A stretch of 64,000 nucleotides of DNA, taken from contig CBDBZU010000004.1 in assembly GCA_965213625.1 (NCBI GenBank), positions 3,680,001 through 3,744,000 on the forward strand, written 5' to 3'. The notes beneath the pieces are model-generated. The model was given only the letters and a program-made list of their open reading frames with translations, made no database searches and was not told the DNA's origin. Below are positions 1 through 64,000 of the stretch, piece after piece; position 1 is the stretch's first letter; every line of letters starts with the position of its first letter. The translations under genes and the position numbers were made by a program. Source of the stretch: a bacterium (lineage in GTDB: Bacteria; UBA8248).

Positions 1-18
1 GGGGAGGCGCTAACCAAC

Positions 19-46
19 AAAAAAGGCTCCCCACGCGGGGGAGCCT
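19..46 (-). terminator. Intrinsic terminator of the sdh operon
   Basis: AGGCTCCCC-loop-GGGGAGCCT hairpin next to an A6 run (U-tract on the minus strand), just past the sdhB stop. Confidence 0.75.
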
Positions 47-70
47 CTTGAGAACCGTATTGGTTGCGGC

Positions 71-816
71 CTAGTCGCCCCTCACGGTCGCGCGGATGAA
101 CTCGCGGTTCATCTTGGCGATGTGGCTGATGCTGATGTCCTTGGGGCACATGGCCTCGCACTCGGCGTGGTTGGTGCAGTTGCCGAAACCCTCTTCATCC
201 ATCCGGGCGACCATGTCGAGCACCCTCTGGCCGCGCTCGGGGACTCCTTGGGGCAGGTGCGCCAAGTGGGAGACTTTCGCCGCCACGAAGAGCATCGCCG
301 AGCCGTTCGGGCACGACGCCGCGCAGGCGCCGCAGCCGATGCAGGCGGCCGCGTCCATGGCGGCGTCCGCGTCGGGCTTGGGGATGGGGACAGCGTTGCC
401 GTCCGGCGCGCCGCCCGTATTCGCGGAGATGAAGCCCCCCGCCTGGATGATGCGGTCGAACGATGTGCGGTCGACCACCAGATCCCTGATGACCGGGAAG
501 GCGCTCGCGCGCCAGGGCTCGATGGTGATGGTGTCGCCGTCGTTGAATTTCCTCATGTGAAGCTGGCAGGTGGTCGTTCCGTCGAAACCCCCGTGCGCCC
601 TTCCGTTGATGACCAGCGAGCACATGCCGCAGATTCCCTCGCGGCAATCGTGGTCGAAAGCAATGGGCTCCTTGCCCTCCTCGATGAGACGCTCGTTCGT
701 CACGTCGAGCATTTCCAGGAAAGACATATCCGGGATGATGCCGCTCACCTGATAGGATTCGAGCCTGCCCGTCGACTGCCCGTCTTTTTGCCGCCATACC
801 CTGAGGGTGAGGTCCA

Positions 817-817
<1 letters not shown>
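71..817 (-). CDS. sdhB: Succinate dehydrogenase/fumarate reductase iron-sulfur subunit
   Basis: [19 protein letters not shown] and [12 protein letters not shown] Fe-S motifs; follows sdhA. Confidence 0.95.
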
Positions 818-2742
<1,925 letters not shown>

Positions 2743-2766
2743 ACCCTTCTCCTCACCAAGGGAGAA

Positions 2767-3444
2767 CTATTTCAACACACCCGCCAATACGGCCAGCGGT
2801 ATCGACATGAAGCCCAGGGCGACGAGCACGCCGCTCCAGGGACCCAGCCGTTTGATAATCGGGTTGTAAGAGGGATTGTTTATCCCAAGCGACTGGAACA
2901 GACTCGTTACGCCGTGGCTCAGATGAAGCCCCAGGAGAATCATCGAAACCAGATACACGCCCGACACCGCGGTGTTCCTGAATCCGATAATCACCATCCT
3001 GTAGACGTCGTGGCGGCCCTGCGCGTCGTGCAACTGGGCGAATTCGGGGTTCGTGGCGAAGAGCGTGAAATGAAGCAGATGATAGGCGGCGAAGGCCAGA
3101 ACCAGAGCGCCCGTCAACACGATGGAGCGGCCCGCATAGGTGACCACAGTGGAATCGGAGACGGCGTAGGCCTCCGGCCGGGCCGCATTGTTCAGACGCC
3201 AAAGGCGCAGGGCCGAGCCGATGTGCACCAGGAACACGACCAGCAGGCCGATTCGCGCCACCCACAGCATAGCGCCCAGGTCCTTCAAGCCCTTGGCGTA
3301 GGCGTTCGTCGCCTCGGGACCTGCGAACATCAGCAGGTTGCCGAGCAGGTGACCGATGATGAACAAGACCAAAAGAATACCGGTGACGGCCATGGCGACC
3401 TTGGCGCCGATGGATGATTGCAGGACTTTCGCAAACCGGCCCAT
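2767..3444 (-). CDS. sdhC: Succinate dehydrogenase cytochrome b subunit
   Basis: Five hydrophobic segments with haem His (GHLLGNL, HLSHG); start chosen at MGRFAK after GGGGAG. Confidence 0.9.
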   Translation of the reverse strand: MGRFAKVLQSSIGAKVAMAVTGILLVLFIIGHLLGNLLMFAGPEATNAYAKGLKDLGAMLWVARIGLLVVFLVHIGSALRLWRLNNAARPEAYAVSDSTVVTYAGRSIVLTGALVLAFAAYHLLHFTLFATNPEFAQLHDAQGRHDVYRMVIIGFRNTAVSGVYLVSMILLGLHLSHGVTSLFQSLGINNPSYNPIIKRLGPWSGVLVALGFMSIPLAVLAGVLK

Positions 3445-3668
3445 CAAATTGCTCCCCCAAAAGCAAAAAATCTCGAATTCGAGAGGGTTGATTCGTCTAA
3501 TCGGGTGGCAATGTATAGATTCATGCACGCATGGTCAACCGCATTTCGAAAAATCCTCTGTTTTGGATCGGCGCCCTTTTCACCCCGTGGATTATCATCA
3601 ATTTTTACGATATTTTAGTTCGATATCGCCTGATTTTCCGACGACCGACTTCGAGAAGGAATGCCCAG

Positions 3669-4715
3669 ATGCTAAACGGCGACGTATTCGTTTTCGACAA
3701 CGTGGTTCACATGTACGACCTGTCGGATGAGAACCTCGCGCGTCCGGACAGCGGGCTCGATCGCCTCTGGCACCTGCGGATCGGCAAGGGAAGGCGCCCC
3801 GCGGGCCAGGAAGACATTTACGCGGGTGGAGACCCAATCGGCGGGTTCGCCAAGAAATGGACTTCGCGTGAGCTCGGCAAGCTCGTCTTTGAGGATTCTC
3901 AGACCGACATGGCCATGGCGCAGGCGGTCGTGCTCTACGACGTCTACAAGGAGGGCTTCTCCCCCGTTCAGGCGCAATACGAATTCGCAAAGGCGCATCC
4001 GGAGCGCGTCCTGTTCTGCGGCGGTGTGGACCCCAAGTACCCGAGCGTTCAGGGCGCGCTCGAGGAACTGGAGCGCCAGGTGACAGAGATGGACGCGCGC
4101 TCGATGAAATTCTACAACGCCCACATCGACGGGAATTCCTGGCGATGCGACGACCCCGAACTCGCCTATCCGATATACGAAAAAGGACGCGAACTGGGGA
4201 TCAACGTATTCCAGTACCATAAGGGCTTTCCCATCACCCGCGCGCGACTCGAAGACCTGACGCCGCTCGACATCCAACAGGCGGCCATGGATTTCCCCGA
4301 CCTCACCTTCGCCATCCACCACCTCGCGCTGCCCTACTTCGAGGAATGCGTCTACATCGCGGCGCGCTTCGAGAACGTCGTGCTCGTCCTCTCGGGCACG
4401 ATGCACCTGCCCCTCGTCGCGCCCTGGCAGTTCAAGGAGTACATGGGCAGGCTCTTGCGCGACGTGGGTTCGGAGCGAGTCCTCTGGGGTTCGGAAGCGC
4501 CGCTGCTGGGCAACCCCCAGCCCATGATCGAGTGGTTCTGGGAGATGGAGATTGACGAGGAATTACAGGATCGATACGGCTACCCCCCCATCACGGAACA
4601 GGACAAGCGCAACATACTGGGCGAGAACCAGGCGCGGCTCTTCGGAATCGACGTGGAAGCGAAGAAGAAAAAACTCGGTTGGTCGCTTGAGCACGAAGCG
4701 AGTCGGGGTTGTTGA
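3669..4715 (+). CDS. Amidohydrolase family (amidohydrolase_2-like) protein
   Basis: DNVVH, YHKG, IHHL and LWGSE motifs; AGAAGG RBS before ATG 3669. Confidence 0.85.
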   Translation: MLNGDVFVFDNVVHMYDLSDENLARPDSGLDRLWHLRIGKGRRPAGQEDIYAGGDPIGGFAKKWTSRELGKLVFEDSQTDMAMAQAVVLYDVYKEGFSPVQAQYEFAKAHPERVLFCGGVDPKYPSVQGALEELERQVTEMDARSMKFYNAHIDGNSWRCDDPELAYPIYEKGRELGINVFQYHKGFPITRARLEDLTPLDIQQAAMDFPDLTFAIHHLALPYFEECVYIAARFENVVLVLSGTMHLPLVAPWQFKEYMGRLLRDVGSERVLWGSEAPLLGNPQPMIEWFWEMEIDEELQDRYGYPPITEQDKRNILGENQARLFGIDVEAKKKKLGWSLEHEASRGC

Positions 4716-4770
4716 AAAAGCCAACATGATCGCGTTTGACGCAAAGAGTGTGGCGAATGGAGTTGATTTT

Positions 4771-4850
4771 GTAGGGGTCGCATATATGCGACCCGGTCAG
4801 TTTGCGGCATGTGGGCCGCATAATATGTCAGACATATATGTCTGACCTAC
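4771..4850. repeat. GTAG-type REP doublet
   Basis: GTAGGGGTCGCATATATGCGACCC ... GTCAGACATATATGTCTGACCTAC. Confidence 0.7.
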
Positions 4851-4951
4851 ACACCCTCCGGCAAAGCCGTATCCCGTCGCCGTTATACCGGCATTGCAGG
4901 GTTTTTCAACAACCCCTTCACAGGGGGGTAAAGACGATGTCCCCCCGACGA

Positions 4952-6471
4952 GGGTCTGTTGAAAAACCCGGTGTTGGAAGCGGGCGTTTTGGCGGCTCAC
5001 GCGGCGGCGGGGAGGCAGCCCAATTGGCGCGTGAGGGCGCCATGTGCGCGCAGCCGGCGTCTCCGGGCGGCACAGGCCGTCCAGAGGGCGAATATACGCG
5101 CCGCAAAAGCGGCGGCCAGCCGCTTGAGGTTCACCGCTATCGCCGTCAGGTAGGACTGGATCCGCATGTTCGCAAGGCCCCGGCGCACCGCCCGCCCCAG
5201 TCCGTGCCGGCTCTTCGCCTCGCCGTGGTAGCCCTCCGAGCGCCAACGGTGGCGGCCATAGAGACGCTTCTCCTCCTCCCCCCAGCGCGCATGCCGCCGA
5301 CGCGCGCGCAACAGCGCCGGATACGCGTTGGGAATCAACACCGCCTTGCTCGTTTGCGACTTCGACAGACAATCGGACCTGAGCGCGCAGCCCGCGCAAT
5401 CCCGCGTCTTCGATACATAGGAGCGCCCCCGCTCCGTCGCCTGCCGGGGGCGCAGCGTCTTGCCTCCCGGACACTTCACCACCTCGTTGCGCGCGTCGTA
5501 GTGGAACAACTGCAGCGGAACACGGCTCTGGCTGGGTTCCTTCTTCGCTGGTATCAGCGCTTCCACGCCCCGCCGCTCCAATTCGCCATAAACCTTCGAG
5601 TACGCGTAGCCCGAATCCGCCGTCACCATCTCCGGCGCGCGGCCCGACAACTCGCTTACCGCCTCTATATGGGACGCCATCATCTCACGCTCGTTCCGCG
5701 TCCCCTCCGTCACCGACACGTCGAGAACAACACCCCGCTCATCGTCCACCGCCGCGTGCTGCTTGTAGCTCGGCTCGAACCCCGCCCGCGCGCTCTTGCG
5801 CGCAAGCCGCGCGTCCGGGTCCGTCCGGCTCACCGGACCCCCGCCACCGCGGCCTCCTCCCTTCTTCCCGACCTCATCATCGACGGGATTCTCCTGAATC
5901 ACCTTCTCCGCGTGGTGCGCCGCCAGGCTCTCCCAGCTCACGTCCGCGCGTATCAACGAGGCGTCCACGTGCACCACTTCCCCCTTCGCCACATTCGCCT
6001 CCAGGCAAGCCTGCACCGTGCGACGGAATATCTCCTTGAACCGTGCCTCCCCCCAGCGCTGACGTATCCGCGTCAGGCTCGAATGATGCGGCAACTCCTC
6101 GTGCAGCCCGTACCCGATGAACCACCGGATCGCCAGGTGCGCACGCGCCTCGCGAAGCAGGCGACGGTCGTGAACGTAGCCCAGCAACATACCCGCCAGC
6201 ATCAAGCGGAGCGCCACCTCCGGGTCGATCCCCGGTCGACCGTTATCCGCGCAATAGCAATCCGCCACCTCCTCCCGTAGCCAGCTCAAATCCAGTACGC
6301 GGTCCACGCGCATCAGGACGTGATCCTCGGGGATCAACCGTTCCAGCGAACCGGCCACGAACAAATCCATCTGCTCGCGCCCCTTGCTGCCTATCATCGA
6401 GGGAACTCCCATCTCGGGCGAGATAGTGTCATTACACCCAATCACAATGCCGGGGGTTTTTCAACAGCCCC
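4952..6471 (-). mobile_element. IS1182-family insertion sequence, copy 1 (1520 bp)
   Basis: Terminal IRs GGGTCTGTTGAAAAACCC / GGGTTTTTCAACAGCCCC; GACGA duplicated on both sides; second copy at 58875-60394. Confidence 0.9.
4997..6397 (-). CDS. IS1182-family DDE transposase
   Basis: IPEDH..GRPGIDPE..RWF..PHHSSLTRIR N-terminal signature, VDAS, ADSGY, CxxCxLRxxC, R..SE; start MIGSK. Confidence 0.92.
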   Translation of the reverse strand: MIGSKGREQMDLFVAGSLERLIPEDHVLMRVDRVLDLSWLREEVADCYCADNGRPGIDPEVALRLMLAGMLLGYVHDRRLLREARAHLAIRWFIGYGLHEELPHHSSLTRIRQRWGEARFKEIFRRTVQACLEANVAKGEVVHVDASLIRADVSWESLAAHHAEKVIQENPVDDEVGKKGGGRGGGGPVSRTDPDARLARKSARAGFEPSYKQHAAVDDERGVVLDVSVTEGTRNEREMMASHIEAVSELSGRAPEMVTADSGYAYSKVYGELERRGVEALIPAKKEPSQSRVPLQLFHYDARNEVVKCPGGKTLRPRQATERGRSYVSKTRDCAGCALRSDCLSKSQTSKAVLIPNAYPALLRARRRHARWGEEEKRLYGRHRWRSEGYHGEAKSRHGLGRAVRRGLANMRIQSYLTAIAVNLKRLAAAFAARIFALWTACAARRRRLRAHGALTRQLGCLPAAA

Positions 6472-6500
6472 GACGAGGGGGTGTTTGACGCGATCGGGAT

Positions 6501-6560
6501 GTAGGGACAACCCTCCGTGGTTGTCCTACGTCAGGACAGGCGCAGGGGCCTGTCCGCTAC
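6501..6560. repeat. GTAG-type REP doublet
   Basis: GTAGGGACAACCCTCCGTGGTTGTCCT ... AGGACAGGCGCAGGGGCCTGTCCGCTAC; related copies at 47943 and 53614. Confidence 0.7.
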
Positions 6561-6751
6561 GGTGAACAATTCGATGATCGGGATTCCCTCCCCCATCGGA
6601 AGGGCTTTTTCAACAACCCCGCGTCGGGCGGCGCGGCGGTCGATTTCACGGGGTTTCGGATTGACCCTCGCCGTTTTCTGAGCGAGGATGAGCCGGACGA
6701 CAAACAACTATTTCAGACAAATCCAAAAGAATAAGGAATGGAGGGTTTTCC

Positions 6752-7882
6752 ATGCAGCCACCCTATGACGGTGAAAAATTAGACCGCCTCATGCAGGACG
6801 CAGGCGTCGACCTCGTTCTGGCCAATACGCGGGAAAACGTGCGTTATCTGTGCGGGGGCTACTACTTTCACTTCCACGAGAGGTTCACGGCCATCGGACG
6901 CGGCCAGTACATGGCGCTGGCGGGCATCCCGCGCGGCGACTCCGAAAAATCGTTCCTGATCGGCGGGGGCGGCGAACTCGGACAGGCGCAGGACCAGAAC
7001 CTCTGGATACCAGAACTCATCCCTTCGGGGAGATATCCGGCGGAAGCCGCGGCGAACGCCGCACAAGCCATCTCCGAGCGCGGACTGGGGAACGGCACTA
7101 TCGCCGTGGAGGGCAACTTCCTGCCCGCCCTCGCAAAGGATGCGCTCCTGAGCGAACTGCCGAACGCGACGTTCGTGGAAGCGCTGCCGATTCTGGAAGA
7201 GCTTCGCGCCATCAAGACGCCAGAGGAGATCGAAATCTACCGGCGCATCTCCCAGTCGGACGCGGAAGCCATTCGCGACGCGTTCGAGACGGCCGCGCCC
7301 GGCGCCACGACGCGCGACGTCGCCCACGCCGTCGAGCGGGGCATGACGGACAGGGGGCTGCACTTCCTGTGGGTCTTCGCCTGCGCGGGTCCGGGCATGC
7401 TGCGCGCCCCGTCCGAAAAGGTATGGGAAAAGGGAGAGATCCTGCATTTGGACGCGGGCGGCTCCCAATCCGACTACCTGACCGACATCTGCCGGATGGG
7501 CGTTCGCGGCGAACCAACGCCCTTGGCCGATGAACTCTACAAGGCATGCCTGGGGACGCAGGATCACGTGCGCGCGGAGATTCGTCCCGGCGCGGTGTGC
7601 GGCGACATCTACGAGAAAGGCACGACATATCTCAAGAACACCGACCACGGCGAGCACGGCAACTTCATCATCCACGGCATCGGCATGGTCTCCCACGAGC
7701 AGCCCTATTTCGGCCCCGGCGTGGAGAGAACACTCGAAGAGGGCATGGTGGTGTCGATAGAGACCGACATCCGCCATCCCGAGGTGGGCTACGTGAAGGT
7801 GGAAGACGCCGTGGCGGTGACGGCGGACGGCTACGAGCCCCTGGGCGACCTGGGACGTGAGGACTGGGTGGTCGTCGACTGA
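6752..7882 (+). CDS. M24 (Xaa-Pro peptidase/creatinase-like) family protein, paralog 1
   Basis: LRAIKTPEEI, LDAGG, DICR, HGIG, IETD and VED pita-bread fold motifs. Confidence 0.88.
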   Translation: MQPPYDGEKLDRLMQDAGVDLVLANTRENVRYLCGGYYFHFHERFTAIGRGQYMALAGIPRGDSEKSFLIGGGGELGQAQDQNLWIPELIPSGRYPAEAAANAAQAISERGLGNGTIAVEGNFLPALAKDALLSELPNATFVEALPILEELRAIKTPEEIEIYRRISQSDAEAIRDAFETAAPGATTRDVAHAVERGMTDRGLHFLWVFACAGPGMLRAPSEKVWEKGEILHLDAGGSQSDYLTDICRMGVRGEPTPLADELYKACLGTQDHVRAEIRPGAVCGDIYEKGTTYLKNTDHGEHGNFIIHGIGMVSHEQPYFGPGVERTLEEGMVVSIETDIRHPEVGYVKVEDAVAVTADGYEPLGDLGREDWVVVD

Positions 7883-9018
7883 TGGAACCATTGTACGACG
7901 AGCAAAAACTCGCCCGCCTGATGGAAGAGGCGGGCGTCGACCTCATACTCGCGCACACGCCCCACAACCTGCGCTACCTGACGGGCGGCTATTACTTCCA
8001 TTTCCGCGAGCGGGTGGCCGCCATCGGGCCGAGCCAGTACCTCCCCTTCGTGGGGATTCCGCGGAAAAACTCCGAAGATGCCTTTCAGGTGGCCTGGCGC
8101 GTCGAGGCCTCACCGAGAAACGAGGTGGACACCTGGATACCCGAGGTCATCTACACGAAGGCGCGGGGAACCGTCGGCGCTGCGGAAACGGCCGCCGAGG
8201 CCATCAGGAAGCGGGGTCTCGATGAAGGAACCATCGCCGTCGAGCGCGCCTTCATGCCCGTGGATGCGATGGAAGCGCTTGCAAACGAGCTACACGGCGC
8301 GCGGTTCGTCGATTCCCTCGCCGTTCTGGAAGAGCTTCGGGCCGTCAAGAGAGAAGACGAACTGGAGATATTCCGGCGCGCGGCGCTTGCGGATTCAGAA
8401 GCCATCCAGGCCGGCTTCCAGGAGGGCGTGCGCGACGTCACGACCCGGCAGGTGGAACAAAGGGTGGAAGAAGAAATGGTGCGGCGCGGGCTTCATTTCC
8501 ACTACGCCTTCACGGCAGCGGGACCGGGCATGAGGCGCGAGCCGTCCGAAAAAATCTGGGAGAAAGGAGAAATCCTCCACATCGACGCGGGCGGATCGGA
8601 GGCGGGCTATATGTCCGACATCTGCAGGATGGGGGTGCGGGGCGAACCGTCCGCCCTGGCCGAGGAGTTGAGACAAGCATGTCTCCACTCGGTAGACGCC
8701 TGCCGGGACGCCATCCGCGCCGGAGCGAGTTGCGCCGCCGTTCATGAACGGGGACACAAGGCGTTCGCGGATACCGGCTTTTCCGATATGGGGATTTTCG
8801 AGGTACACGGAATCGGCATGGTGCAGCAGGAGTTACCGCGATTCGGCCCCGAGGTGGAGCGCGCGCTCGAGGCGGGCATGGTGGTATCTGTTGAGTGCGA
8901 CATCCGTCACGAGGAAATCGGCCACGTGAAAATCGAGGACGCCGTCGCCGTCACCGAAGACGGCTGCGAGGGTTTAGGGGATCTGGGCAGGGACGAGTGG
9001 GCCTGCATCGACTCATAA
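7882..9018 (+). CDS. M24 family protein, paralog 2
   Basis: LRAVKREDEL, IDAGG, DICR, HGIG, IED; colinear with paralog 1; TGATG overlap. Confidence 0.88.
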   Translation: MEPLYDEQKLARLMEEAGVDLILAHTPHNLRYLTGGYYFHFRERVAAIGPSQYLPFVGIPRKNSEDAFQVAWRVEASPRNEVDTWIPEVIYTKARGTVGAAETAAEAIRKRGLDEGTIAVERAFMPVDAMEALANELHGARFVDSLAVLEELRAVKREDELEIFRRAALADSEAIQAGFQEGVRDVTTRQVEQRVEEEMVRRGLHFHYAFTAAGPGMRREPSEKIWEKGEILHIDAGGSEAGYMSDICRMGVRGEPSALAEELRQACLHSVDACRDAIRAGASCAAVHERGHKAFADTGFSDMGIFEVHGIGMVQQELPRFGPEVERALEAGMVVSVECDIRHEEIGHVKIEDAVAVTEDGCEGLGDLGRDEWACIDS

Positions 9019-9074
9019 GAATTGATTCATAAAACCTGAGGAGAACTTTCATGCCGAGACCATCAGGAGGCTTC

Positions 9075-9635
9075 ATGCGGCTTCAGCACGCCGCCATAAA
9101 AGTACACGACATCGAGGCGGCCAAGGATTTTTACGTGAACACGCTGGGCTTCACCATCTCCGAGATATATGAGCCGGGCACGGTGGGCGATTTTCCCTTC
9201 GGGCTTTGCTTCATGCGGTGCACGGAGCTTCACCACGACATGAACCTCATATTCTGGCCCGAGGGTGAAGGCCCCGCCCCGCCCGAAGGGCGCTCTTTCG
9301 ACACCTTGCAGACGGGCCTGCACCATATCGCGTTTCAGGTGGAAGACCGCACGCAGTTGGACAACTGGGCCTCATATCTCGAAGAAAAAAATATAGAAAT
9401 TTTCTGGGGGCCGTCCATCCACAGCCCCACGCATCCCGAGGGGGACGGCTTCTGGGGCGAGAACCACGCGCTCTACATTGCTGACCCATCGGGCAACTGC
9501 ATCGAGATTTTCTGCGATCTGGCCGTCATGGACCCTTATACGAACCGGGTGAACGAAGAATGGTTCCGGGATCGCCTATCGCGCGACGGCCATCCGCGCG
9601 ACGCGGCGGACCCGCCGGAGGCCTGGAAACCCTGA
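9075..9635 (+). CDS. VOC family protein (extradiol dioxygenase/glyoxalase-like)
   Basis: LQHAAI, HHD, LHHIAF, DPSGNCIE; AGGAGG before ATG 9075 (alternative start 9051). Confidence 0.85.
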   Translation: MRLQHAAIKVHDIEAAKDFYVNTLGFTISEIYEPGTVGDFPFGLCFMRCTELHHDMNLIFWPEGEGPAPPEGRSFDTLQTGLHHIAFQVEDRTQLDNWASYLEEKNIEIFWGPSIHSPTHPEGDGFWGENHALYIADPSGNCIEIFCDLAVMDPYTNRVNEEWFRDRLSRDGHPRDAADPPEAWKP

Positions 9636-9670
9636 GTTCGGGGGCAATGGCGTAAAACCAAAGTAAAACA

Positions 9671-9699
9671 TTGCAGGTAAGTATCCTAATTTATATAAT
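9671..9699 (+). promoter_or_regulatory. Putative sigma70 promoter of the autotransporter gene
   Basis: TTGCAG-17 bp-TATAAT. Confidence 0.55.
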
Positions 9700-9763
9700 C
9701 AGTAAATAAAGGTTTCTTGTTTCGCCAGACTCATAGGGATCGAGTTCCCATAATACGAGGTTA

Positions 9764-12700
9764 ATGGGAACCAATGACATCTATCCTATGCGCACTTCCA
9801 TCAGGAGCAGTCAAGGTACGCCCTCGCGTCCGAAAAATTCACTTATCCGGCGTGCACGGACCTCAATGGCCGCCTTCGCTCTCGTGCCGGCTGCCGTCTT
9901 CGCCCTCATCGTTGGAGAAACGATGGCGGAAAACGAATGCGGTCCTCCCGAACCCGGGCGAGAGATAAGATGCTCTCCCACAAACTACGACTCGGCCGAT
10001 AAGGGCAACATTTTCTATTCCCCCGGAGCTGCGAGCGGTAACTTCAAGATCAGCCTCATCGACGGCCTGGTGATCGACTACGACCGCGACGACCCCGATG
10101 ACGACGTCGGCTTTTCTCCCTCCGACCCTGCAAACCCTATCCATAGCGCCGTCTCGATCATACCCGGAGACACAGATTACTCAGGCGACATCACGATATC
10201 TTCATCCGGCGAGATTACCTCGAACGCAAAAGGCATCTCCGGAGTGCTTCCCGGTGGAGCGGGCGATCTCCGCGCCGAGTTAACAGGCGGAAGCATTACG
10301 ACCAGGGGCAATCGCGCCGCCGGTGTTGAACTCTTTCATGAAGGCGCAGGCGACGTCGTCATTAAGGCCCGGGACCTCGCCATCCTTACGAACGGTTCGG
10401 TCGCCGATGGTATCGGGGCCACTCATAAAGGCGAAGGTGAGATTGGCATAGACGTCCGGGACGTCACCATCACGACGCTGGGCAGGAATGCAGATGGCGT
10501 CTATGGTTTTCATGAAGACCCTGAGTATGAAACCGAGGTCGAGAGTCAAGCCGAGAACGATATTCATATCAACGTCCAGGACACCGGAATCACTACGGGG
10601 GGCGATGAAGCCGAAGGCATCCTCGTGATTCAGGAAAAAACCGGCGAGATCGAAATCGTTGCGCGCGACACCCTCATCCAGACGGATGGCGATGGCGCGG
10701 AAGGCATACACGGGCTTCATCGAGATGAGGGCGATGTCAATATCGCGGTGCATGACACCAGGGTCATTACGACGGGCGCGGGCGCTTCCGGGATACGCGG
10801 CTCCCATGGCGGGGTGGGCGATATCGGTATCGATCTGAGAGACGCCACCATCGAGACCGAGGGGGATAACGCGGACGGCGTCTATGGATTCCATGTTGGT
10901 GACGAGGGAGATATCCGCATCGATGTTCGGGGCGGCGGCGTAACGACAAGGGGCGATGAAGCCGAGGCCGTTCGTGGAACTCTTGAAGGCAAGGGAAGGA
11001 TTCGCATCGACTTGCAGGGCATTGACCTCGTGACGATGGGCCAAGGCTCCGAGGCCGTCATTGCTGTTCATTCAGGATCGGGCGACATCGAAATTAGCGT
11101 GCATGACGTTTCTATCGCCACTGAAGGTCAGGAAGCCGGAGGCGTCCATGGACTTCATCAACGCAACAGCGAAGGTGACGTCCTTATCGACGTGCAGAAC
11201 ACCCAAGTCACGACAATGGGTGCGGGAGCCTATGGGGTCCGTGGCTCCCATGGAGACCTTGGTGACATCAACTTCGACTTAGAGCACGTCACAATCACTA
11301 CACACGAAAGGAACTCCGATGGCGTCTATGGATTTCATGTAGGTTCCGAAGGCGCGATCCGTATCGACGCGCAGAGGGGCGGCATAACGACCAGGGGCGA
11401 TGATTCCGAGGCCGTCCTCGCTATTCATGAAGGCTTGGGCAATATCGATATCGACCTGGCGCAAGTCGCCATCGAGACGGAGGGCGAAAGCGCAGAGGGC
11501 GTCCATGGTCTTCACAGAGAAGACGGAAACATCCGCATCAACGCACAGGGCGGCTCCATTACGACGCAAGGCGCAGAGGCATCCGGGATCCGTGGGACGC
11601 ACGGCGGTACGGGTGACGTCGAGATTAACCTTTCGCAAATCGGCATCACTACCGGGGGAAGGAACGCCGACGGCGTCTACGGTTTTCATGTTGGTTCAGC
11701 GGGCGATATCCGCATCGACGTGCAGGGTGGTGGTGTAACGACCAGCGGCGATGAAGCGGAGGCCGTCCTCGCTATTCGCGATGGCGCCGGAGATATCGAA
11801 ATGGCCGTGCGCGACACCCACATACTGACGGAAGGCCAGGGAGCTGAGGGGATTCATGGGCTTCATAGAGAAATCGGCGATGTTCGCATCGACGTCCGGA
11901 AAGCGGAAGTCACGACATCGGGCGTGGCGTCTACTGGAATCCGAGGCTCCCACGGCGGCACGGGCGAAATCGACATCCACGTTCGCGACACTGATATCGC
12001 CACATTGAACAACAGGGCCCACGGCATCGCAGCCTATCAGGGGGGTTCGGGTTCGGTCCGCATCGTCGTGGATGGAGGAAGCGTCCATGCCACCGGTATC
12101 GACGCCAGCGGCGTTCAGGTGGGCAACGTCAACTCCCGGGGGCGCGTGACGCTCGCGGCCGAAGTGAGTGAGGACGGCTACAGGAAACAGAGCGTCACGG
12201 TGAACGGCTCCGTGACCGGCGGCTTGGGCAGGAACTCGGCGGGCGTGTTTCTCGCAGGAGGCGGCAAGGTCGTCATCGGACCGAAGGGAAGCGTCGGGGC
12301 GGAATCGCGGGTCGCGATTCTCGCGGCGGGAGATACGCCCAAGCTCCACGTCGACATGAATCTGGACGGCCGCCGGGTAGAGCAGGTCATCGGCGAGAAC
12401 TTCATTCAGAACCTCGAAGGCGAGATTACCCTGCTGATCAACAGCGTCATGCTACACGACGGCGCGTCGGGCGCCACCGGCCTCGAAGCCCCGAACGGGG
12501 CGTGGGACGTCAACCTGCTTGAAAGTCCGACCATCGCGACCGGGCTCATCTCATATGAGGACTTCTCCGCCGTCTACGCGCCCCGCGCCGCAGTCTACGA
12601 GGCCCTGCCCGGCTTCCTGCTTCGCCTGAACGCTCGGGGTGCAGCGGGAAAACGCATTGCATCTTCCGATTCGCCCGTATGGATCAGGCTCTCGAACGGG

Positions 12701-13480
12701 CAGGGTTCGTATGAGGCCGAGCGCGCGAGCGTGGGCGCGAAATACGACTTCAATCACTTCGGAGCGGAAGCCGGCTTGAATTTCTCCATGGGTGAGACCC
12801 TCACCGGCTCCATCTCCGCACGCTATACGGGCGGCTCTGCGGAAGTCGAATCGCCAGTCGGGAACGGCGAACTAGAAGCGAGGGGAATCGGGGCGGCACT
12901 CGGCGCTTCGTGGGGCAATGCGAGCGGCTATTACGCGGCCGGCCGCGCCGCCCTGACCGACTACGAAGTAGACGCTTCCACCGAAAAACGAGGCCGATTG
13001 ACCAGGAACGCAGGCGCGCTCGGTTATTCCGTCGGCATCGAGGCGGGCCGGCGCATCGAGCTGGACGAGAAGATACTGGGTCAGGAGATGAAGCTGACGC
13101 CCCGGGCGTGGGTGTCGGGCGCAGGGTTCCTGAGCGCCGACTTCACCGACGCGGTGAACTCACGCGTCTCGCTGGACGATACCCGTCTGCTCACAGGCGG
13201 CCTCGGGCTCATCGCCGAAATCGCGCGCTCATGGGTCGAGGGTGGGCTCTCCCTACGCATCTCGCTGGATGTAGAGCAGACGCTCGGCGGCGCGGAGACT
13301 GTCGCCGTGGTATCGGGCGAGAAACTCGAATCGGAATCAGGGAAAAACCGTGTTCTTTTGGGCATGGGCGGCGTCTACCGCCAAGGGCCGTTCTCGCTGG
13401 GCGCAGAACTCTCCGCCGGCGGTCTCGGCTCGGACGATGAGGCATACTCCGGACGCCTCGATTTCGGGATGAAATTCTAG
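9764..13480 (+). CDS. Autotransporter with repetitive beta-helical passenger
   Basis: Signal-like N-terminus, about 20 Gly/Asp/Thr-rich 29-aa repeats, YAPRAAVYEALP linker, beta-barrel ending in F. Confidence 0.88.
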   Translation: MGTNDIYPMRTSIRSSQGTPSRPKNSLIRRARTSMAAFALVPAAVFALIVGETMAENECGPPEPGREIRCSPTNYDSADKGNIFYSPGAASGNFKISLIDGLVIDYDRDDPDDDVGFSPSDPANPIHSAVSIIPGDTDYSGDITISSSGEITSNAKGISGVLPGGAGDLRAELTGGSITTRGNRAAGVELFHEGAGDVVIKARDLAILTNGSVADGIGATHKGEGEIGIDVRDVTITTLGRNADGVYGFHEDPEYETEVESQAENDIHINVQDTGITTGGDEAEGILVIQEKTGEIEIVARDTLIQTDGDGAEGIHGLHRDEGDVNIAVHDTRVITTGAGASGIRGSHGGVGDIGIDLRDATIETEGDNADGVYGFHVGDEGDIRIDVRGGGVTTRGDEAEAVRGTLEGKGRIRIDLQGIDLVTMGQGSEAVIAVHSGSGDIEISVHDVSIATEGQEAGGVHGLHQRNSEGDVLIDVQNTQVTTMGAGAYGVRGSHGDLGDINFDLEHVTITTHERNSDGVYGFHVGSEGAIRIDAQRGGITTRGDDSEAVLAIHEGLGNIDIDLAQVAIETEGESAEGVHGLHREDGNIRINAQGGSITTQGAEASGIRGTHGGTGDVEINLSQIGITTGGRNADGVYGFHVGSAGDIRIDVQGGGVTTSGDEAEAVLAIRDGAGDIEMAVRDTHILTEGQGAEGIHGLHREIGDVRIDVRKAEVTTSGVASTGIRGSHGGTGEIDIHVRDTDIATLNNRAHGIAAYQGGSGSVRIVVDGGSVHATGIDASGVQVGNVNSRGRVTLAAEVSEDGYRKQSVTVNGSVTGGLGRNSAGVFLAGGGKVVIGPKGSVGAESRVAILAAGDTPKLHVDMNLDGRRVEQVIGENFIQNLEGEITLLINSVMLHDGASGATGLEAPNGAWDVNLLESPTIATGLISYEDFSAVYAPRAAVYEALPGFLLRLNARGAAGKRIASSDSPVWIRLSNGQGSYEAERASVGAKYDFNHFGAEAGLNFSMGETLTGSISARYTGGSAEVESPVGNGELEARGIGAALGASWGNASGYYAAGRAALTDYEVDASTEKRGRLTRNAGALGYSVGIEAGRRIELDEKILGQEMKLTPRAWVSGAGFLSADFTDAVNSRVSLDDTRLLTGGLGLIAEIARSWVEGGLSLRISLDVEQTLGGAETVAVVSGEKLESESGKNRVLLGMGGVYRQGPFSLGAELSAGGLGSDDEAYSGRLDFGMKF

Positions 13481-13717
13481 AGCGCGGACGAAAGACGATA
13501 CCCGGCCAGAACCGCGCCGCGCGAAGGATCTTCCCCGGGAGGGGATTACGCCACGCAGGCGCGCGCCTCTCCGGGAACCTCCCTCCACCGCACGGGCTTG
13601 TCCCTCCCCGGTCGGTTTTTAACCACGCAATTGTCCGCATTTGCCGTCATGACGCAGGCCTGCGAGCGCGCCGGAATCGGATTGCGAACCGTCCTGTCGA
13701 ACCAGGACTGAATTTCC

Positions 13718-13755
13718 GAAAATATCGATAAATTCACGGGGTTTTTCGATAAATT
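13718..13755. repeat. AT-rich dispersed motif AAATATCGATAAATTCACGGGGTTTTTCGATAAAT, copy 1
   Basis: Near-identical copies at 50732-50779 and 53253-53287 (reverse strand). Confidence 0.7.
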
Positions 13756-13936
13756 CATGATGTTTATCAATAAAAAAACTGGTGTGTTTTTCTGAAAATT
13801 CCCAGCCCGAATGAGGCCGAGAATGCCGCTGATTCTACACCGGAGCACCCCGCGCATTTGCTCACGGCTTTCCGTTCAAGGACCGAACGTGGTATATTCA
13901 TACCATATCTACGCTGCCATTGGAGATGCGCCATAT

Positions 13937-16738
13937 ATGGAGACGAATCCTCAGGACATTGGGGAAGTACCGGTAGGAGAGAACGGCTCGTCCCTATCGA
14001 CGAATGGAGCGCAACAGGACGGTCCCGACGATTCGAAGTTTCTGCCCGACTCTGCGAGCGCGCCCACTTCGGCGGATGAAACGGAACTCGACAAGGTAGA
14101 AACCGACGAGTGGCTGGAATCGCTCGACTACGTCCTGCAAACCAGGGGTCCCGAGCGGACGAAAACCCTCCTTCGTCATTTGCAGGTTCATGCGGTGCGC
14201 GCGGGCGTCGTCCGTCCATTTTCGGCGAATACGCCGTATATCAACACCATACCGCTGGAAAAACAGCCCTCATTTCCTGGAGATCGGGGGATTGAGCGAC
14301 GCATCAAGAGCCTCGTACGCTGGAACGCGATGGCCATGGTGGTGCGCGCCAATGCCGAGGACCCCTCCATCGGCGGACACATCTCTACATACGCCTCGGC
14401 CGCTACGCTGCTGGAAATCGGGTTCAACCACTTCTTCCGGGGAAAGAACCATCCCAGCGGTGGCGACATCGTCTACTTCCAGGGCCACAGCGCACCCGGC
14501 ATTTACGCCAGGGCATTTCTCGAAGGGCGCCTGACGGAGAGAAACCTCGAGAACTTCCGGCGAGAGCTTAAAAAGGGCGGCGGCCTCTCCTCCTACCCAC
14601 ATCCCTGGCTGATGCCCGATTTCTGGGAATTTCCCACCGTATCGATGGGCCTCTCTCCCCTGATGGCGATATACCAGGCACGCTATCTGCACTATTTGGA
14701 AGATCGCGGCCTCAAGCCCGCAACGGGCCAGAAGGTATGGGCGTTTCTAGGCGACGGTGAGATGGACGAGCCAGAATCGCTGGGCGCCATCACCCTGGCC
14801 GCTCGGGAAAAACTCGATAATCTGATTTTCGTCATCAACTGCAATCTTCAGCGCCTCGACGGCCCGGTGCGCGGCAACGGGAAAATCATCCAGGAACTCG
14901 AGGCCGCCTTCCGGGGCGCGCGATGGAACGTCATCAAGGTTATCTGGGGGGATGACTGGGATCCGCTCATCGCGATGGATGACGAGGGTGTCCTGCTCCA
15001 GCGAATGAACGAGACGGTCGATGGTCAGTACCAGAAATACAGCGTCGAGACGCTCAGAAAAGGTGATTACGTGCGTGAGCACTTCTTCAGCGGCGACCCT
15101 CGGTTAGAGGCGATGGCCGACATGATGACCGACGTTCAACTCCACAGAATGCGACGCGGGGGACACGACCCCGAAAAAGTGTTCGCAGCCTACCAGGCCG
15201 CCATGAAGTGTAAGGACCGCCCCACGGTCATTCTGGCCAAAACGGTGAAAGGCTATGGCTTGGGCGAAGGGGGCGAAGGCAGGAACGTCACCCACCAGCA
15301 GAAAAAACTCAACGAGGATGAACTCAAGGAATTCCGCTCGCGATTCGAGATTCCCATATCCGATGAAGAAATCGCCGAAGCGCCGTTTTACCGGCCGACG
15401 GAAGATAGCCCCGAAATCCAATATCTCAAGGAAAAGCGGGACAAACTCGGCGGGTATGTCCCCACGAGGCGGAACGTTTCCACGCCGCTCAAACCGCCAC
15501 CAGACGCGTTATTCGAAGAATTCTGGCAAGGCACGGATGGGCGTGAAGTATCGACAACCATGGTATTCGTCAGAATCCTGAGCAAGCTGCTCCGGGATGA
15601 GGGATTGGGCAAACTCATTGTACCCATCGTACCCGATGAGGCCAGAACGTTCGGCATGGAATCATTGTTCCGGCAAATCGGGATATACTCCCACGCCGGG
15701 CAGTTGTATGAGCCCGTCGACCGTGACAGTCTCCTTTACTACAAAGAAGCGCAAGACGGACAAATTCTCGAAGAAGGAATCACCGAGGCGGGTTCGATGG
15801 CTTCTTTCATCGCTGCCGGAACCGCCTATGCCACCCATAGCGTGAACACCATCCCGTTCTACATTTACTATTCGATGTTCGGCTTTCAGCGCATCGGCGA
15901 CCTGATATGGGCAGCGGCGGACATGTGCGCCCGCGGCTTCCTGATCGGTGGGACAGCCGGCAGAACCACACTGAATGGGGAAGGACTCCAGCACCAGGAC
16001 GGCAACAGCCACCATCTGGCTTATCCGGTGCCCAATCTTCTTACATACGACCCGGCTTTCGCATACGAGATGGCTGTGATTATTCAGGACGGCATTCGCA
16101 GGATGTATCACGAGCAGGAGAAAATCTTCTATTACCTCACCGCCTACAACGAAAACTATCCCATGCCGCCCATGCCGGAGGGAGCACAGGACGGCATATT
16201 GAAGGGTATGTATCTCTTCAAGCGCTCGGAGATGGACTCGGGCCTCAAAGCGCAGTTGTTGGGCAGTGGCACCATTATGAACGAAGTGCTTAAAGCGAAG
16301 GAAATCCTGGAGACACGCTATTCGATTGCCGCAGATGTCTGGAGCGTCACGAGTTACAAGGAACTCCGGCGAGACGCTCTCGAAGTCGAGCGATGGAACA
16401 TGCTTCATCCGGATAGCGCACCGAAAACTCCCTACGTGACGCAATGCCTCGCGCGTGCGCCGGGCGTTTGTGTGGCCGCCTCGGATTATGTGAAGGCCAC
16501 GCCCGATTCGATTTCGAAATGGGTTCCCAAACCAATGATATCTTTGGGTACCGAGGGCTTCGGAAGAAGCGAATCGAGAGCTTCGCTTAGGGATTTCTTT
16601 GAAATCGACGCGCGCTATATCGTGCTCGCTACATTGTACAGTCTTGTGCGGGACAAGAAGATATACCCCGAACTCGTGAACAAAGCGATGAAAGACCTGG
16701 AAATCGACCCCGAAAAAAACAACCCGATGATTTCCTGA
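13937..16738 (+). CDS. aceE: Pyruvate dehydrogenase E1, homodimeric type
   Basis: GGHISTYAS, PTVSMGL, GDGEMDEPES ThDP motif, LQRLDGPVRGN; start at METNPQ. Confidence 0.96.
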   Translation: METNPQDIGEVPVGENGSSLSTNGAQQDGPDDSKFLPDSASAPTSADETELDKVETDEWLESLDYVLQTRGPERTKTLLRHLQVHAVRAGVVRPFSANTPYINTIPLEKQPSFPGDRGIERRIKSLVRWNAMAMVVRANAEDPSIGGHISTYASAATLLEIGFNHFFRGKNHPSGGDIVYFQGHSAPGIYARAFLEGRLTERNLENFRRELKKGGGLSSYPHPWLMPDFWEFPTVSMGLSPLMAIYQARYLHYLEDRGLKPATGQKVWAFLGDGEMDEPESLGAITLAAREKLDNLIFVINCNLQRLDGPVRGNGKIIQELEAAFRGARWNVIKVIWGDDWDPLIAMDDEGVLLQRMNETVDGQYQKYSVETLRKGDYVREHFFSGDPRLEAMADMMTDVQLHRMRRGGHDPEKVFAAYQAAMKCKDRPTVILAKTVKGYGLGEGGEGRNVTHQQKKLNEDELKEFRSRFEIPISDEEIAEAPFYRPTEDSPEIQYLKEKRDKLGGYVPTRRNVSTPLKPPPDALFEEFWQGTDGREVSTTMVFVRILSKLLRDEGLGKLIVPIVPDEARTFGMESLFRQIGIYSHAGQLYEPVDRDSLLYYKEAQDGQILEEGITEAGSMASFIAAGTAYATHSVNTIPFYIYYSMFGFQRIGDLIWAAADMCARGFLIGGTAGRTTLNGEGLQHQDGNSHHLAYPVPNLLTYDPAFAYEMAVIIQDGIRRMYHEQEKIFYYLTAYNENYPMPPMPEGAQDGILKGMYLFKRSEMDSGLKAQLLGSGTIMNEVLKAKEILETRYSIAADVWSVTSYKELRRDALEVERWNMLHPDSAPKTPYVTQCLARAPGVCVAASDYVKATPDSISKWVPKPMISLGTEGFGRSESRASLRDFFEIDARYIVLATLYSLVRDKKIYPELVNKAMKDLEIDPEKNNPMIS

Positions 16739-16759
16739 TACAGATCCCGAGGGAGTTCC

Positions 16760-18139
16760 ATGACCATTGAACTCAAACTCCCCGAACTCGGGGAAAACAT
16801 CACGTCCGGAAAAGTGATTGCCGTATTGGTGAACGTGGGTGAAACCATAGCGGTGGATCAATCGGTCATCGAGGTTGAAACCGACAAGGCGCTCATCGAA
16901 GTTCCCTCATCCGTCGGGGGCAAAATAACGGAAATTCATCTCAAACCCGGTGACGACGCCGAGGTGGGAGAAACCATTCTTATCATCGAAGAAAACGATG
17001 CGGGCATGGAGCCTACGCGTAACAAGGAGATTTTCGAGGAAATTTCGACAGACACCGGTGAGCGGAACGACCCGGAAGAAACCCAGCCCTTGCTGATAGA
17101 CGAACCCGCACCTTCTTTAGAGACAATGGGCGAAGATGCCCCGGTGACGGAAGCCGCAGAGGACCCGCCCGAGGCGCCTGCGCCTGAGACTACCGAAAAT
17201 TTATCGCCAAAGCTCACAAAAGAGCCCGCTCCTGCAGCGCCCTCTGTACGCAGAATCGCTCGCGAGGCGGGCGTCGACCTAAGCAATGTGACAGGCAGCG
17301 GGATTGGAGGCAGGATATCTGCACAAGACGTCAGGGAATTCGTGGCGGCGCAAGGGGGCTCCGCCGTCCCGGATGCGCCTGCTCCCGCACTGATGAGCGT
17401 ACCTGTTCAACTGCCTGACCTCACCCGATGGGGTGCGATTGAACGCAAACCCATGTCGGGGATCAGGCGTGCGACGTCTGTGAATCTCACCCGTGCCTGG
17501 ACAAGCATCCCTCATGTGACTCAATGCGAAAAAGCCGACATTTCCGAACTCGATGTTTTAAGAAGAAAATTCACTCCGAAAGCGGAAGCTGCCGGCGGCA
17601 AACTCACCGTAACCGCCATCCTCCTGAAAGTCATCGCTTCTGCTCTTAAGGTCTTCCCGCAATTCAACGCGAGTGTAGACACGGCAACCGAAGAGATCAT
17701 CTACAAAAACTATGTTCATGTAGGTGTTGCCGTGGACACCGAAAATGGTTTGCTCGTTCCGGTAATTCGCGATGTGGACAAGAAGAACATCATCGAGTTG
17801 TCGGTGGAACTGGGCGAAGCCGCAGAGCGCGCTCGCTCACGAAAACTTGCCCCGGATGACATGCAGGGCGGTTCCATCACCATCACGAACCTCGGCGGCT
17901 TTGGCGGCACGTATTTCACCCCGATAGTGAACTGGCCCGAAGTCGCGATTCTCGGCGTCTCCCGAGCACGCATGGAGCCGGTTTGGGCGAAAGCCGAGGA
18001 AAAATTCGAACCGCGCCTGATGCTCCCGCTGATGGTTTCTTATGATCACCGCGTGATAGACGGGGCGGATGGCGTCAAATTCCTGCGGTGGGTGGCCGAC
18101 GCGTTGGAAGAACCCATGCTCATGAGTCTTGAGGGTTAA
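16760..18139 (+). CDS. aceF: Dihydrolipoamide acetyltransferase E2 (one lipoyl domain)
   Basis: ETDKA lipoyl motif, APSVRRIARE E3-binding motif, DHRVIDGA. Confidence 0.93.
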   Translation: MTIELKLPELGENITSGKVIAVLVNVGETIAVDQSVIEVETDKALIEVPSSVGGKITEIHLKPGDDAEVGETILIIEENDAGMEPTRNKEIFEEISTDTGERNDPEETQPLLIDEPAPSLETMGEDAPVTEAAEDPPEAPAPETTENLSPKLTKEPAPAAPSVRRIAREAGVDLSNVTGSGIGGRISAQDVREFVAAQGGSAVPDAPAPALMSVPVQLPDLTRWGAIERKPMSGIRRATSVNLTRAWTSIPHVTQCEKADISELDVLRRKFTPKAEAAGGKLTVTAILLKVIASALKVFPQFNASVDTATEEIIYKNYVHVGVAVDTENGLLVPVIRDVDKKNIIELSVELGEAAERARSRKLAPDDMQGGSITITNLGGFGGTYFTPIVNWPEVAILGVSRARMEPVWAKAEEKFEPRLMLPLMVSYDHRVIDGADGVKFLRWVADALEEPMLMSLEG

Positions 18140-18275
18140 GCGAACCTCCCAGGGGCAAAAGCGACAGCTTGAACTTTCATGACGGGTAATCACGCTCCCA
18201 GAACCCTCTGAATCGAGCGTCTCCACCGTCATCCATAAGCAACCCTCCCCGAATTATCTTTTGGATATCTTCTTG

Positions 18276-18854
18276 ATGGCGAATCTCGTGGGTGACTGGA
18301 ATTTCTTGCAATACTGGTGGTGGAAACCCTACATCAAACCCCTCATCGGTCTGGCATGGTTTGCAGGCGTCATCGCGCTCGGAGCGATCATCTTCTTCGT
18401 CGTCATGGGAAGCGCCAGACTCTCCGAATACAGAGAAGCCCTCTTCCCTCCCAAAGAACCCGAGATTCCCGAAGACGAAGCGGCCCTCGTCGAGTTTATG
18501 GAGTCTTTCTTCCCGGAAGTGTCTGAAGAGGAAATTCTGTTCATGGAACAAATCCTCGACGACGTCATGAAGGAGGATATCCATCCGCAGATGGCGCGTG
18601 AAATCGAAGCCCGGGGCATCCCCGTTCGGCTGCTGGCACTCCCGCCTCCCGAAATCGTACGCGCAGTGGGGAGCTATCCCGTGGCCGTGTGGATTCCTCG
18701 CCTGAACGCGATTGAGATATACGCATCGGTCGTCAAAAGCGAATGCAGGCGAGTCCCGAGGCGCTACCGAGAAAAAATAGGCAATTTACTATTGCACGAA
18801 ATCGGTCACGCCCTGGGTCTGGATGAGGTGAAAATCAAGGACTTCGGCGTTTAG
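18276..18854 (+). CDS. Membrane-anchored zincin-like metallopeptidase family protein
   Basis: N-terminal TM segment, IEIY..HEIGHALG. Confidence 0.65.
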   Translation: MANLVGDWNFLQYWWWKPYIKPLIGLAWFAGVIALGAIIFFVVMGSARLSEYREALFPPKEPEIPEDEAALVEFMESFFPEVSEEEILFMEQILDDVMKEDIHPQMAREIEARGIPVRLLALPPPEIVRAVGSYPVAVWIPRLNAIEIYASVVKSECRRVPRRYREKIGNLLLHEIGHALGLDEVKIKDFGV

Positions 18855-18859
18855 CGGCT

Positions 18860-20374
18860 CTATTTCTCCGCGCCGTGCCCGTTGCGTTCTGCGGGGTCGG
18901 TCACTTCCAAACTACCCTTAAGCCCGAACAGACGCTGCATTTTCTTCCTGAAGGACGGGGTAAAAAGCTTTTCGGCATAAAATCTCCCCGCCACCCTTTT
19001 ATTCACCTGCGCCAGCGTAGGATACACGTGAACCGTATCCACCACTTCTTTGATGTGCATCTTCTTCCGGACGGCCAGTACGAACTCGTGCAATATCTCT
19101 CCCGCTGCAGGCCCGACCAAATCAGCCCCCACGAGCCTGCCCTTCTCGTCACACACCACCTTGCATATGCCTTCGGTTTCCCCGTCCAGGACGGCTCGGT
19201 CCACCCGGCTCATCGGAAAGCGAAAAACTTGTACGCGATTCGCCCCCAAGGCAGCTTCGGCGTCAGCTTCGCTCAAGCCGACGTGCGCCGCCTCGGGCGT
19301 GGTGTAGATTGTCCAGGGCACGGCATCATAGTTCGTCTTTTTTTTGAGAAACGGGAGCGGAATCCCGAACGGCGCGCTGAAAAGCATGTTCCTGAGCGCC
19401 ACGCCTGCTTCATACTCTGCCATATGGGTGAAGAGAAACTGCCCCCGGATGTCACCGGCGGCGAAGATGCGCGGATTCGCGGTTTGAAGATATTCATTCG
19501 TCTCCACACCGCGTTGGGTATAATTTACGCCCGCCTTCTCCAAATCCATTCCACCCACGTTGGGCGATCGGCCAGTCGCGATGAGCAGTTGATCGCACAC
19601 CCACTCTCTTTTCCCCGATGGCGTATCGGCCTCTAAAAAAATTCCTTCCCCTCGCTTCTCGACTCTTTGCGTGTTCACATTGAAATGGAGTTTCATGCCG
19701 GACTCCGTCAACGAATCCGAAAGAATTTCGGCCATTTCCATATCGAGCCTCGGCAAGAGCTTCGGCGCGCTTTGCAGCACTTCCACATCGGCGCCGAGTT
19801 GCTGAAACGCCTGTGACAGTTCCAGACCTATCGGTCCCGCTCCCAACACCACCAGGCGTCTCGGCAATTCTTCCAAGTCGAAAACGGTTTCGTTCGTGAG
19901 ATAGGGCACGCTTTCGAGACCGGCTATGGGCGGCACGAAAGGAGAACTCCCCATGGACAGTAAAAACCGCTTGGCCCGCAGGGTTCTGTCCCCAATCTGA
20001 AACGTATCGGGACCGGTGAAAGCGCCATCTCCGAAGATCACCTCGATTCCCATTCCTTCGAAACGCTCGGGCGCGTCGTGCTCGCCGATGTGGGCCTGGG
20101 CCGCCTTCATACGCTTCATGACGCGGGGAAAATCGACCCGCACATCGCTTACGTCAATCCCGAATTCGGGCATCAAGCGCGCCTGCGCCGCCAGGCGAGC
20201 CGAGCGAATCAGTCCTTTCGAAGGCACGCATCCATAGTTCAGGCAATCCCCGCCGAGCTTCGCTTTCTCCACGAGCGCGGCTTTAGCCCCCAGTTGGGCA
20301 GCCCCAACGGACGCTACCAGACCGCCGACTCCCCCCCCGATGGATACCAAATCAAACACCGACTCATTTTGCAT
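18860..20374 (-). CDS. Class I pyridine nucleotide-disulfide oxidoreductase (Lpd/MerA-like family)
   Basis: GGDCLNYGCVPSK, GAGPIGLE, HVYPT; no C-terminal Cys pair. Confidence 0.88.
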   Translation of the reverse strand: MQNESVFDLVSIGGGVGGLVASVGAAQLGAKAALVEKAKLGGDCLNYGCVPSKGLIRSARLAAQARLMPEFGIDVSDVRVDFPRVMKRMKAAQAHIGEHDAPERFEGMGIEVIFGDGAFTGPDTFQIGDRTLRAKRFLLSMGSSPFVPPIAGLESVPYLTNETVFDLEELPRRLVVLGAGPIGLELSQAFQQLGADVEVLQSAPKLLPRLDMEMAEILSDSLTESGMKLHFNVNTQRVEKRGEGIFLEADTPSGKREWVCDQLLIATGRSPNVGGMDLEKAGVNYTQRGVETNEYLQTANPRIFAAGDIRGQFLFTHMAEYEAGVALRNMLFSAPFGIPLPFLKKKTNYDAVPWTIYTTPEAAHVGLSEADAEAALGANRVQVFRFPMSRVDRAVLDGETEGICKVVCDEKGRLVGADLVGPAAGEILHEFVLAVRKKMHIKEVVDTVHVYPTLAQVNKRVAGRFYAEKLFTPSFRKKMQRLFGLKGSLEVTDPAERNGHGAEK

Positions 20375-20435
20375 CTTTATATCCTCTCCAGACGGCGAAA
20401 AGCGTCTCTCCCTTAACGAACGCGAACCAGTCCGC

Positions 20436-21962
20436 TCAAGATGTTACCTTATCCAATGGTTTCAGCCCGAACAAGAAAAACAAGACCGCTATGAGCAAAT
20501 ATCCTACAGCTATCCCGGGCGCCGCTCCCCAGCCGAAGAAGCTGACGACGCCTCCGGGTGTGATTCGCCAGGCATGAATTACCCCGAGCCAGCTCAATAC
20601 CGCGCCGGCCAGCGCCCATCCTCCCGCCTGCTTCGGTTCCTTGTCGATCAGCTTCGCCACGATAGCCGTCAAGATGATAGACGTAAAAAGAAAACCGCGT
20701 TCCAAGGTGACCATCCCCACAAGGTGAAATCCAGCCTTGGCGAACGCGTCCTGCCCTACTTTCCACAAGTTCGTACCCGCTCCTCTGAGTGAGGATTCCA
20801 CCATCAGCAAGCCCCAAGCGGCGATGGCGGGTATCAGGCCGATGGCCACGGCCGGTCCGTGGCTCTTTGGCACAGCCTGGAAAGCCTGGGTGAGCATCAT
20901 CACTCCGATCCAGAGCATGAGGGCGAAGAGCGCCTCGCCCGGAATGATTTTTGAAAGCGCCGCTATCGAGCCGGTGAAGCAAAGAATCGTCATCACGATT
21001 CCGTTCAATGCGCTGTAGCCAGCGCGCGCCCCGACCTTCTTCCAGGCCGGATGTCCGATATATATGGTCGTCGGGAAACAACTACCCAGACACGCCGCGA
21101 GAAGCGAGCCTGCTCCGTTCACCGCCAGGGAACTACCAGTGTCGTAACTGTCGCCGGCTGCGGCTGCGCTCTCCAGGCACATCAGGCTGCCCACCAGCGT
21201 CATCAGGCCCATGGGGATGGAAACCGCGAGGTAGTCCCATGCCAGCGGACCGAAAAGCGCGTCGGATAAAGGGCCAAGGGCGGAGGATGGAAGCGCCAGT
21301 CCCACAGGCGCGGGAATTCCCCCCGGAAAACCCTTGAATACGGCGGATAAAACCACTCCCACCGCAACCGCCACGAGTCCCCCCGGCACACCGAAGGGAA
21401 ATCTGAATCCGCCAAAATAATGAACCAGGATAATTCCCAGAGGCACCATGGCGAGGAGCGGGTTTTCCCATATCCTGAACGCGAAATCCATGGAGATGAA
21501 CGTTAGCGCAATGCCCCCCAGAGCAGAGAGCAAAGCGGCCCTCGGCGCGACTCGCCTGATACGTTCACCCACCAGCGAGCCTGCGGTCTCGATCACCCCG
21601 CTCACGAAACAGGCCGCCAGACCCGCCTGCCAGGCCGATTCGGCGCTTCCGGTCTTGAGTTTCACGGGCAACATGACGAAAAAGATGAACGCGAAAAGCG
21701 TCACCGTGTTGAGGCCGTAAGGCATGGCGGTCACATCGTCGCGGCCTTCGCGCTTGGCCAGACGGCGCGCCTGCCAGGTGTAGAAAAGATTACCGCCCAG
21801 AAGGCTCAACGCCGCTGCGGGCAGCACACTGCCAAAGATGAGTGAATCTGGAAATCCCAGCAGTCCTTTTAAGAAACCCACGATGAGAAGAAGATTGATG
21901 AGGTTGTCCATCCACAGGCCGAAGAAGCCGTCGACATCACCCTTGACGAACCATCTAGGCAT
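20436..21962 (-). CDS. NCS2-like (xanthine/uracil-type) permease
   Basis: GDVDGFFGL..DNL, DVTAMPYG, LESAAAAGD, FPTTIYIGHP; many TM segments. Confidence 0.82.
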   Translation of the reverse strand: MPRWFVKGDVDGFFGLWMDNLINLLLIVGFLKGLLGFPDSLIFGSVLPAAALSLLGGNLFYTWQARRLAKREGRDDVTAMPYGLNTVTLFAFIFFVMLPVKLKTGSAESAWQAGLAACFVSGVIETAGSLVGERIRRVAPRAALLSALGGIALTFISMDFAFRIWENPLLAMVPLGIILVHYFGGFRFPFGVPGGLVAVAVGVVLSAVFKGFPGGIPAPVGLALPSSALGPLSDALFGPLAWDYLAVSIPMGLMTLVGSLMCLESAAAAGDSYDTGSSLAVNGAGSLLAACLGSCFPTTIYIGHPAWKKVGARAGYSALNGIVMTILCFTGSIAALSKIIPGEALFALMLWIGVMMLTQAFQAVPKSHGPAVAIGLIPAIAAWGLLMVESSLRGAGTNLWKVGQDAFAKAGFHLVGMVTLERGFLFTSIILTAIVAKLIDKEPKQAGGWALAGAVLSWLGVIHAWRITPGGVVSFFGWGAAPGIAVGYLLIAVLFFLFGLKPLDKVTS

Positions 21963-22138
21963 TGGAGTACCCCTGTTCAAGGTCAACACTTCAAACCGAG
22001 CGCACCTCAACTTCCGGGATAGTAAAACACGCGGGCTTGTTCACCAAAGCCCCCGAGGCAGTTTTTATCATCCTGCCCGTTTTGGTATGCTTCACGCATC
22101 GACATAAATCACCTTCGTGTTCATCGGGGAGAAAAGCG

Positions 22139-22891
22139 ATGGAAGCTGTCAAAGTCTACACGCGGCACGGCTGATACACCTGCGCCCTTACGAGAGAGTT
22201 TCTCTCGTCCAGCGGTCTGGAAGTCATCAACAGAGACTGCACGAACGACACCGAGGCCCAGGCGGAACTGAAGGCGCTCGGCATCAAGGCCCTGCCCGTC
22301 GCCGTACGCGGCGAGAACGTAGTGGTGGGCTACGACGTGGATGCGCTTCGCGAAGCCTTTGACATCGAACAGGCAGGCGCAGGCCCCCTTTCGTCTGAAC
22401 AAATTCTCCATTATTTCGAGATGGTCTTTGACGCCTTACGCCGCGTGATCCGCCAGATTCCATACGAAACGCTCGACTGGGTAACCCCCGGCAGACCCCG
22501 CACGCTTCGCCAGCTCACATGGCACAGCTTCGAGCGCCCGGACCTCGTGATGCAGACTCACGCATCAGGAGAGTACACAGAAGATATGGTGCGGCGGTAT
22601 GAAACGATGGCGAACGATTATGATACCAACGAAGATATATGCGCCTACGGGGATGAGATACAGGCCAAGCTCACCGATTTCCTGACCGACGGCGGCGAGG
22701 CGCTCGCCAAAAAAGTGTCGAGCTATATGGGGCCCATCACCGTCCATGAGTTGATGATTCTCTCGCTCGGGCACGCCTTCCAGCATTTACGGCAAACCTA
22801 TCACTATTTCGAGATGCTGGAGATTGTGCCGGAAAACCCGCTGCAACCCGAAGACTACGAAGAAGTGCCCGTGCCTACGGATCTCTTTTAG
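22139..22891 (+). CDS. Putative selenoprotein: NrdH/glutaredoxin-like domain (UxxC) fused to a DinB-superfamily domain, 250 aa
   Basis: GGGGAG RBS, then MEAVKVYTRHG-TGA-YTC..REFL..LPV..VVGYD in one frame with ORF 22322-22891; DinB His motifs WH and HAFQH. Confidence 0.82.
22175..22210 (+). promoter_or_regulatory. Candidate bacterial SECIS element
   Basis: ACGAGAGA-GTT-TCTCTCGT stem-loop (22190-22208); G-starting loop 23 nt after the in-frame TGA. Confidence 0.65.
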
Positions 22892-22921
22892 TCCAGTTTT
22901 GTTTTCCAAGGAGGCCGCTTG

Positions 22922-24199
22922 ATGCCCTCGAATGACACGTTCCCCCTCCGCGCGAACCGCGCCCGCATGAGGCGTGAGTTCAACGCGCAGGCGAAAATCG
23001 GCAAATACGGAAAAACGGGTCTCGACCGCGTGGCCTTCACGCCGGTCTACAACGAGGTGCGCGACCTCGCCGAGGGCTGGATGAAGGATGCGGGCCTCGA
23101 GACGCGGGTCGACGCCGTGGGGAATCTCTACGGCAGAAAAGAGGGCCGCGTGCGCGGACTCCCCGCGGTGATGGCCGGCTCGCATCTCGATTCCCAAAGC
23201 CCGGGCGGACGCTTCGACGGTCCCGCCGGCGTGCTCACCGCTCTCGAAGCGTTCCGGCGCATCGACGAGACGGGAATCGCCCATGATCATCCCATCGAGA
23301 TAGTGGCCTTCGTGGGAGAAGAATCCGCTTGCGGGATGACGGTGTTCGGCAGCAGCGTCGCCACGGGTGTCGTGGGCGTGAAGGATTTGAAGAACACGGA
23401 GCATCCGCCCACGGGAAAATCACTGTACGAGGCAATCGAGGGAGTGGGCGGGAATCCTGCGCGCGTACGTTCGTGCCGGATTAAAAACGACTCGCTCAAG
23501 GCGTTTCTGGAACTTCATATCGAACAGGGCCCTGTACTCGAAACAGCCGAGATACCCATCGGCATCGTCGACAGGGTGGTGGGATACACGAGAGGCGAGG
23601 TTCATTTCACGGGCGTCACGGCGCACTCGGGCGGACAACCCATGCCATACCGCAAGGACGCCGGCATCGCGGCGGCGGACTTCATGGTGCGCATGGAGAA
23701 CATCGTGAACCGCGCGCCCGATTCCCAGCGCGTAACAATCACCTTCGGCGAGATGGAGGCGCTCCCGGGATGGGTATCCATCGTGCCAGGAGGGGCGAGA
23801 CTTTCCTTCGACCTCAGAAGCAGAAGCCAGGCGGTAATGGATCGCACCCTCGCGCGAATGGAAAAAACACTCGCCGCCATCAAGAAGGAGCGAGGCGTAC
23901 AGGGCCGCCTCTCCGACGTGAAGAAACTGGCCGTCTGCCCCGCGTCCAACAACATTCAAAAGGCGCTCCGCCGCGCCTCCAAAGAAACGGGACACGCCGC
24001 GCTCACACTGTCGAGCGGGGGAGTTCACGACGCCTGCCGCATGGCGGCGATATGCCCGATGGGCATGGTGTTCATCCCCTCGGTGGGAGGGCTCTCGCAT
24101 ACGCCCGAGGAATTCACGCATTTCGACGACATGGTGAAGGGCGCTGAGATCCTCGCTTCAGCTATTTCGCATCTCACCAACGAGAAGGTAAAGGCGTAA
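22922..24199 (+). CDS. Zn-dependent M20 amidohydrolase (allantoate/N-carbamoyl-amino-acid hydrolase family)
   Basis: GSHLDS, GRFDG, GEE, ELHIEQGP, HDA, SHTPEE. Confidence 0.9.
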   Translation: MPSNDTFPLRANRARMRREFNAQAKIGKYGKTGLDRVAFTPVYNEVRDLAEGWMKDAGLETRVDAVGNLYGRKEGRVRGLPAVMAGSHLDSQSPGGRFDGPAGVLTALEAFRRIDETGIAHDHPIEIVAFVGEESACGMTVFGSSVATGVVGVKDLKNTEHPPTGKSLYEAIEGVGGNPARVRSCRIKNDSLKAFLELHIEQGPVLETAEIPIGIVDRVVGYTRGEVHFTGVTAHSGGQPMPYRKDAGIAAADFMVRMENIVNRAPDSQRVTITFGEMEALPGWVSIVPGGARLSFDLRSRSQAVMDRTLARMEKTLAAIKKERGVQGRLSDVKKLAVCPASNNIQKALRRASKETGHAALTLSSGGVHDACRMAAICPMGMVFIPSVGGLSHTPEEFTHFDDMVKGAEILASAISHLTNEKVKA

Positions 24200-24249
24200 A
24201 GCCAACGAATCTCTCGATTTTTTCATATTTTGGTGAATAAAAACGTCGT

Positions 24250-24269
24250 TTATCGGTATATACCGATAA
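24250..24269. promoter_or_regulatory. Perfect 20-bp palindrome, possible operator
   Basis: TTATCGGTAT|ATACCGATAA upstream of the nuclease-like gene. Confidence 0.45.
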
Positions 24270-24316
24270 GGGTAGGATTGCATGTGGCAATCCCACCAAC
24301 TTAGGAGACGGCCGAA

Positions 24317-25102
24317 TTGACAACAACCAACAATTCCAAAAGATGGCTGCCCGGCGTTCCGTATGAAGAAATCGAAAAAATCTTCAAAGCCGCACCAGGC
24401 AATGAGATAGATAGCAGGAAGATTGACAGCCCGGAATCCTCCGCCGCGCTCGCGGCCAATACCTTTGGGTTCTTTCTCAATCGAGCGCATGATCTGCCCC
24501 TCCTTCCTGAATGTGACCAAAGGAAATGGCCACCGGTTTCATTGGCTCTTGAAGAAACTGTCCGCTTCCCTTGGCGTGGCGGTCGGCATCCCGTTCTGGA
24601 TGCCCTGGTTATCACGCCATCTGAGCTCATCGGTATCGAGTCCAAAAGGTTTGAGCCTTTTCGAGGAAACAAGAAAGCCTCTTTTTCTAGTGCGTATTGG
24701 AGGCGGGTATGGGGCGAGCGCATGAAGGGTTACGAGAACGTAAGAGACAAACTTCACAACAACGTAAGACGCTATAAACATCTAGACTCGGCTCAACTCG
24801 TCAAACACGCCTTTGCTTTGAGAACGCAAATCCAACCGGGGGGCAAATACGAAGGCCGAAAGGCCACCCTATTCTATATTTATGCAGAACCTGAGTGTTG
24901 GCCAAAAGATGGCAGACCCATCGACAAAAAAATGAAATTTCAACACAAGGAGGAAATTAAAATTTTTACAAAAAATATAATGGAAGACGAGGTGAAATTC
25001 ATTGCCTGCGCCTATGGAAAATTGCTGGCAGATTGGAAACAGAACCGAGCACCAGAAATTCGAGCGCATACAAAAGCCATTGTCCAGCGCTTTTCGCCCT
25101 GA
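24317..25102 (+). CDS. Putative PD-(D/E)xK restriction-endonuclease-like protein (resembles the PGN_0703-type family)
   Basis: SSAALAANTF, P.LDA..IGIESKRFE, QLVKH; AT-richer than its neighbours; TTG start after AGGAG. Confidence 0.65.
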   Translation: MTTTNNSKRWLPGVPYEEIEKIFKAAPGNEIDSRKIDSPESSAALAANTFGFFLNRAHDLPLLPECDQRKWPPVSLALEETVRFPWRGGRHPVLDALVITPSELIGIESKRFEPFRGNKKASFSSAYWRRVWGERMKGYENVRDKLHNNVRRYKHLDSAQLVKHAFALRTQIQPGGKYEGRKATLFYIYAEPECWPKDGRPIDKKMKFQHKEEIKIFTKNIMEDEVKFIACAYGKLLADWKQNRAPEIRAHTKAIVQRFSP

Positions 25103-25260
25103 AATCCCTTTAAGATTTTCAAGTTATTGTAAGCCTAGGCGTATTATGATAAATTTCGCTACCTCAAAATAAGTAAGTATGAATGTATTGCCGCAGACAC
25201 GTTTGCGGCGCAGCGTCTCGAAACCGAAACTCTATGGATAAAATCGAGAGGGAGAAAAAA

Positions 25261-26520
25261 ATGGGCAGGATAATCAGGCACGTCATTCTCGGATTTGCGC
25301 TGCTCCTCGCCGTGAGCATCGCCTTCACGCCCGCGGCGCAGGCGGCCAAAGAAGTGAAGATTGGATTCAGCATGGCGCTGACCGGACCGCTCGGCCCCGC
25401 CGGCAAGGCGGCGCTGCTGGCCATGCAGATCTGGCGCGACGACGTGAACGCCAAGGGCGGATTGCTGGGCCGCAAAGTCAAGCTGGTCTATTACGATGAT
25501 CAGACCAAACCCGCCAACGTTCCGGGTATCTACGCCAAACTCCTTGATGTGGACAAGGTGGACTTTATCGTCTCCGGCTACGGGACGAACCTCATCGTTC
25601 CCGCGCTGCCCATCGCGATGGAGCGGGGCATGGTGTTCATGGGGCTGTTCGGCCTGGATGCGAACGCGAAGTTCAAATACAACAACTACTTCCAGATCAT
25701 GCCGGCAGGCCCCGACCCGATAGTGGACTGGTCGCGCGGCTTCTTCGAACTCGCCAAGAAGCAAAAGCCCCAACCCAAGACGATTGCGCTGCTCTCGGCA
25801 GATTCCGAGTTCGCGCGCAACGCCGTGGCCGGCGCCCGCCGGAACGCGAAGAAATACGGATTGAAGGTCGTCTACGACCAACGCTACCCCTTCCCCGGCA
25901 CGTCCGACTTCACGCCGATTCTGCGCGCGGTCAAGGCAGCGAACCCGGACCTCTTCTACGTGGGTTCCTACCCGGGCGGTTCGGTGGGCATCGTGAAGGC
26001 CGCGCATGAGATCGGCCTCGAACCCAAGCTCTTCGGCGGCGGCATGGTGGGACTTCAATACACCGCCATCCAGATGAACCTCGGCAAACTGCTGAACGGC
26101 ATCACGAACTACTGGTTCTGGGCGCCGGAGAAGACCCTGAAGTTCCCCGGCATCGAGGCCTTCCTGGCGAAATACCAGAAAGAAGCGCCCAAGCAGAAAC
26201 TCGACCCGCTGGGCTACTACCTGCCGCCGTTCGCATACGCCTACGTGCAGTTGCTCGGAAATGCGATCGAGGCCACCAAGAGCTTCGACCAGGCGAAGGT
26301 CGGCGCCTACATCCGCAACAACACCCATTCCACCGTGGTCGGAAACGTGAAGTTCGGCAAGAACGGCGAGTGGGCGACCTCCCGGACGTTCCAGGTGCAG
26401 CTGCAGAACATCAAGAGCAACAAGATGAGCGAGTTCAGCAAACCCGGCAAGATGATCGTGCTGTATCCCGAGGACTTCAAGTCCGGAAACCTCATCTATC
26501 CATACGCGAAAGGCAAGTAA
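25261..26520 (+). CDS. Liv-type ABC transporter substrate-binding protein
   Basis: Sec signal, VKIGFSMALTG, VNAKGGLLGRKVKLVYYDD. Confidence 0.9.
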   Translation: MGRIIRHVILGFALLLAVSIAFTPAAQAAKEVKIGFSMALTGPLGPAGKAALLAMQIWRDDVNAKGGLLGRKVKLVYYDDQTKPANVPGIYAKLLDVDKVDFIVSGYGTNLIVPALPIAMERGMVFMGLFGLDANAKFKYNNYFQIMPAGPDPIVDWSRGFFELAKKQKPQPKTIALLSADSEFARNAVAGARRNAKKYGLKVVYDQRYPFPGTSDFTPILRAVKAANPDLFYVGSYPGGSVGIVKAAHEIGLEPKLFGGGMVGLQYTAIQMNLGKLLNGITNYWFWAPEKTLKFPGIEAFLAKYQKEAPKQKLDPLGYYLPPFAYAYVQLLGNAIEATKSFDQAKVGAYIRNNTHSTVVGNVKFGKNGEWATSRTFQVQLQNIKSNKMSEFSKPGKMIVLYPEDFKSGNLIYPYAKGK

Positions 26521-26540
26521 CGAACCGGACATAAAACTGC

Positions 26541-26568
26541 GACCGGGGGGAGACCTCTCCCCCCGGTC
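26541..26568 (+). terminator. Strong hairpin after the SBP gene (terminator or mRNA stabiliser)
   Basis: GACCGGGGGGAGA-CC-TCTCCCCCCGGTC. Confidence 0.5.
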
Positions 26569-26597
26569 CGCGTCCGGCTCGTCGCAGGAGCGCATCC

Positions 26598-27470
26598 ATG
26601 CTCAGCTTTGAATTCTTGTTGAACGCACTCGTCGCGGGCCTCCTGCTGGGAGGCTTTTACGCCGCGTTAAGCGCCGGTCTTTCGCTCTCATTCGGTTTGC
26701 TGGACGTCGTGAACATCGCCCATCCGGCGTTCATTCTCTTCGGCTCCTACCTGACTTTCTACGCGAACGAGCACTTCGGGTTCGACCCGGTGCTCGCGGG
26801 CCTTATCTTTGCGGTTCCCGCCTATTTCGTGGGCGTCGCGGTCTACAAAATCTACTACAACAGCTTCGAGAAGACGGGGGCGGAATCCCTGCGCGGACTG
26901 GTGTTTTTCTTCGGACTCTTTTTCCTCATCGAGGTCATACTCATCATCACCTTCGGGGTGGACTACCGCCTCGTCCGCGCGTTCTACATCGGCAAGTCCA
27001 CCTCCATCGGTGCTGTGGGAATCGCCTACCGGCTGTTCGTGCCCTTCCTCGTGGGGGGGATACTCTCCACTGTCCTGTACCTGTTTCTCACAAAAACGTT
27101 TTTCGGGCGCGCCATCATGGGCGTCGCGCAGGATAGCCTCGCGGTGCAGCTCATGGGGGTCGACCCGATTCGCATCAAGACGGTCGCCTTCGGCATCGGC
27201 ATCGCCACCGCCGTGATCGCGGGCTCTTTGCTCATCATCATCGGCCCGGTCGAGCCGACAATCGGACGCGAATACATCGGCCGCGTGTTCGCGGTCACCG
27301 TCCTCGGCGGGCTGGGCAGCATGACGGGCACGCTCGTGGGCGCGCTCATCCTGGGCGTCGCGGAGAGCTTCACCTCTTCGTTCTTCGGCCCATCCTGGGC
27401 GCTGGCCGTCTCGTTCGGCATTCTGCTCATCTGCCTGGCGGTCCGGCCGTCCGGCCTCTTCGGGAGGTAG
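26598..27470 (+). CDS. Branched-chain amino acid ABC permease (LivH-like)
   Basis: GLSLSFGLLDVVNIAH, VLGGLGS, RPSGLFG. Confidence 0.9.
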   Translation: MLSFEFLLNALVAGLLLGGFYAALSAGLSLSFGLLDVVNIAHPAFILFGSYLTFYANEHFGFDPVLAGLIFAVPAYFVGVAVYKIYYNSFEKTGAESLRGLVFFFGLFFLIEVILIITFGVDYRLVRAFYIGKSTSIGAVGIAYRLFVPFLVGGILSTVLYLFLTKTFFGRAIMGVAQDSLAVQLMGVDPIRIKTVAFGIGIATAVIAGSLLIIIGPVEPTIGREYIGRVFAVTVLGGLGSMTGTLVGALILGVAESFTSSFFGPSWALAVSFGILLICLAVRPSGLFGR

Positions 27471-27473
27471 CCC

Positions 27474-28433
27474 TTGAGTAACGAAAAGAGGCTCTTCCTG
27501 ATCGTGGCCGCCGTACTCGTAGTCGGGGCATTCCTCATCACGACCCAGATGGAGAACCGCTTCTACTACAAGGCGGCCTACGTCGTCTTGCAGTACGTCG
27601 TCCTGGCCACCGCCTGGAACATCCTGGGAGGCTACACCGGATATGTGAATTTCGGCACGGCGGCGTTCTTCGCCATGGGCGCCTATACCGCCGTGGCGCT
27701 TATCAAGACCTGGAAGCCACCCCTCTACGTGCTGCTCATCTCGGGAGGCATCGTCTCGGGCCTCCTGGGACTCGGAATCGGCTACCTGACCTTGAGGCTC
27801 AGGGGCGTGTTCTTCTCCATCGCCACCCTCGCGCTGGCCGTCGTGCTCCAGATGGTCGTCTCGAACTGGGACTACGTGGGCGGCGGCGCGGGCACGGCCA
27901 TCCTGAAACCAAGGAGCGTGCCGCTGTTCTCGAACTACGACGAGTTCCTCTTCTTCGTCATGGCGGCGCTCGCCGTGGTCGCCGTGGCCGTCGCCTGGCT
28001 CATCGAGAAATCCTGGGTCGGGCGGGGAATGGCCGCCATCCGCGACAACGAAGAAGCGGCCGAGTGCATGGGCGTGCCCATTCTCAAAATCAAGCTGTTC
28101 GCCACCACGGTGAGCGGGGCGCTGATGGGAATCGCGGGCGCGCCGTTTTCCTATTTCGTCGTCTACATCGAACCCACATCGGCCTTTCACCTGGACTACG
28201 CTGTGAACAGCCTCGCCATGCCCATGATCGGCGGCACTACCTCTTGGCTGGGTCCGCTGGTCGGCGCGGTTCTGGTCGGCACTGCCCAGCAGATAGCCAC
28301 CGTCACCCTCTCCGCCGAGATGAACCTGCTCATCGTGGGCAGCCTGCTCGTTGGCTTCGTGGTGTTCGCACCCGACGGCCTCGTGGGCCTGTTCGGCAAG
28401 ATTCGCGCGCGCTTCGTGGGCAAGGAGGCGTGA
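27474..28433 (+). CDS. Branched-chain amino acid ABC permease (LivM-like)
   Basis: WNILGGYTGYVNFG, LRLRGVFFSIATL, AIRDNEEAA. Confidence 0.9.
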   Translation: MSNEKRLFLIVAAVLVVGAFLITTQMENRFYYKAAYVVLQYVVLATAWNILGGYTGYVNFGTAAFFAMGAYTAVALIKTWKPPLYVLLISGGIVSGLLGLGIGYLTLRLRGVFFSIATLALAVVLQMVVSNWDYVGGGAGTAILKPRSVPLFSNYDEFLFFVMAALAVVAVAVAWLIEKSWVGRGMAAIRDNEEAAECMGVPILKIKLFATTVSGALMGIAGAPFSYFVVYIEPTSAFHLDYAVNSLAMPMIGGTTSWLGPLVGAVLVGTAQQIATVTLSAEMNLLIVGSLLVGFVVFAPDGLVGLFGKIRARFVGKEA

Positions 28434-29158
28434 TGAGCGAGAATCTCCTCGACGTACACGGCGTCACCAAGCGATTCGGCGGATTCAGCGCGCTCACCAA
28501 AGTGGACCTGCACGTGAAGGAAAACGAGCGCTTCGGCCTCATCGGTCCCAACGGCTCGGGCAAGACAACCATGATCAACTGCATCTCGGGCGCTCTCAAC
28601 AACGACGAAGGTAACATCGTCTTCGCCGGACGGGACATCACCAGGATACCCGCCTACCAGCGAACCCGCCTGGGCATCGCCCGCAGCTTTCAGATTCCAA
28701 AGCCGTTCGTCAGCATGACGGTGCTCGAAAACCTCTGCATCCCGCTCGAATACGCCGCCCACCAGCACTCCCACGGAGTGGAACTGCGTGACGAGGCCAT
28801 GGAAATACTCGAGATAATGAGCATGGCGGACAAGGCCGACGTGCGAACCGGGGGACTCACCCAGATCGAACTGCGCAAGCTCGAACTCGCCCGCGCCATG
28901 GCGGCCAAGCCGAGGCTCCTCATATCGGACGAGGCCATGGCCGGCCTCTCCAACACCGAGGTGGACGACATTCTCGAAATCCTCGTGCGTCTGAACGAGG
29001 AGGGCCTCACGGTCATCATGATCGAGCACATCATGCGGGCGGTCATGAACTTCTCGGAGCGCATCGTCGTCCTCGACGCCGGGGAAAAGATAGCCGAGGG
29101 GACGCCCGATGAGATCGTCAACAACAAGGACGTGGAAAGGGCCTACCTTGGCGCATAG
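28433..29158 (+). CDS. ABC ATP-binding protein (LivG-like)
   Basis: GPNGSGKTT, ARSFQ, IEHIM; ATG overlaps the upstream TGA. Confidence 0.9.
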   Translation: MSENLLDVHGVTKRFGGFSALTKVDLHVKENERFGLIGPNGSGKTTMINCISGALNNDEGNIVFAGRDITRIPAYQRTRLGIARSFQIPKPFVSMTVLENLCIPLEYAAHQHSHGVELRDEAMEILEIMSMADKADVRTGGLTQIELRKLELARAMAAKPRLLISDEAMAGLSNTEVDDILEILVRLNEEGLTVIMIEHIMRAVMNFSERIVVLDAGEKIAEGTPDEIVNNKDVERAYLGA

Positions 29159-29879
29159 CATCGTCGTCGACAACGTATCCGCTGGCTACGGCGCCGTGCG
29201 CGTGCTGCACGGGGTCTCCATCGAGGTGAACGACGGGGAGACCGTGGTGCTGCTCGGCACCAACGGCAACGGCAAGAGCACGCTCATCAAGTGCATTATG
29301 GGCATGGTCCAGCCCGATGAGGGCGCGATTTACTTAGAAGCCGACGGCGAGCGGATCGATCTGGCGGGCAAGAAACCCGAGGAGATCGTGAACCTGGGCG
29401 TCGCACTCGTGCCCGAGGGCAGGCGCCTGTTCCCGCGCCTCACAGTGGAGGAAAACCTTCTCCTGGGCGCCTACCGCGAAGAGGCCCGCCGCGGCATCGA
29501 CCGCAACCTCGCCTTCTCCTTCGAAGCCTTCCCGGTCCTCGCCGAGCGCAAGAACCAGCTCGCGGGCAGCATGAGCGGGGGCGAGCAGCAGATGCTGGCC
29601 GTGGCACGCGCGCTCATGTCCGCACCCAAAGTGCTCCTGGTGGATGAACCCTCCGTCGGCCTGGCGCCCATCCTCGTGAGCCGGGTGATCTCCAAGATCC
29701 GGGAACTGAAAGAAGAATACCAGCTCACCGTCCTCATGGCCGAGCAGAACTTCAATCAGGCGGTCAAGATAGCCGACAGGGGCTACATCATCGTCCACGG
29801 AGAGATAGCCTTCGCGGGCGAGAACACCGAAGCCTTGGTCGGCCACGAACTCGTGAAGAAATACTACCTCGGCGTGTGA
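29148..29879 (+). CDS. ABC ATP-binding protein (LivF-like)
   Basis: GTNGNGKST, MSGGEQQM, DEPSVGL; probable TTG start. Confidence 0.9.
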   Translation: MAHSIVVDNVSAGYGAVRVLHGVSIEVNDGETVVLLGTNGNGKSTLIKCIMGMVQPDEGAIYLEADGERIDLAGKKPEEIVNLGVALVPEGRRLFPRLTVEENLLLGAYREEARRGIDRNLAFSFEAFPVLAERKNQLAGSMSGGEQQMLAVARALMSAPKVLLVDEPSVGLAPILVSRVISKIRELKEEYQLTVLMAEQNFNQAVKIADRGYIIVHGEIAFAGENTEALVGHELVKKYYLGV

Positions 29880-29961
29880 GGCGGCGCGCAGCGCTTCGCC
29901 GCGCGAACCATCAGCTCCTCCTCTGCCTCACCGACCTATCCCGATAACTTAAAAGACGACT

Positions 29962-30399
29962 TTAATACCCCAAGTCCTTAGCGGGGGCATCTGAGGCTAC
30001 CTGTATGACGATGCCCTCGGTTTCATCGGGGTGCAGAAAGAGGATTTCATACCCTCTGGGGGTGTAGGTGCCAGGACCAAAGCCGTGGAGGAACTGGACG
30101 CCGCAATCGGTGAAATGCTTGCCCGCAGCGCCAGTATCGGGCGTCGAGAGCGCGATGTGCGAGAGGCAGGGGCCGCCGTTTCGCTCGAGCATCTTCGTGT
30201 AGAGGTTCTCCGGGTCATAGGGCTGCATGATCTCGATTTCCACGTCGCCCATCCGCAGGAACGTGGCATGCGCCCAGCCGGTATCGGCCACCTGCACGCG
30301 GTTCGGCTCGCAGCCGAGTTTTTCCTGAAACATCCTGGTCGTGTGCTCCATGTCGTCCGTGATGAGGCCCACATGGTGAATCTTCTTGAACATTTTCAT
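29962..30399 (-). CDS. VOC family protein (methylmalonyl-CoA epimerase-like)
   Basis: IHHVG, IEIMQP, LSHIA, FLHP..TEG. Confidence 0.8.
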   Translation of the reverse strand: MKMFKKIHHVGLITDDMEHTTRMFQEKLGCEPNRVQVADTGWAHATFLRMGDVEIEIMQPYDPENLYTKMLERNGGPCLSHIALSTPDTGAAGKHFTDCGVQFLHGFGPGTYTPRGYEILFLHPDETEGIVIQVASDAPAKDLGY

Positions 30400-30567
30400 A
30401 CTCCTCGATTGATGATTGCTCTAAAAAGGCGTGTTGCGGAAAACTTTTTCCCACGTGCCGGGCATAAGAAACACACACGCCCCGGAATGTCAAAACTTCC
30501 CGATTTCACCCGCTCCTAACTTTTACTGCCCGAACAATAAAGCTGAAAATACCCCTTTTTCCACTTG

Positions 30568-30596
30568 TTGACACAGGAATAGCGAGATTCTATGAT
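30568..30596 (+). promoter_or_regulatory. sigma70 promoter of the second ABC operon
   Basis: TTGACA-17 bp-TATGAT. Confidence 0.7.
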
Positions 30597-30683
30597 CCTC
30601 GTATCGAATCATTATTAAAAGGGTATTGGCAGCAGCGCATGAAGCGTCTTCATGTCATTTCATCACCACAAGGAGGAGTATTC

Positions 30684-31970
30684 ATGAGTCGTTTGGATAG
30701 AAGAAAATTCCTGAAAGGTGCGGGCCTCATCGGCGGCATCGTCGCCGCGCAGACCGCGCCCCCCTTCCTGAGAGAGGGTCTCGGCGCCCGGCCGATTAAA
30801 TGGGGTTCCATCCACCCGACGACGGGCCCATACGCCACCGAGGCTTTCGACCAGGTGGAAGGCGTCAAGATCGCCATCGAGGACGTCAACAAGGAAGGCG
30901 GCGTGGACGGACGCGAAGTCAAGCTGCTCTTCCGCGACGACCAGTTCAAATGGGACCAGACCACCACGCACGCGCTCGACCTGATTGACAACCACCGGGT
31001 CGACTTCATTGCGGGCTCCATGGTCGGCCCCGAAGAAGTGCGCCTGAACGAGTTCTCCCGCAAGCGCAATATCATCTATGCGAACTACCCCCAGCACATC
31101 ATGTCCACCCCGGGGAACGCGAAGAAGATGTCGCCCCTGTTCTTCACAGCGAACACCACGCCATACCAGCTATGCGCGAGCTCGCTCACCTATATCGCCA
31201 AGAACAATTTAGGCAAAAAGATTCACTGCGTGTTCGACGACTACATCTGGCCCAAGATGTTCATCCCGGCATTCAACAAACTGACGAAGGACTTCAACCT
31301 CACATGGAACGCGAACAGCTCCGTCTCGTGGGTGCCCTTCCCGACCTCGATGGACTATTCCGCGACGTTCCCGAGAATCCTGAAAGAAAAGCCCGACATC
31401 GTCTACGCGCTCAACTGGGGACAGCGCCAGGTCGCCTTCGTCAAGCAGGCGCGCGAAGCCGGTCTCGACAAGAAGGTGAAGATCGTCCTTGGCGCCACCG
31501 AAATCACGATGCCCGAGGCCGCAGGCCCCGGTTCGTATGACGGCTTCAACGCGGCGATGATGTGGCACCCCTCTCTCGGAAGCAAGTACCCGGCCGCCAA
31601 GGCGCTGAACGACAAGTTCCTGGCGCGCCGCAAGCGTCCATGCTCGAGCTACGGAATGCTCGCCCACGACCTCACGCGTCTGATCCTGGACACGGCGAAA
31701 GAGACCAAGCTCTACAAGCGCCGTGATCACTTCAAGCTCGCGAAGGTGCTCGAAGGCAAGAAATTCCAGTACAGCAAGGGCGAGTGCCAGATTCGCCCCT
31801 GCGACCACGTCTGCATCTCGGAAGTGTTCGTGATGCGCGGAAAATCCAAGGCCGAGATGAAGGATAAATTCGACCACATCGAGGTCATCGGCTCCTCCAG
31901 CGGCGAAGGCAACACCGTCTCCTGCGAGGCGAAAGGCCTGAAAGAACCCGCCAGCGAGAGAAGGGCCTAG
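30684..31970 (+). CDS. Liv-type ABC substrate-binding protein with Tat signal
   Basis: DRRKFLK twin-arginine motif, VNKEGGVDGREV, AGGAGG RBS. Confidence 0.88.
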   Translation: MSRLDRRKFLKGAGLIGGIVAAQTAPPFLREGLGARPIKWGSIHPTTGPYATEAFDQVEGVKIAIEDVNKEGGVDGREVKLLFRDDQFKWDQTTTHALDLIDNHRVDFIAGSMVGPEEVRLNEFSRKRNIIYANYPQHIMSTPGNAKKMSPLFFTANTTPYQLCASSLTYIAKNNLGKKIHCVFDDYIWPKMFIPAFNKLTKDFNLTWNANSSVSWVPFPTSMDYSATFPRILKEKPDIVYALNWGQRQVAFVKQAREAGLDKKVKIVLGATEITMPEAAGPGSYDGFNAAMMWHPSLGSKYPAAKALNDKFLARRKRPCSSYGMLAHDLTRLILDTAKETKLYKRRDHFKLAKVLEGKKFQYSKGECQIRPCDHVCISEVFVMRGKSKAEMKDKFDHIEVIGSSSGEGNTVSCEAKGLKEPASERRA

Positions 31971-32004
31971 GAAACGGCGCACGGAAGCGCCTTTGGAAAC
32001 GCCC

Positions 32005-32040
32005 GCCCGGGCGGCCGGAAAACCGGTCGCCCGGGCTTTT
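32005..32040 (+). terminator. Hairpin plus U-tract after the SBP gene
   Basis: GCCCGGGCGGCCGG-AAAA-CCGGTCGCCCGGGC-TTTT. Confidence 0.6.
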
Positions 32041-32120
32041 CCTCACGGCGTTTGACAATGGGGCCGTTTCATCCTAGACATTGACCCTCTTACGACTTCC
32101 CCGTTCTCAAGGAGCGTGTT

Positions 32121-33101
32121 TTGCCAAGCGGCGGCGTAGAGTTTTCGGAATTCGTCCAGCATCTGTTTCTCGGGCTGGTGCAGGGTTCCTTCTGGGTTCT
32201 GCTGGCTCTGGGCCTTTCGATCATCTTCGGCCTGATGGGCATCATCAATTTCGGACACGGCGCTTTCTACATGCTTGGCGCGTACGTGGGGTACACGGTC
32301 TCGAACCTCATTTTCACGCCGATTCTCGGACCGAACGTGGGCTTCATCCTGGCAATCGCCATGGTACCCGTCGTCATGTTCGGAATCGGGATGGTCTTTG
32401 AGAAATACGTCATCAGCAATATATACAATACGGAAAACGAGCGATTTTCGGGCGTTCTCATCATGTTCGGCATGTCCATCTTCCTGCCGGACTTCGTCCG
32501 CCTCATCTGGGGCAGGCCGGGGAAGCCCTTCAACATTCCGCCGATGTTCCAGTTCTCGCTCTTGAAGACGGGCACGCTCGACATTACGGCGTACAGAAGC
32601 TTCACCATCATCACCGCGGCGATTCTCGTCGCCCTGCTCTGGGTGCTCATCTACAAGACGAACCTGGGTATGATGATCCGCGCGGGAACCAACAACAACA
32701 CGATGGTGAAGGTGCTGGGCATCAACGTCTCGCGTATCTGGCGGCTCACGTTCGGCTTAGGGATAGCCCTGGCCGGATTCTCCGGCGTCATGATAGCGCC
32801 CCTGTTCGCGGTGGACGCCACCATGGGCGAACTGATTCTGGTGCAGACCTTCATCGTCGTCGTCGTCGGCGGCATGGGGAGCTTTATCGGCCCGGTGATC
32901 GGCGGGTTGATTCTGGGCCAGCTATGGGCGCTCACGCCCCTGGTGGGCAGAACCCAATACGTGGTTCAAAACTGGACGGGCACGGTGATTGGCCCCGATT
33001 TCTGGGAAAAAGCGTCCGACATCCTGCTCTTCATCGTGATGGCGGTAATCCTTCTCTTGAGACCAAGAGGGTTGTTCGGCCAGGAAGGCGCTTTTGATTA
33101 A
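32121..33101 (+). CDS. ABC permease (LivH-like)
   Basis: GLSIIFGLMGIINFGHG, VVVGGMGS, RPRGLFG. Confidence 0.9.
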   Translation: MPSGGVEFSEFVQHLFLGLVQGSFWVLLALGLSIIFGLMGIINFGHGAFYMLGAYVGYTVSNLIFTPILGPNVGFILAIAMVPVVMFGIGMVFEKYVISNIYNTENERFSGVLIMFGMSIFLPDFVRLIWGRPGKPFNIPPMFQFSLLKTGTLDITAYRSFTIITAAILVALLWVLIYKTNLGMMIRAGTNNNTMVKVLGINVSRIWRLTFGLGIALAGFSGVMIAPLFAVDATMGELILVQTFIVVVVGGMGSFIGPVIGGLILGQLWALTPLVGRTQYVVQNWTGTVIGPDFWEKASDILLFIVMAVILLLRPRGLFGQEGAFD

Positions 33102-33133
33102 AGATCCTTATCGTCTCGGGAGAGATTTCTAAA

Positions 33134-34336
33134 GTGGATTCTGCTGCTCCAAAAAACCGATTCACCCCCAAGGAATTCTGGGCCTGGCTCGCGGAAGTCT
33201 TTGACAACTACGGCATACTGATACTCGCTGGCCTCCTGCTGGTGTATCCGTTTTTCTTCGGCGCCCTGAACGAATCGATCATCTGGCTAGAAGACAACGA
33301 CTGGGAAGCATCCGCCGAGATTCTAGCGGAGATTCGCGGCTTCGTGCCGAGCACGCCTTTGATGATTCAGATTCTCATCTACACGCTCTTCGGCATCGCC
33401 TTCAACATCCTGCTCGGCAACACCGGTATGCTCAGCCTGGGCCATTGCGCCTTTTTCGGCGTGGGCGGCTACACCGTTGGCATCATGCACGCCTGGATCA
33501 AACCCGACACCTACGCGCCCGACTGGATGGTCAGCGCCTTCAAGGTGTTGCCTCTGGAAATCTCGCTCATTACCTGCGTCATCGTCTCCACCTTCGTCGC
33601 CTGGCTCATCGGCACAATCTGCAGTTCGAAGCGCGGCGTGTATTTCGCCATGGTCACCCTCTCCATCAGCATGATCTTCTACTACTCCGCACAGACGTTC
33701 GACGACCTCACCGGCGGAACGGACGGCCTGGGCGGCCTCGAAAACATGCGGCTGGGCTCCATCAACCTGCGCGTGGGCATCATGGACGCGAACATCACTT
33801 ATTATTTCGTCTTTTTTCTAAGCGTCGTCTTCATCGCTATCATCTGGCAGATACTGCGCTCGCCGTTCGGCCACGTGCTCAGAGCCATCCGTGAAAACGA
33901 AGACCGCGCGCGCATCTGCGGCTACAACGTGGCGAAAGTCCGGCTCATGGCATTCACGATGAGCGGGGCCATCTCGGGAGTCGCGGGCGCGCTGGCGATC
34001 ATTTACGGCGAGACCGTGCCGATCGAGAACATCCACTTCATCACCTCGGGGCAGATCGTCATCATCACCCTCTTCGGTGGTGCGGGCACATTCCTGGGGC
34101 CTGCGGTGGGCTCGTTCATATACTGGTACCTGAGGCAGTTGATGAGCGTGGAGTTCGTAAAATACCTGGCCATATTCCAGTATTGGGAAGCGTGGGTAGG
34201 CGGCATCTTCGTTCTGATCGTGCTCTTCGTGCCCTCGGGTATTCTGGGCACCATCCGCAACATGACGCTCGAATACCGCGAGAAGAAATATCTGGCGAAA
34301 CAAGCCGCGGCCGAGACGGCCGCCGACCCGGAATAA
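33134..34336 (+). CDS. ABC permease (LivM-like)
   Basis: NILLGNTGMLSLGH, GVYFAMVTL, AIRENE. Confidence 0.9.
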   Translation: MDSAAPKNRFTPKEFWAWLAEVFDNYGILILAGLLLVYPFFFGALNESIIWLEDNDWEASAEILAEIRGFVPSTPLMIQILIYTLFGIAFNILLGNTGMLSLGHCAFFGVGGYTVGIMHAWIKPDTYAPDWMVSAFKVLPLEISLITCVIVSTFVAWLIGTICSSKRGVYFAMVTLSISMIFYYSAQTFDDLTGGTDGLGGLENMRLGSINLRVGIMDANITYYFVFFLSVVFIAIIWQILRSPFGHVLRAIRENEDRARICGYNVAKVRLMAFTMSGAISGVAGALAIIYGETVPIENIHFITSGQIVIITLFGGAGTFLGPAVGSFIYWYLRQLMSVEFVKYLAIFQYWEAWVGGIFVLIVLFVPSGILGTIRNMTLEYREKKYLAKQAAAETAADPE

Positions 34337-34347
34337 CGGAAAGAAAA

Positions 34348-35082
34348 ATGCCTATCCTGGAAACCAGAAGCCTGAGCAAGCATTTCGACGCCCTCGTCGC
34401 CGTGGACGCCGTGAATTATTCGGTCGACGCCGGCGAGTTGCGCTCCATCATCGGCCCGAACGGCGCGGGGAAAACGACATTCTTCAACATGATTGCGGGC
34501 GATCTGTTGCCTACGTCCGGGCAGGTGCTCTTCGATGGAGAAGACGTATCGAAATTCCCCGCTCATGAGCGATCCCACCTGGGGATAGGCCGCACCTACC
34601 AGATCACCAACATCTTCCCAAAGCTGAGCGTGCTGGAGAACATCCGCATCGCCGTGCAATCACGGAAGATGACATTCAACCTGTGGTCGACGATAGGAAA
34701 CCACAAGGAGTTGATTGAAAGGGCGGACGAGATACTCGAGCGCATCAACATGACGGATAAACGCGACGAGCTGGGCGGCACGCTCGCGCACGGCGAACAG
34801 CGCTATCTCGAAATCGGGATCGCCCTCGCCACCGACCCCAAGCTGCTCCTGCTCGATGAGCCGACGGCGGGCATGAGCCCGGAGGAAACGATTCAGACGG
34901 GCGAATTCATCAAAAGCCTGGCCGACCCGCTCACCATCGTGCTCGTGGAGCACGACATGGAGGTGGTGCTGGGCATTTCGGATAAGATCACCGTGCTGCA
35001 CAACGGCGCCTTTCTCGCCGAGGGCACGGTGGAGGAAGTCCGCGCGAACGCAGAAGTGCAGCGCGTATACCTGAGGGAATAA
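34348..35082 (+). CDS. ABC ATP-binding protein (LivG-like)
   Basis: GPNGAGKTT, LLLDEPTAGM, VEHDM. Confidence 0.9.
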   Translation: MPILETRSLSKHFDALVAVDAVNYSVDAGELRSIIGPNGAGKTTFFNMIAGDLLPTSGQVLFDGEDVSKFPAHERSHLGIGRTYQITNIFPKLSVLENIRIAVQSRKMTFNLWSTIGNHKELIERADEILERINMTDKRDELGGTLAHGEQRYLEIGIALATDPKLLLLDEPTAGMSPEETIQTGEFIKSLADPLTIVLVEHDMEVVLGISDKITVLHNGAFLAEGTVEEVRANAEVQRVYLRE

Positions 35083-35786
35083 TGCTCGAAGTAGAATCCA
35101 TCAACACGTTTTACGGCTTAAGCCACGTGCTTCACGACTTGAGCCTCAAGGTGGACGAAGGCGAGGCGGTGGCTTTCCTCGGCAGGAACGGGGCGGGAAA
35201 ATCCACCACCATGAAGACCGTCATGGGACTCTTGACGCCCCAGAGCGGCAAAATCTCCATGGAGGGCACCGACATCACCGAGGCCGAGGCGCATACCGTC
35301 TCGCTCGCGGGGATTTCATGGATTCCCGAGGATCGCCAGGTGTTCACCAACCTTACCGTTTTCGAGAACCTCAAAATCAGCCGCATCCCCATAGACAACG
35401 CCAAGAACCTGGACACGCACCTCGACTGGATTTTCTCCCTCTTCCCGCGCTTGAAGGAGCGCATCAACAACAAGGGGAACCAGTTGAGCGGCGGCGAGCA
35501 GCAGATGCTCACCATGGCGCGGGGTCTGGGCACGGAACCCAAACTCATCATGGTGGACGAACCCACCGAGGGCCTGATGCCCGCCTACGTCGAGACCATC
35601 GAGAACGTGTTGGTGGAGATCCAGAAGAAAGGCATCGCCATCCTGCTCGTGGAGCAGAACTTCCGCATGGCGCTCAGCATCACCAAACGCGCCTACCTGA
35701 TAGAAAAAGGCATCATCCAGTGGGAAGGCGCCTCCGCCGACCTGCTCGAAGACCAGGAAACCCGCATGAGGTATCTCGGCGTCTAG
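35082..35786 (+). CDS. ABC ATP-binding protein (LivF-like)
   Basis: GRNGAGKST, LSGGEQQM, DEPTEGL. Confidence 0.9.
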   Translation: MLEVESINTFYGLSHVLHDLSLKVDEGEAVAFLGRNGAGKSTTMKTVMGLLTPQSGKISMEGTDITEAEAHTVSLAGISWIPEDRQVFTNLTVFENLKISRIPIDNAKNLDTHLDWIFSLFPRLKERINNKGNQLSGGEQQMLTMARGLGTEPKLIMVDEPTEGLMPAYVETIENVLVEIQKKGIAILLVEQNFRMALSITKRAYLIEKGIIQWEGASADLLEDQETRMRYLGV

Positions 35787-35843
35787 CCGAAGTCAGGATC
35801 CCCGCCGAATCCACCGGCATTTAGACATCAGGAAGGAGACGGT

Positions 35844-36269
35844 ATGGACCAGCGTCTCAGCATCGTCACCCTGGGCGTAGACGACCTTCCGCGTGCGCGC
35901 GCTTTCTACGAGGCGCTCGGCTGGCGCGTTGCGAGCGAGGAGTTAGCCGAATCCATCGTCTGCTTCACGCTCAACGGAATCGGTTTCGCCCTCTACCCCC
36001 GCGACAAGCTCATCGAGGATATCGGGCCACGGGCCGGAAGCGGTGAGGCGACCGGCGCGCTCACCCTGGCGTACAACGTTCGCGCCCGCGAGGACGTCGC
36101 CAAGGTGTTAGCCGAAGCCGAACGCGCAGGCGGAACCATCGTCAAGCATGCGCAGGATGTCTTCTGGGGTGGACATTCAGGATACTTCAAGGATCCGGAC
36201 GGACATTACTGGGAAGTCGCCTGGAACCCCCACTCGCCGCTAGATGAAGCGGGGAACTTCGCCTGGTAG
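35844..36269 (+). CDS. VOC family protein
   Basis: LSIVTLGV, FWGGHSGYFKDPDGHYWEVAWNP. Confidence 0.9.
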   Translation: MDQRLSIVTLGVDDLPRARAFYEALGWRVASEELAESIVCFTLNGIGFALYPRDKLIEDIGPRAGSGEATGALTLAYNVRAREDVAKVLAEAERAGGTIVKHAQDVFWGGHSGYFKDPDGHYWEVAWNPHSPLDEAGNFAW

Positions 36270-36390
36270 GAGGTGGCGAGTCAGTCCTTCCGCATCATCA
36301 GAACATGGCGAGCCACCGCTTGCGGGCGCTGCTCGAAAAGCCCCTTGTCCGGGCCATCGCATCTACCCCCTGTCGTGGATTTGCTTTTCA

Positions 36391-36537
36391 GCCGTCATTC
36401 CGGCGAAAGCCGGAATCCATTTGCTTTGCCTTTGTTTTTTATTTTCTGATTGGTTCCCGCTAATGACGGGGAGATCTAAAGCCGACGTATCGTCATACCG
36501 CTTGAGAACGGATTCCGGCTTTCGCCGGTATGACGGC
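36391..36537. repeat. GTCATTCCGGC-type palindromic element (RPE-like)
   Basis: GCCGTCATTCCGGCGAAAGCCGGAATCC ... GGATTCCGGCTTTCGCCGGTATGACGGC; also at 53712-53854, half copy at 47894-47921. Confidence 0.8.
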
Positions 36538-36565
36538 GGTACGTACCCCGGAGTTGAGCGTTAGC

Positions 36566-36994
36566 TTAGCTTGAAAGGTTTGTTTTTTCGGTCAGGGCGT
36601 ATCGAGTGAGTCTGTTCAGTAACTCTTTTGACGGGCTTCCGCTACTGTACTTGCCCCTAGCCCATGAATCGGTGCTAAGCCAAGAGGTTGTCTTGCCTAC
36701 AACTTTGACCAATTCATCGTGAGGCACGAGGTACCAGATTTCATTCACCCTAAAAGCTATATAAAGTTGTTTGCCTTGGTATTTCTTGTCGATAGTGAGG
36801 CGTCCTTTGAGCTGGACTTTTAAGGTTTGTTGTCCATCCTTGTGGTACGCAAGAAAATCAGCGCCTTGCCAGTCGTCGTGGAGCTTGATGCAGTTGAAGC
36901 CGTAGTCCGCCAATAGCCCTGCAAGTTTTTGAAAGTTATAAACTTCCTTCTGCTTTGAATTTAGAGCCTCATAAAGGATATGTTTCAGTTTCAT
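36566..36994 (-). CDS. Small hypothetical protein, PD-(D/E)xK-like
   Basis: AAGGAG RBS, ADFLA..VQLK motif, AT-richer composition. Confidence 0.65.
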   Translation of the reverse strand: MKLKHILYEALNSKQKEVYNFQKLAGLLADYGFNCIKLHDDWQGADFLAYHKDGQQTLKVQLKGRLTIDKKYQGKQLYIAFRVNEIWYLVPHDELVKVVGKTTSWLSTDSWARGKYSSGSPSKELLNRLTRYALTEKTNLSS

Positions 36995-37104
36995 CCAATT
37001 AGACTCCTTCCTTCGAGCAATTCTTACGATCCATTCCACTTCGCGTGTAATAAGAACGCCAGTCTGTGCGTGGTTCTGACACCCGACACTTGAAACGACA
37101 CCCC

Positions 37105-38445
37105 TCACCGCTCATCGACGAGGCGGCGGGCCTTCACGTCGCGCATCGGGTCGTGGATAACGCCCGGCGCCACGAATTCGAGGACCGGCCGTATCATCAC
37201 CGCTCCCCGCACCCTGTCCGGCACGGAAGCGCCGAGCCGCTCGCGCTCTGAATCCTCGGCTTCCAGGCGGATGATCATCTCGTCCATCGAATCCGAATCC
37301 TCAGGCGCAGACTTGCGGATCCTCACCTGAAACTCGCGAATCGACCGTTCTTTCGAGAGGAGATCGAAAACGATATCCGGGTTCATGAGCATCCCGCGCA
37401 CCTTTAGCAGATCGCCCGTCCGCCTCGGCAGGCGCACGATGCGCTCGCCCACACGCCCGCAGTGCGGACAGGGCTCCCACCTGAGCGCGATGAGGTCCCC
37501 GATGAGATAGCGCAGAAACACCGTGCCCCGGCGGTGTAGGTGCGTGAGGGCTATCACGCCCTCTTCTCCTTCCGGCACGTGTTCGCCGGATTCGGGGTCC
37601 ACTACTTCGAGCAGGTAGAGTTCGGGCACGACGTTGTGCGGCATCGCATCGTTCGCGCACTGCACGAGGCCGCCCTGCATCTCCGTCGCCGCGTAGCGCA
37701 CCCGCACCTGCGGGTCGCTCGCCCCGAACCAGCGCAGATGGTCCATATACTCCTCGCGCAGGGCGTCGCTCACGGCCTCGCCCGTGGTGAGCACCATGCG
37801 CGCGCGGGGGAGCTTGACGCCGCGCTCGCGCGCTCTCCTCAGGAAGCGGCGGACGAAACTCGGCACCCCCCAGATAATCGTAGCGCCCGAATCGGCCACC
37901 ACGTCGACGGCCTCATCGAGCGAGCGCCTTACGGGGTATTCTGGATGCGGGCTGCCCGTCAGCGCGCTCACCACGGGCAGACCCATGATTTCCGCCGAAC
38001 GCACGCAGCAGAGAAACCCGCCCAGCGGCATGGGCGATAGCGGGTAGAGGTTCGCGATGACGTCTCCTGCCTGCAGACCTTCCGCCTCGTTGCAAACCCT
38101 CGCCTGGAGCATAATGTGGTACTGGTCGTGCGTGGTGTTGAAAAAAGGAGAAGGCCGCCCGCTCGTGGTGCCCGTGGTGTAGGCCACGTTCCACATGGTG
38201 CGCTCCTCGAAGGGAAGCTCGGGCAGCCAGGCGGGGTCGAGGCTGAAATCCTCGGGCGCCGCCATGAAATCCTCTTTTTTCGTGAGGGGGATTTTCTGGA
38301 GGTCGTCGAGTTCCTTGACCGCCTCAGGGATGAGGTTCGCCTCCGCGAAACGACGCTTGTAGAACGGGTGCGCCCGACCGCACAGGGCGACCATTCTCCT
38401 CAAGCGTTTTCTCCTCAACTCATGCAGCGCGTCTTGCTCGTTCAT
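37105..38445 (-). CDS. Phenylacetate-CoA ligase (PaaK-like) family protein
   Basis: TTGTTSGRP, YAATE, RYLIGD, RTGDLLKVRG. Confidence 0.85.
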   Translation of the reverse strand: MNEQDALHELRRKRLRRMVALCGRAHPFYKRRFAEANLIPEAVKELDDLQKIPLTKKEDFMAAPEDFSLDPAWLPELPFEERTMWNVAYTTGTTSGRPSPFFNTTHDQYHIMLQARVCNEAEGLQAGDVIANLYPLSPMPLGGFLCCVRSAEIMGLPVVSALTGSPHPEYPVRRSLDEAVDVVADSGATIIWGVPSFVRRFLRRARERGVKLPRARMVLTTGEAVSDALREEYMDHLRWFGASDPQVRVRYAATEMQGGLVQCANDAMPHNVVPELYLLEVVDPESGEHVPEGEEGVIALTHLHRRGTVFLRYLIGDLIALRWEPCPHCGRVGERIVRLPRRTGDLLKVRGMLMNPDIVFDLLSKERSIREFQVRIRKSAPEDSDSMDEMIIRLEAEDSERERLGASVPDRVRGAVMIRPVLEFVAPGVIHDPMRDVKARRLVDER

Positions 38446-38465
38446 CCGATCCCCTCTCCTGCCCC

Positions 38466-38855
38466 TTAAAATATTCCGGCCTTCCGCTGCAGCCAGCGCA
38501 CGTATTGCACGATCAGGGACACATCCTCGGGTTTCACACCCGGAACGGGCTGCATGTCGCCAAACTTCCAGTGATGGCTCTTCACCCCGCGCGAGACGGC
38601 CATGAAGAACGCGGCGTCCCCGTGATGGGAAGGCTCATAAATCTTGTGGACCAGCGGCGGCCCGATTCGAGTACCCCTGGCTTCGGGCCCGTGACAGCGC
38701 ATGCAGTTGCGCGAGAACAGCGATTTCCCTTTTTTGATTTGCGCCATATCCTCGGTTACGGGAACCCGTCCCGGCGGCTCGGGACGTTTCGTCAACGTCA
38801 CGATCAACCCAAACCCCGCTATGAGAAAAAGCCCCGCCGCCAACGCCTTGTTCAT
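38466..38855 (-). CDS. Monohaem c-type cytochrome
   Basis: N-terminal anchor, CMRCH, HHWKFGDM. Confidence 0.85.
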   Translation of the reverse strand: MNKALAAGLFLIAGFGLIVTLTKRPEPPGRVPVTEDMAQIKKGKSLFSRNCMRCHGPEARGTRIGPPLVHKIYEPSHHGDAAFFMAVSRGVKSHHWKFGDMQPVPGVKPEDVSLIVQYVRWLQRKAGIF

Positions 38856-38955
38856 CGTCCAAACCCTTTCGAAGTACGCAACACATCGCGAGAGCGCCTC
38901 ACCGCTCACTAACCGCCGCCCCAAGGCTTATCTACCGAGGCGGAGCCGAGACAGC

Positions 38956-40341
38956 TTAAGTGGATTTGATCGCGGATTTCAAACCCCGAACGCCCATGAA
39001 ACCAAGGATATCCCCGCTCCGCGACCACCGGAAAAACCATACGAGGAGGAGCGCGCCACTCAGAATCTGTCCCCCGCTCACCGCCCACCAGACGCCGCCC
39101 GCTCCCAAGGCAAGCCAGAACGAGAGCAGATAGGCGGCGGGGAGCTGAACGCCCCAGCGGACGACGCCCTCCACCAACATGGGCGGCTTCGAGCGCGAGG
39201 CTCCCTGGAACGCGCCCGCCATCACACGGCGGATGGACTCCATGAGGAGGCCTGCGCACAGAATCCGGAGCGCCATGACGGCCGTGGCGTTCCCCGCCAG
39301 GCCGAAAAAAGAGACGACCTCCGACGCCCAGGCGAACAACGCGATGCTCGCCGCCGCCATCAGCATCACAAGCGCGGCGACGGCGAGCCATACCGTGCGC
39401 GTCACGCGCTCGGGTTTCTCCGCGCCCATGTTCTGGCCCACCAGCGTGCGCACCGAGCTTTGCAGGCCGAAGCTCGGCATCCGGGCGATCATCGTCACGC
39501 GGTTGCCGATGCTCCACGCCGCCAGCGCGCTCGCCCCGAAGGGGGAGAGCATCCGCACCATGAGCAGGAGCGCGCTTCGCTCGAGTAGGTTTTGCACCAT
39601 GGCGGGCCAGGCGAGGCGCGCGACGCGGGATATCTCGGAAGCGCGCGGGCGCAAATCGGCCCACCTGAGCCTGAGCCTCGATTTTCCCTTCACGATGAAG
39701 GCGAGCATCGTCAAAAAACCGCCCAGCCGCCCCACGCCGATGCCGAGAAAGCTGCCCGCTATCCCCAACGCGGGAACCGGGCCCCATCCGAACATCAAGA
39801 GGGGGATGAAGATGAGCGTCAAGACGGTGGAAGCCACGACGCCCGCGATGGTGATGCCCGGCTCGCCGGTTCCCCGCAATATCTGGCCGATGACGAACAT
39901 CGCCTCGGCGGCGAGCAGCACGGCGAAGCCCGCGCGGATGTAGACGACGCCCAGGGCGGCGAGCGCGGGGTCGCGCGTCATCAAGTCCATCAGGAGGGGG
40001 GCGAACCATAGACCCAGGAACGTCGCGATGAGACTGAAGACGCCGACGAGGAAGATGGTCTGCCCCGCCATGACCGAAGCGCCCTCTCCATCGCCTGCGC
40101 CCACGCGCTGGGCCACGAGCGCCTGGCCTGCGATCCTGATTCCGAAAGGAGCCGAGCGGATGAACAACAGGGTGATGAAACCTAAAGACGCCGCCGCCAG
40201 GAATTCGGCCCCCATCTGGCCGAGCCAGTAAATCTCAAAAATGCCGTCGAGATTGCGGAGGATGCGCTCGCCGCATATCGGAACCGAGAGGCGCGTGATG
40301 GCCCAGCCGACCGAGCCCCGGGTGTAGTCGTATCCGCGCAT
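38956..40341 (-). CDS. MATE family efflux transporter
   Basis: YTRGS..LSVP, VAQRVGAG, VGQNMGA; about 12 TM segments. Confidence 0.87.
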   Translation of the reverse strand: MRGYDYTRGSVGWAITRLSVPICGERILRNLDGIFEIYWLGQMGAEFLAAASLGFITLLFIRSAPFGIRIAGQALVAQRVGAGDGEGASVMAGQTIFLVGVFSLIATFLGLWFAPLLMDLMTRDPALAALGVVYIRAGFAVLLAAEAMFVIGQILRGTGEPGITIAGVVASTVLTLIFIPLLMFGWGPVPALGIAGSFLGIGVGRLGGFLTMLAFIVKGKSRLRLRWADLRPRASEISRVARLAWPAMVQNLLERSALLLMVRMLSPFGASALAAWSIGNRVTMIARMPSFGLQSSVRTLVGQNMGAEKPERVTRTVWLAVAALVMLMAAASIALFAWASEVVSFFGLAGNATAVMALRILCAGLLMESIRRVMAGAFQGASRSKPPMLVEGVVRWGVQLPAAYLLSFWLALGAGGVWWAVSGGQILSGALLLVWFFRWSRSGDILGFMGVRGLKSAIKST

Positions 40342-40361
40342 ACTTTGGGAGTGACTCAGAA

Positions 40362-40474
40362 GGCGCACCTCGATGAAAGCGGAGATACCGGAAAGCGACC
40401 CGCCCATGATACGCTAGAGCACTCGATACGTTAAGGGAGAGAGAGCGCAGATGCCGCCCCCCGATTACGAACGA
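40362..40474 (+). repeat. Diverged direct duplicate of the M20 gene upstream region and first 8 codons (43033-43146)
   Basis: GAGATACCGGAAAGCGACnCGCCCATGATACGCTAG..GATACGTTAAnGGAGA..ATGCCGC present in both places. Confidence 0.8.
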
Positions 40475-40482
40475 TCGAAAGG

Positions 40483-42678
40483 GTGAATTCCTTGTTCCAA
40501 GATATTGCGTCCGAACTTCGCGCGGACATCCTCTCCAAAAAGACAGTTCCGGCGCTTTCCGCCGGATTCACCTCCGGTCTGGGCCTGCTCGTCGCCCAGA
40601 TCGCCTTCGGCAGCTTCATTTTCTCGGGCGCATTGGCCCCATATACCTCCCAGGGCGTCGGCCTGATTTTGTTCGGAAACTTCGCCGCCTGCCTCATTAT
40701 CGCCCTCGCAGGCGGCTACCGCGGGGCGATTTCGGGGCTTTCTCCCGCGCTCGTAATCGTGATGGCGCTGATCGGCTCCACGATGGACGCCGAAGGCGAT
40801 GCGCTGTTCGTCACCACGGCGGGCGCGCTCATGCTCAGCGCCATGGCCACCGGCGTCTGCTGTCTCGTTATCGGGCATTTCCGGCTCGCCAACCTGGTGC
40901 GCTTCATCCCCTATCCGGTGGCTGGCGGATTCGTGGCGGGAATCGGGGGCGCCGTGTGCCTTGCGGCCATGTCCCTGATCGGAGCGGAGCCTGATTGGCG
41001 GACGGTTCCGGCGCTTCTGGAGCCATCCACGTTATGGAGGTGGGCCCCCGGCGCAGCGTTCGGGATCGCCCTGTACCTCGCCATAAAGCGCTGGGGAAAT
41101 GCGCTGATCCTCCCGGTGAGCGTGGCAATAGCCGTTGTCGCATACCACTTCGCCTTGAGCATTCTCGGCATATCCGGTGAGGAGGCGAGAGAAGCGGGTT
41201 TTCTGTTCCAGAGCACGGCGGAGGGAACCCTTTGGCCGGTTGTGGGGATCGCCGATCTCGCGCACCTGGATTGGGCGGCGATGGCGGAGCAGGTTCCCAA
41301 CATGCTGACGCTGATGCTGATCGCGCTCATCGTCGTGATCATGAATTTCGCCGGCCTCGAGTTGGCCGCAAATCACGAACTGGACTGGGACCTGGAGTTC
41401 AGGACGGCCGGGCTCGCGAGCGTGGTCGCAGGCCTGGGCGGCGGGACGGTGGCATCCACGGTTGTACCCGCCTCGCTGCGCAGCAAGCTGCTCGGAGCCG
41501 CCACCCGCCTGACCGGCATCGTCGCCGCCCTCCTCATCGGGGGCGCGTTGTTCCTGGGCGACGGGATGCTGGAACTGGTTCCGATACCGCTCGTAGGCGG
41601 AATTCTGTTCTTCGCGGGCTTCGGCATGATAGACGAAGGACTCGTGAGAAGCCGCAGGCGGCTCCCCTGGTCGGAATACGGTATTATCGTGCTGATCTTC
41701 GTCGTCATCATCTCCTTCGGACTGTTCGAGGGTGTCGGCGCAGGTATGCTGGCCACCCTCGTGTTCTTCGCCGTGCGCTTAAGCCGCGTGGACCTTGTCG
41801 AATCCCGGTTCAATGCACGAGAACGCAGAAGCAACAAGACCCGGCCCATCCCCGATCGTGCCATCCTGCTGGCCGAAGGCGAGCATGTGCATGCCTACCG
41901 ACTGCGCGGCTACATTTTCTTCGGAAGCGCCTATCCACTAGCCGAACAACTGAAAAAATCCCTCAGTGGCGATTCGCGTCCCGCCTGCCTGATGCTGGAC
42001 TTCGCCGCCGTCTCCGGCTTCGACTACTCGGCGGTTAGCGTCCTGTCCCGGTTCCTGCAGACGGCGCAAGCGGCAGAAGTTCCCGTGGTTCTGAGCGCAC
42101 TGGACGAACAGTTGCGGACGGGGCTGGAGCGCAACCTACCGCCTCCGGTATTCGCCACCTTGCAGATTGAGCCGAATGCGGACCGCGCGCTGGAGCGCTG
42201 CGAGGAGACCGTCATTGCGACATGGAGGGCGGACGTGAACTTATCGGACAAGCGGCGCGCCTCTCTGCTGGCGCACACCGCGGATGACCTCGAGCGCTAC
42301 CTGGAACGGCAAATTCATTTCGAGGAACTCATCGAAGAACTCAAAAGCTGGCTGGACTCTCGTCAGTACGCCGCCGGCGAAGCCCTCGCAGGACCGGATG
42401 CGCCAGGCGAAGACCTGCAACTGTTGCTTGCGGGCCGGGCTTCCGCTTACGATTCCGCGGGCGCGCGTCTTCATGACTACGGTCAGGGCGACGCAATTTG
42501 GCCGGCCGGCTCGCAGAACGATAAAGCGACCTCGGTGGTGGCAGACCAACCCTGCCGGACGATGGTGCTACCGCTGACGGCTCTACGCTGGTTGGACGAG
42601 CATGAAGAGGGGCTTGCCCTCAAGCTGTATCGTTATCTGCTCGCCGCACGTTTCCAGACCGAGTCAGAAACCGGCTAA
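40483..42678 (+). CDS. SulP-family anion transporter with STAS and degenerate cNMP-binding domain
   Basis: RFIPYPVAGGFVAGIG, LRGYIFFGSA, LDFAAVSGFDYS. Confidence 0.87.
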   Translation: MNSLFQDIASELRADILSKKTVPALSAGFTSGLGLLVAQIAFGSFIFSGALAPYTSQGVGLILFGNFAACLIIALAGGYRGAISGLSPALVIVMALIGSTMDAEGDALFVTTAGALMLSAMATGVCCLVIGHFRLANLVRFIPYPVAGGFVAGIGGAVCLAAMSLIGAEPDWRTVPALLEPSTLWRWAPGAAFGIALYLAIKRWGNALILPVSVAIAVVAYHFALSILGISGEEAREAGFLFQSTAEGTLWPVVGIADLAHLDWAAMAEQVPNMLTLMLIALIVVIMNFAGLELAANHELDWDLEFRTAGLASVVAGLGGGTVASTVVPASLRSKLLGAATRLTGIVAALLIGGALFLGDGMLELVPIPLVGGILFFAGFGMIDEGLVRSRRRLPWSEYGIIVLIFVVIISFGLFEGVGAGMLATLVFFAVRLSRVDLVESRFNARERRSNKTRPIPDRAILLAEGEHVHAYRLRGYIFFGSAYPLAEQLKKSLSGDSRPACLMLDFAAVSGFDYSAVSVLSRFLQTAQAAEVPVVLSALDEQLRTGLERNLPPPVFATLQIEPNADRALERCEETVIATWRADVNLSDKRRASLLAHTADDLERYLERQIHFEELIEELKSWLDSRQYAAGEALAGPDAPGEDLQLLLAGRASAYDSAGARLHDYGQGDAIWPAGSQNDKATSVVADQPCRTMVLPLTALRWLDEHEEGLALKLYRYLLAARFQTESETG

Positions 42679-43122
42679 GAGCAACAATTTCCAGCAGCCG
42701 GAAGGGTCAACGGGCTTTCAAGACACGCATCAAGAAATGCCTGCAAGCTGGGATGGACACCAAGAGCTTGGATATTTCCGTCGCGCAAAGGCGACGAGCG
42801 CAGCCTAGATGGTATGGCCGAAGCCTCAGCGAATCACATCCAAATGCTATCTCCCATGAACCTGCGCATATATCGACACGACGCTGGAGTATCCATTCTA
42901 ATGCTCTGCCATGGTAATTTACGGGTACATTTCGTGTAATCCGGCTGGAATGTCAGTTGAAGTTCGGCATCGGCTCAAGCGAAATCGAAACGGCGCACGT
43001 GAGGCTATCCCGGCGTCTCGCTCTGCTTCGTCGGCGCGCCTCGACGCTGAGCGAGATACCGGAAAGCGACGCGCCCATGATACGCTAGCGCATCCGATAC
43101 GTTAAAGGAGAAAGAGACACCG

Positions 43123-44391
43123 ATGCCGCACCCAGACTTCGAGCGCTGCGCGCGCCACATCACCGCAGAGGCCGTGCGCGAACTCCTGAGCGAGATGGTG
43201 GACATCGCAAGCCCCACGGGCGGGGAGGCGCAGATGGCGCGCTATCTGGAGGGGCGCATGGCGCGCGCTGGGCTGGAAGCCCGCTTGCAGGAGGTCGACC
43301 CCGGCAGGCCGAACGCCATCGGCGTGCGCGAGGGCGCGGGCGACGGCGCGAACCTCCTGTTCACCGGCCACATGGATACCTCCTATGACGGGAACGAGGA
43401 TTACCTGAGCGGCGAGGGCTTCAAACCCAGAGCCGTCCACCGGGACGGCTGGATATGGGGTCTGGGCGCGAACAACATGAAGAGCGGGCTTGCGGGCGCG
43501 CTGGCGGCGCTTGAGGCCATCTGCCGCGAAAACCTCATTCTGCGCGGCGACCTCACCCTCGCGGGCGTGGTGGGCGAGATAGAAAAGGCGCCCGTCGATG
43601 AGTTTTCGGGGAAATCCTTCTCGGGCTACGGAACGGGCACGCGCCACCTCATTTTACACGGCGTGATGGCGGATTGCGCCATCCTGGCCGAGCCGACGGG
43701 GCTCAAGGTCTCGAACGCGAACATGGGCGTCGTGTGGGCGAAGATCACGGCCACAGGCACGATAAGCCACAGCGTATTCTCGAACCGTCCTGGGGTCACG
43801 AACGCCGTGCGCGCGATTCACAAGATACAAACCGCGGTCGAGCGATGGATACCCGATTATGAAGCCAGACACTCCTGCATGGGCGAGCACCCCAACGTGA
43901 CGATAGCCGCCGTCCGGGGCGGCTGGCCATGGCGGCTTTCGAGAAACCCCGCCGAGGCGAGCCTTTATCTCGACATACGCACAGTGCCGGGGCAGAACAC
44001 CGAGGACATCAAGCGCGAACTGCGCAGTGTGCTCGATGAAGCGGCGGAAGATGGCCCTCGCGCCTCGCTTTCGTTCTACGTGAACGACCCGCCCACCCTG
44101 CTCGATGCGGACGCTCCTCTCGTACAGGCTGCGCTTGCGGCGCACGAGGAAATTACGGGAGAGGCGTCTCCGCCCATCATCAGGAGGCCCGCGGCCGATT
44201 CCACGCACCTCAACCGATACGGCATCCCGTGCGTCTGCTACGGCCCCGGCGGGCGGATGCACCCCGACGCCGCACGAAAAGGGCTGATGCACGCCGTGGG
44301 CGAGCACGTGCTCGTCGAGGACGTAGTGACGGCAGCGAAAGTCTACCTCGCCGCGGCGCTCGCGATTTGCAGCGAGAAAGCCGGTTCATAG
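43123..44391 (+). CDS. M20 family metallohydrolase (ArgE/DapE-like)
   Basis: FTGHMDT, GLGANNMKSG, GEIE, AEPT, YGPG..H..GE. Confidence 0.87.
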   Translation: MPHPDFERCARHITAEAVRELLSEMVDIASPTGGEAQMARYLEGRMARAGLEARLQEVDPGRPNAIGVREGAGDGANLLFTGHMDTSYDGNEDYLSGEGFKPRAVHRDGWIWGLGANNMKSGLAGALAALEAICRENLILRGDLTLAGVVGEIEKAPVDEFSGKSFSGYGTGTRHLILHGVMADCAILAEPTGLKVSNANMGVVWAKITATGTISHSVFSNRPGVTNAVRAIHKIQTAVERWIPDYEARHSCMGEHPNVTIAAVRGGWPWRLSRNPAEASLYLDIRTVPGQNTEDIKRELRSVLDEAAEDGPRASLSFYVNDPPTLLDADAPLVQAALAAHEEITGEASPPIIRRPAADSTHLNRYGIPCVCYGPGGRMHPDAARKGLMHAVGEHVLVEDVVTAAKVYLAAALAICSEKAGS

Positions 44392-44392
44392 G

Positions 44393-44857
44393 GGGGCTGT
44401 TGAAAAAGCTCTGATATCGTGATTCGGCGTATGGAGCCGACCGGGAAATAACGAAATATCACTACCCCCTTGAGGGTCGTTGCCAGGGAAACAAGAAGTG
44501 GATTCACTCCCCCCTGGAGGGGGAGTCGAAGAGGTGAGGGTGTAAGCCCGAAAGCGAATCGGTGGGGGGGATGATTCGGAATGACAATAAAACGCATTTT
44601 CCCCCCCACCGATTCAGCCTTCGCACAAACCGCTCGGCTTCATCGTCAGGCTTTCCCCTCGGGAAGCCAGACCCTCCAGGGGGGAGTGATTTTTCTCTCT
44701 CGTCGGTCGGTTACATACGACAAATCCAGAGTTCCAGGCTTTTTTAACAAACCCGCCTTGGTCGGGAGTGATCCTCAAGGAGGGAGTGGATTTGAAATTC
44801 TCCTTGATGGAGAGATATCTTCGTAGGGGTTGTACAATGGCTTTTTTCAGCAGCCCC
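44393..44857. mobile_element. Non-autonomous element with IS1182-like ends and 5-bp target duplication
   Basis: GGGGCTGTTGAAAAAGC ... GCTTTTTTCAGCAGCCCC, flanked by ATAGG on both sides; no transposase. Confidence 0.75.
44505..44688. repeat. ~184-bp CACTCCCCC/GGGGGAGTG palindromic element
   Basis: Same family at 46314-46497, 47688-47871, 53866-53954 (partial) and 58735-60409 (IS-interrupted). Confidence 0.8.
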
Positions 44858-44951
44858 ATAGGGATATGGATAGTGAGGCATCATATTACGGAGAAAAAGG
44901 AAACCTCTCATCTAACGGAGCACCGGGAAATAAACCGATAAGGATACCCGC

Positions 44952-46127
44952 ATGGATTTCGAACTGAGTGAAGAGCAAAAGAGCCTGCAGCTTCTTGCGC
45001 GGAAATTCGCGATGGAAGAGATGCTTCCCGTCGTGGCGGAACTGGAAAAGCGACCCGACGGGGAGGACAAGTTCGCCTACGACCTAGTGAAGCGCGGCGC
45101 CGCGCTCGGTTTCCATTCCCTCGCGGTACCGAAGGAATACGGGGGCGACGGGGCCGGCGTACTCACCCAGTGCGTCGTGATGCAGGAGCTCTCCGCCGGC
45201 TCGCCCGCCGTCTCCAAGGTGTACAGCCACAACTGGAAGGCGATAGCGGGCCTCATCGCCGTGGCGAGCGAAGAGCAACTCGCCCGCGTAATCCCCGACT
45301 ACCTGGAAGACCCGCTCTATTGCATCGGCATCGCCATCACGGAGCCCAACGCCGGCAGCGACAACGCGCTTCCCTTCGACGCGGACCTCGCCGCAGGCCC
45401 CGCCCTGAGCGCGGTGCGCGACGGGGATTCCTACGTCCTGAACGGAATGAAGCAGTTCATCGCCATGGGGGCGCAGGCGAAGTACGTCACCGCCTTCGCC
45501 CGGACCGACAAGAGCGTCCCGTGGACAAAAGGCGTGACGGGGTTCATGCTCTTCCCGCCGCACGAGGGCTTCGAGGTCGGCAGGCTGCACGAGAAGGTGG
45601 GCCTCAGGTGCTACCCCCAACACGACCTCATCTTCCGCGACGTGCGGGTCCCGCTGGAGAACCGACTGGGCGAGGAGGACAAATTCCAGGAAGGCAGGAG
45701 GAGCGTCGTCAACGTCGGCACCCTCGAGGCGACGTCCACGGCTTTGGGAATCGCCCAGCGGGCGTACGATCTGGCGCTGGGCTACGCGCGCGAGCGCGTG
45801 CAGGGCGGGAAACCCATTATCGAACACGACCTCATCGGCTCCCTCCTCCTCGATATGTACACGCGGCTCGAAGCTTCGAGGACGCTGCTCTGGCGCGCCG
45901 CCTGGGGCATCGACAATGGGCTGAATGACCAGAAACTCGCGCGGGCGACGAAGGTGCTCACCGTCGAGATGCTGAATTACATGACCATGCGGACCGTGGA
46001 GATTTGGGGGGGCATGGGCGTGATGAAGGACGCGCCGGTCGAGAAAGTGCACCGCGACGCGATTCAGCTATTCCACATGGGCAACACGAACCAGGTGAAC
46101 GTCCTGAAGGCGCTGCCGCACCTGTGA
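44952..46127 (+). CDS. Acyl-CoA dehydrogenase family protein
   Basis: ITEPNAGSD, LNGMKQFI, YARERVQGG, WGGMG..RDA. Confidence 0.9.
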   Translation: MDFELSEEQKSLQLLARKFAMEEMLPVVAELEKRPDGEDKFAYDLVKRGAALGFHSLAVPKEYGGDGAGVLTQCVVMQELSAGSPAVSKVYSHNWKAIAGLIAVASEEQLARVIPDYLEDPLYCIGIAITEPNAGSDNALPFDADLAAGPALSAVRDGDSYVLNGMKQFIAMGAQAKYVTAFARTDKSVPWTKGVTGFMLFPPHEGFEVGRLHEKVGLRCYPQHDLIFRDVRVPLENRLGEEDKFQEGRRSVVNVGTLEATSTALGIAQRAYDLALGYARERVQGGKPIIEHDLIGSLLLDMYTRLEASRTLLWRAAWGIDNGLNDQKLARATKVLTVEMLNYMTMRTVEIWGGMGVMKDAPVEKVHRDAIQLFHMGNTNQVNVLKALPHL

Positions 46128-46313
46128 GGACGCCAGAAAATTTACGCGCCTCTTGTCTTTCGCGCGGTTTTTGAGGTTCCTGTCCGTTTGAGGTGTTCAA
46201 CCGATGAGCGTATTTTGGAGAACCAACCTATATTGAATTCCGTAGGGGTCGCATACGGGGTTGCCGAGAAAGATACGGAATCGATTTTGGGTTGCGCGTA
46301 AGCTTTTTAAGTT

Positions 46314-46497
46314 CACTCCCCCCTTGAGGGGGAGTCGATGAAGCCGAGCGATATTTGCGATGGCTGAATCGGTGGGGGGTAAAATGCGTTTTATTGCCAT
46401 ACCGAATCATACCCCCCACCAGTTCACTTTCGGGCTTACGCCCTCAGTTCACTGTCTGGCTTTCCCCTCGGGAAGCCAGACCCTCAAGGGGGGAGTG
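46314..46497. repeat. ~184-bp palindromic element
   Basis: Nearly identical to the reverse complement of 47688-47871. Confidence 0.85.
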
Positions 46498-46531
46498 GTT
46501 GGTTGGCGCTCTGCAAGGAGGGAGTATCGAC

Positions 46532-46930
46532 ATGATAGAGAAAACGGATGCGGAATGGCGTGAGCAGTTGACGCCGGAGCAGTACCACGTCACCCGGGAG
46601 GCGGGAACCGAGCGCGCCTTCAGCGGGAAATATTGCGACTGCCACGATGACGGCATCTATACATGCGTGTGCTGCGGGGCGGAGCTTTTTGACGCCGAGA
46701 CCAAGTTCGACTCGGGCACGGGCTGGCCGAGCTTCTACCAGCCGCTCAAGTCCGAGAACGTGGGCGAGAAGGAGGACAACTCCTTCTGGATGCGCCGCGT
46801 GGAGGTGGTGTGTTCGAACTGCGACGCGCACCTGGGCCACGTGTTCCCCGACGGCCCGGCGCCCACCGGCCTTCGCTACTGCATGAACTCGGCATCGCTG
46901 GACCTGAAACCGAAAGACGTATCCGAATAG
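46532..46930 (+). CDS. msrB: Peptide-methionine (R)-S-oxide reductase
   Basis: [33 protein letters not shown]. Confidence 0.95.
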
Positions 46931-47029
46931 ATTCATACGGGCATGGAGGGGCGAGACTCGCCTCATGTGACGCCCATTGCGCGAAAATTAAAGAGCGCCA
47001 TTTCAACAGGACGACAGGAGACAGCATCC

Positions 47030-47473
47030 ATGAGTATCCAACGCTTTCATAACGTATCGCTTACGGTGAAGGACGCGGACGCATCCTCAAAATGGTACGC
47101 CGAGAACTTCGGTTTCGAGGTGGAATCCGATTCCGAGCGCACGCCGGAGTTCTCGGCCCAGGTGACGGGCGTTCCCGGCGCGCACCTTCGCGTGGTGCAC
47201 ATGGGCGGTCACGGACTTCACCTCGAACTCATGGAGTACAAGGGCGCTGCCGGCGAGACGATAAACACCGACCCCAACAACACGGGCTGCCTGCAGATCG
47301 GCTTCGTGGTGGACGACGCCGAAGCCCTCTACGCGAAACTCCAGGCGGACGGGACCACCATGTGTTCGCCGGAACCCGCCACGGTGCCGAGCGGTCCCAT
47401 CCAGGGCTCCAAGATATTCTTCTGCAAAGACCCCGACGGCGTGGTGCTGAAGTTTCTCTCGATCAAGAAGTAG
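47030..47473 (+). CDS. VOC family protein
   Basis: FHNVSLTV, LELMEY, DPDG. Confidence 0.82.
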   Translation: MSIQRFHNVSLTVKDADASSKWYAENFGFEVESDSERTPEFSAQVTGVPGAHLRVVHMGGHGLHLELMEYKGAAGETINTDPNNTGCLQIGFVVDDAEALYAKLQADGTTMCSPEPATVPSGPIQGSKIFFCKDPDGVVLKFLSIKK

Positions 47474-47537
47474 TTTTCATAAGATTGAGCCTCCCCGAGG
47501 AGTGGAGGCTCGCGAATCGGCCTTTCTTCTCACCTGG

Positions 47538-48042
47538 GTAGGGGCGGACCGATGTGTTAGCCCTGTTGTTTGATTCCCCTCGTTTCACTAGGGACGAACT
47601 CGTAGGGGCGGACTCCTTCTCGGGTCCGCCCCACAGCTCGCGAGCCGCCCCTACGGAATCTCTACCTCCTCAAGTGTTGGCGAAAACCACTCCCCCCTTG
47701 AGGGTCTGGCTTCCCGAGGGGAAAGCCAGACAGTGAACTGAGGGTGTAAGCCCGAAAGTGAACTGGTGGGGGGTATGATTCGGAATAGCAATAAAACGCA
47801 TTTTACCCCCCACCGATTCAGCCTTCGCAAATATCGCTCGGCTTCATCGACTCCCCCTCAAGGGGGGAGTGATTATTATTAGCACAGCTATTTCTGGATT
47901 CCGGCATTCGCCGGAATGACGAACATCTACGTCTCAGGGATTGTAGGGACAGGCCCCTGTGCCTGTTCTGATCGCTTCCTCCTTGAAGCAGGACAACCAC
48001 GGGGGGCAGGGACGACCCCGAAGAGGGGCTCGTCCCCACTAC
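47538..48042. repeat. Cluster of mixed palindromic repeats (REPs, 184-bp element, RPE-like half)
   Basis: GTAG REPs at 47538, 47602-47654 and 47943-48042; 184-bp element at 47688-47871. Confidence 0.8.
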
Positions 48043-48067
48043 GATTGCGAACCTGTCCCTCATACTC

Positions 48068-48574
48068 TCAGAAATCAGCCCTTTCCTTTCGCCCAAACCG
48101 CAAACTCAACAGAAACAAAACGAACGCCGTGAGGCTCGCGAGGGTGCGGACGTGGTTCCACAGCGTCCATTCCGAGATGTAGGAGACCATCACGCCCGCG
48201 TTCTCGGGCAGGGCCGGATCCAGGGGTGCGATTACACCGTTCAAGGGCACGTTGAAGAGGCTGGTGACGCCGAAGGCGCCTACCAGATAAATGAGGGCGG
48301 CGGTAAGTGCGAACCAGCAGGCGGGGGCGTCGCGGCGAATCAGCGCGTGAAGCGCAACGGCGATACATAGTATCAAAGCGCCGAAAAAACCGAGCGCGAA
48401 GACGGCGTTCCTGACGGCGAGGTTAATCGCCTGCATGGAGGCCAGGGCGGCGAGCGGCTCCATCGCCGAGAGGCCGGGCATCACCACGAACGAGAACGCG
48501 AAGAAAAACCCGGCCATCACGCCGACCCAGACGGCGCAGGCCAGTCGCAGCCAGTAGCCAAAGGACATCGACAT
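48068..48574 (-). CDS. DUF1772/anthrone oxygenase-like membrane protein
   Basis: AGFFFAFSFVVMPGL, MQAIN, VT..FNVPLN, WTLWNHVRT. Confidence 0.85.
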   Translation of the reverse strand: MSMSFGYWLRLACAVWVGVMAGFFFAFSFVVMPGLSAMEPLAALASMQAINLAVRNAVFALGFFGALILCIAVALHALIRRDAPACWFALTAALIYLVGAFGVTSLFNVPLNGVIAPLDPALPENAGVMVSYISEWTLWNHVRTLASLTAFVLFLLSLRFGRKERADF

Positions 48575-48786
48575 TACACTTCCCCAAAGGCGGCGAGTTG
48601 TGCCGAGGTCGCTCATTGGCCGCCTCGCCCATATTCATTTTTCGCCATTGCGGGGGGATAAGCAAGAAGCGCCTCCGCGCAGGGTCGAACCGTATGTGGA
48701 TGATCTCCACGCACGAAGGAGTGATTCGGCAGAATATTCATATCTCCGGTCGGCAAGCCTTCACCCTTATATGAGCAGACCAATAA

Positions 48787-49278
48787 GGGCGGCTCGCGAG
48801 CCGCCCCTACAAGAAGAAAATCCCTTTTACTTTGGCGTTATCGAATACTCCCCCCTTGAGAGTCAAACCCGACTTGGTAGGGAGAACCTGTTTATTTGTA
48901 GGGGTCGCATACCATGCGACCCGCGGTTGGGCGACGAAAGAATCAGGCCGCAACATATGGGGTTGTTGAAAAACCCCGGATACGGCCCCGCAATTGCAGG
49001 CGGTGAATGCGGCGTAATACTCCCACTCGTCCTGCGCTGTCTGCCACTCCGCCTCACCCTGAGTAGCGGCGAAGCCGCGTATCGAAGGGCGAAGTTCGCG
49101 CCCGCAGGAGAGATACGCCGCCCATCCTTCGATACAGCGCTTGCGCGCCTACTCAGGATGAGGGTTGGGGACGCTTGCTCAGGATGAAGGCGTCAGGGGT
49201 TCCGCGAAGCCTGCTGCCGCGCCGGTGGGGCAGACCCTCCCGCATAGGGTTTTCAACAACCCTCAAGGGGGGAGTGAT
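48787..49278. repeat. Cluster of mixed repeats including an IS1182-end element (48959-49263) and a CACCCTGAG..TCGAAGGG element (49052-49163)
   Basis: REP 48787-48810, REP at 48898, GGGGTTGTTGAAAAA ... TTTTCAACAACCC, inverted CCTCACCCTGAGTAG/CTACTCAGGATGAGG. Confidence 0.7.
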
Positions 49279-49429
49279 TCTCCTCTCCACCCGGAGTTCA
49301 TATGGAATCTCTTCTCCCCCAGCCTGCCTTGCGGTCGTTCCCTTGCGGGGCCACAATGCGCCCGCCTGTTCCTGCAAGGCGCTGAGGTGGTCCCATATCC
49401 GAATTTCAATGACGAAAAAGGGAGACGCC

Positions 49430-50425
49430 ATGAGCAAGCCGTCCATCGCGATAGTGACGACCGGGGGGACGATATCGTCCAAATACGACACGCGCGGAGG
49501 GGAGAACGTACCTGCGGCGAGCGCGGAGGAGTTGGTCGCATCCGTTCCCGAGCTTGCGGGTGCGGCCCAGGTGCGCGTCGTCGAGCACTCGAACGTCACC
49601 AGCGACGTGATGGAGACGGCTACCGCCTTTGGGCTCCGCGACCGCCTGCGCGGGATTCTGGCGGATGAGGAAACAGCGGGGGCCGTGATCACACACGGGA
49701 CGGCCACGATGGAGGAGACGGCCTATCTGTTGGACTTGACCCTGGGCGGTGAGAAGCCCGTGGTGATTACGGGCGCGATGCGCAATTCCGTCGCCCGTGA
49801 CGCGGACGGTCCCCGGAACATCTTCTACGCAGCGAAGATAGCGGCCTCCCCCGAAGCGCGGGGCCGGGGCGTGACGGTCGCGCTGGACGGCGAGATATTC
49901 GCCGCGCGCGACGTCATCAAGGTGCACAGCCAGCGGCCCCACGCCTTTGCGTCGAGAGACGGCGGGCCCATCGGCGTGGTTTCGGATGAGGGCGTCTTTT
50001 TTCACTACCGCCCGGAGCGGCGGCTCCACTTCGAGGTGGACACCGTGAAGGAAAACGTGCAGTTCCTCACCGTGACCCAGGGGGTGAACGACCTGCTCGT
50101 GCGCGCGTGCATCAAAGAGGGGGTGGACGGCATCGTGGTGGAGGGCGTCGGCGCGGGCAACGTGAACGTGCCCTTCCACCACGCCCTGTGCGACGCGCTC
50201 GATGCGGGAATCCCCGTGGTGATCGGGGTGCGCATCTTCGCAGGCGCGCCGCACCGCGCGAAGGCGCATGAGGGCTCTTTCCGCAGCCTGATCGAGCGCG
50301 GGGCGATTTCGGCAGGCTACCTGAGCGGCATCAAGGCCCGGACCCTGCTGATGGTGGCGCTGGCGCACACGCAGGATTCGGGAGAGCTGCAGGATATTTT
50401 CGAGCGCGCCGGCGGACGAGCCTGA
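49430..50425 (+). CDS. L-asparaginase family protein
   Basis: TTGGTI, THGTATMEET, ITGAMR; GGGAG RBS before MSKPS. Confidence 0.9.
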   Translation: MSKPSIAIVTTGGTISSKYDTRGGENVPAASAEELVASVPELAGAAQVRVVEHSNVTSDVMETATAFGLRDRLRGILADEETAGAVITHGTATMEETAYLLDLTLGGEKPVVITGAMRNSVARDADGPRNIFYAAKIAASPEARGRGVTVALDGEIFAARDVIKVHSQRPHAFASRDGGPIGVVSDEGVFFHYRPERRLHFEVDTVKENVQFLTVTQGVNDLLVRACIKEGVDGIVVEGVGAGNVNVPFHHALCDALDAGIPVVIGVRIFAGAPHRAKAHEGSFRSLIERGAISAGYLSGIKARTLLMVALAHTQDSGELQDIFERAGGRA

Positions 50426-50895
50426 AGACGCGGGGAGCGCCGTCGCCTTCCCGGTCGGCAATGCCGAGTTCCTCGCCCTTAATTCGCAGCCTTCCCCTCC
50501 CCGGTGAAACCTGACCCTCCTTGCTCAGTCGGGTTCGTCCTCTTTCCTCGGGCGGATTCGACCAACTCATCTCTCCTCATTCGGCGTCATGGATTTACGC
50601 GGCGACGGGCATGCCGGAGAGAGCGTCTGAATGCCCCCGGTTTTTTCAGGAGCGAGGACGGTGCGGATAGACGACTGCGGTCGTTCGCTCAGGCGATGAG
50701 GAGAAGGCAGATAATGCAAATAATAATTTCTGAAAATATCGATAAATTTAGATAAATTCACGGGGTATTGCGATAAATTACCGACAATTTATTTTGTTGG
50801 GAAATGACACCGCGGAACCGCGACGCATGAGGATTCTGCCATGGTCAGCGCCTTCTCGCGTGACGGCAAATGCGCGGAACTGCGGGGAGTTGCGC

Positions 50896-51351
50896 CTAGG
50901 AGACGCTCATCTTGCGCCCGCTCTCGTACCACTCGGGACCAGGCTGTTCTGGGGGGTCGTCGTAGCGTTTGATCTCGAGTTCGACGTTGTCGGGATCGTA
51001 GAAATAGGTGGCATAGCCCACGCCGTAGGCGCCCAGGTTCTTCTCCTCGCCGCGGTGAGGCTCCCGGCCGCTCGCCCGTAAACGATTGATAACATTGTGA
51101 TATTCGGCGTCATCCATGCAAAACGCGAGGTGGTCCATCCCGCCTTTCACCTCGACGTCATCGGACACGAAATCTGCGGCGTGAAACAGGACGAGGATGT
51201 CCTCCCCCACGCGGAAGACGACCTGGTCGATATCGCCGCCGTGGATGAGCCTTCGGCCGACGGGCTTGAAGCCCATCACGTCGCGATAAAACGCGATGGA
51301 TTCATCGAGATTCGTGACGCGCAAGGCGACGTGTTCGATCATTCGTTTCAT
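50896..51351 (-). CDS. VOC family protein
   Basis: IEHVAL, MDHLAF, YFYDPDNVELE. Confidence 0.85.
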   Translation of the reverse strand: MKRMIEHVALRVTNLDESIAFYRDVMGFKPVGRRLIHGGDIDQVVFRVGEDILVLFHAADFVSDDVEVKGGMDHLAFCMDDAEYHNVINRLRASGREPHRGEEKNLGAYGVGYATYFYDPDNVELEIKRYDDPPEQPGPEWYESGRKMSVS

Positions 51352-51379
51352 GGCGGCCTCCTTATTCTGGAGGAGGGGG

Positions 51380-51901
51380 CTAGTCGTCGTAGGCTTTCAC
51401 CGTGGGAACCGTGATGGGGGATTCGGGTTCGGTTCTGCCCTCGGCTACGGCGCGAATCGCCTCGATGATCTGACGATAACCCGTGCAGCGGCAAAGGTTC
51501 CCGGTGAGCCAGTGCCGAATTTCATCCTCGGAGGGGTCGGGATTCTCATCGAGGAGTTTCTTGGCCGATACGATCATCCCGGGCGTGCAGTAGCCGCACT
51601 GCGTTGCGCCATAAGAGGCGAAAGCGGCTTGTAAGGGATGTAAATCATCAAGGCCGCCGAGGCCTTCAATCGTCTCGATGTTCGCGCCGTCGGCGCGCAC
51701 CGCGAGGACAAGACACGAACTGATGAGTTCACCATCCATGATGATCGAGCAGGAGCCGCACGCGCCCTGATCGCAGGCGCGCTTGGTGCCCATCATGTCC
51801 AAATCTTCGCGGATCAAGTCAACCAGATAGCGGTTCACGGGAACCATCACTTCGACGGGCTCTCCGTTGAGAACGAAGGATATCATCTTTTTTTCAGACA
51901 T
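51380..51901 (-). CDS. (2Fe-2S)-binding small subunit of the xanthine/CO dehydrogenase family (CoxS-like)
   Basis: GTKRACDQGACGSC, QCGYCTPG, GNLCRCTGY. Confidence 0.92.
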   Translation of the reverse strand: MSEKKMISFVLNGEPVEVMVPVNRYLVDLIREDLDMMGTKRACDQGACGSCSIIMDGELISSCLVLAVRADGANIETIEGLGGLDDLHPLQAAFASYGATQCGYCTPGMIVSAKKLLDENPDPSEDEIRHWLTGNLCRCTGYRQIIEAIRAVAEGRTEPESPITVPTVKAYDD

Positions 51902-51985
51902 TTCGATCCCCCACAATTTGCGGCCGTGCGCTGTTTTTTTATACTTCCACTATACCACGATTCCGCCCGGCGTGCACAGATAGCC

Positions 51986-52999
51986 TCATATCTTCCTGAG
52001 CTCCGGGATGAGTTCGTCCGAGATCATCCGCATGCTGTGAAGCGCCGTGGAAAGCGGCATTCCCGCCCAGTGCGTACGGATGATGAGATGGCTCATGCCG
52101 ACTTCCTCCCAGTAGGGGCGAAGCTGCTCGTAGCACTCCTCGGGCGAGCCGATGATGAAGCGATCTTTCAGCAAATCGTCGAATTCATGGTCGAAGCTCT
52201 CATCATCCGGCATGGCGTCGTCCTGTCCCCACTTGGCGTAATCCTGGTACTTGCCGAACAGATAAGGCCCCGCCATCTCGAGGGCGGTCTTCCTGTCGTG
52301 GCTGCAGAAAATCTCCTTCATGCAGGGGAAATCCGCCGGGAACGGCTTGCCGCATCGATCCAGTTCCGCGCGGTAGAGGGTCATCTGCCGCTTGATGGTC
52401 GCCGTGGTGGAATGCGGGTTGATGAACCAGTTGTCGCCGATGCGCGCTGCTCGCTCGATGGCCTTGTCGTTGTTCGCCGCCACCCAAATGGGTGGATAGG
52501 GCTTCTGCACGGGGCGGATGTTCATGCGCACGCCGTCCAGCTTGCAGATCTCATCCTCCCAGGTCACCTCCTCCTCCGTCCAGAGGCGCTTCACGAGTTC
52601 GAGGCACTCCTCGAAGCGGCGCACGCGCTGTCCCTTCGGCACCTGGAAGGCGTCGAACTCCGCCTTGCGGTAGCCGAGCCCGATGCCGAACACGAAGTTC
52701 CCCCGGCAGAGCACGTCCATCGTCGCCACCGTCTCGGCCACGTATACCGGGTTGTGGAGGTTGATGAGCAGGATGCCGAGCCCGAGCGTCATCTCGCCCG
52801 CTTCGGCCTGCAGCCGCGCGAGGAACGGCACTATCTGGAGCTGTTTGTTGTCGCCCTCGTTCAGGTAGTGCTGCCCGGTGAAGAGCGAGTCCCAGCCCTT
52901 GTCGCGCGCGAGGCGCACCATGGCGTACTGCTCGTCCAGGGCGCTGACCATGTCGGTTTCCAGGTGCTGCTGGTTGGTGATGAAGAGCCCTACTTTCAT
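51986..52999 (-). CDS. LLM-class flavin-dependent oxidoreductase
   Basis: GQHY, NPVYVAE..ATMD, GIGLGYR..EF, RPVQKPYPPIW. Confidence 0.9.
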   Translation of the reverse strand: MKVGLFITNQQHLETDMVSALDEQYAMVRLARDKGWDSLFTGQHYLNEGDNKQLQIVPFLARLQAEAGEMTLGLGILLINLHNPVYVAETVATMDVLCRGNFVFGIGLGYRKAEFDAFQVPKGQRVRRFEECLELVKRLWTEEEVTWEDEICKLDGVRMNIRPVQKPYPPIWVAANNDKAIERAARIGDNWFINPHSTTATIKRQMTLYRAELDRCGKPFPADFPCMKEIFCSHDRKTALEMAGPYLFGKYQDYAKWGQDDAMPDDESFDHEFDDLLKDRFIIGSPEECYEQLRPYWEEVGMSHLIIRTHWAGMPLSTALHSMRMISDELIPELRKI

Positions 53000-53360
53000 G
53001 TCACGTTCCCTATATGTAAGTGGATGGTTGGAGGCTACCATACCGCAAGGTCCTTCATATTTCTATGCTGGGGAGGCTTTACTGCATGATGGAAGGGGGA
53101 GAGGGGAACTGCGGGGAAATGCGGGGTGCGAAAAAACTTTTTTTATTCGAAAAAATTCGATAAAATATTCTTCTTCTGCTTGAATCCATTCTCATAACCG
53201 ACTGAAATAATATCGGTTACTCCTTCGATTTCCTTGCCGTTCGTTTTCAGATATTTATCGAAAAACCCCGTGAATTTATCGATATTTACAGGAAATACGA
53301 TTATTTTCATATTCATTGTGAGCCCCGAGTCCATGAATACCCCTCCCCGGCGAGAAAAAG

Positions 53361-54065
53361 CCCCCCTGACAAGGGGGGTTGGGGGGTTCGCCGCCTTCAC
53401 TCTCGCCGCATCACTGAATTCCATGAGAAAGCCTCCGCGCCTTTTGTCAATTCCGACTGAGAAAGAAGGAATCGACCAACTCATGCGGGAGAAATCGTTT
53501 TCCCGCGACGCGCGCACGATAGCGGAATACGGGGTTAGTGGGAGTACGGCAATTGCGGGGAAATGCGGGGTCAATTTCGGGTGAAGTACGTGGGTTTGCC
53601 GATTGAGGTGCTTGTAGGGACAACCCCCCGTGGTTGTCCTTCGTCAGGGTTGGCGCCATAAAACCGGGCGGACACAGGGGTCCGCCCCTACAAACCGCGA
53701 ATCGAGATTACCGTCATTCCGGCGCATGCCGGAATCCAGAACGAATTTGGTAGGCGCTTTACGGCGTTTCATCCGCCTTCTGTGCAGTCAGGCTGCCGAA
53801 AGAAAAGAATGTCATAGGCGAAACCCCTGGATTCCGGCATACGCCGGAATGACGAGGCTTTGAAACACTCCCCCTTGAGGGTCAATCCCGATTGAAGAAT
53901 GAGGGATTGTCGGTGAAGCCGAGCGATTTGTGCGAAGATTGAATCGGTGGGGGGACAATCGCGACTGATGAAGAAGTGATTGCATACATGTAGGGGCGAA
54001 CCCCTTTATCCGCCCTATGGCGTAAGAGGGTAAAGATACCGTAGGGGCGGCTCGCGAGCCGCCCG
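53361..54065. repeat. Cluster of mixed palindromic repeats left of the sirtuin gene
   Basis: CCCCCCTGACAAGGGGGG at 53361, REP doublet 53614-53691, RPE-like 53712-53854, partial 184-bp element, REPs at 53990 and 54041. Confidence 0.8.
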
Positions 54066-54114
54066 TGTGGTCCAGGCAACCAAGAAAGGACGAAAAGTAT
54101 GACGTACCTTGAAT

Positions 54115-57100
54115 TTATCCAAGTCCCAGACTTGCGCGAAGCTCTTCCAGTTTCTCCTTGAAATCATCCGGGATGTCGGATGCGACGAGTTTCTCGACAA
54201 GCGCCTTGCCTCCATGCCACGCATATGATGGCGATTCACACCCGCCTATATGAATCAATAACTTCGCAACCGCCTCCGGATAGCGTTGCCACAAATCAGA
54301 CAGATTGATATCAGAAACTAACAAGCCACGTTGGAGCGGAACTTTCGGCATACGAACCGCCAAGTCGACTGCTTCGGGAAACATATTGCCTTGTAAGCAG
54401 GAAGACCATTCAAGCATGCTTTCGATTTCACCGGAATCGAGTTGTCTGGGAATTCCTTGCAGGCGATTTTCCCAATACTGCTTGAGCCAACGTGACCACC
54501 ATTCCCGTTGTCCCTCTTCATTCATATGAAGAAGACTTTGGTGTATTTGTGTTGCGAAATAATTCCGGTCCTCTTCACCAGCATAATCAAATAACCTGGG
54601 AATCCAAACTTCAAGAGGCTCATCGACAAAATAGGCAAGCATTTTGATATAGGCATTGATGAATACTTCACGTCGATGCCCATCAAAATATGTACCTTGG
54701 ATATGAGGAACAGCCTCAAAAAAAGCATCCTTCATCAACTCGGCCACGGACTGGCTGAGTGATGCATATTGGAAACCATCCCATACCGCCTGAATTTCAC
54801 CTATATTGTCATGCGCTTTGAAAGAGGGCAGCAAATTCTCTTTCGTCCATTTTTTATCGACCACCAACAAAAAAGGAAGCTGGCTTGCGAGAACAGATCG
54901 CCCCAATCTACCAATCAGAGATTCATCTTGAGCGATGCAAGAAAGCGCGTCGTAATAAACGCCGCTCAGTGAATCAGGCATTGGGTCTTGTTGTCTTCGC
55001 CACAAAGACAAACTTCCAAGCCAGTATTCAGCGATCTTACCGCCAGCGTGGTTGATGGCATAGCTGTCCCAATTAGATGGATTTTCAAACTGTTCATCGC
55101 GGTCTAAATGTTCCCATAATCCTAGGGCAATCTCGTTGGCTTCTCGAAGCAAAGTAGGCGCATAAGGCACACCGCCGTTCCTTACGAGCGAATAAAGGAA
55201 ATCCGCAATCCAATGAGCGTGTTTCCGATATAGTTTGTTTCTATCCAATCGGAAGAGTACTTGGCGATGTGCATACTCGGTTAACTCATTCGACCACGCA
55301 CGAATCAGAATTGGCCAAAGATCGGTATCCCACTCACTGCGCTTAACCAATTCATCAGCTAGTTCGATGCCCCATTTAAAATTCTGCTTTGCCGCACCCT
55401 CGACAACAAGAACGAGTCCCTCACGGTTAGGGCCGAGAATATCTATCGGTTGGAAAGACAATAGATCATCCACCCAATCTTTCGCCGGTCGTGCCAGCAG
55501 TCCCTCTACACTCCAAGGACTTTGAGTGCCACTTCCTGTACTGGACCAAGACAATAGATCTGGGTATTCCCTTTGTTGAAAATTAGGATATTGCTTCGAT
55601 ATTTCGTTTAGAGCATTTTGAGCAAGAGTACAGTCGGGATCGGAACGATTTAGCCAATGAAGCCACGTGAAATGTTGATATGAGGTACGCTGCTCCTTAT
55701 TTTCATCTTCAGGATTGGGCCAAGAAAATGCGTGCACGGACTTTATGATGGCTTTGCGCCGTTTCGAGTCGGCATTGGGATAAGCTTTTTCCAGAAACAT
55801 AAACACTTCATGACGCGCCGGAGTATCGTGCAAATCCATGCGAGTCAGAAGCCAGTCAATTTTCTCGTTTGGAGTCAAATCTTCGCGTTTAAGCAATATA
55901 TGTACCGCCAATCGACGCAATAATGGCGCATCCGAGTCGATAAGCTGGTCGCACCATCGCGCCGCCACCTCAGGCCGATTTGATAACAAATATTCCAGAG
56001 AATCTCGGGCCGCATCAATCAATACATCTACAGTCCCTGGAATTCTATCCTGTTCATGAGGTTCGATTGCGCTACGACGAAAACTTGCTGGTTCATAAAT
56101 GCGTGACGCTTTCCCCCAAGAGCAGAGAGTGTGGAATTGCGCTGACAATTGCTCGACAACGCTTGTGAGCAGCGGGGCAACTAAGTTGTCGAGGTTCGGT
56201 TTTAGTCCTTTTTCCCAGAGTTCGTTGACCTCATAATGATCACTGAGTGATGACAATTCCACCCGGACAGATGGGCGTGGGTTTTCCTTCTCGTCATCGG
56301 ACAAATGAAAACCTCGCTCAATCTTGAGACAGCCAGCCGCACAAGTGATGAAAATTTCGAGAAGACTAGTCATCAATCCCGTTTCAATGCAACGATTTCC
56401 CAACCATAAAAACACGTGCTTATACGGCCGCGCTGGAACAGTAGCAAGTAATAATGAAACCCAACTCGATAAGTTTTTTTCGTCTATTGGCGTATTGTTT
56501 TGCAATCCGATAGTGCGTCCTAACACAAACCAGAAGGTTGGATGCAATTGCATCTCGTGTCGACCAATAAGTAGAAAAAGTGAATCTGAGTGTTCACATG
56601 CAAAAGTATTTGCTAACCACTCCGCCAGTTCGCGTTTATGTTCACTCAATTCACCAACGCCAAAGAGGCTGTCGAGATACTTACGTTGATCGAGCCAGTC
56701 GATCCATTCAGGCGATAAGGCGGCATTAGTGAAGAACCGTGCTTTCGCTTCGTCCAAGAACGCGTCTTCAATGAGGCACATCTCCTCCTCGTTAAGTGAG
56801 GGTGGTTTCCCAGCAATCTCCGTTATTTCACGCTGCCAGCCTAGAATGCCACGTGTTGAATAACTGGCAAGACGTTGGATGCCAAGGTAAAGACTACAAT
56901 GTTGGTCACCAGCAACTCTTTCATAGATAATCGGTTTAATACCGAGAATTTGCCATCGGTCACTTATAGCTTCGGTCGTAATCGCAAAACGCCCTTTTGT
57001 TTCACTAGTTGTTAAGGCCCGGGCCAGATATTTCATAATCGTGTCGTCGTGACTGTAGCCGACAAAGAGAACGGTAAAATTGCGGAAGAGTTCGACGAGA

Positions 57101-57654
57101 AAACGCCCTGCCCATCCATCGCTTAGGTATGCGCGACCAAAATCTGCGTCAGTCAACACCATGTCTAAAGGATGGCTGACTGCACCATGAAGGTGGACAA
57201 TTCCGTTGAAATCTCGTCCTAAAGGAAGTGCCGGAGCGCGAAACACTTCGGGATTCGGGTCGAAAATATCTTGTGCTGCCCTCTCGAATAACAATTCGAA
57301 GTTCGTCGTTACGATTCGAGTCGATTCCGTTTTGGAATATAGCCGTAGCAGATCACGGTGCAATTCGTTCGGCTTTGAATTTTTGTTAGAGAGTATCTCA
57401 GAGGCTAACTCATGCACTTTCGTGCCTCTTTCCTTTTTTAGCCTGCCGAGAAATTGATCATCAGTTTCACCATCTTTCTGTGTTTCTCCTGTACCTCGTG
57501 CGATCAATTTTGTTAAACACTTAAAATTCGGGAGATTCGCCGGTTTTCCCATCGAAACGCCTGCACCCGCGAAAACGACCAGCTTGTTGTCTCGCAGGGC
57601 GTCCAATAATTCTCTCGGAAAATCAATGCCTGCAATTTTCACTCTTGACTCCAA
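54115..57654 (-). CDS. SIR2-domain protein with long helical C-terminus (Dsr1-like, SIR2_2 + DUF4020 architecture), probable anti-phage defence
   Basis: VFAGAGVS, TTNF, HLHG, LFVGYS.DD; C-terminal W..WL..YWENRLQGIP; 1179 aa; AT-richer than the host. Confidence 0.8.
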   Translation of the reverse strand: MESRVKIAGIDFPRELLDALRDNKLVVFAGAGVSMGKPANLPNFKCLTKLIARGTGETQKDGETDDQFLGRLKKERGTKVHELASEILSNKNSKPNELHRDLLRLYSKTESTRIVTTNFELLFERAAQDIFDPNPEVFRAPALPLGRDFNGIVHLHGAVSHPLDMVLTDADFGRAYLSDGWAGRFLVELFRNFTVLFVGYSHDDTIMKYLARALTTSETKGRFAITTEAISDRWQILGIKPIIYERVAGDQHCSLYLGIQRLASYSTRGILGWQREITEIAGKPPSLNEEEMCLIEDAFLDEAKARFFTNAALSPEWIDWLDQRKYLDSLFGVGELSEHKRELAEWLANTFACEHSDSLFLLIGRHEMQLHPTFWFVLGRTIGLQNNTPIDEKNLSSWVSLLLATVPARPYKHVFLWLGNRCIETGLMTSLLEIFITCAAGCLKIERGFHLSDDEKENPRPSVRVELSSLSDHYEVNELWEKGLKPNLDNLVAPLLTSVVEQLSAQFHTLCSWGKASRIYEPASFRRSAIEPHEQDRIPGTVDVLIDAARDSLEYLLSNRPEVAARWCDQLIDSDAPLLRRLAVHILLKREDLTPNEKIDWLLTRMDLHDTPARHEVFMFLEKAYPNADSKRRKAIIKSVHAFSWPNPEDENKEQRTSYQHFTWLHWLNRSDPDCTLAQNALNEISKQYPNFQQREYPDLLSWSSTGSGTQSPWSVEGLLARPAKDWVDDLLSFQPIDILGPNREGLVLVVEGAAKQNFKWGIELADELVKRSEWDTDLWPILIRAWSNELTEYAHRQVLFRLDRNKLYRKHAHWIADFLYSLVRNGGVPYAPTLLREANEIALGLWEHLDRDEQFENPSNWDSYAINHAGGKIAEYWLGSLSLWRRQQDPMPDSLSGVYYDALSCIAQDESLIGRLGRSVLASQLPFLLVVDKKWTKENLLPSFKAHDNIGEIQAVWDGFQYASLSQSVAELMKDAFFEAVPHIQGTYFDGHRREVFINAYIKMLAYFVDEPLEVWIPRLFDYAGEEDRNYFATQIHQSLLHMNEEGQREWWSRWLKQYWENRLQGIPRQLDSGEIESMLEWSSCLQGNMFPEAVDLAVRMPKVPLQRGLLVSDINLSDLWQRYPEAVAKLLIHIGGCESPSYAWHGGKALVEKLVASDIPDDFKEKLEELRASLGLG

Positions 57655-57670
57655 TAGCTACTCAAGTCAC

Positions 57671-57748
57671 CGGGCGGCTCGCGAGCCGCCCCTACGGGTA
57701 GAGAGAGATATTCGACCAGACCGGGCGGACACATCGGTCCGCCCCTAC
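57671..57748. repeat. Two inverted GTAG-REPs right of the sirtuin gene
   Basis: CGGGCGGCTCGCGAGCCGCCCCTACGG and GGGCGGACACATCGGTCCGCCCCTAC. Confidence 0.85.
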
Positions 57749-57849
57749 ACCCCCTTTACAACTCCCACAATCCCTCCCTCCTCGGTCGGGTAATCGAACT
57801 CCCCCTCATCGGGGAAGCGCAATCCCTCCCTACTCAGTCGGGATTCACC

Positions 57850-58620
57850 TCACACAAACAACCTAACCCCCGGAAACACCTCCTCCCTCCTCAGGTCCGT
57901 CTCGTCGTGTCCGGCGAAGATGAGGTCGGGCGCGTCGGCCAGGTCCTTCACGGTCTCGAGCGCGCGCAGGGCGTCGTCCACGTGGATGTGGATGCCCGGC
58001 GGTATCATGGATTCGAGGCTCCGGTAGAGATAGGCCGCGTCCACGGCCAGCACCGCCCAGCCCCGCGCCGTGCGGAAGCGGATGATCTGGTGGCCCGGCG
58101 TGTGGCCGCCCACCCAGTGGACATGCACGCCCTCCGCTATCTCCGCCTCCCCGTCCACGAGATTCATGCGGCCTGCTTCAAGTAGCCGCTCGGCTTCTTC
58201 CAAATCGCCCAGGAAATGGTTGATGAAGTGGTATTCCGCCGCGTCGCTCCGCCAGAAATCAAGCTCGCGCCTCTGGAGATAAAAGCGCGCCCCGGTGAAC
58301 AGCCTCGGGGACATGAAGTGGTCCCAATGCAGATGGCTCACGATCATCGTCTCGACTTCCGAGGGTTTGAGATCGAAATGCTTCAGCAATTCATGCTGCG
58401 GGCGGTAGTCCGCGTAATCCGGGTTCCGCGCCTTCTGGGATTCCTCGCTGAAGCCGGTGTCGATAACGACCGGCGCGCCCCCGCCTTCGGGCATCAGCAC
58501 CCAGAAGAAATAGGGCAGCGTGCGCGTCCTCCCCGATTCACTCAAGTAAAGGAGCCAGGAGGCGTCGCACGCGCGCGAGCCCTGGCACAGGGCGTAGAGG
58601 TTGTAGGTCGTCTCGCTCAA
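57850..58620 (-). CDS. Metallo-beta-lactamase-fold hydrolase (N-acyl homoserine lactonase-like family)
   Basis: IDTG, SHLHWDH, GHTPGHQ, AGHD; GGAGG before TTG. Confidence 0.87.
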   Translation of the reverse strand: MSETTYNLYALCQGSRACDASWLLYLSESGRTRTLPYFFWVLMPEGGGAPVVIDTGFSEESQKARNPDYADYRPQHELLKHFDLKPSEVETMIVSHLHWDHFMSPRLFTGARFYLQRRELDFWRSDAAEYHFINHFLGDLEEAERLLEAGRMNLVDGEAEIAEGVHVHWVGGHTPGHQIIRFRTARGWAVLAVDAAYLYRSLESMIPPGIHIHVDDALRALETVKDLADAPDLIFAGHDETDLRREEVFPGVRLFV

Positions 58621-58874
58621 GGTGATACCTCCGTGTTGTCCCGCTCGAAGGGATAGTTGGAAAAGTCCACAGAAGGAGCTCTCTAAATTTCACTCCCCCT
58701 TGAGGATGAATCACAATCATCGAAAGAGGAAATTCACTCCCCCCTTGAGGGGGAGTCAGTGAAGCCGAGCGATTTGTGCGAAGGCTGAATCGGTGGGGGG
58801 ACATGCCACAGAAAAAGCTCCCCCCACCAGTTCGCCTGCGGGCTTGTGCCCTTAGCTCACTGACTCCCCCTCAG

Positions 58875-60394
58875 GGGTCTGTTGAAAAACCCGGTGTTGG
58901 AAGCGGGCGTTTTGGCGGCTCACGCGGCGGCGGGGAGGCAGCCCAATCGGCGCGTGAGGGCGCCATGTGCGCGCAGCCGGCGTCTCCGGGCGGCACAGGC
59001 CGTCCACAAGGCGAATATACGCGCCGCAAAAGCGGCGGCCAGCCGCTTGAGGTTCACCGCTATCGCCGTCAGGTAGGACTGGATCCGCATGTTCGCAAGG
59101 CCCCGGCGCACCGCCCGCCCCAGTCCGTGCCGGCTCTTCGCCTCGCCGTGGTAGCCCTCCGAGCGCCAACGGTGGCGGCCATAGAGACGCTTCTCCTCCT
59201 CCCCCCAGCGCGCATGCCGCCGACGCGCGCGCAACAGCGCCGGATACGCGTGCGGAATCAACACCGTCCTGCTCGTGCGCGACTTCGACAGACAATCGGG
59301 CCTGAGCGCGCAGCCCGCGCAATCCCGCGTCTTCGATACATAGGAGCGCCCCCGCTCCGTCGCCTGCCGGGGGCGCAGCGTCTTGCCTCCCGGACACTTC
59401 ACCACCTCGTTGCGCGCGTCGTAGTGGAACAACTGCAGCGGAACACGGCTCTGGCTGGGTTCCTTCTTCGCTGGTATCAGCGCTTCCACGCCCCGCCGCT
59501 CCAATTCGCCATAAACCTTCGAGTACGCGTACCCCGAATCCGCCGTCACCATCTCCGGCGTGCGGCCCGACAACTCGCTTACCGCCTCTATATGGGACGC
59601 CATCATCTCACGCTCGTTCCGCGTCCCCTCCGTCACCGACACGTCGAGAACAACACCCCGCTCATCGTCCACCGCCGCGTGCTGCTTGTAGCTCGGCTCG
59701 AACCCCGCCCGCGCGCTCTTGCGCGCAAGCCGCGCGTCCGGGTCCGTCCGGCTCACCGGACCCCCGCCACCGCGGCCTCCTCCCTTCTTCCCGACCTCAT
59801 CATCGACGGGATTCTCCTGAATCACCTTCTCCGCGTGGTGCGCCGCCAGGCTCTCCCAGCTCACGTCCGCGCGTATCAACGAGGCGTCCACGTGCACCAC
59901 TTCCCCCTTCGCCACATTCGCCTCCAGGCAAGCCTGCACCGTGCGACGGAATATCTCCTTGAACCGTGCCTCCCCCCAGCGCTGACGTATCCGCGTCAGG
60001 CTCGAATGATGCGGCAACTCCTCGTGCAGCCCGTACCCGATGAACCACCGGATCGCCAGGTGCGCACGCGCCTCGCGAAGCAGGCGACGGTCGTGTACGT
60101 AGCCCAGCAACATACCCGCCAGCATCAAGCGGAGCGCCACCTCCGGGTCGATCCCCGGACGACCGTTATCCGCGCAATAGCAATCCGCCACCTCCTCCCG
60201 TAGCCAGCTCAAATCCAGTACGTGGTCCACGCGCATCAGGACGTGATCCTCGGGGATCAGCCGTTCCAGCGAACCGGCCACGAACAAATCCATCTGCTCG
60301 CGCCTCTTGCTGCCTATCATCGAGGGAACTCCCATCTCGGGCGAGATAGTGTCATTACACCCAATCACAATGCCGGGGCTTTTTCAACAGCCCC
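58875..60394 (-). mobile_element. IS1182-family insertion sequence, copy 2 (1520 bp)
   Basis: Same IRs as copy 1; flanks CTCAG/CTCAA inside an ACTCCCCC-TCAA-GGGGGGAGT hairpin. Confidence 0.9.
58920..60320 (-). CDS. IS1182-family transposase
   Basis: Differs from 4997-6397 at only about nine amino acids. Confidence 0.92.
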   Translation of the reverse strand: MIGSKRREQMDLFVAGSLERLIPEDHVLMRVDHVLDLSWLREEVADCYCADNGRPGIDPEVALRLMLAGMLLGYVHDRRLLREARAHLAIRWFIGYGLHEELPHHSSLTRIRQRWGEARFKEIFRRTVQACLEANVAKGEVVHVDASLIRADVSWESLAAHHAEKVIQENPVDDEVGKKGGGRGGGGPVSRTDPDARLARKSARAGFEPSYKQHAAVDDERGVVLDVSVTEGTRNEREMMASHIEAVSELSGRTPEMVTADSGYAYSKVYGELERRGVEALIPAKKEPSQSRVPLQLFHYDARNEVVKCPGGKTLRPRQATERGRSYVSKTRDCAGCALRPDCLSKSRTSRTVLIPHAYPALLRARRRHARWGEEEKRLYGRHRWRSEGYHGEAKSRHGLGRAVRRGLANMRIQSYLTAIAVNLKRLAAAFAARIFALWTACAARRRRLRAHGALTRRLGCLPAAA

Positions 60395-60605
60395 CTCAAG
60401 GGGGGAGTGAAATTCAAAAGCTTGCGCGCAACCCTAAACCGCTTCCCGGCACTTTTCCAATAACCTCCGAAGCCGCGGGGCGCGGGATGAATGACGAAGC
60501 AAATCTTCGTTGTCCGAAGCAAGAGATTATGCCATTATCACCGGAGCGCAAAACGTAAATTTCGGTATTCGGTTCACAGAAAACCATTCCCGAAGGGCGC
60601 ACGTT

Positions 60606-62951
60606 TTGGACAACACCTTCATCATCGTGTTCTTCCCGTTCGCAGCCGCCCTCATCATCCCATGGTTCGCAGAGCGTTTCCGCAAAAACGCCGCGTGGTT
60701 CGCCATGGTCGCGCCCCTCGTCAGCACCTGGGCGCTCTATAATCTTTACGGCGAATGGGCCGCCGGCGGCCGGCAGACTTTTACGCGGGCCATCGCCTGG
60801 GTCCCCGCGGCGAACGTGGAAATCTCCTTCATGGTGGACGGCTTGAGCCTCATGTGGGGCCTCCTCGTGGCGGGCATGGGCGCGCTCATCGTCCTCTACT
60901 CCCACTGGTATCTGCACGAACACGAAGCGCTGGGCCGCTACTACGGCTTTCTCATCGCGTTCATGGGCTCGATGCTGGGCGTCGTGTTCTCAGACCACCT
61001 GATATCACTCTTCATCTTCTGGGAACTCACGAGCATCACCTCGTTCTTCTTAATCGGCTTCTGGTCGGACAGGGAGGCGTCCAACTACGGCGCGACCAAG
61101 GCCATCCTCATCACGGGCAGCGGGGGCCTCGCCATGCTCGGGGGATTCCTGCTCTTAGGCGACGTGGCGGGCGAGTGGCGGCTCTCCCAACTCGTACTCA
61201 TGCCCGGAATCGCGAGCCAGATATCGCTCGGCGTCTTCTTGCTCATCATCCTGGGCGCCGTGACGAAGAGCGCGCAGTGGCCCTTCCACATCTGGCTGCC
61301 GAACGCCATGGAAGCGCCCACGCCCATCAGCGCTTTCCTGCACTCGGCCACCATGGTGAAAGCGGGCATCTATCTCCTGTCGCGCTTCTATCCCATCCTG
61401 GGCGCGCATCCCGCCTGGGGCTACGTGGTCACGGGCTTCGGCATGACGACGATGATAGCGGGGGGCCTGCTGTCCCTGCGCGCGTATGATCTAAAAGCCA
61501 TACTGGCCTACGGCACCATCAGCCAGTTGGGCCTCATCGTCACCTTCCTGGGCTTCGGCGGCAAGGGGGCGATCATCGGCGCGACACTCCATCTCTACAA
61601 CCACGCGGCGGCCAAGGCGGCGATGTTCATGACGGTGGGCATCATCGACCACGAGGCGGGCACGCGCGATGTTCGGCTGCTCGGCAACTTGCGAAAACTC
61701 ATGCCGAAAACGCATATACTCGCCGTCATCGCAGCGCTGAGCCTCATCGGCATACCGCCCATGGGCGGGTTCATCACCAAGGAGATGCTCTATGAAGTCA
61801 GCCTCCACCCCGGCGGCCCCGGCAGCTGGGCGTGGTTCTGGCCGTATATCACCGTGTTCGCGGGAGTGTTCACCGCGCTCTATCACTTAAGGTTCTTAAG
61901 CGAACCCTACTGGCAGGCGGCGGAAGGGGAAGCGCCCAAGCATCCACACGATCCGCCACTCGGGATGCTGGCGGCGCCCGCAATACTCGTTCTTCTCGCG
62001 CTCGCATTCGGCTTGGCGCCCGGCCTCATCGAGAACGCCATCGTGGCCCCCGCGGCGCAGGCCACCCTGGGCGGAGGGGCGCAACTGGAACTCCACTTAG
62101 GCCTCTGGCACGGGGTGAACATGCCCCTCATCATGTCGATTATCACCATGGCGCTGGGGCTCGCGCTTTATTTCGGCTTCGCGCACGTCAAGACCGTGCT
62201 GGACACGGTCGCCCGCGCCTGGGGGAATGCCCCCTCTCCCAACAGGATATACGACGGATTCATCGACTGGCTGAGAAACGGCACCTGGGAGATTCTCCTC
62301 CTGATACAGGACGGGAACCTCAGGCGCTACATGCGCTGGATGATGGTGCTCCCCACCGCCGCCGCCCTCTACCTCGTCTGGCGGATGGACTGGGGGACGA
62401 AGGTTTTCCCTGAGAATTTCGCGGGCGCGTCGTTTCTGCTCGTCGTGATCGCGCTCATGATCACGGGCGCAGCCCTCGCCACGGCGCTCTTCAAGCGGAG
62501 AATCGCCGCCATCCTCGCTCTCGGCACGATGGGCTACGGCATCGCGGGGCTTTATTTACTCCTGAAAGCGCCCGACTTGGCCCTCACCCAGATTATGGTC
62601 GAATCGGCCTCGGTCGTGCTGTTCCTGCTCGTGTTCTACTACCTGCCCGAGCTCAAGCCCGTGCCCTCATCGGCCGCGAAGAAGATTCGGGATTGGGGTA
62701 TCGCTATCGGCCTCGGCGTCTGTACGACACTCGTCATGGCCGCCGCCATGAACACGCACAAGTTCAGGACGATTGCGGATTACTTCATGCGCACGAGCAA
62801 GCCCGTGGCCGGGTTCAAGAACGTGGTCAACGCCATCATCGTCGATTACCGAGGGTATGACACGCTGGGCGAGATCACCGTGCTGGTCATCGCAGGGATA
62901 GCCGTCTACGCCCTCTTGCGGCTGGTGGGAGAGATGAAATGCGATCACTGA
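60606..62951 (+). CDS. mrpA: Mrp Na+/H+ antiporter subunit A
   Basis: [44 protein letters not shown]; start uncertain (TTG). Confidence 0.92.
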
Positions 62952-63379
62952 TCCTCCAGACGATAGCGCCCGCCGTGCTGCACCTGACGCTGCTCTTCTC
63001 CATGTTCCTGCTCATCTACGGCCACAACCAGCCGGGCGGCGGCTTCATCGCGGGCCTCATGACCTCGGTGGGCATCGTGCTCCAGTGGGTGGCGGTGGAC
63101 GCCGAAGAAGGCCGCAGGCGGTTCAACTGGCCCTACGAGGGAATCTTCCTCGCGGGGCTGGCGCTCTCTACCCTCACGGGGGTGTGGGGCTACATAAAAG
63201 GGGCGTACCTCAAAAGCTCGATATACCACTTCGCCCTGCCCTTCATCGGCGACGTGGAGCTGTTCACCGCGTTCATCTTCGACGTGGGCGTGTACGGCGT
63301 GGTGGTCGGGGTGGTGATGTGCATCTTCACCAACCTCTGCGAGAAGGAGGCGCAGGAGCCGGAAGCGAATGGGGAATAG
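62939..63379 (+). CDS. mrpB: Mrp antiporter subunit B
   Basis: [19 protein letters not shown]. Confidence 0.92.
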
Positions 63380-63437
63380 TTACAAGGGTGGTGCTGCGGC
63401 ATGGTAAGGGCGAAGCCCGCAACCACGCTGATGTGGG

Positions 63438-63632
63438 GTCAAACCCAAGCGAGGAGGGGTTGTTGAAAAACCTCAATGTGATCGCGTTTGACGCGAAAGG
63501 TGTTGCGAATGCAGTTGATTTTGTAGGGGTCGCATATATGCGACCCGACCGGTTCGCAGCATGTGGGCCGCATAAATGCGGCTCATGACCGAGAGGCGCA
63601 AATAGGCAGGGTCGCATATATGCGACCCCTAC
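63438..63632. repeat. IS1182-like end plus REP doublet, homologous to 4705-4823
   Basis: GGGGTTGTTGAAAAA..GATCGCGTTTGACGC..GTAGGGGTCGCATATATGCGACCC ... GGGTCGCATATATGCGACCCCTAC. Confidence 0.8.
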
Positions 63633-63658
63633 AGCAGAAGCGGCAAGGAGATATTAAC

Positions 63659-64000
63659 GTGCTCTGGATACTGGCGATGATCATCGGCGCCCTGGTGACG
63701 GTGGCTTCCTACCTCATCATGCAGCGCAGGATCATACAGGTCGTGCTCGGCATGGCGGTGCTCAGCCACGCCGCGAACCTGATGATTGTCGCCTCAGGCT
63801 GGGTGGGGGACGGCAAAGCGCCCATCGTCCCCAAGACGGGCGGTCCGTTGGACCCGTTCGCCTACGTCGACCCCCTGCCCCAGGCCATGGTGCTGACCGC
63901 CATCGTCATCAGTCTGGCCGTGACGGCCTTTCTGCTCGTGCTCGCGTTCTTCACCTACAAAAAATTCGGCACCGACGACATCGACGAGATCAGGAGGCTC
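63659..64000 (+). CDS. mrpC: Mrp antiporter subunit C (runs off the window end)
   Basis: AAGGAG RBS, GTG start, LSHAANL, DPLPQAMVLTAIVI. Confidence 0.9.
   Translation, partial: MLWILAMIIGALVTVASYLIMQRRIIQVVLGMAVLSHAANLMIVASGWVGDGKAPIVPKTGGPLDPFAYVDPLPQAMVLTAIVISLAVTAFLLVLAFFTYKKFGTDDIDEIRRL

Follow-up and report, generated by a model that had tools for sequence, protein, structure and literature searches.

The Dsr1-like sirtuin gene that lies between two inverted REP pairs in the analysed window (64,000 nucleotides of genome G000, set against a comparison set of 23 genomes of the genus) occupies a small defence hotspot shared across the genus, and it seems to travel together with neighbouring host DNA, not as a REP-bounded cassette. 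On balance we favour, with somewhat better than even confidence, an exchange of hotspot cargo by homologous and homology-facilitated recombination in which REP tails are frequent joining points. The REP pair would then be the mark of past junctions and not the ends of an autonomous or RAYT-excised unit. The arrangement described in the initial annotation is confirmed, and its interpretation finds partial support.

Functionally, the SIR2 gene (54115–57654, minus strand; single copy per genome) is probably an accessory anti-phage gene with a predicted NAD+-depleting product. Read from its TTG codon it encodes 1179 aa, with an N-terminal SIR2 domain (PF13289) and a weak DUF4020 match; the PADLOC Dsr1 profile recovers the protein with an E-value of 1.5e-71, its score against the NCBIfam Dsr1 model NF041818 is 291.5 bits, under the curated cut-off of 1400, and it shares 24% identity with an annotated Dsr1 across 98% of its length. 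It is thus a distant Dsr1-like sirtuin, well short of the Dsr1 cut-off. The catalytic Asn and His are present; these residues, N118 and H156, are invariant in the alignment with the annotated Dsr1 and, judged by motifs, would be equivalent to N133 and H171 of DSR2. Dsr1 (10.1101/2021.12.14.472415) is likewise one gene of about 1,200 aa with an N-terminal SIR2 domain bearing catalytic-type Asn and His, but the C-terminal part of the present protein has diverged, and its function here is predicted from sequence. The probable start is a GTG at 57642, with GGAG 6 nt upstream, giving a product of 1175 aa; a Latescibacteria homologue begins at the matching residue.

The inner repeats, REPs of subtype C1, lie at 54039–54065 (plus strand) and 57671–57697 (minus strand), with their hairpin tails toward the SIR2 stop and start codons, respectively. 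Alignment of the two arms bears out the perfect 27-bp inverted repeat of the initial annotation, being exact reverse complements whose match ends there, and the sole long ORF between them is indeed the AT-richer SIR2 gene (GC 0.466 versus 0.592 for the window). The annotated distances of 49 bp from stop codon to REP (54066–54114) and 16 bp from the TTG start are also correct, but the likelier GTG start leaves 28 bp. A second inverted pair does lie outside the first, formed by type D REPs at 53990–54015 (plus strand, GTAG outward) and 57723–57748 (minus strand), yet it is imperfect, with 21 of 26 positions matching when counted by eye. Short empty doublets occur in the window as well, including a head-out doublet of types A and D at 53614–53691 within a repeat-rich trailer, but these are mostly of other or mixed REP types. 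The inner repeats have the features of GTAG-type REPs (GTAG 5' of a short GC-rich hairpin, extragenic position, multiple copies) and, as in a REPIN, are two inverted REPs from one group; the short spacer and whole-unit hairpin of a REPIN are absent, as a 3.6-kb coding region separates arms that stop at 27 bp. A wider scan returned 295 copies of GTAG hairpins in G000, where just five pattern matches genome-wide belong to subtype C1.

The site is framed by two conserved host genes, a luciferase-like monooxygenase gene on the left (LLM; 51986–53041, minus strand; PF00296; 23/23 genus genomes) and a metallo-beta-lactamase-fold gene on the right (MBL; 57850–58620, minus strand; PF00753; 22/23). The two are linked within 11 kb in 17 genomes of the genus, where their spacing ranges from 1.0 to 10.3 kb, and the intervening DNA holds, genome by genome, type III, type II or type ISP restriction-modification genes, DUF4062 genes, CHAT/TPR genes, or nothing (the survey at MBL left out G005 and G021, and the stretch examined in G004, G007, G010 and G018 was without the LLM marker). 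With near-universal flanks around variable, defence-rich cargo and no single type of mobile element, the MBL-LLM site is a genus-wide defence hotspot, its slot syntenic and its cargo differing between genomes. It resembles cDHS1 and cDHS2 of Pseudomonas aeruginosa, which are described (PMC10250203) with conserved core flanks, highly variable defence cargo, no one mobile element, and a proposed spread via homologous recombination in the flanks; the MBL-LLM hotspot is far smaller, at 1–10 kb, no tRNA or tmRNA marker came to notice in passing, and its junctions are marked by REP tails and host gene-end relics. The outer type D element at 57723–57748 recurs 3' of the MBL stop codon in empty alleles (e.g. 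G011, G012 and G016). Empty doublets had been anticipated at the orthologous site; the alleles without cargo there carry other repeats and single REPs, and no clean C1 doublet.

A second REP-flanked SIR2 copy, in G003, lies at a different locus with the same ends and spacings: both C1 elements stand at equal distances from the gene, the 49-bp spacer is homologous, and a decayed counterpart of the type D REP at 53990–54015 is found behind the gene. Homology between G000 and G003 crosses both REP pairs, continuing into the 3' end of MBL on one side and the LLM-side trailer on the other, and beyond the REPs the G003 copy carries roughly 200 bp from the end of the MBL gene plus downstream host DNA. 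These host flanks outside both pairs rule out an independent REP-bounded insertion in G003, and the unit borders do not fall exactly at the repeats as they would in a MITE-bounded composite. Neither the G003 copy nor most hotspot cargo, which has no REP junction, supports the idea of a REP-bounded unit that moves alone. The gene without REPs in relatives had been named beforehand as an argument against that idea, and such cases were in spirit found: the SIR2 copy of G020, with DNA about 90% identical to that of G003, lacks both REPs and spacer, and five of five homologues outside the genus have no adjacent REPs. The MBL 3' end (57850–58048) is itself found displaced, as copies of 65–198 bp that precede defence cargo elsewhere in relatives; seven extra copies occur in 5 of the 23 genomes, each 5' of hotspot-type cargo and with differing left borders, and arfB relics occur likewise. 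Moved cargo thus bears pieces of the host gene formerly upstream. Five of the seven relic junctions (about three independent events) sit 0–80 bp beyond a REP tail, one of these five within the 3' arm of the REP.

The link between foreign DNA and REPs is specific to subtype and polarity. Across the genus, C1 has its tail toward a foreign gene in 32 of 63 copies and its head side in 8 of 63, where a foreign ORF is defined heuristically (GC below 0.58 and no near match among G000 host genes, with genes called by an in-house script) and the frame may be spurious in a few calls, e.g. L138, L139 and L150. By site cluster, the count is 15 tail-to-foreign versus 1 head-to-foreign (L159 is absent from the tail set, its cluster already scoring tail). 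For the sister subtype C2 the tail faces foreign DNA in 0/11 copies and the head in 1/11, and neither C2 nor the commoner types A and B are linked to foreign DNA. In several genomes, C1 tails lie 0–50 bp from cargo stop codons; inspection by eye revealed no dinucleotide common to the C1-tail junctions. In G000, AT-rich DNA adjoins 11 of 113 tail-facing versus 6 of 227 head-facing cluster edges (p 0.007; genome background 7%). Ends of low-GC genes in that genome are more rarely REP-adjacent than host ends (14/846 versus 163/4360), and the whole-genome orientation test of low-GC versus host genes gave no significant difference (p 0.18). REPs next to host genes are placed head-first in 102 cases versus 39.

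About 2,600 genes were scored in G000, and SIR2 alone has REPs turning their tails to it from no more than 200 bp away on each side, against a chance expectation of about 0.2 such genes by hand calculation. On whether inverted flanking exceeds what REP density predicts, the answer is divided: flanking by any REP type is, alone, not significant, and chance accounts less readily for a pair of one subtype, with 8 head-out pairs at 0.5–8 kb (the SIR2 case counted) versus 1.4 expected under uniform placement. Defence or foreign genes do lie between other inverted copies of this REP, with C1 head-out pairs enclosing a type ISP restriction-modification system, another Dsr1-like sirtuin, an HEC-01 ATPase/DUF4276 pair and a ZorB-like block. 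Out of 20 loci, 11 were analysed (L075–L083, mostly head-in controls, were left out), and four of these hold host genes only.

Cargo junctions at other hotspots point in more than one direction. At the arfB hotspot, three unrelated cargos share a single promoter-plus-REP leader, homology between the alleles ceases where the REP tail ends, and in G004 the site holds an empty doublet; these observations go against our preferred reading. Over three hotspots, about 29 of 39 cargo alleles were scored as having a host-side junction free of REPs; inspection by eye does show a REP in 2 of the 29. Genomes with the same cargo (G011/G012, G022/G008, G000/G003) also have the REP in common, at a matching position and either intact or in decay, and at one site G000 and G008 have homologous cargo with differing REPs alongside. 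Fused GTAG-core-CTAC palindromes were considered as empty sites after cargo loss and rejected: the 78 fused class-C copies are mostly C2, and only two fused sites are C1, the one in G016 lying in a rearranged allele and not at the matching junction.

Mechanistically, the initial annotation proposed a RAYT acting in trans, and RAYT-type genes are present, with an intact one elsewhere in G000 (C4:1978566–1979099), but this gene is flanked by REP types A and B, and among 30 RAYT loci C1 is near two and brackets none, leaving C1 with no cognate RAYT in that set. That such an enzyme excises the entire REP-SIR2-REP stretch and reinserts it, as a non-autonomous element in the manner of an oversized REPIN, we regard as very improbable. 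Its perfect 27-bp ends, their recurrence with equal spacings at the G003 locus and the intact RAYT would all fit; opposed to it are the host DNA outside both REP pairs of G003, the single copy per genome, and the described REPIN spacers of just 18–112 bp, which form hairpins (PMC3337134, Table 2). The predicted excised or circular junction did not appear either: contigs of 4 of the 23 listed runs, which drop rare variants, gave no credible REP-to-REP excision joint, one contig only, from run X2, reads across REP-SIR2-REP, and apparent joints had only 20–21 letters on one side and stem from other REP copies. The system is otherwise like the REP/REPIN-RAYT systems of PMC3337134, PMC3733652 and PMC8266576 (GTAG-headed hairpins, head-out doublets, hundreds of copies, an HUH Y1 gene in the genome), differing in its 3.6-kb gene as spacer and in the excision joint and cognate RAYT, neither of which was found.

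RAYT-assisted capture is a tentative alternative, in which the HUH enzyme would nick single-stranded DNA immediately 3' of a REP hairpin, joining the REP tail to incoming DNA; doublets or fused palindromes would be dispersed, integron-like entry points, and ordinary recombination would spread the cargo afterwards. The tail polarity of C1 and its absence from C2, the arfB leader with its different cargos and empty doublet, and the relic junctions just past REP tails all speak for it, as does cleavage by TnpA-REP at CT, 5' or 3' of the REP, with strand transfer in vitro (PMC8266576). Genomes G009, G010, G015 and G019 have neither class-C REPs nor a RAYT match, a co-absence in favour of capture, yet their hotspot cargo still varies; G011 has 84 class-C hits and no RAYT match with the query used. 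The failure of C1 to bracket RAYT genes, the missing common dinucleotide and the G000-wide comparisons of low-GC genes weigh against it too. Unlikelier still is that the pattern is a by-product of REP placement, with REPs settling head-first behind host genes and colonising relaxed intergenic DNA of hotspots, later cargo landing on the tail side, REPs turning over beside resident cargo, and the pair arising by coincidence. The head-first excess beside host genes, the single two-sided gene, the differing REPs of G000 and G008 and the pair loci with host genes only are consistent with this, but C2, A and B show no such link, C1 tails lie close to cargo stops in several genomes, and common cargo has a common REP at the same place.

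For exchange by homologous and homology-facilitated recombination, we envisage that a foreign ORF would be joined non-homologously to host DNA, often at a REP hairpin tail or slightly beyond it; hairpins might be nicked by RAYT, break, or give short homology. The gene would then spread through homologous exchange within the conserved flanks, or else through homology-facilitated illegitimate recombination (HFIR), with homology at one end and a short-homology join at the other, and this would leave gene-end relics and tandem arrays. The varied cargo between MBL and LLM, the homology of G000 and G003 through both REP pairs, the MBL and arfB relics, the many host-side junctions free of REPs and the REP-free G020 copy all speak for this reading. 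Transcripts of SIR2 would arise as read-through from MBL, their probable source; a consensus scan found no sigma-70-like site between the two genes. Plain homologous exchange does not predict the tail polarity, and an extra step, that junctions favour REP tails, is therefore needed. ComEC and DprA are present, which makes the route plausible only, because both families also match in 10–11 of 14 controls. None of the recombination events was seen directly. Precedents are the cDHS loci and the HFIR-built effector/immunity arrays of the Vibrio cholerae T6SS, the latter showing (PMC5361080) tandem accretion, a homologous anchor with an illegitimate end, and gene-end remnants; here the remnant is the upstream host gene end, brought by the incoming piece, and cargo moves among several hotspots with junctions near REPs.

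Other systems share single features. Integron mobilisation units and MITE-flanked integrons (PMC3184786) hold cargo between two small non-coding repeats with the enzyme in trans, but their ends are 288–439-bp MITEs with terminal inverted repeats in place of 24-bp hairpins, and mobility of a REP-bounded unit is not supported here. The promoterless single ORF recalls an integron gene cassette, by analogy only. A RAYT role in accessory-gene diversification was proposed from genomic association for TnpA-REP and prochlorosins (10.1101/2020.03.09.984088), where the transposase gene itself adjoins variable genes; the same authors subsequently report that they lack strong evidence for a causal link. 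Our search of the open-licence literature found no published account of REP-bounded defence cargo.

Two questions converge at these loci, namely how core defence hotspots acquire new genes when no integrase is at hand, and through what benefit RAYT/REP systems persist in genomes, the latter given as unknown (PMC3337134). In this genus, several small hotspots are available in many allelic forms whose junctions can be read, along with a subtype-specific REP polarity toward foreign genes and gene-end relics that record movement. It is conceivable, though doubtful, that one REP subtype and a trans-acting RAYT make up a dispersed gene-capture system in which nicked REP tails join incoming single-stranded DNA, and similarly doubtful that the doublets found behind core genes serve anti-phage genes as programmed points of entry; if so, domesticated RAYTs would gain a sought-after host-beneficial function. 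If the ordinary reading holds, the genus would provide a clear natural case in which homology-facilitated recombination passes defence genes from hotspot to hotspot.

The inner REP arms (54039-54065, forward; 57671-57697, reverse) are exact inverted copies, as the initial annotation had held for this 27-bp repeat, and enclose a single AT-richer ORF (54115-57654, reverse; GC 0.466 versus 0.592 in the window). The second, outer inverted pair that it described (53990-54015 and 57723-57748) does exist, but is imperfect, with 21 of 26 positions identical (counted by hand). GTAG hairpins number 295 in the source genome, G000, and fall into several sequence types (named A, B, C1, C2, and D in the present analysis); the inner pair is of the rare subtype C1 (five pattern matches genome-wide), and the outer copies are of type D. 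The SIR2 gene probably starts at the GTG at 57642, with a GGAG 6 nt upstream and in the same position as a homologue's start. A consensus scan found no sigma-70-like site between the ORF and the upstream metallo-beta-lactamase-fold gene (MBL; 57850-58620, reverse), so the SIR2 gene is likely transcribed by read-through from MBL. Elsewhere in the window, two small genes lie between the arms of an inverted repeat from another family (188 bp, 98%; 46313-46500 and 47685-47872).

Functionally, the predicted protein has SIR2_2 at its N terminus and matches DUF4020 below threshold, and its best-scoring defense models were those of Dsr1. It aligns with an annotated Dsr1 at 24% identity across 98% of its length, its closest Atlas clusters comprise SIR2 proteins 1174-1194 aa long, and an alignment of this protein, the annotated Dsr1, and four further homologues showed N118 and H156 to be invariant. 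According to 10.1101/2021.12.14.472415, DSR1 transiently depletes NAD+ upon infection, and DSR2 requires N133 and H171. Given the Dsr1 alignment, the invariant residues, and the SIR2 domain, the protein most likely acts like Dsr1; we do not file it as a Dsr1 member, because its 291.5 bits fall below the model cut-off of 1400.

The gene lies between MBL and a luciferase-like monooxygenase gene (LLM; 51986-53041, reverse), which occur in 22 and 23 of the 23 genus genomes, respectively, and are 1.0-10.3 kb apart in 17. This gap contains type III, type II, or type ISP restriction-modification genes, DUF4062, CHAT/TPR, RNase H-like or helicase genes, asparaginase, or repeats only, with the SIR2 gene found in G000 alone of the 17, and the site shows the tested features of a core defense hotspot as outlined in PMC10250203. 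Two more hotspots, one following arfB and the other a DUF523/DUF1722 gene, show the same behavior. Among assembled sequencing runs, X9 has a diverged SIR2 copy on a contig running on into MBL, X6 has diverged SIR2 pieces, and X5 has the flanks with the SIR2 gene almost uncovered. The asparaginase gene, located beyond LLM in G000 (49175-50425), falls within the MBL-LLM gap in several relatives, and thus the region is locally rearranged. A DDE/DUF772 transposase gene sits upstream of MBL (58861-60368), with a partial second copy near 4938-5237 and further copies in hotspots.

Close SIR2 homologues were found in two others of 41 genomes searched, G003 and G020. The G003 copy (61-62% amino-acid identity), split across two contigs behind the DUF523 gene, shares the C1 REPs; its short spacers are homologous, and its outer REPs have decayed. 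Movement of a REP-bounded cassette into G003 was considered and rejected, since homology extends outward past the REPs into host DNA on both sides, covering the last ~200 bp of MBL on one and the LLM-side trailer on the other; the moved piece was a slice of the hotspot and not a REP-bounded unit. The G020 copy is frameshifted and ~90% identical in DNA to that of G003, with homology stopping at the ORF borders, and it is REP-free, which speaks against the REP-bounded unit initially proposed. Outside the genus, none of five SIR2 homologues had an adjacent REP.

The MBL 3′ end recurs as seven additional fragments (65-198 bp, with differing left borders) in five of the 23 genomes, all preceding hotspot-type cargo (loci L041, at G013:C1:531500-544200, L065, L073, L266, and L270). 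G013 has two in tandem inside its own hotspot, together with a putative asparaginase end read by eye, and G014 and G022 harbor relics of arfB (L092, L093). Such relics would fit the residue expected of homology-facilitated illegitimate recombination, as described in PMC5361080. ComEC and DprA are present, which makes transformation possible and nothing more. Five of the seven relic junctions lie 0-80 bp beyond a REP tail (the hairpin side away from the GTAG head), representing about three independent events, too few for testing.

Consecutive class-C pairs at 0.5-8 kb, among 155 non-fused copies in the contigs tallied, were head-out (GTAG outward) in eight cases, including the SIR2 gene, versus 1.4 expected under uniform placement; two were head-in, and three and three were direct. 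In a survey of 11 such head-out loci, along the lines initially suggested, most pairs with C1-type ends held genes of foreign origin (a type ISP enzyme, a HEC-01 pair, a ZorB-like block, a pentapeptide gene, an AdoMet-decarboxylase/DUF3326 block, and methyltransferases); four loci with C2 ends held ordinary host genes, and one locus was mixed. With foreign ORFs called heuristically and related genomes not independent, a foreign ORF flanked the tail of C1 copies in 32 cases and the head in eight (63 non-fused copies with both flanks, from 72 loci fetched), and the corresponding counts for C2 copies were zero and one (11 non-fused, 21 loci); by 26 site clusters, C1 polarity was 15 tail to one head (p 0.0005). 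At arfB, one promoter-like, REP-ended leader precedes three unrelated cargos, and in G004 this site holds an empty doublet of two REPs spaced 7 bp apart.

Several further loci bear description. The leader in L057-L063 (sigma-70-like promoter by eye, REP at its end) is conserved before unrelated cargos behind arfB, namely Dsr1-like, type ISP, the AdoMet-decarboxylase/DUF3326 block, and another SIR2-like gene, and is relocated to the MBL hotspot in G013 (L063). Cargo stop codons fall within or directly at a REP in L072 and L040 (G008) and in L039 (G022), the TAG in G008 being supplied by the GTAG of a fused palindrome. In G011, a four-gene block (L065:3316-8163), whose stop abuts a C1 REP, comprises three genes with no Pfam or PADLOC match and a terminal ZorB/OmpA-like gene, and is possibly an undescribed Zorya-like system. 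In a G013 defense hotspot, inverted REPs surround a three-gene cargo of an unknown membrane-type protein, an AdoMet decarboxylase, and DUF3326 (L071:3153-6234), a candidate new defense system. AT-rich genes also lie inside mixed-type head-out pairs at G000 C4:2512524-2514003 and 3115703-3118114.

We lean, with some reserve, toward a scenario in which a foreign ORF would be joined into the slot with junctions near REP tails and afterwards swapped, along with adjoining host DNA, through homologous and homology-facilitated recombination; the REPs would mark the junctions. That a RAYT made these junctions is conceivable but doubtful. TnpA-REP cleaves in vitro at CT beside a REP and performs strand transfer (PMC8266576), and a search for a RAYT, as initially suggested, recovered an intact Y1/HUH gene of 177 aa (C4:1978566-1979099) and a broken near-copy at ~3,374,500, both below the NCBIfam RAYT cut-off. 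The G000 RAYT is matched in 18 of 23 genus genomes. All four genomes that lack class-C REPs belong to the five with no match; the remaining one, G011, gave 84 class-C hits. REP types A and B, but not C1, border the intact gene, and a RAYT cognate to the inner REP did not emerge: C1 lay near two of 30 genus RAYT loci and bracketed none. Most genus RAYT genes have a REP or REP pair within their own CDS, in a variable insert region (L001:1453-1986, L214-L243).

An improbable reading makes the bracket a by-product of REP placement, against which the C1 polarity has to be set. REPs next to host genes turn their heads toward them in 102 cases and the opposite way in 39, by which alone later arrivals would end up tail-side. 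Of 39 cargo alleles called at the three hotspots, 29 had a REP-free host-side junction (two of the 29 carry an intact or decayed REP by eye, and one 'head' score is a tail), and hotspots still vary in genomes without RAYT or class-C REPs. In G000, low-GC gene ends adjoin REPs less often than host ends (14/846 versus 163/4360), and the one doubly flanked gene, versus ~0.2 expected, is not significant. Least probable by far is an oversized REPIN moved whole, despite the exact inner arms. The spacer is not that of a REPIN and the borders are not the exact ones of MITE-bounded composites, as PMC3337134 and PMC3184786 define them. In run X2, one contig spans the SIR2 cassette. Of the excised junctions that the initial annotation had proposed to look for, no credible example came up in four assembled runs, whose contigs drop rare variants; the apparent REP-to-REP joints have 20-21 letters on one side and thus derive from other REP copies.

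The consulted parts of PMC3733652, PMC5581495, 10.1101/279083, and 10.1101/2021.07.10.451892 treat REP dimers and RAYT groups with no defense cargo in them, and 10.1101/2020.03.09.984088, likewise consulted in part, puts forward and then tempers a diversifying role of TnpA-REP; we found no report of REP-bounded defense genes in the main texts of open-licence literature. A bold but testable extension, which we consider rather unlikely, is that C1 REPs, with a RAYT acting in trans, would form a dispersed capture system for anti-phage genes.
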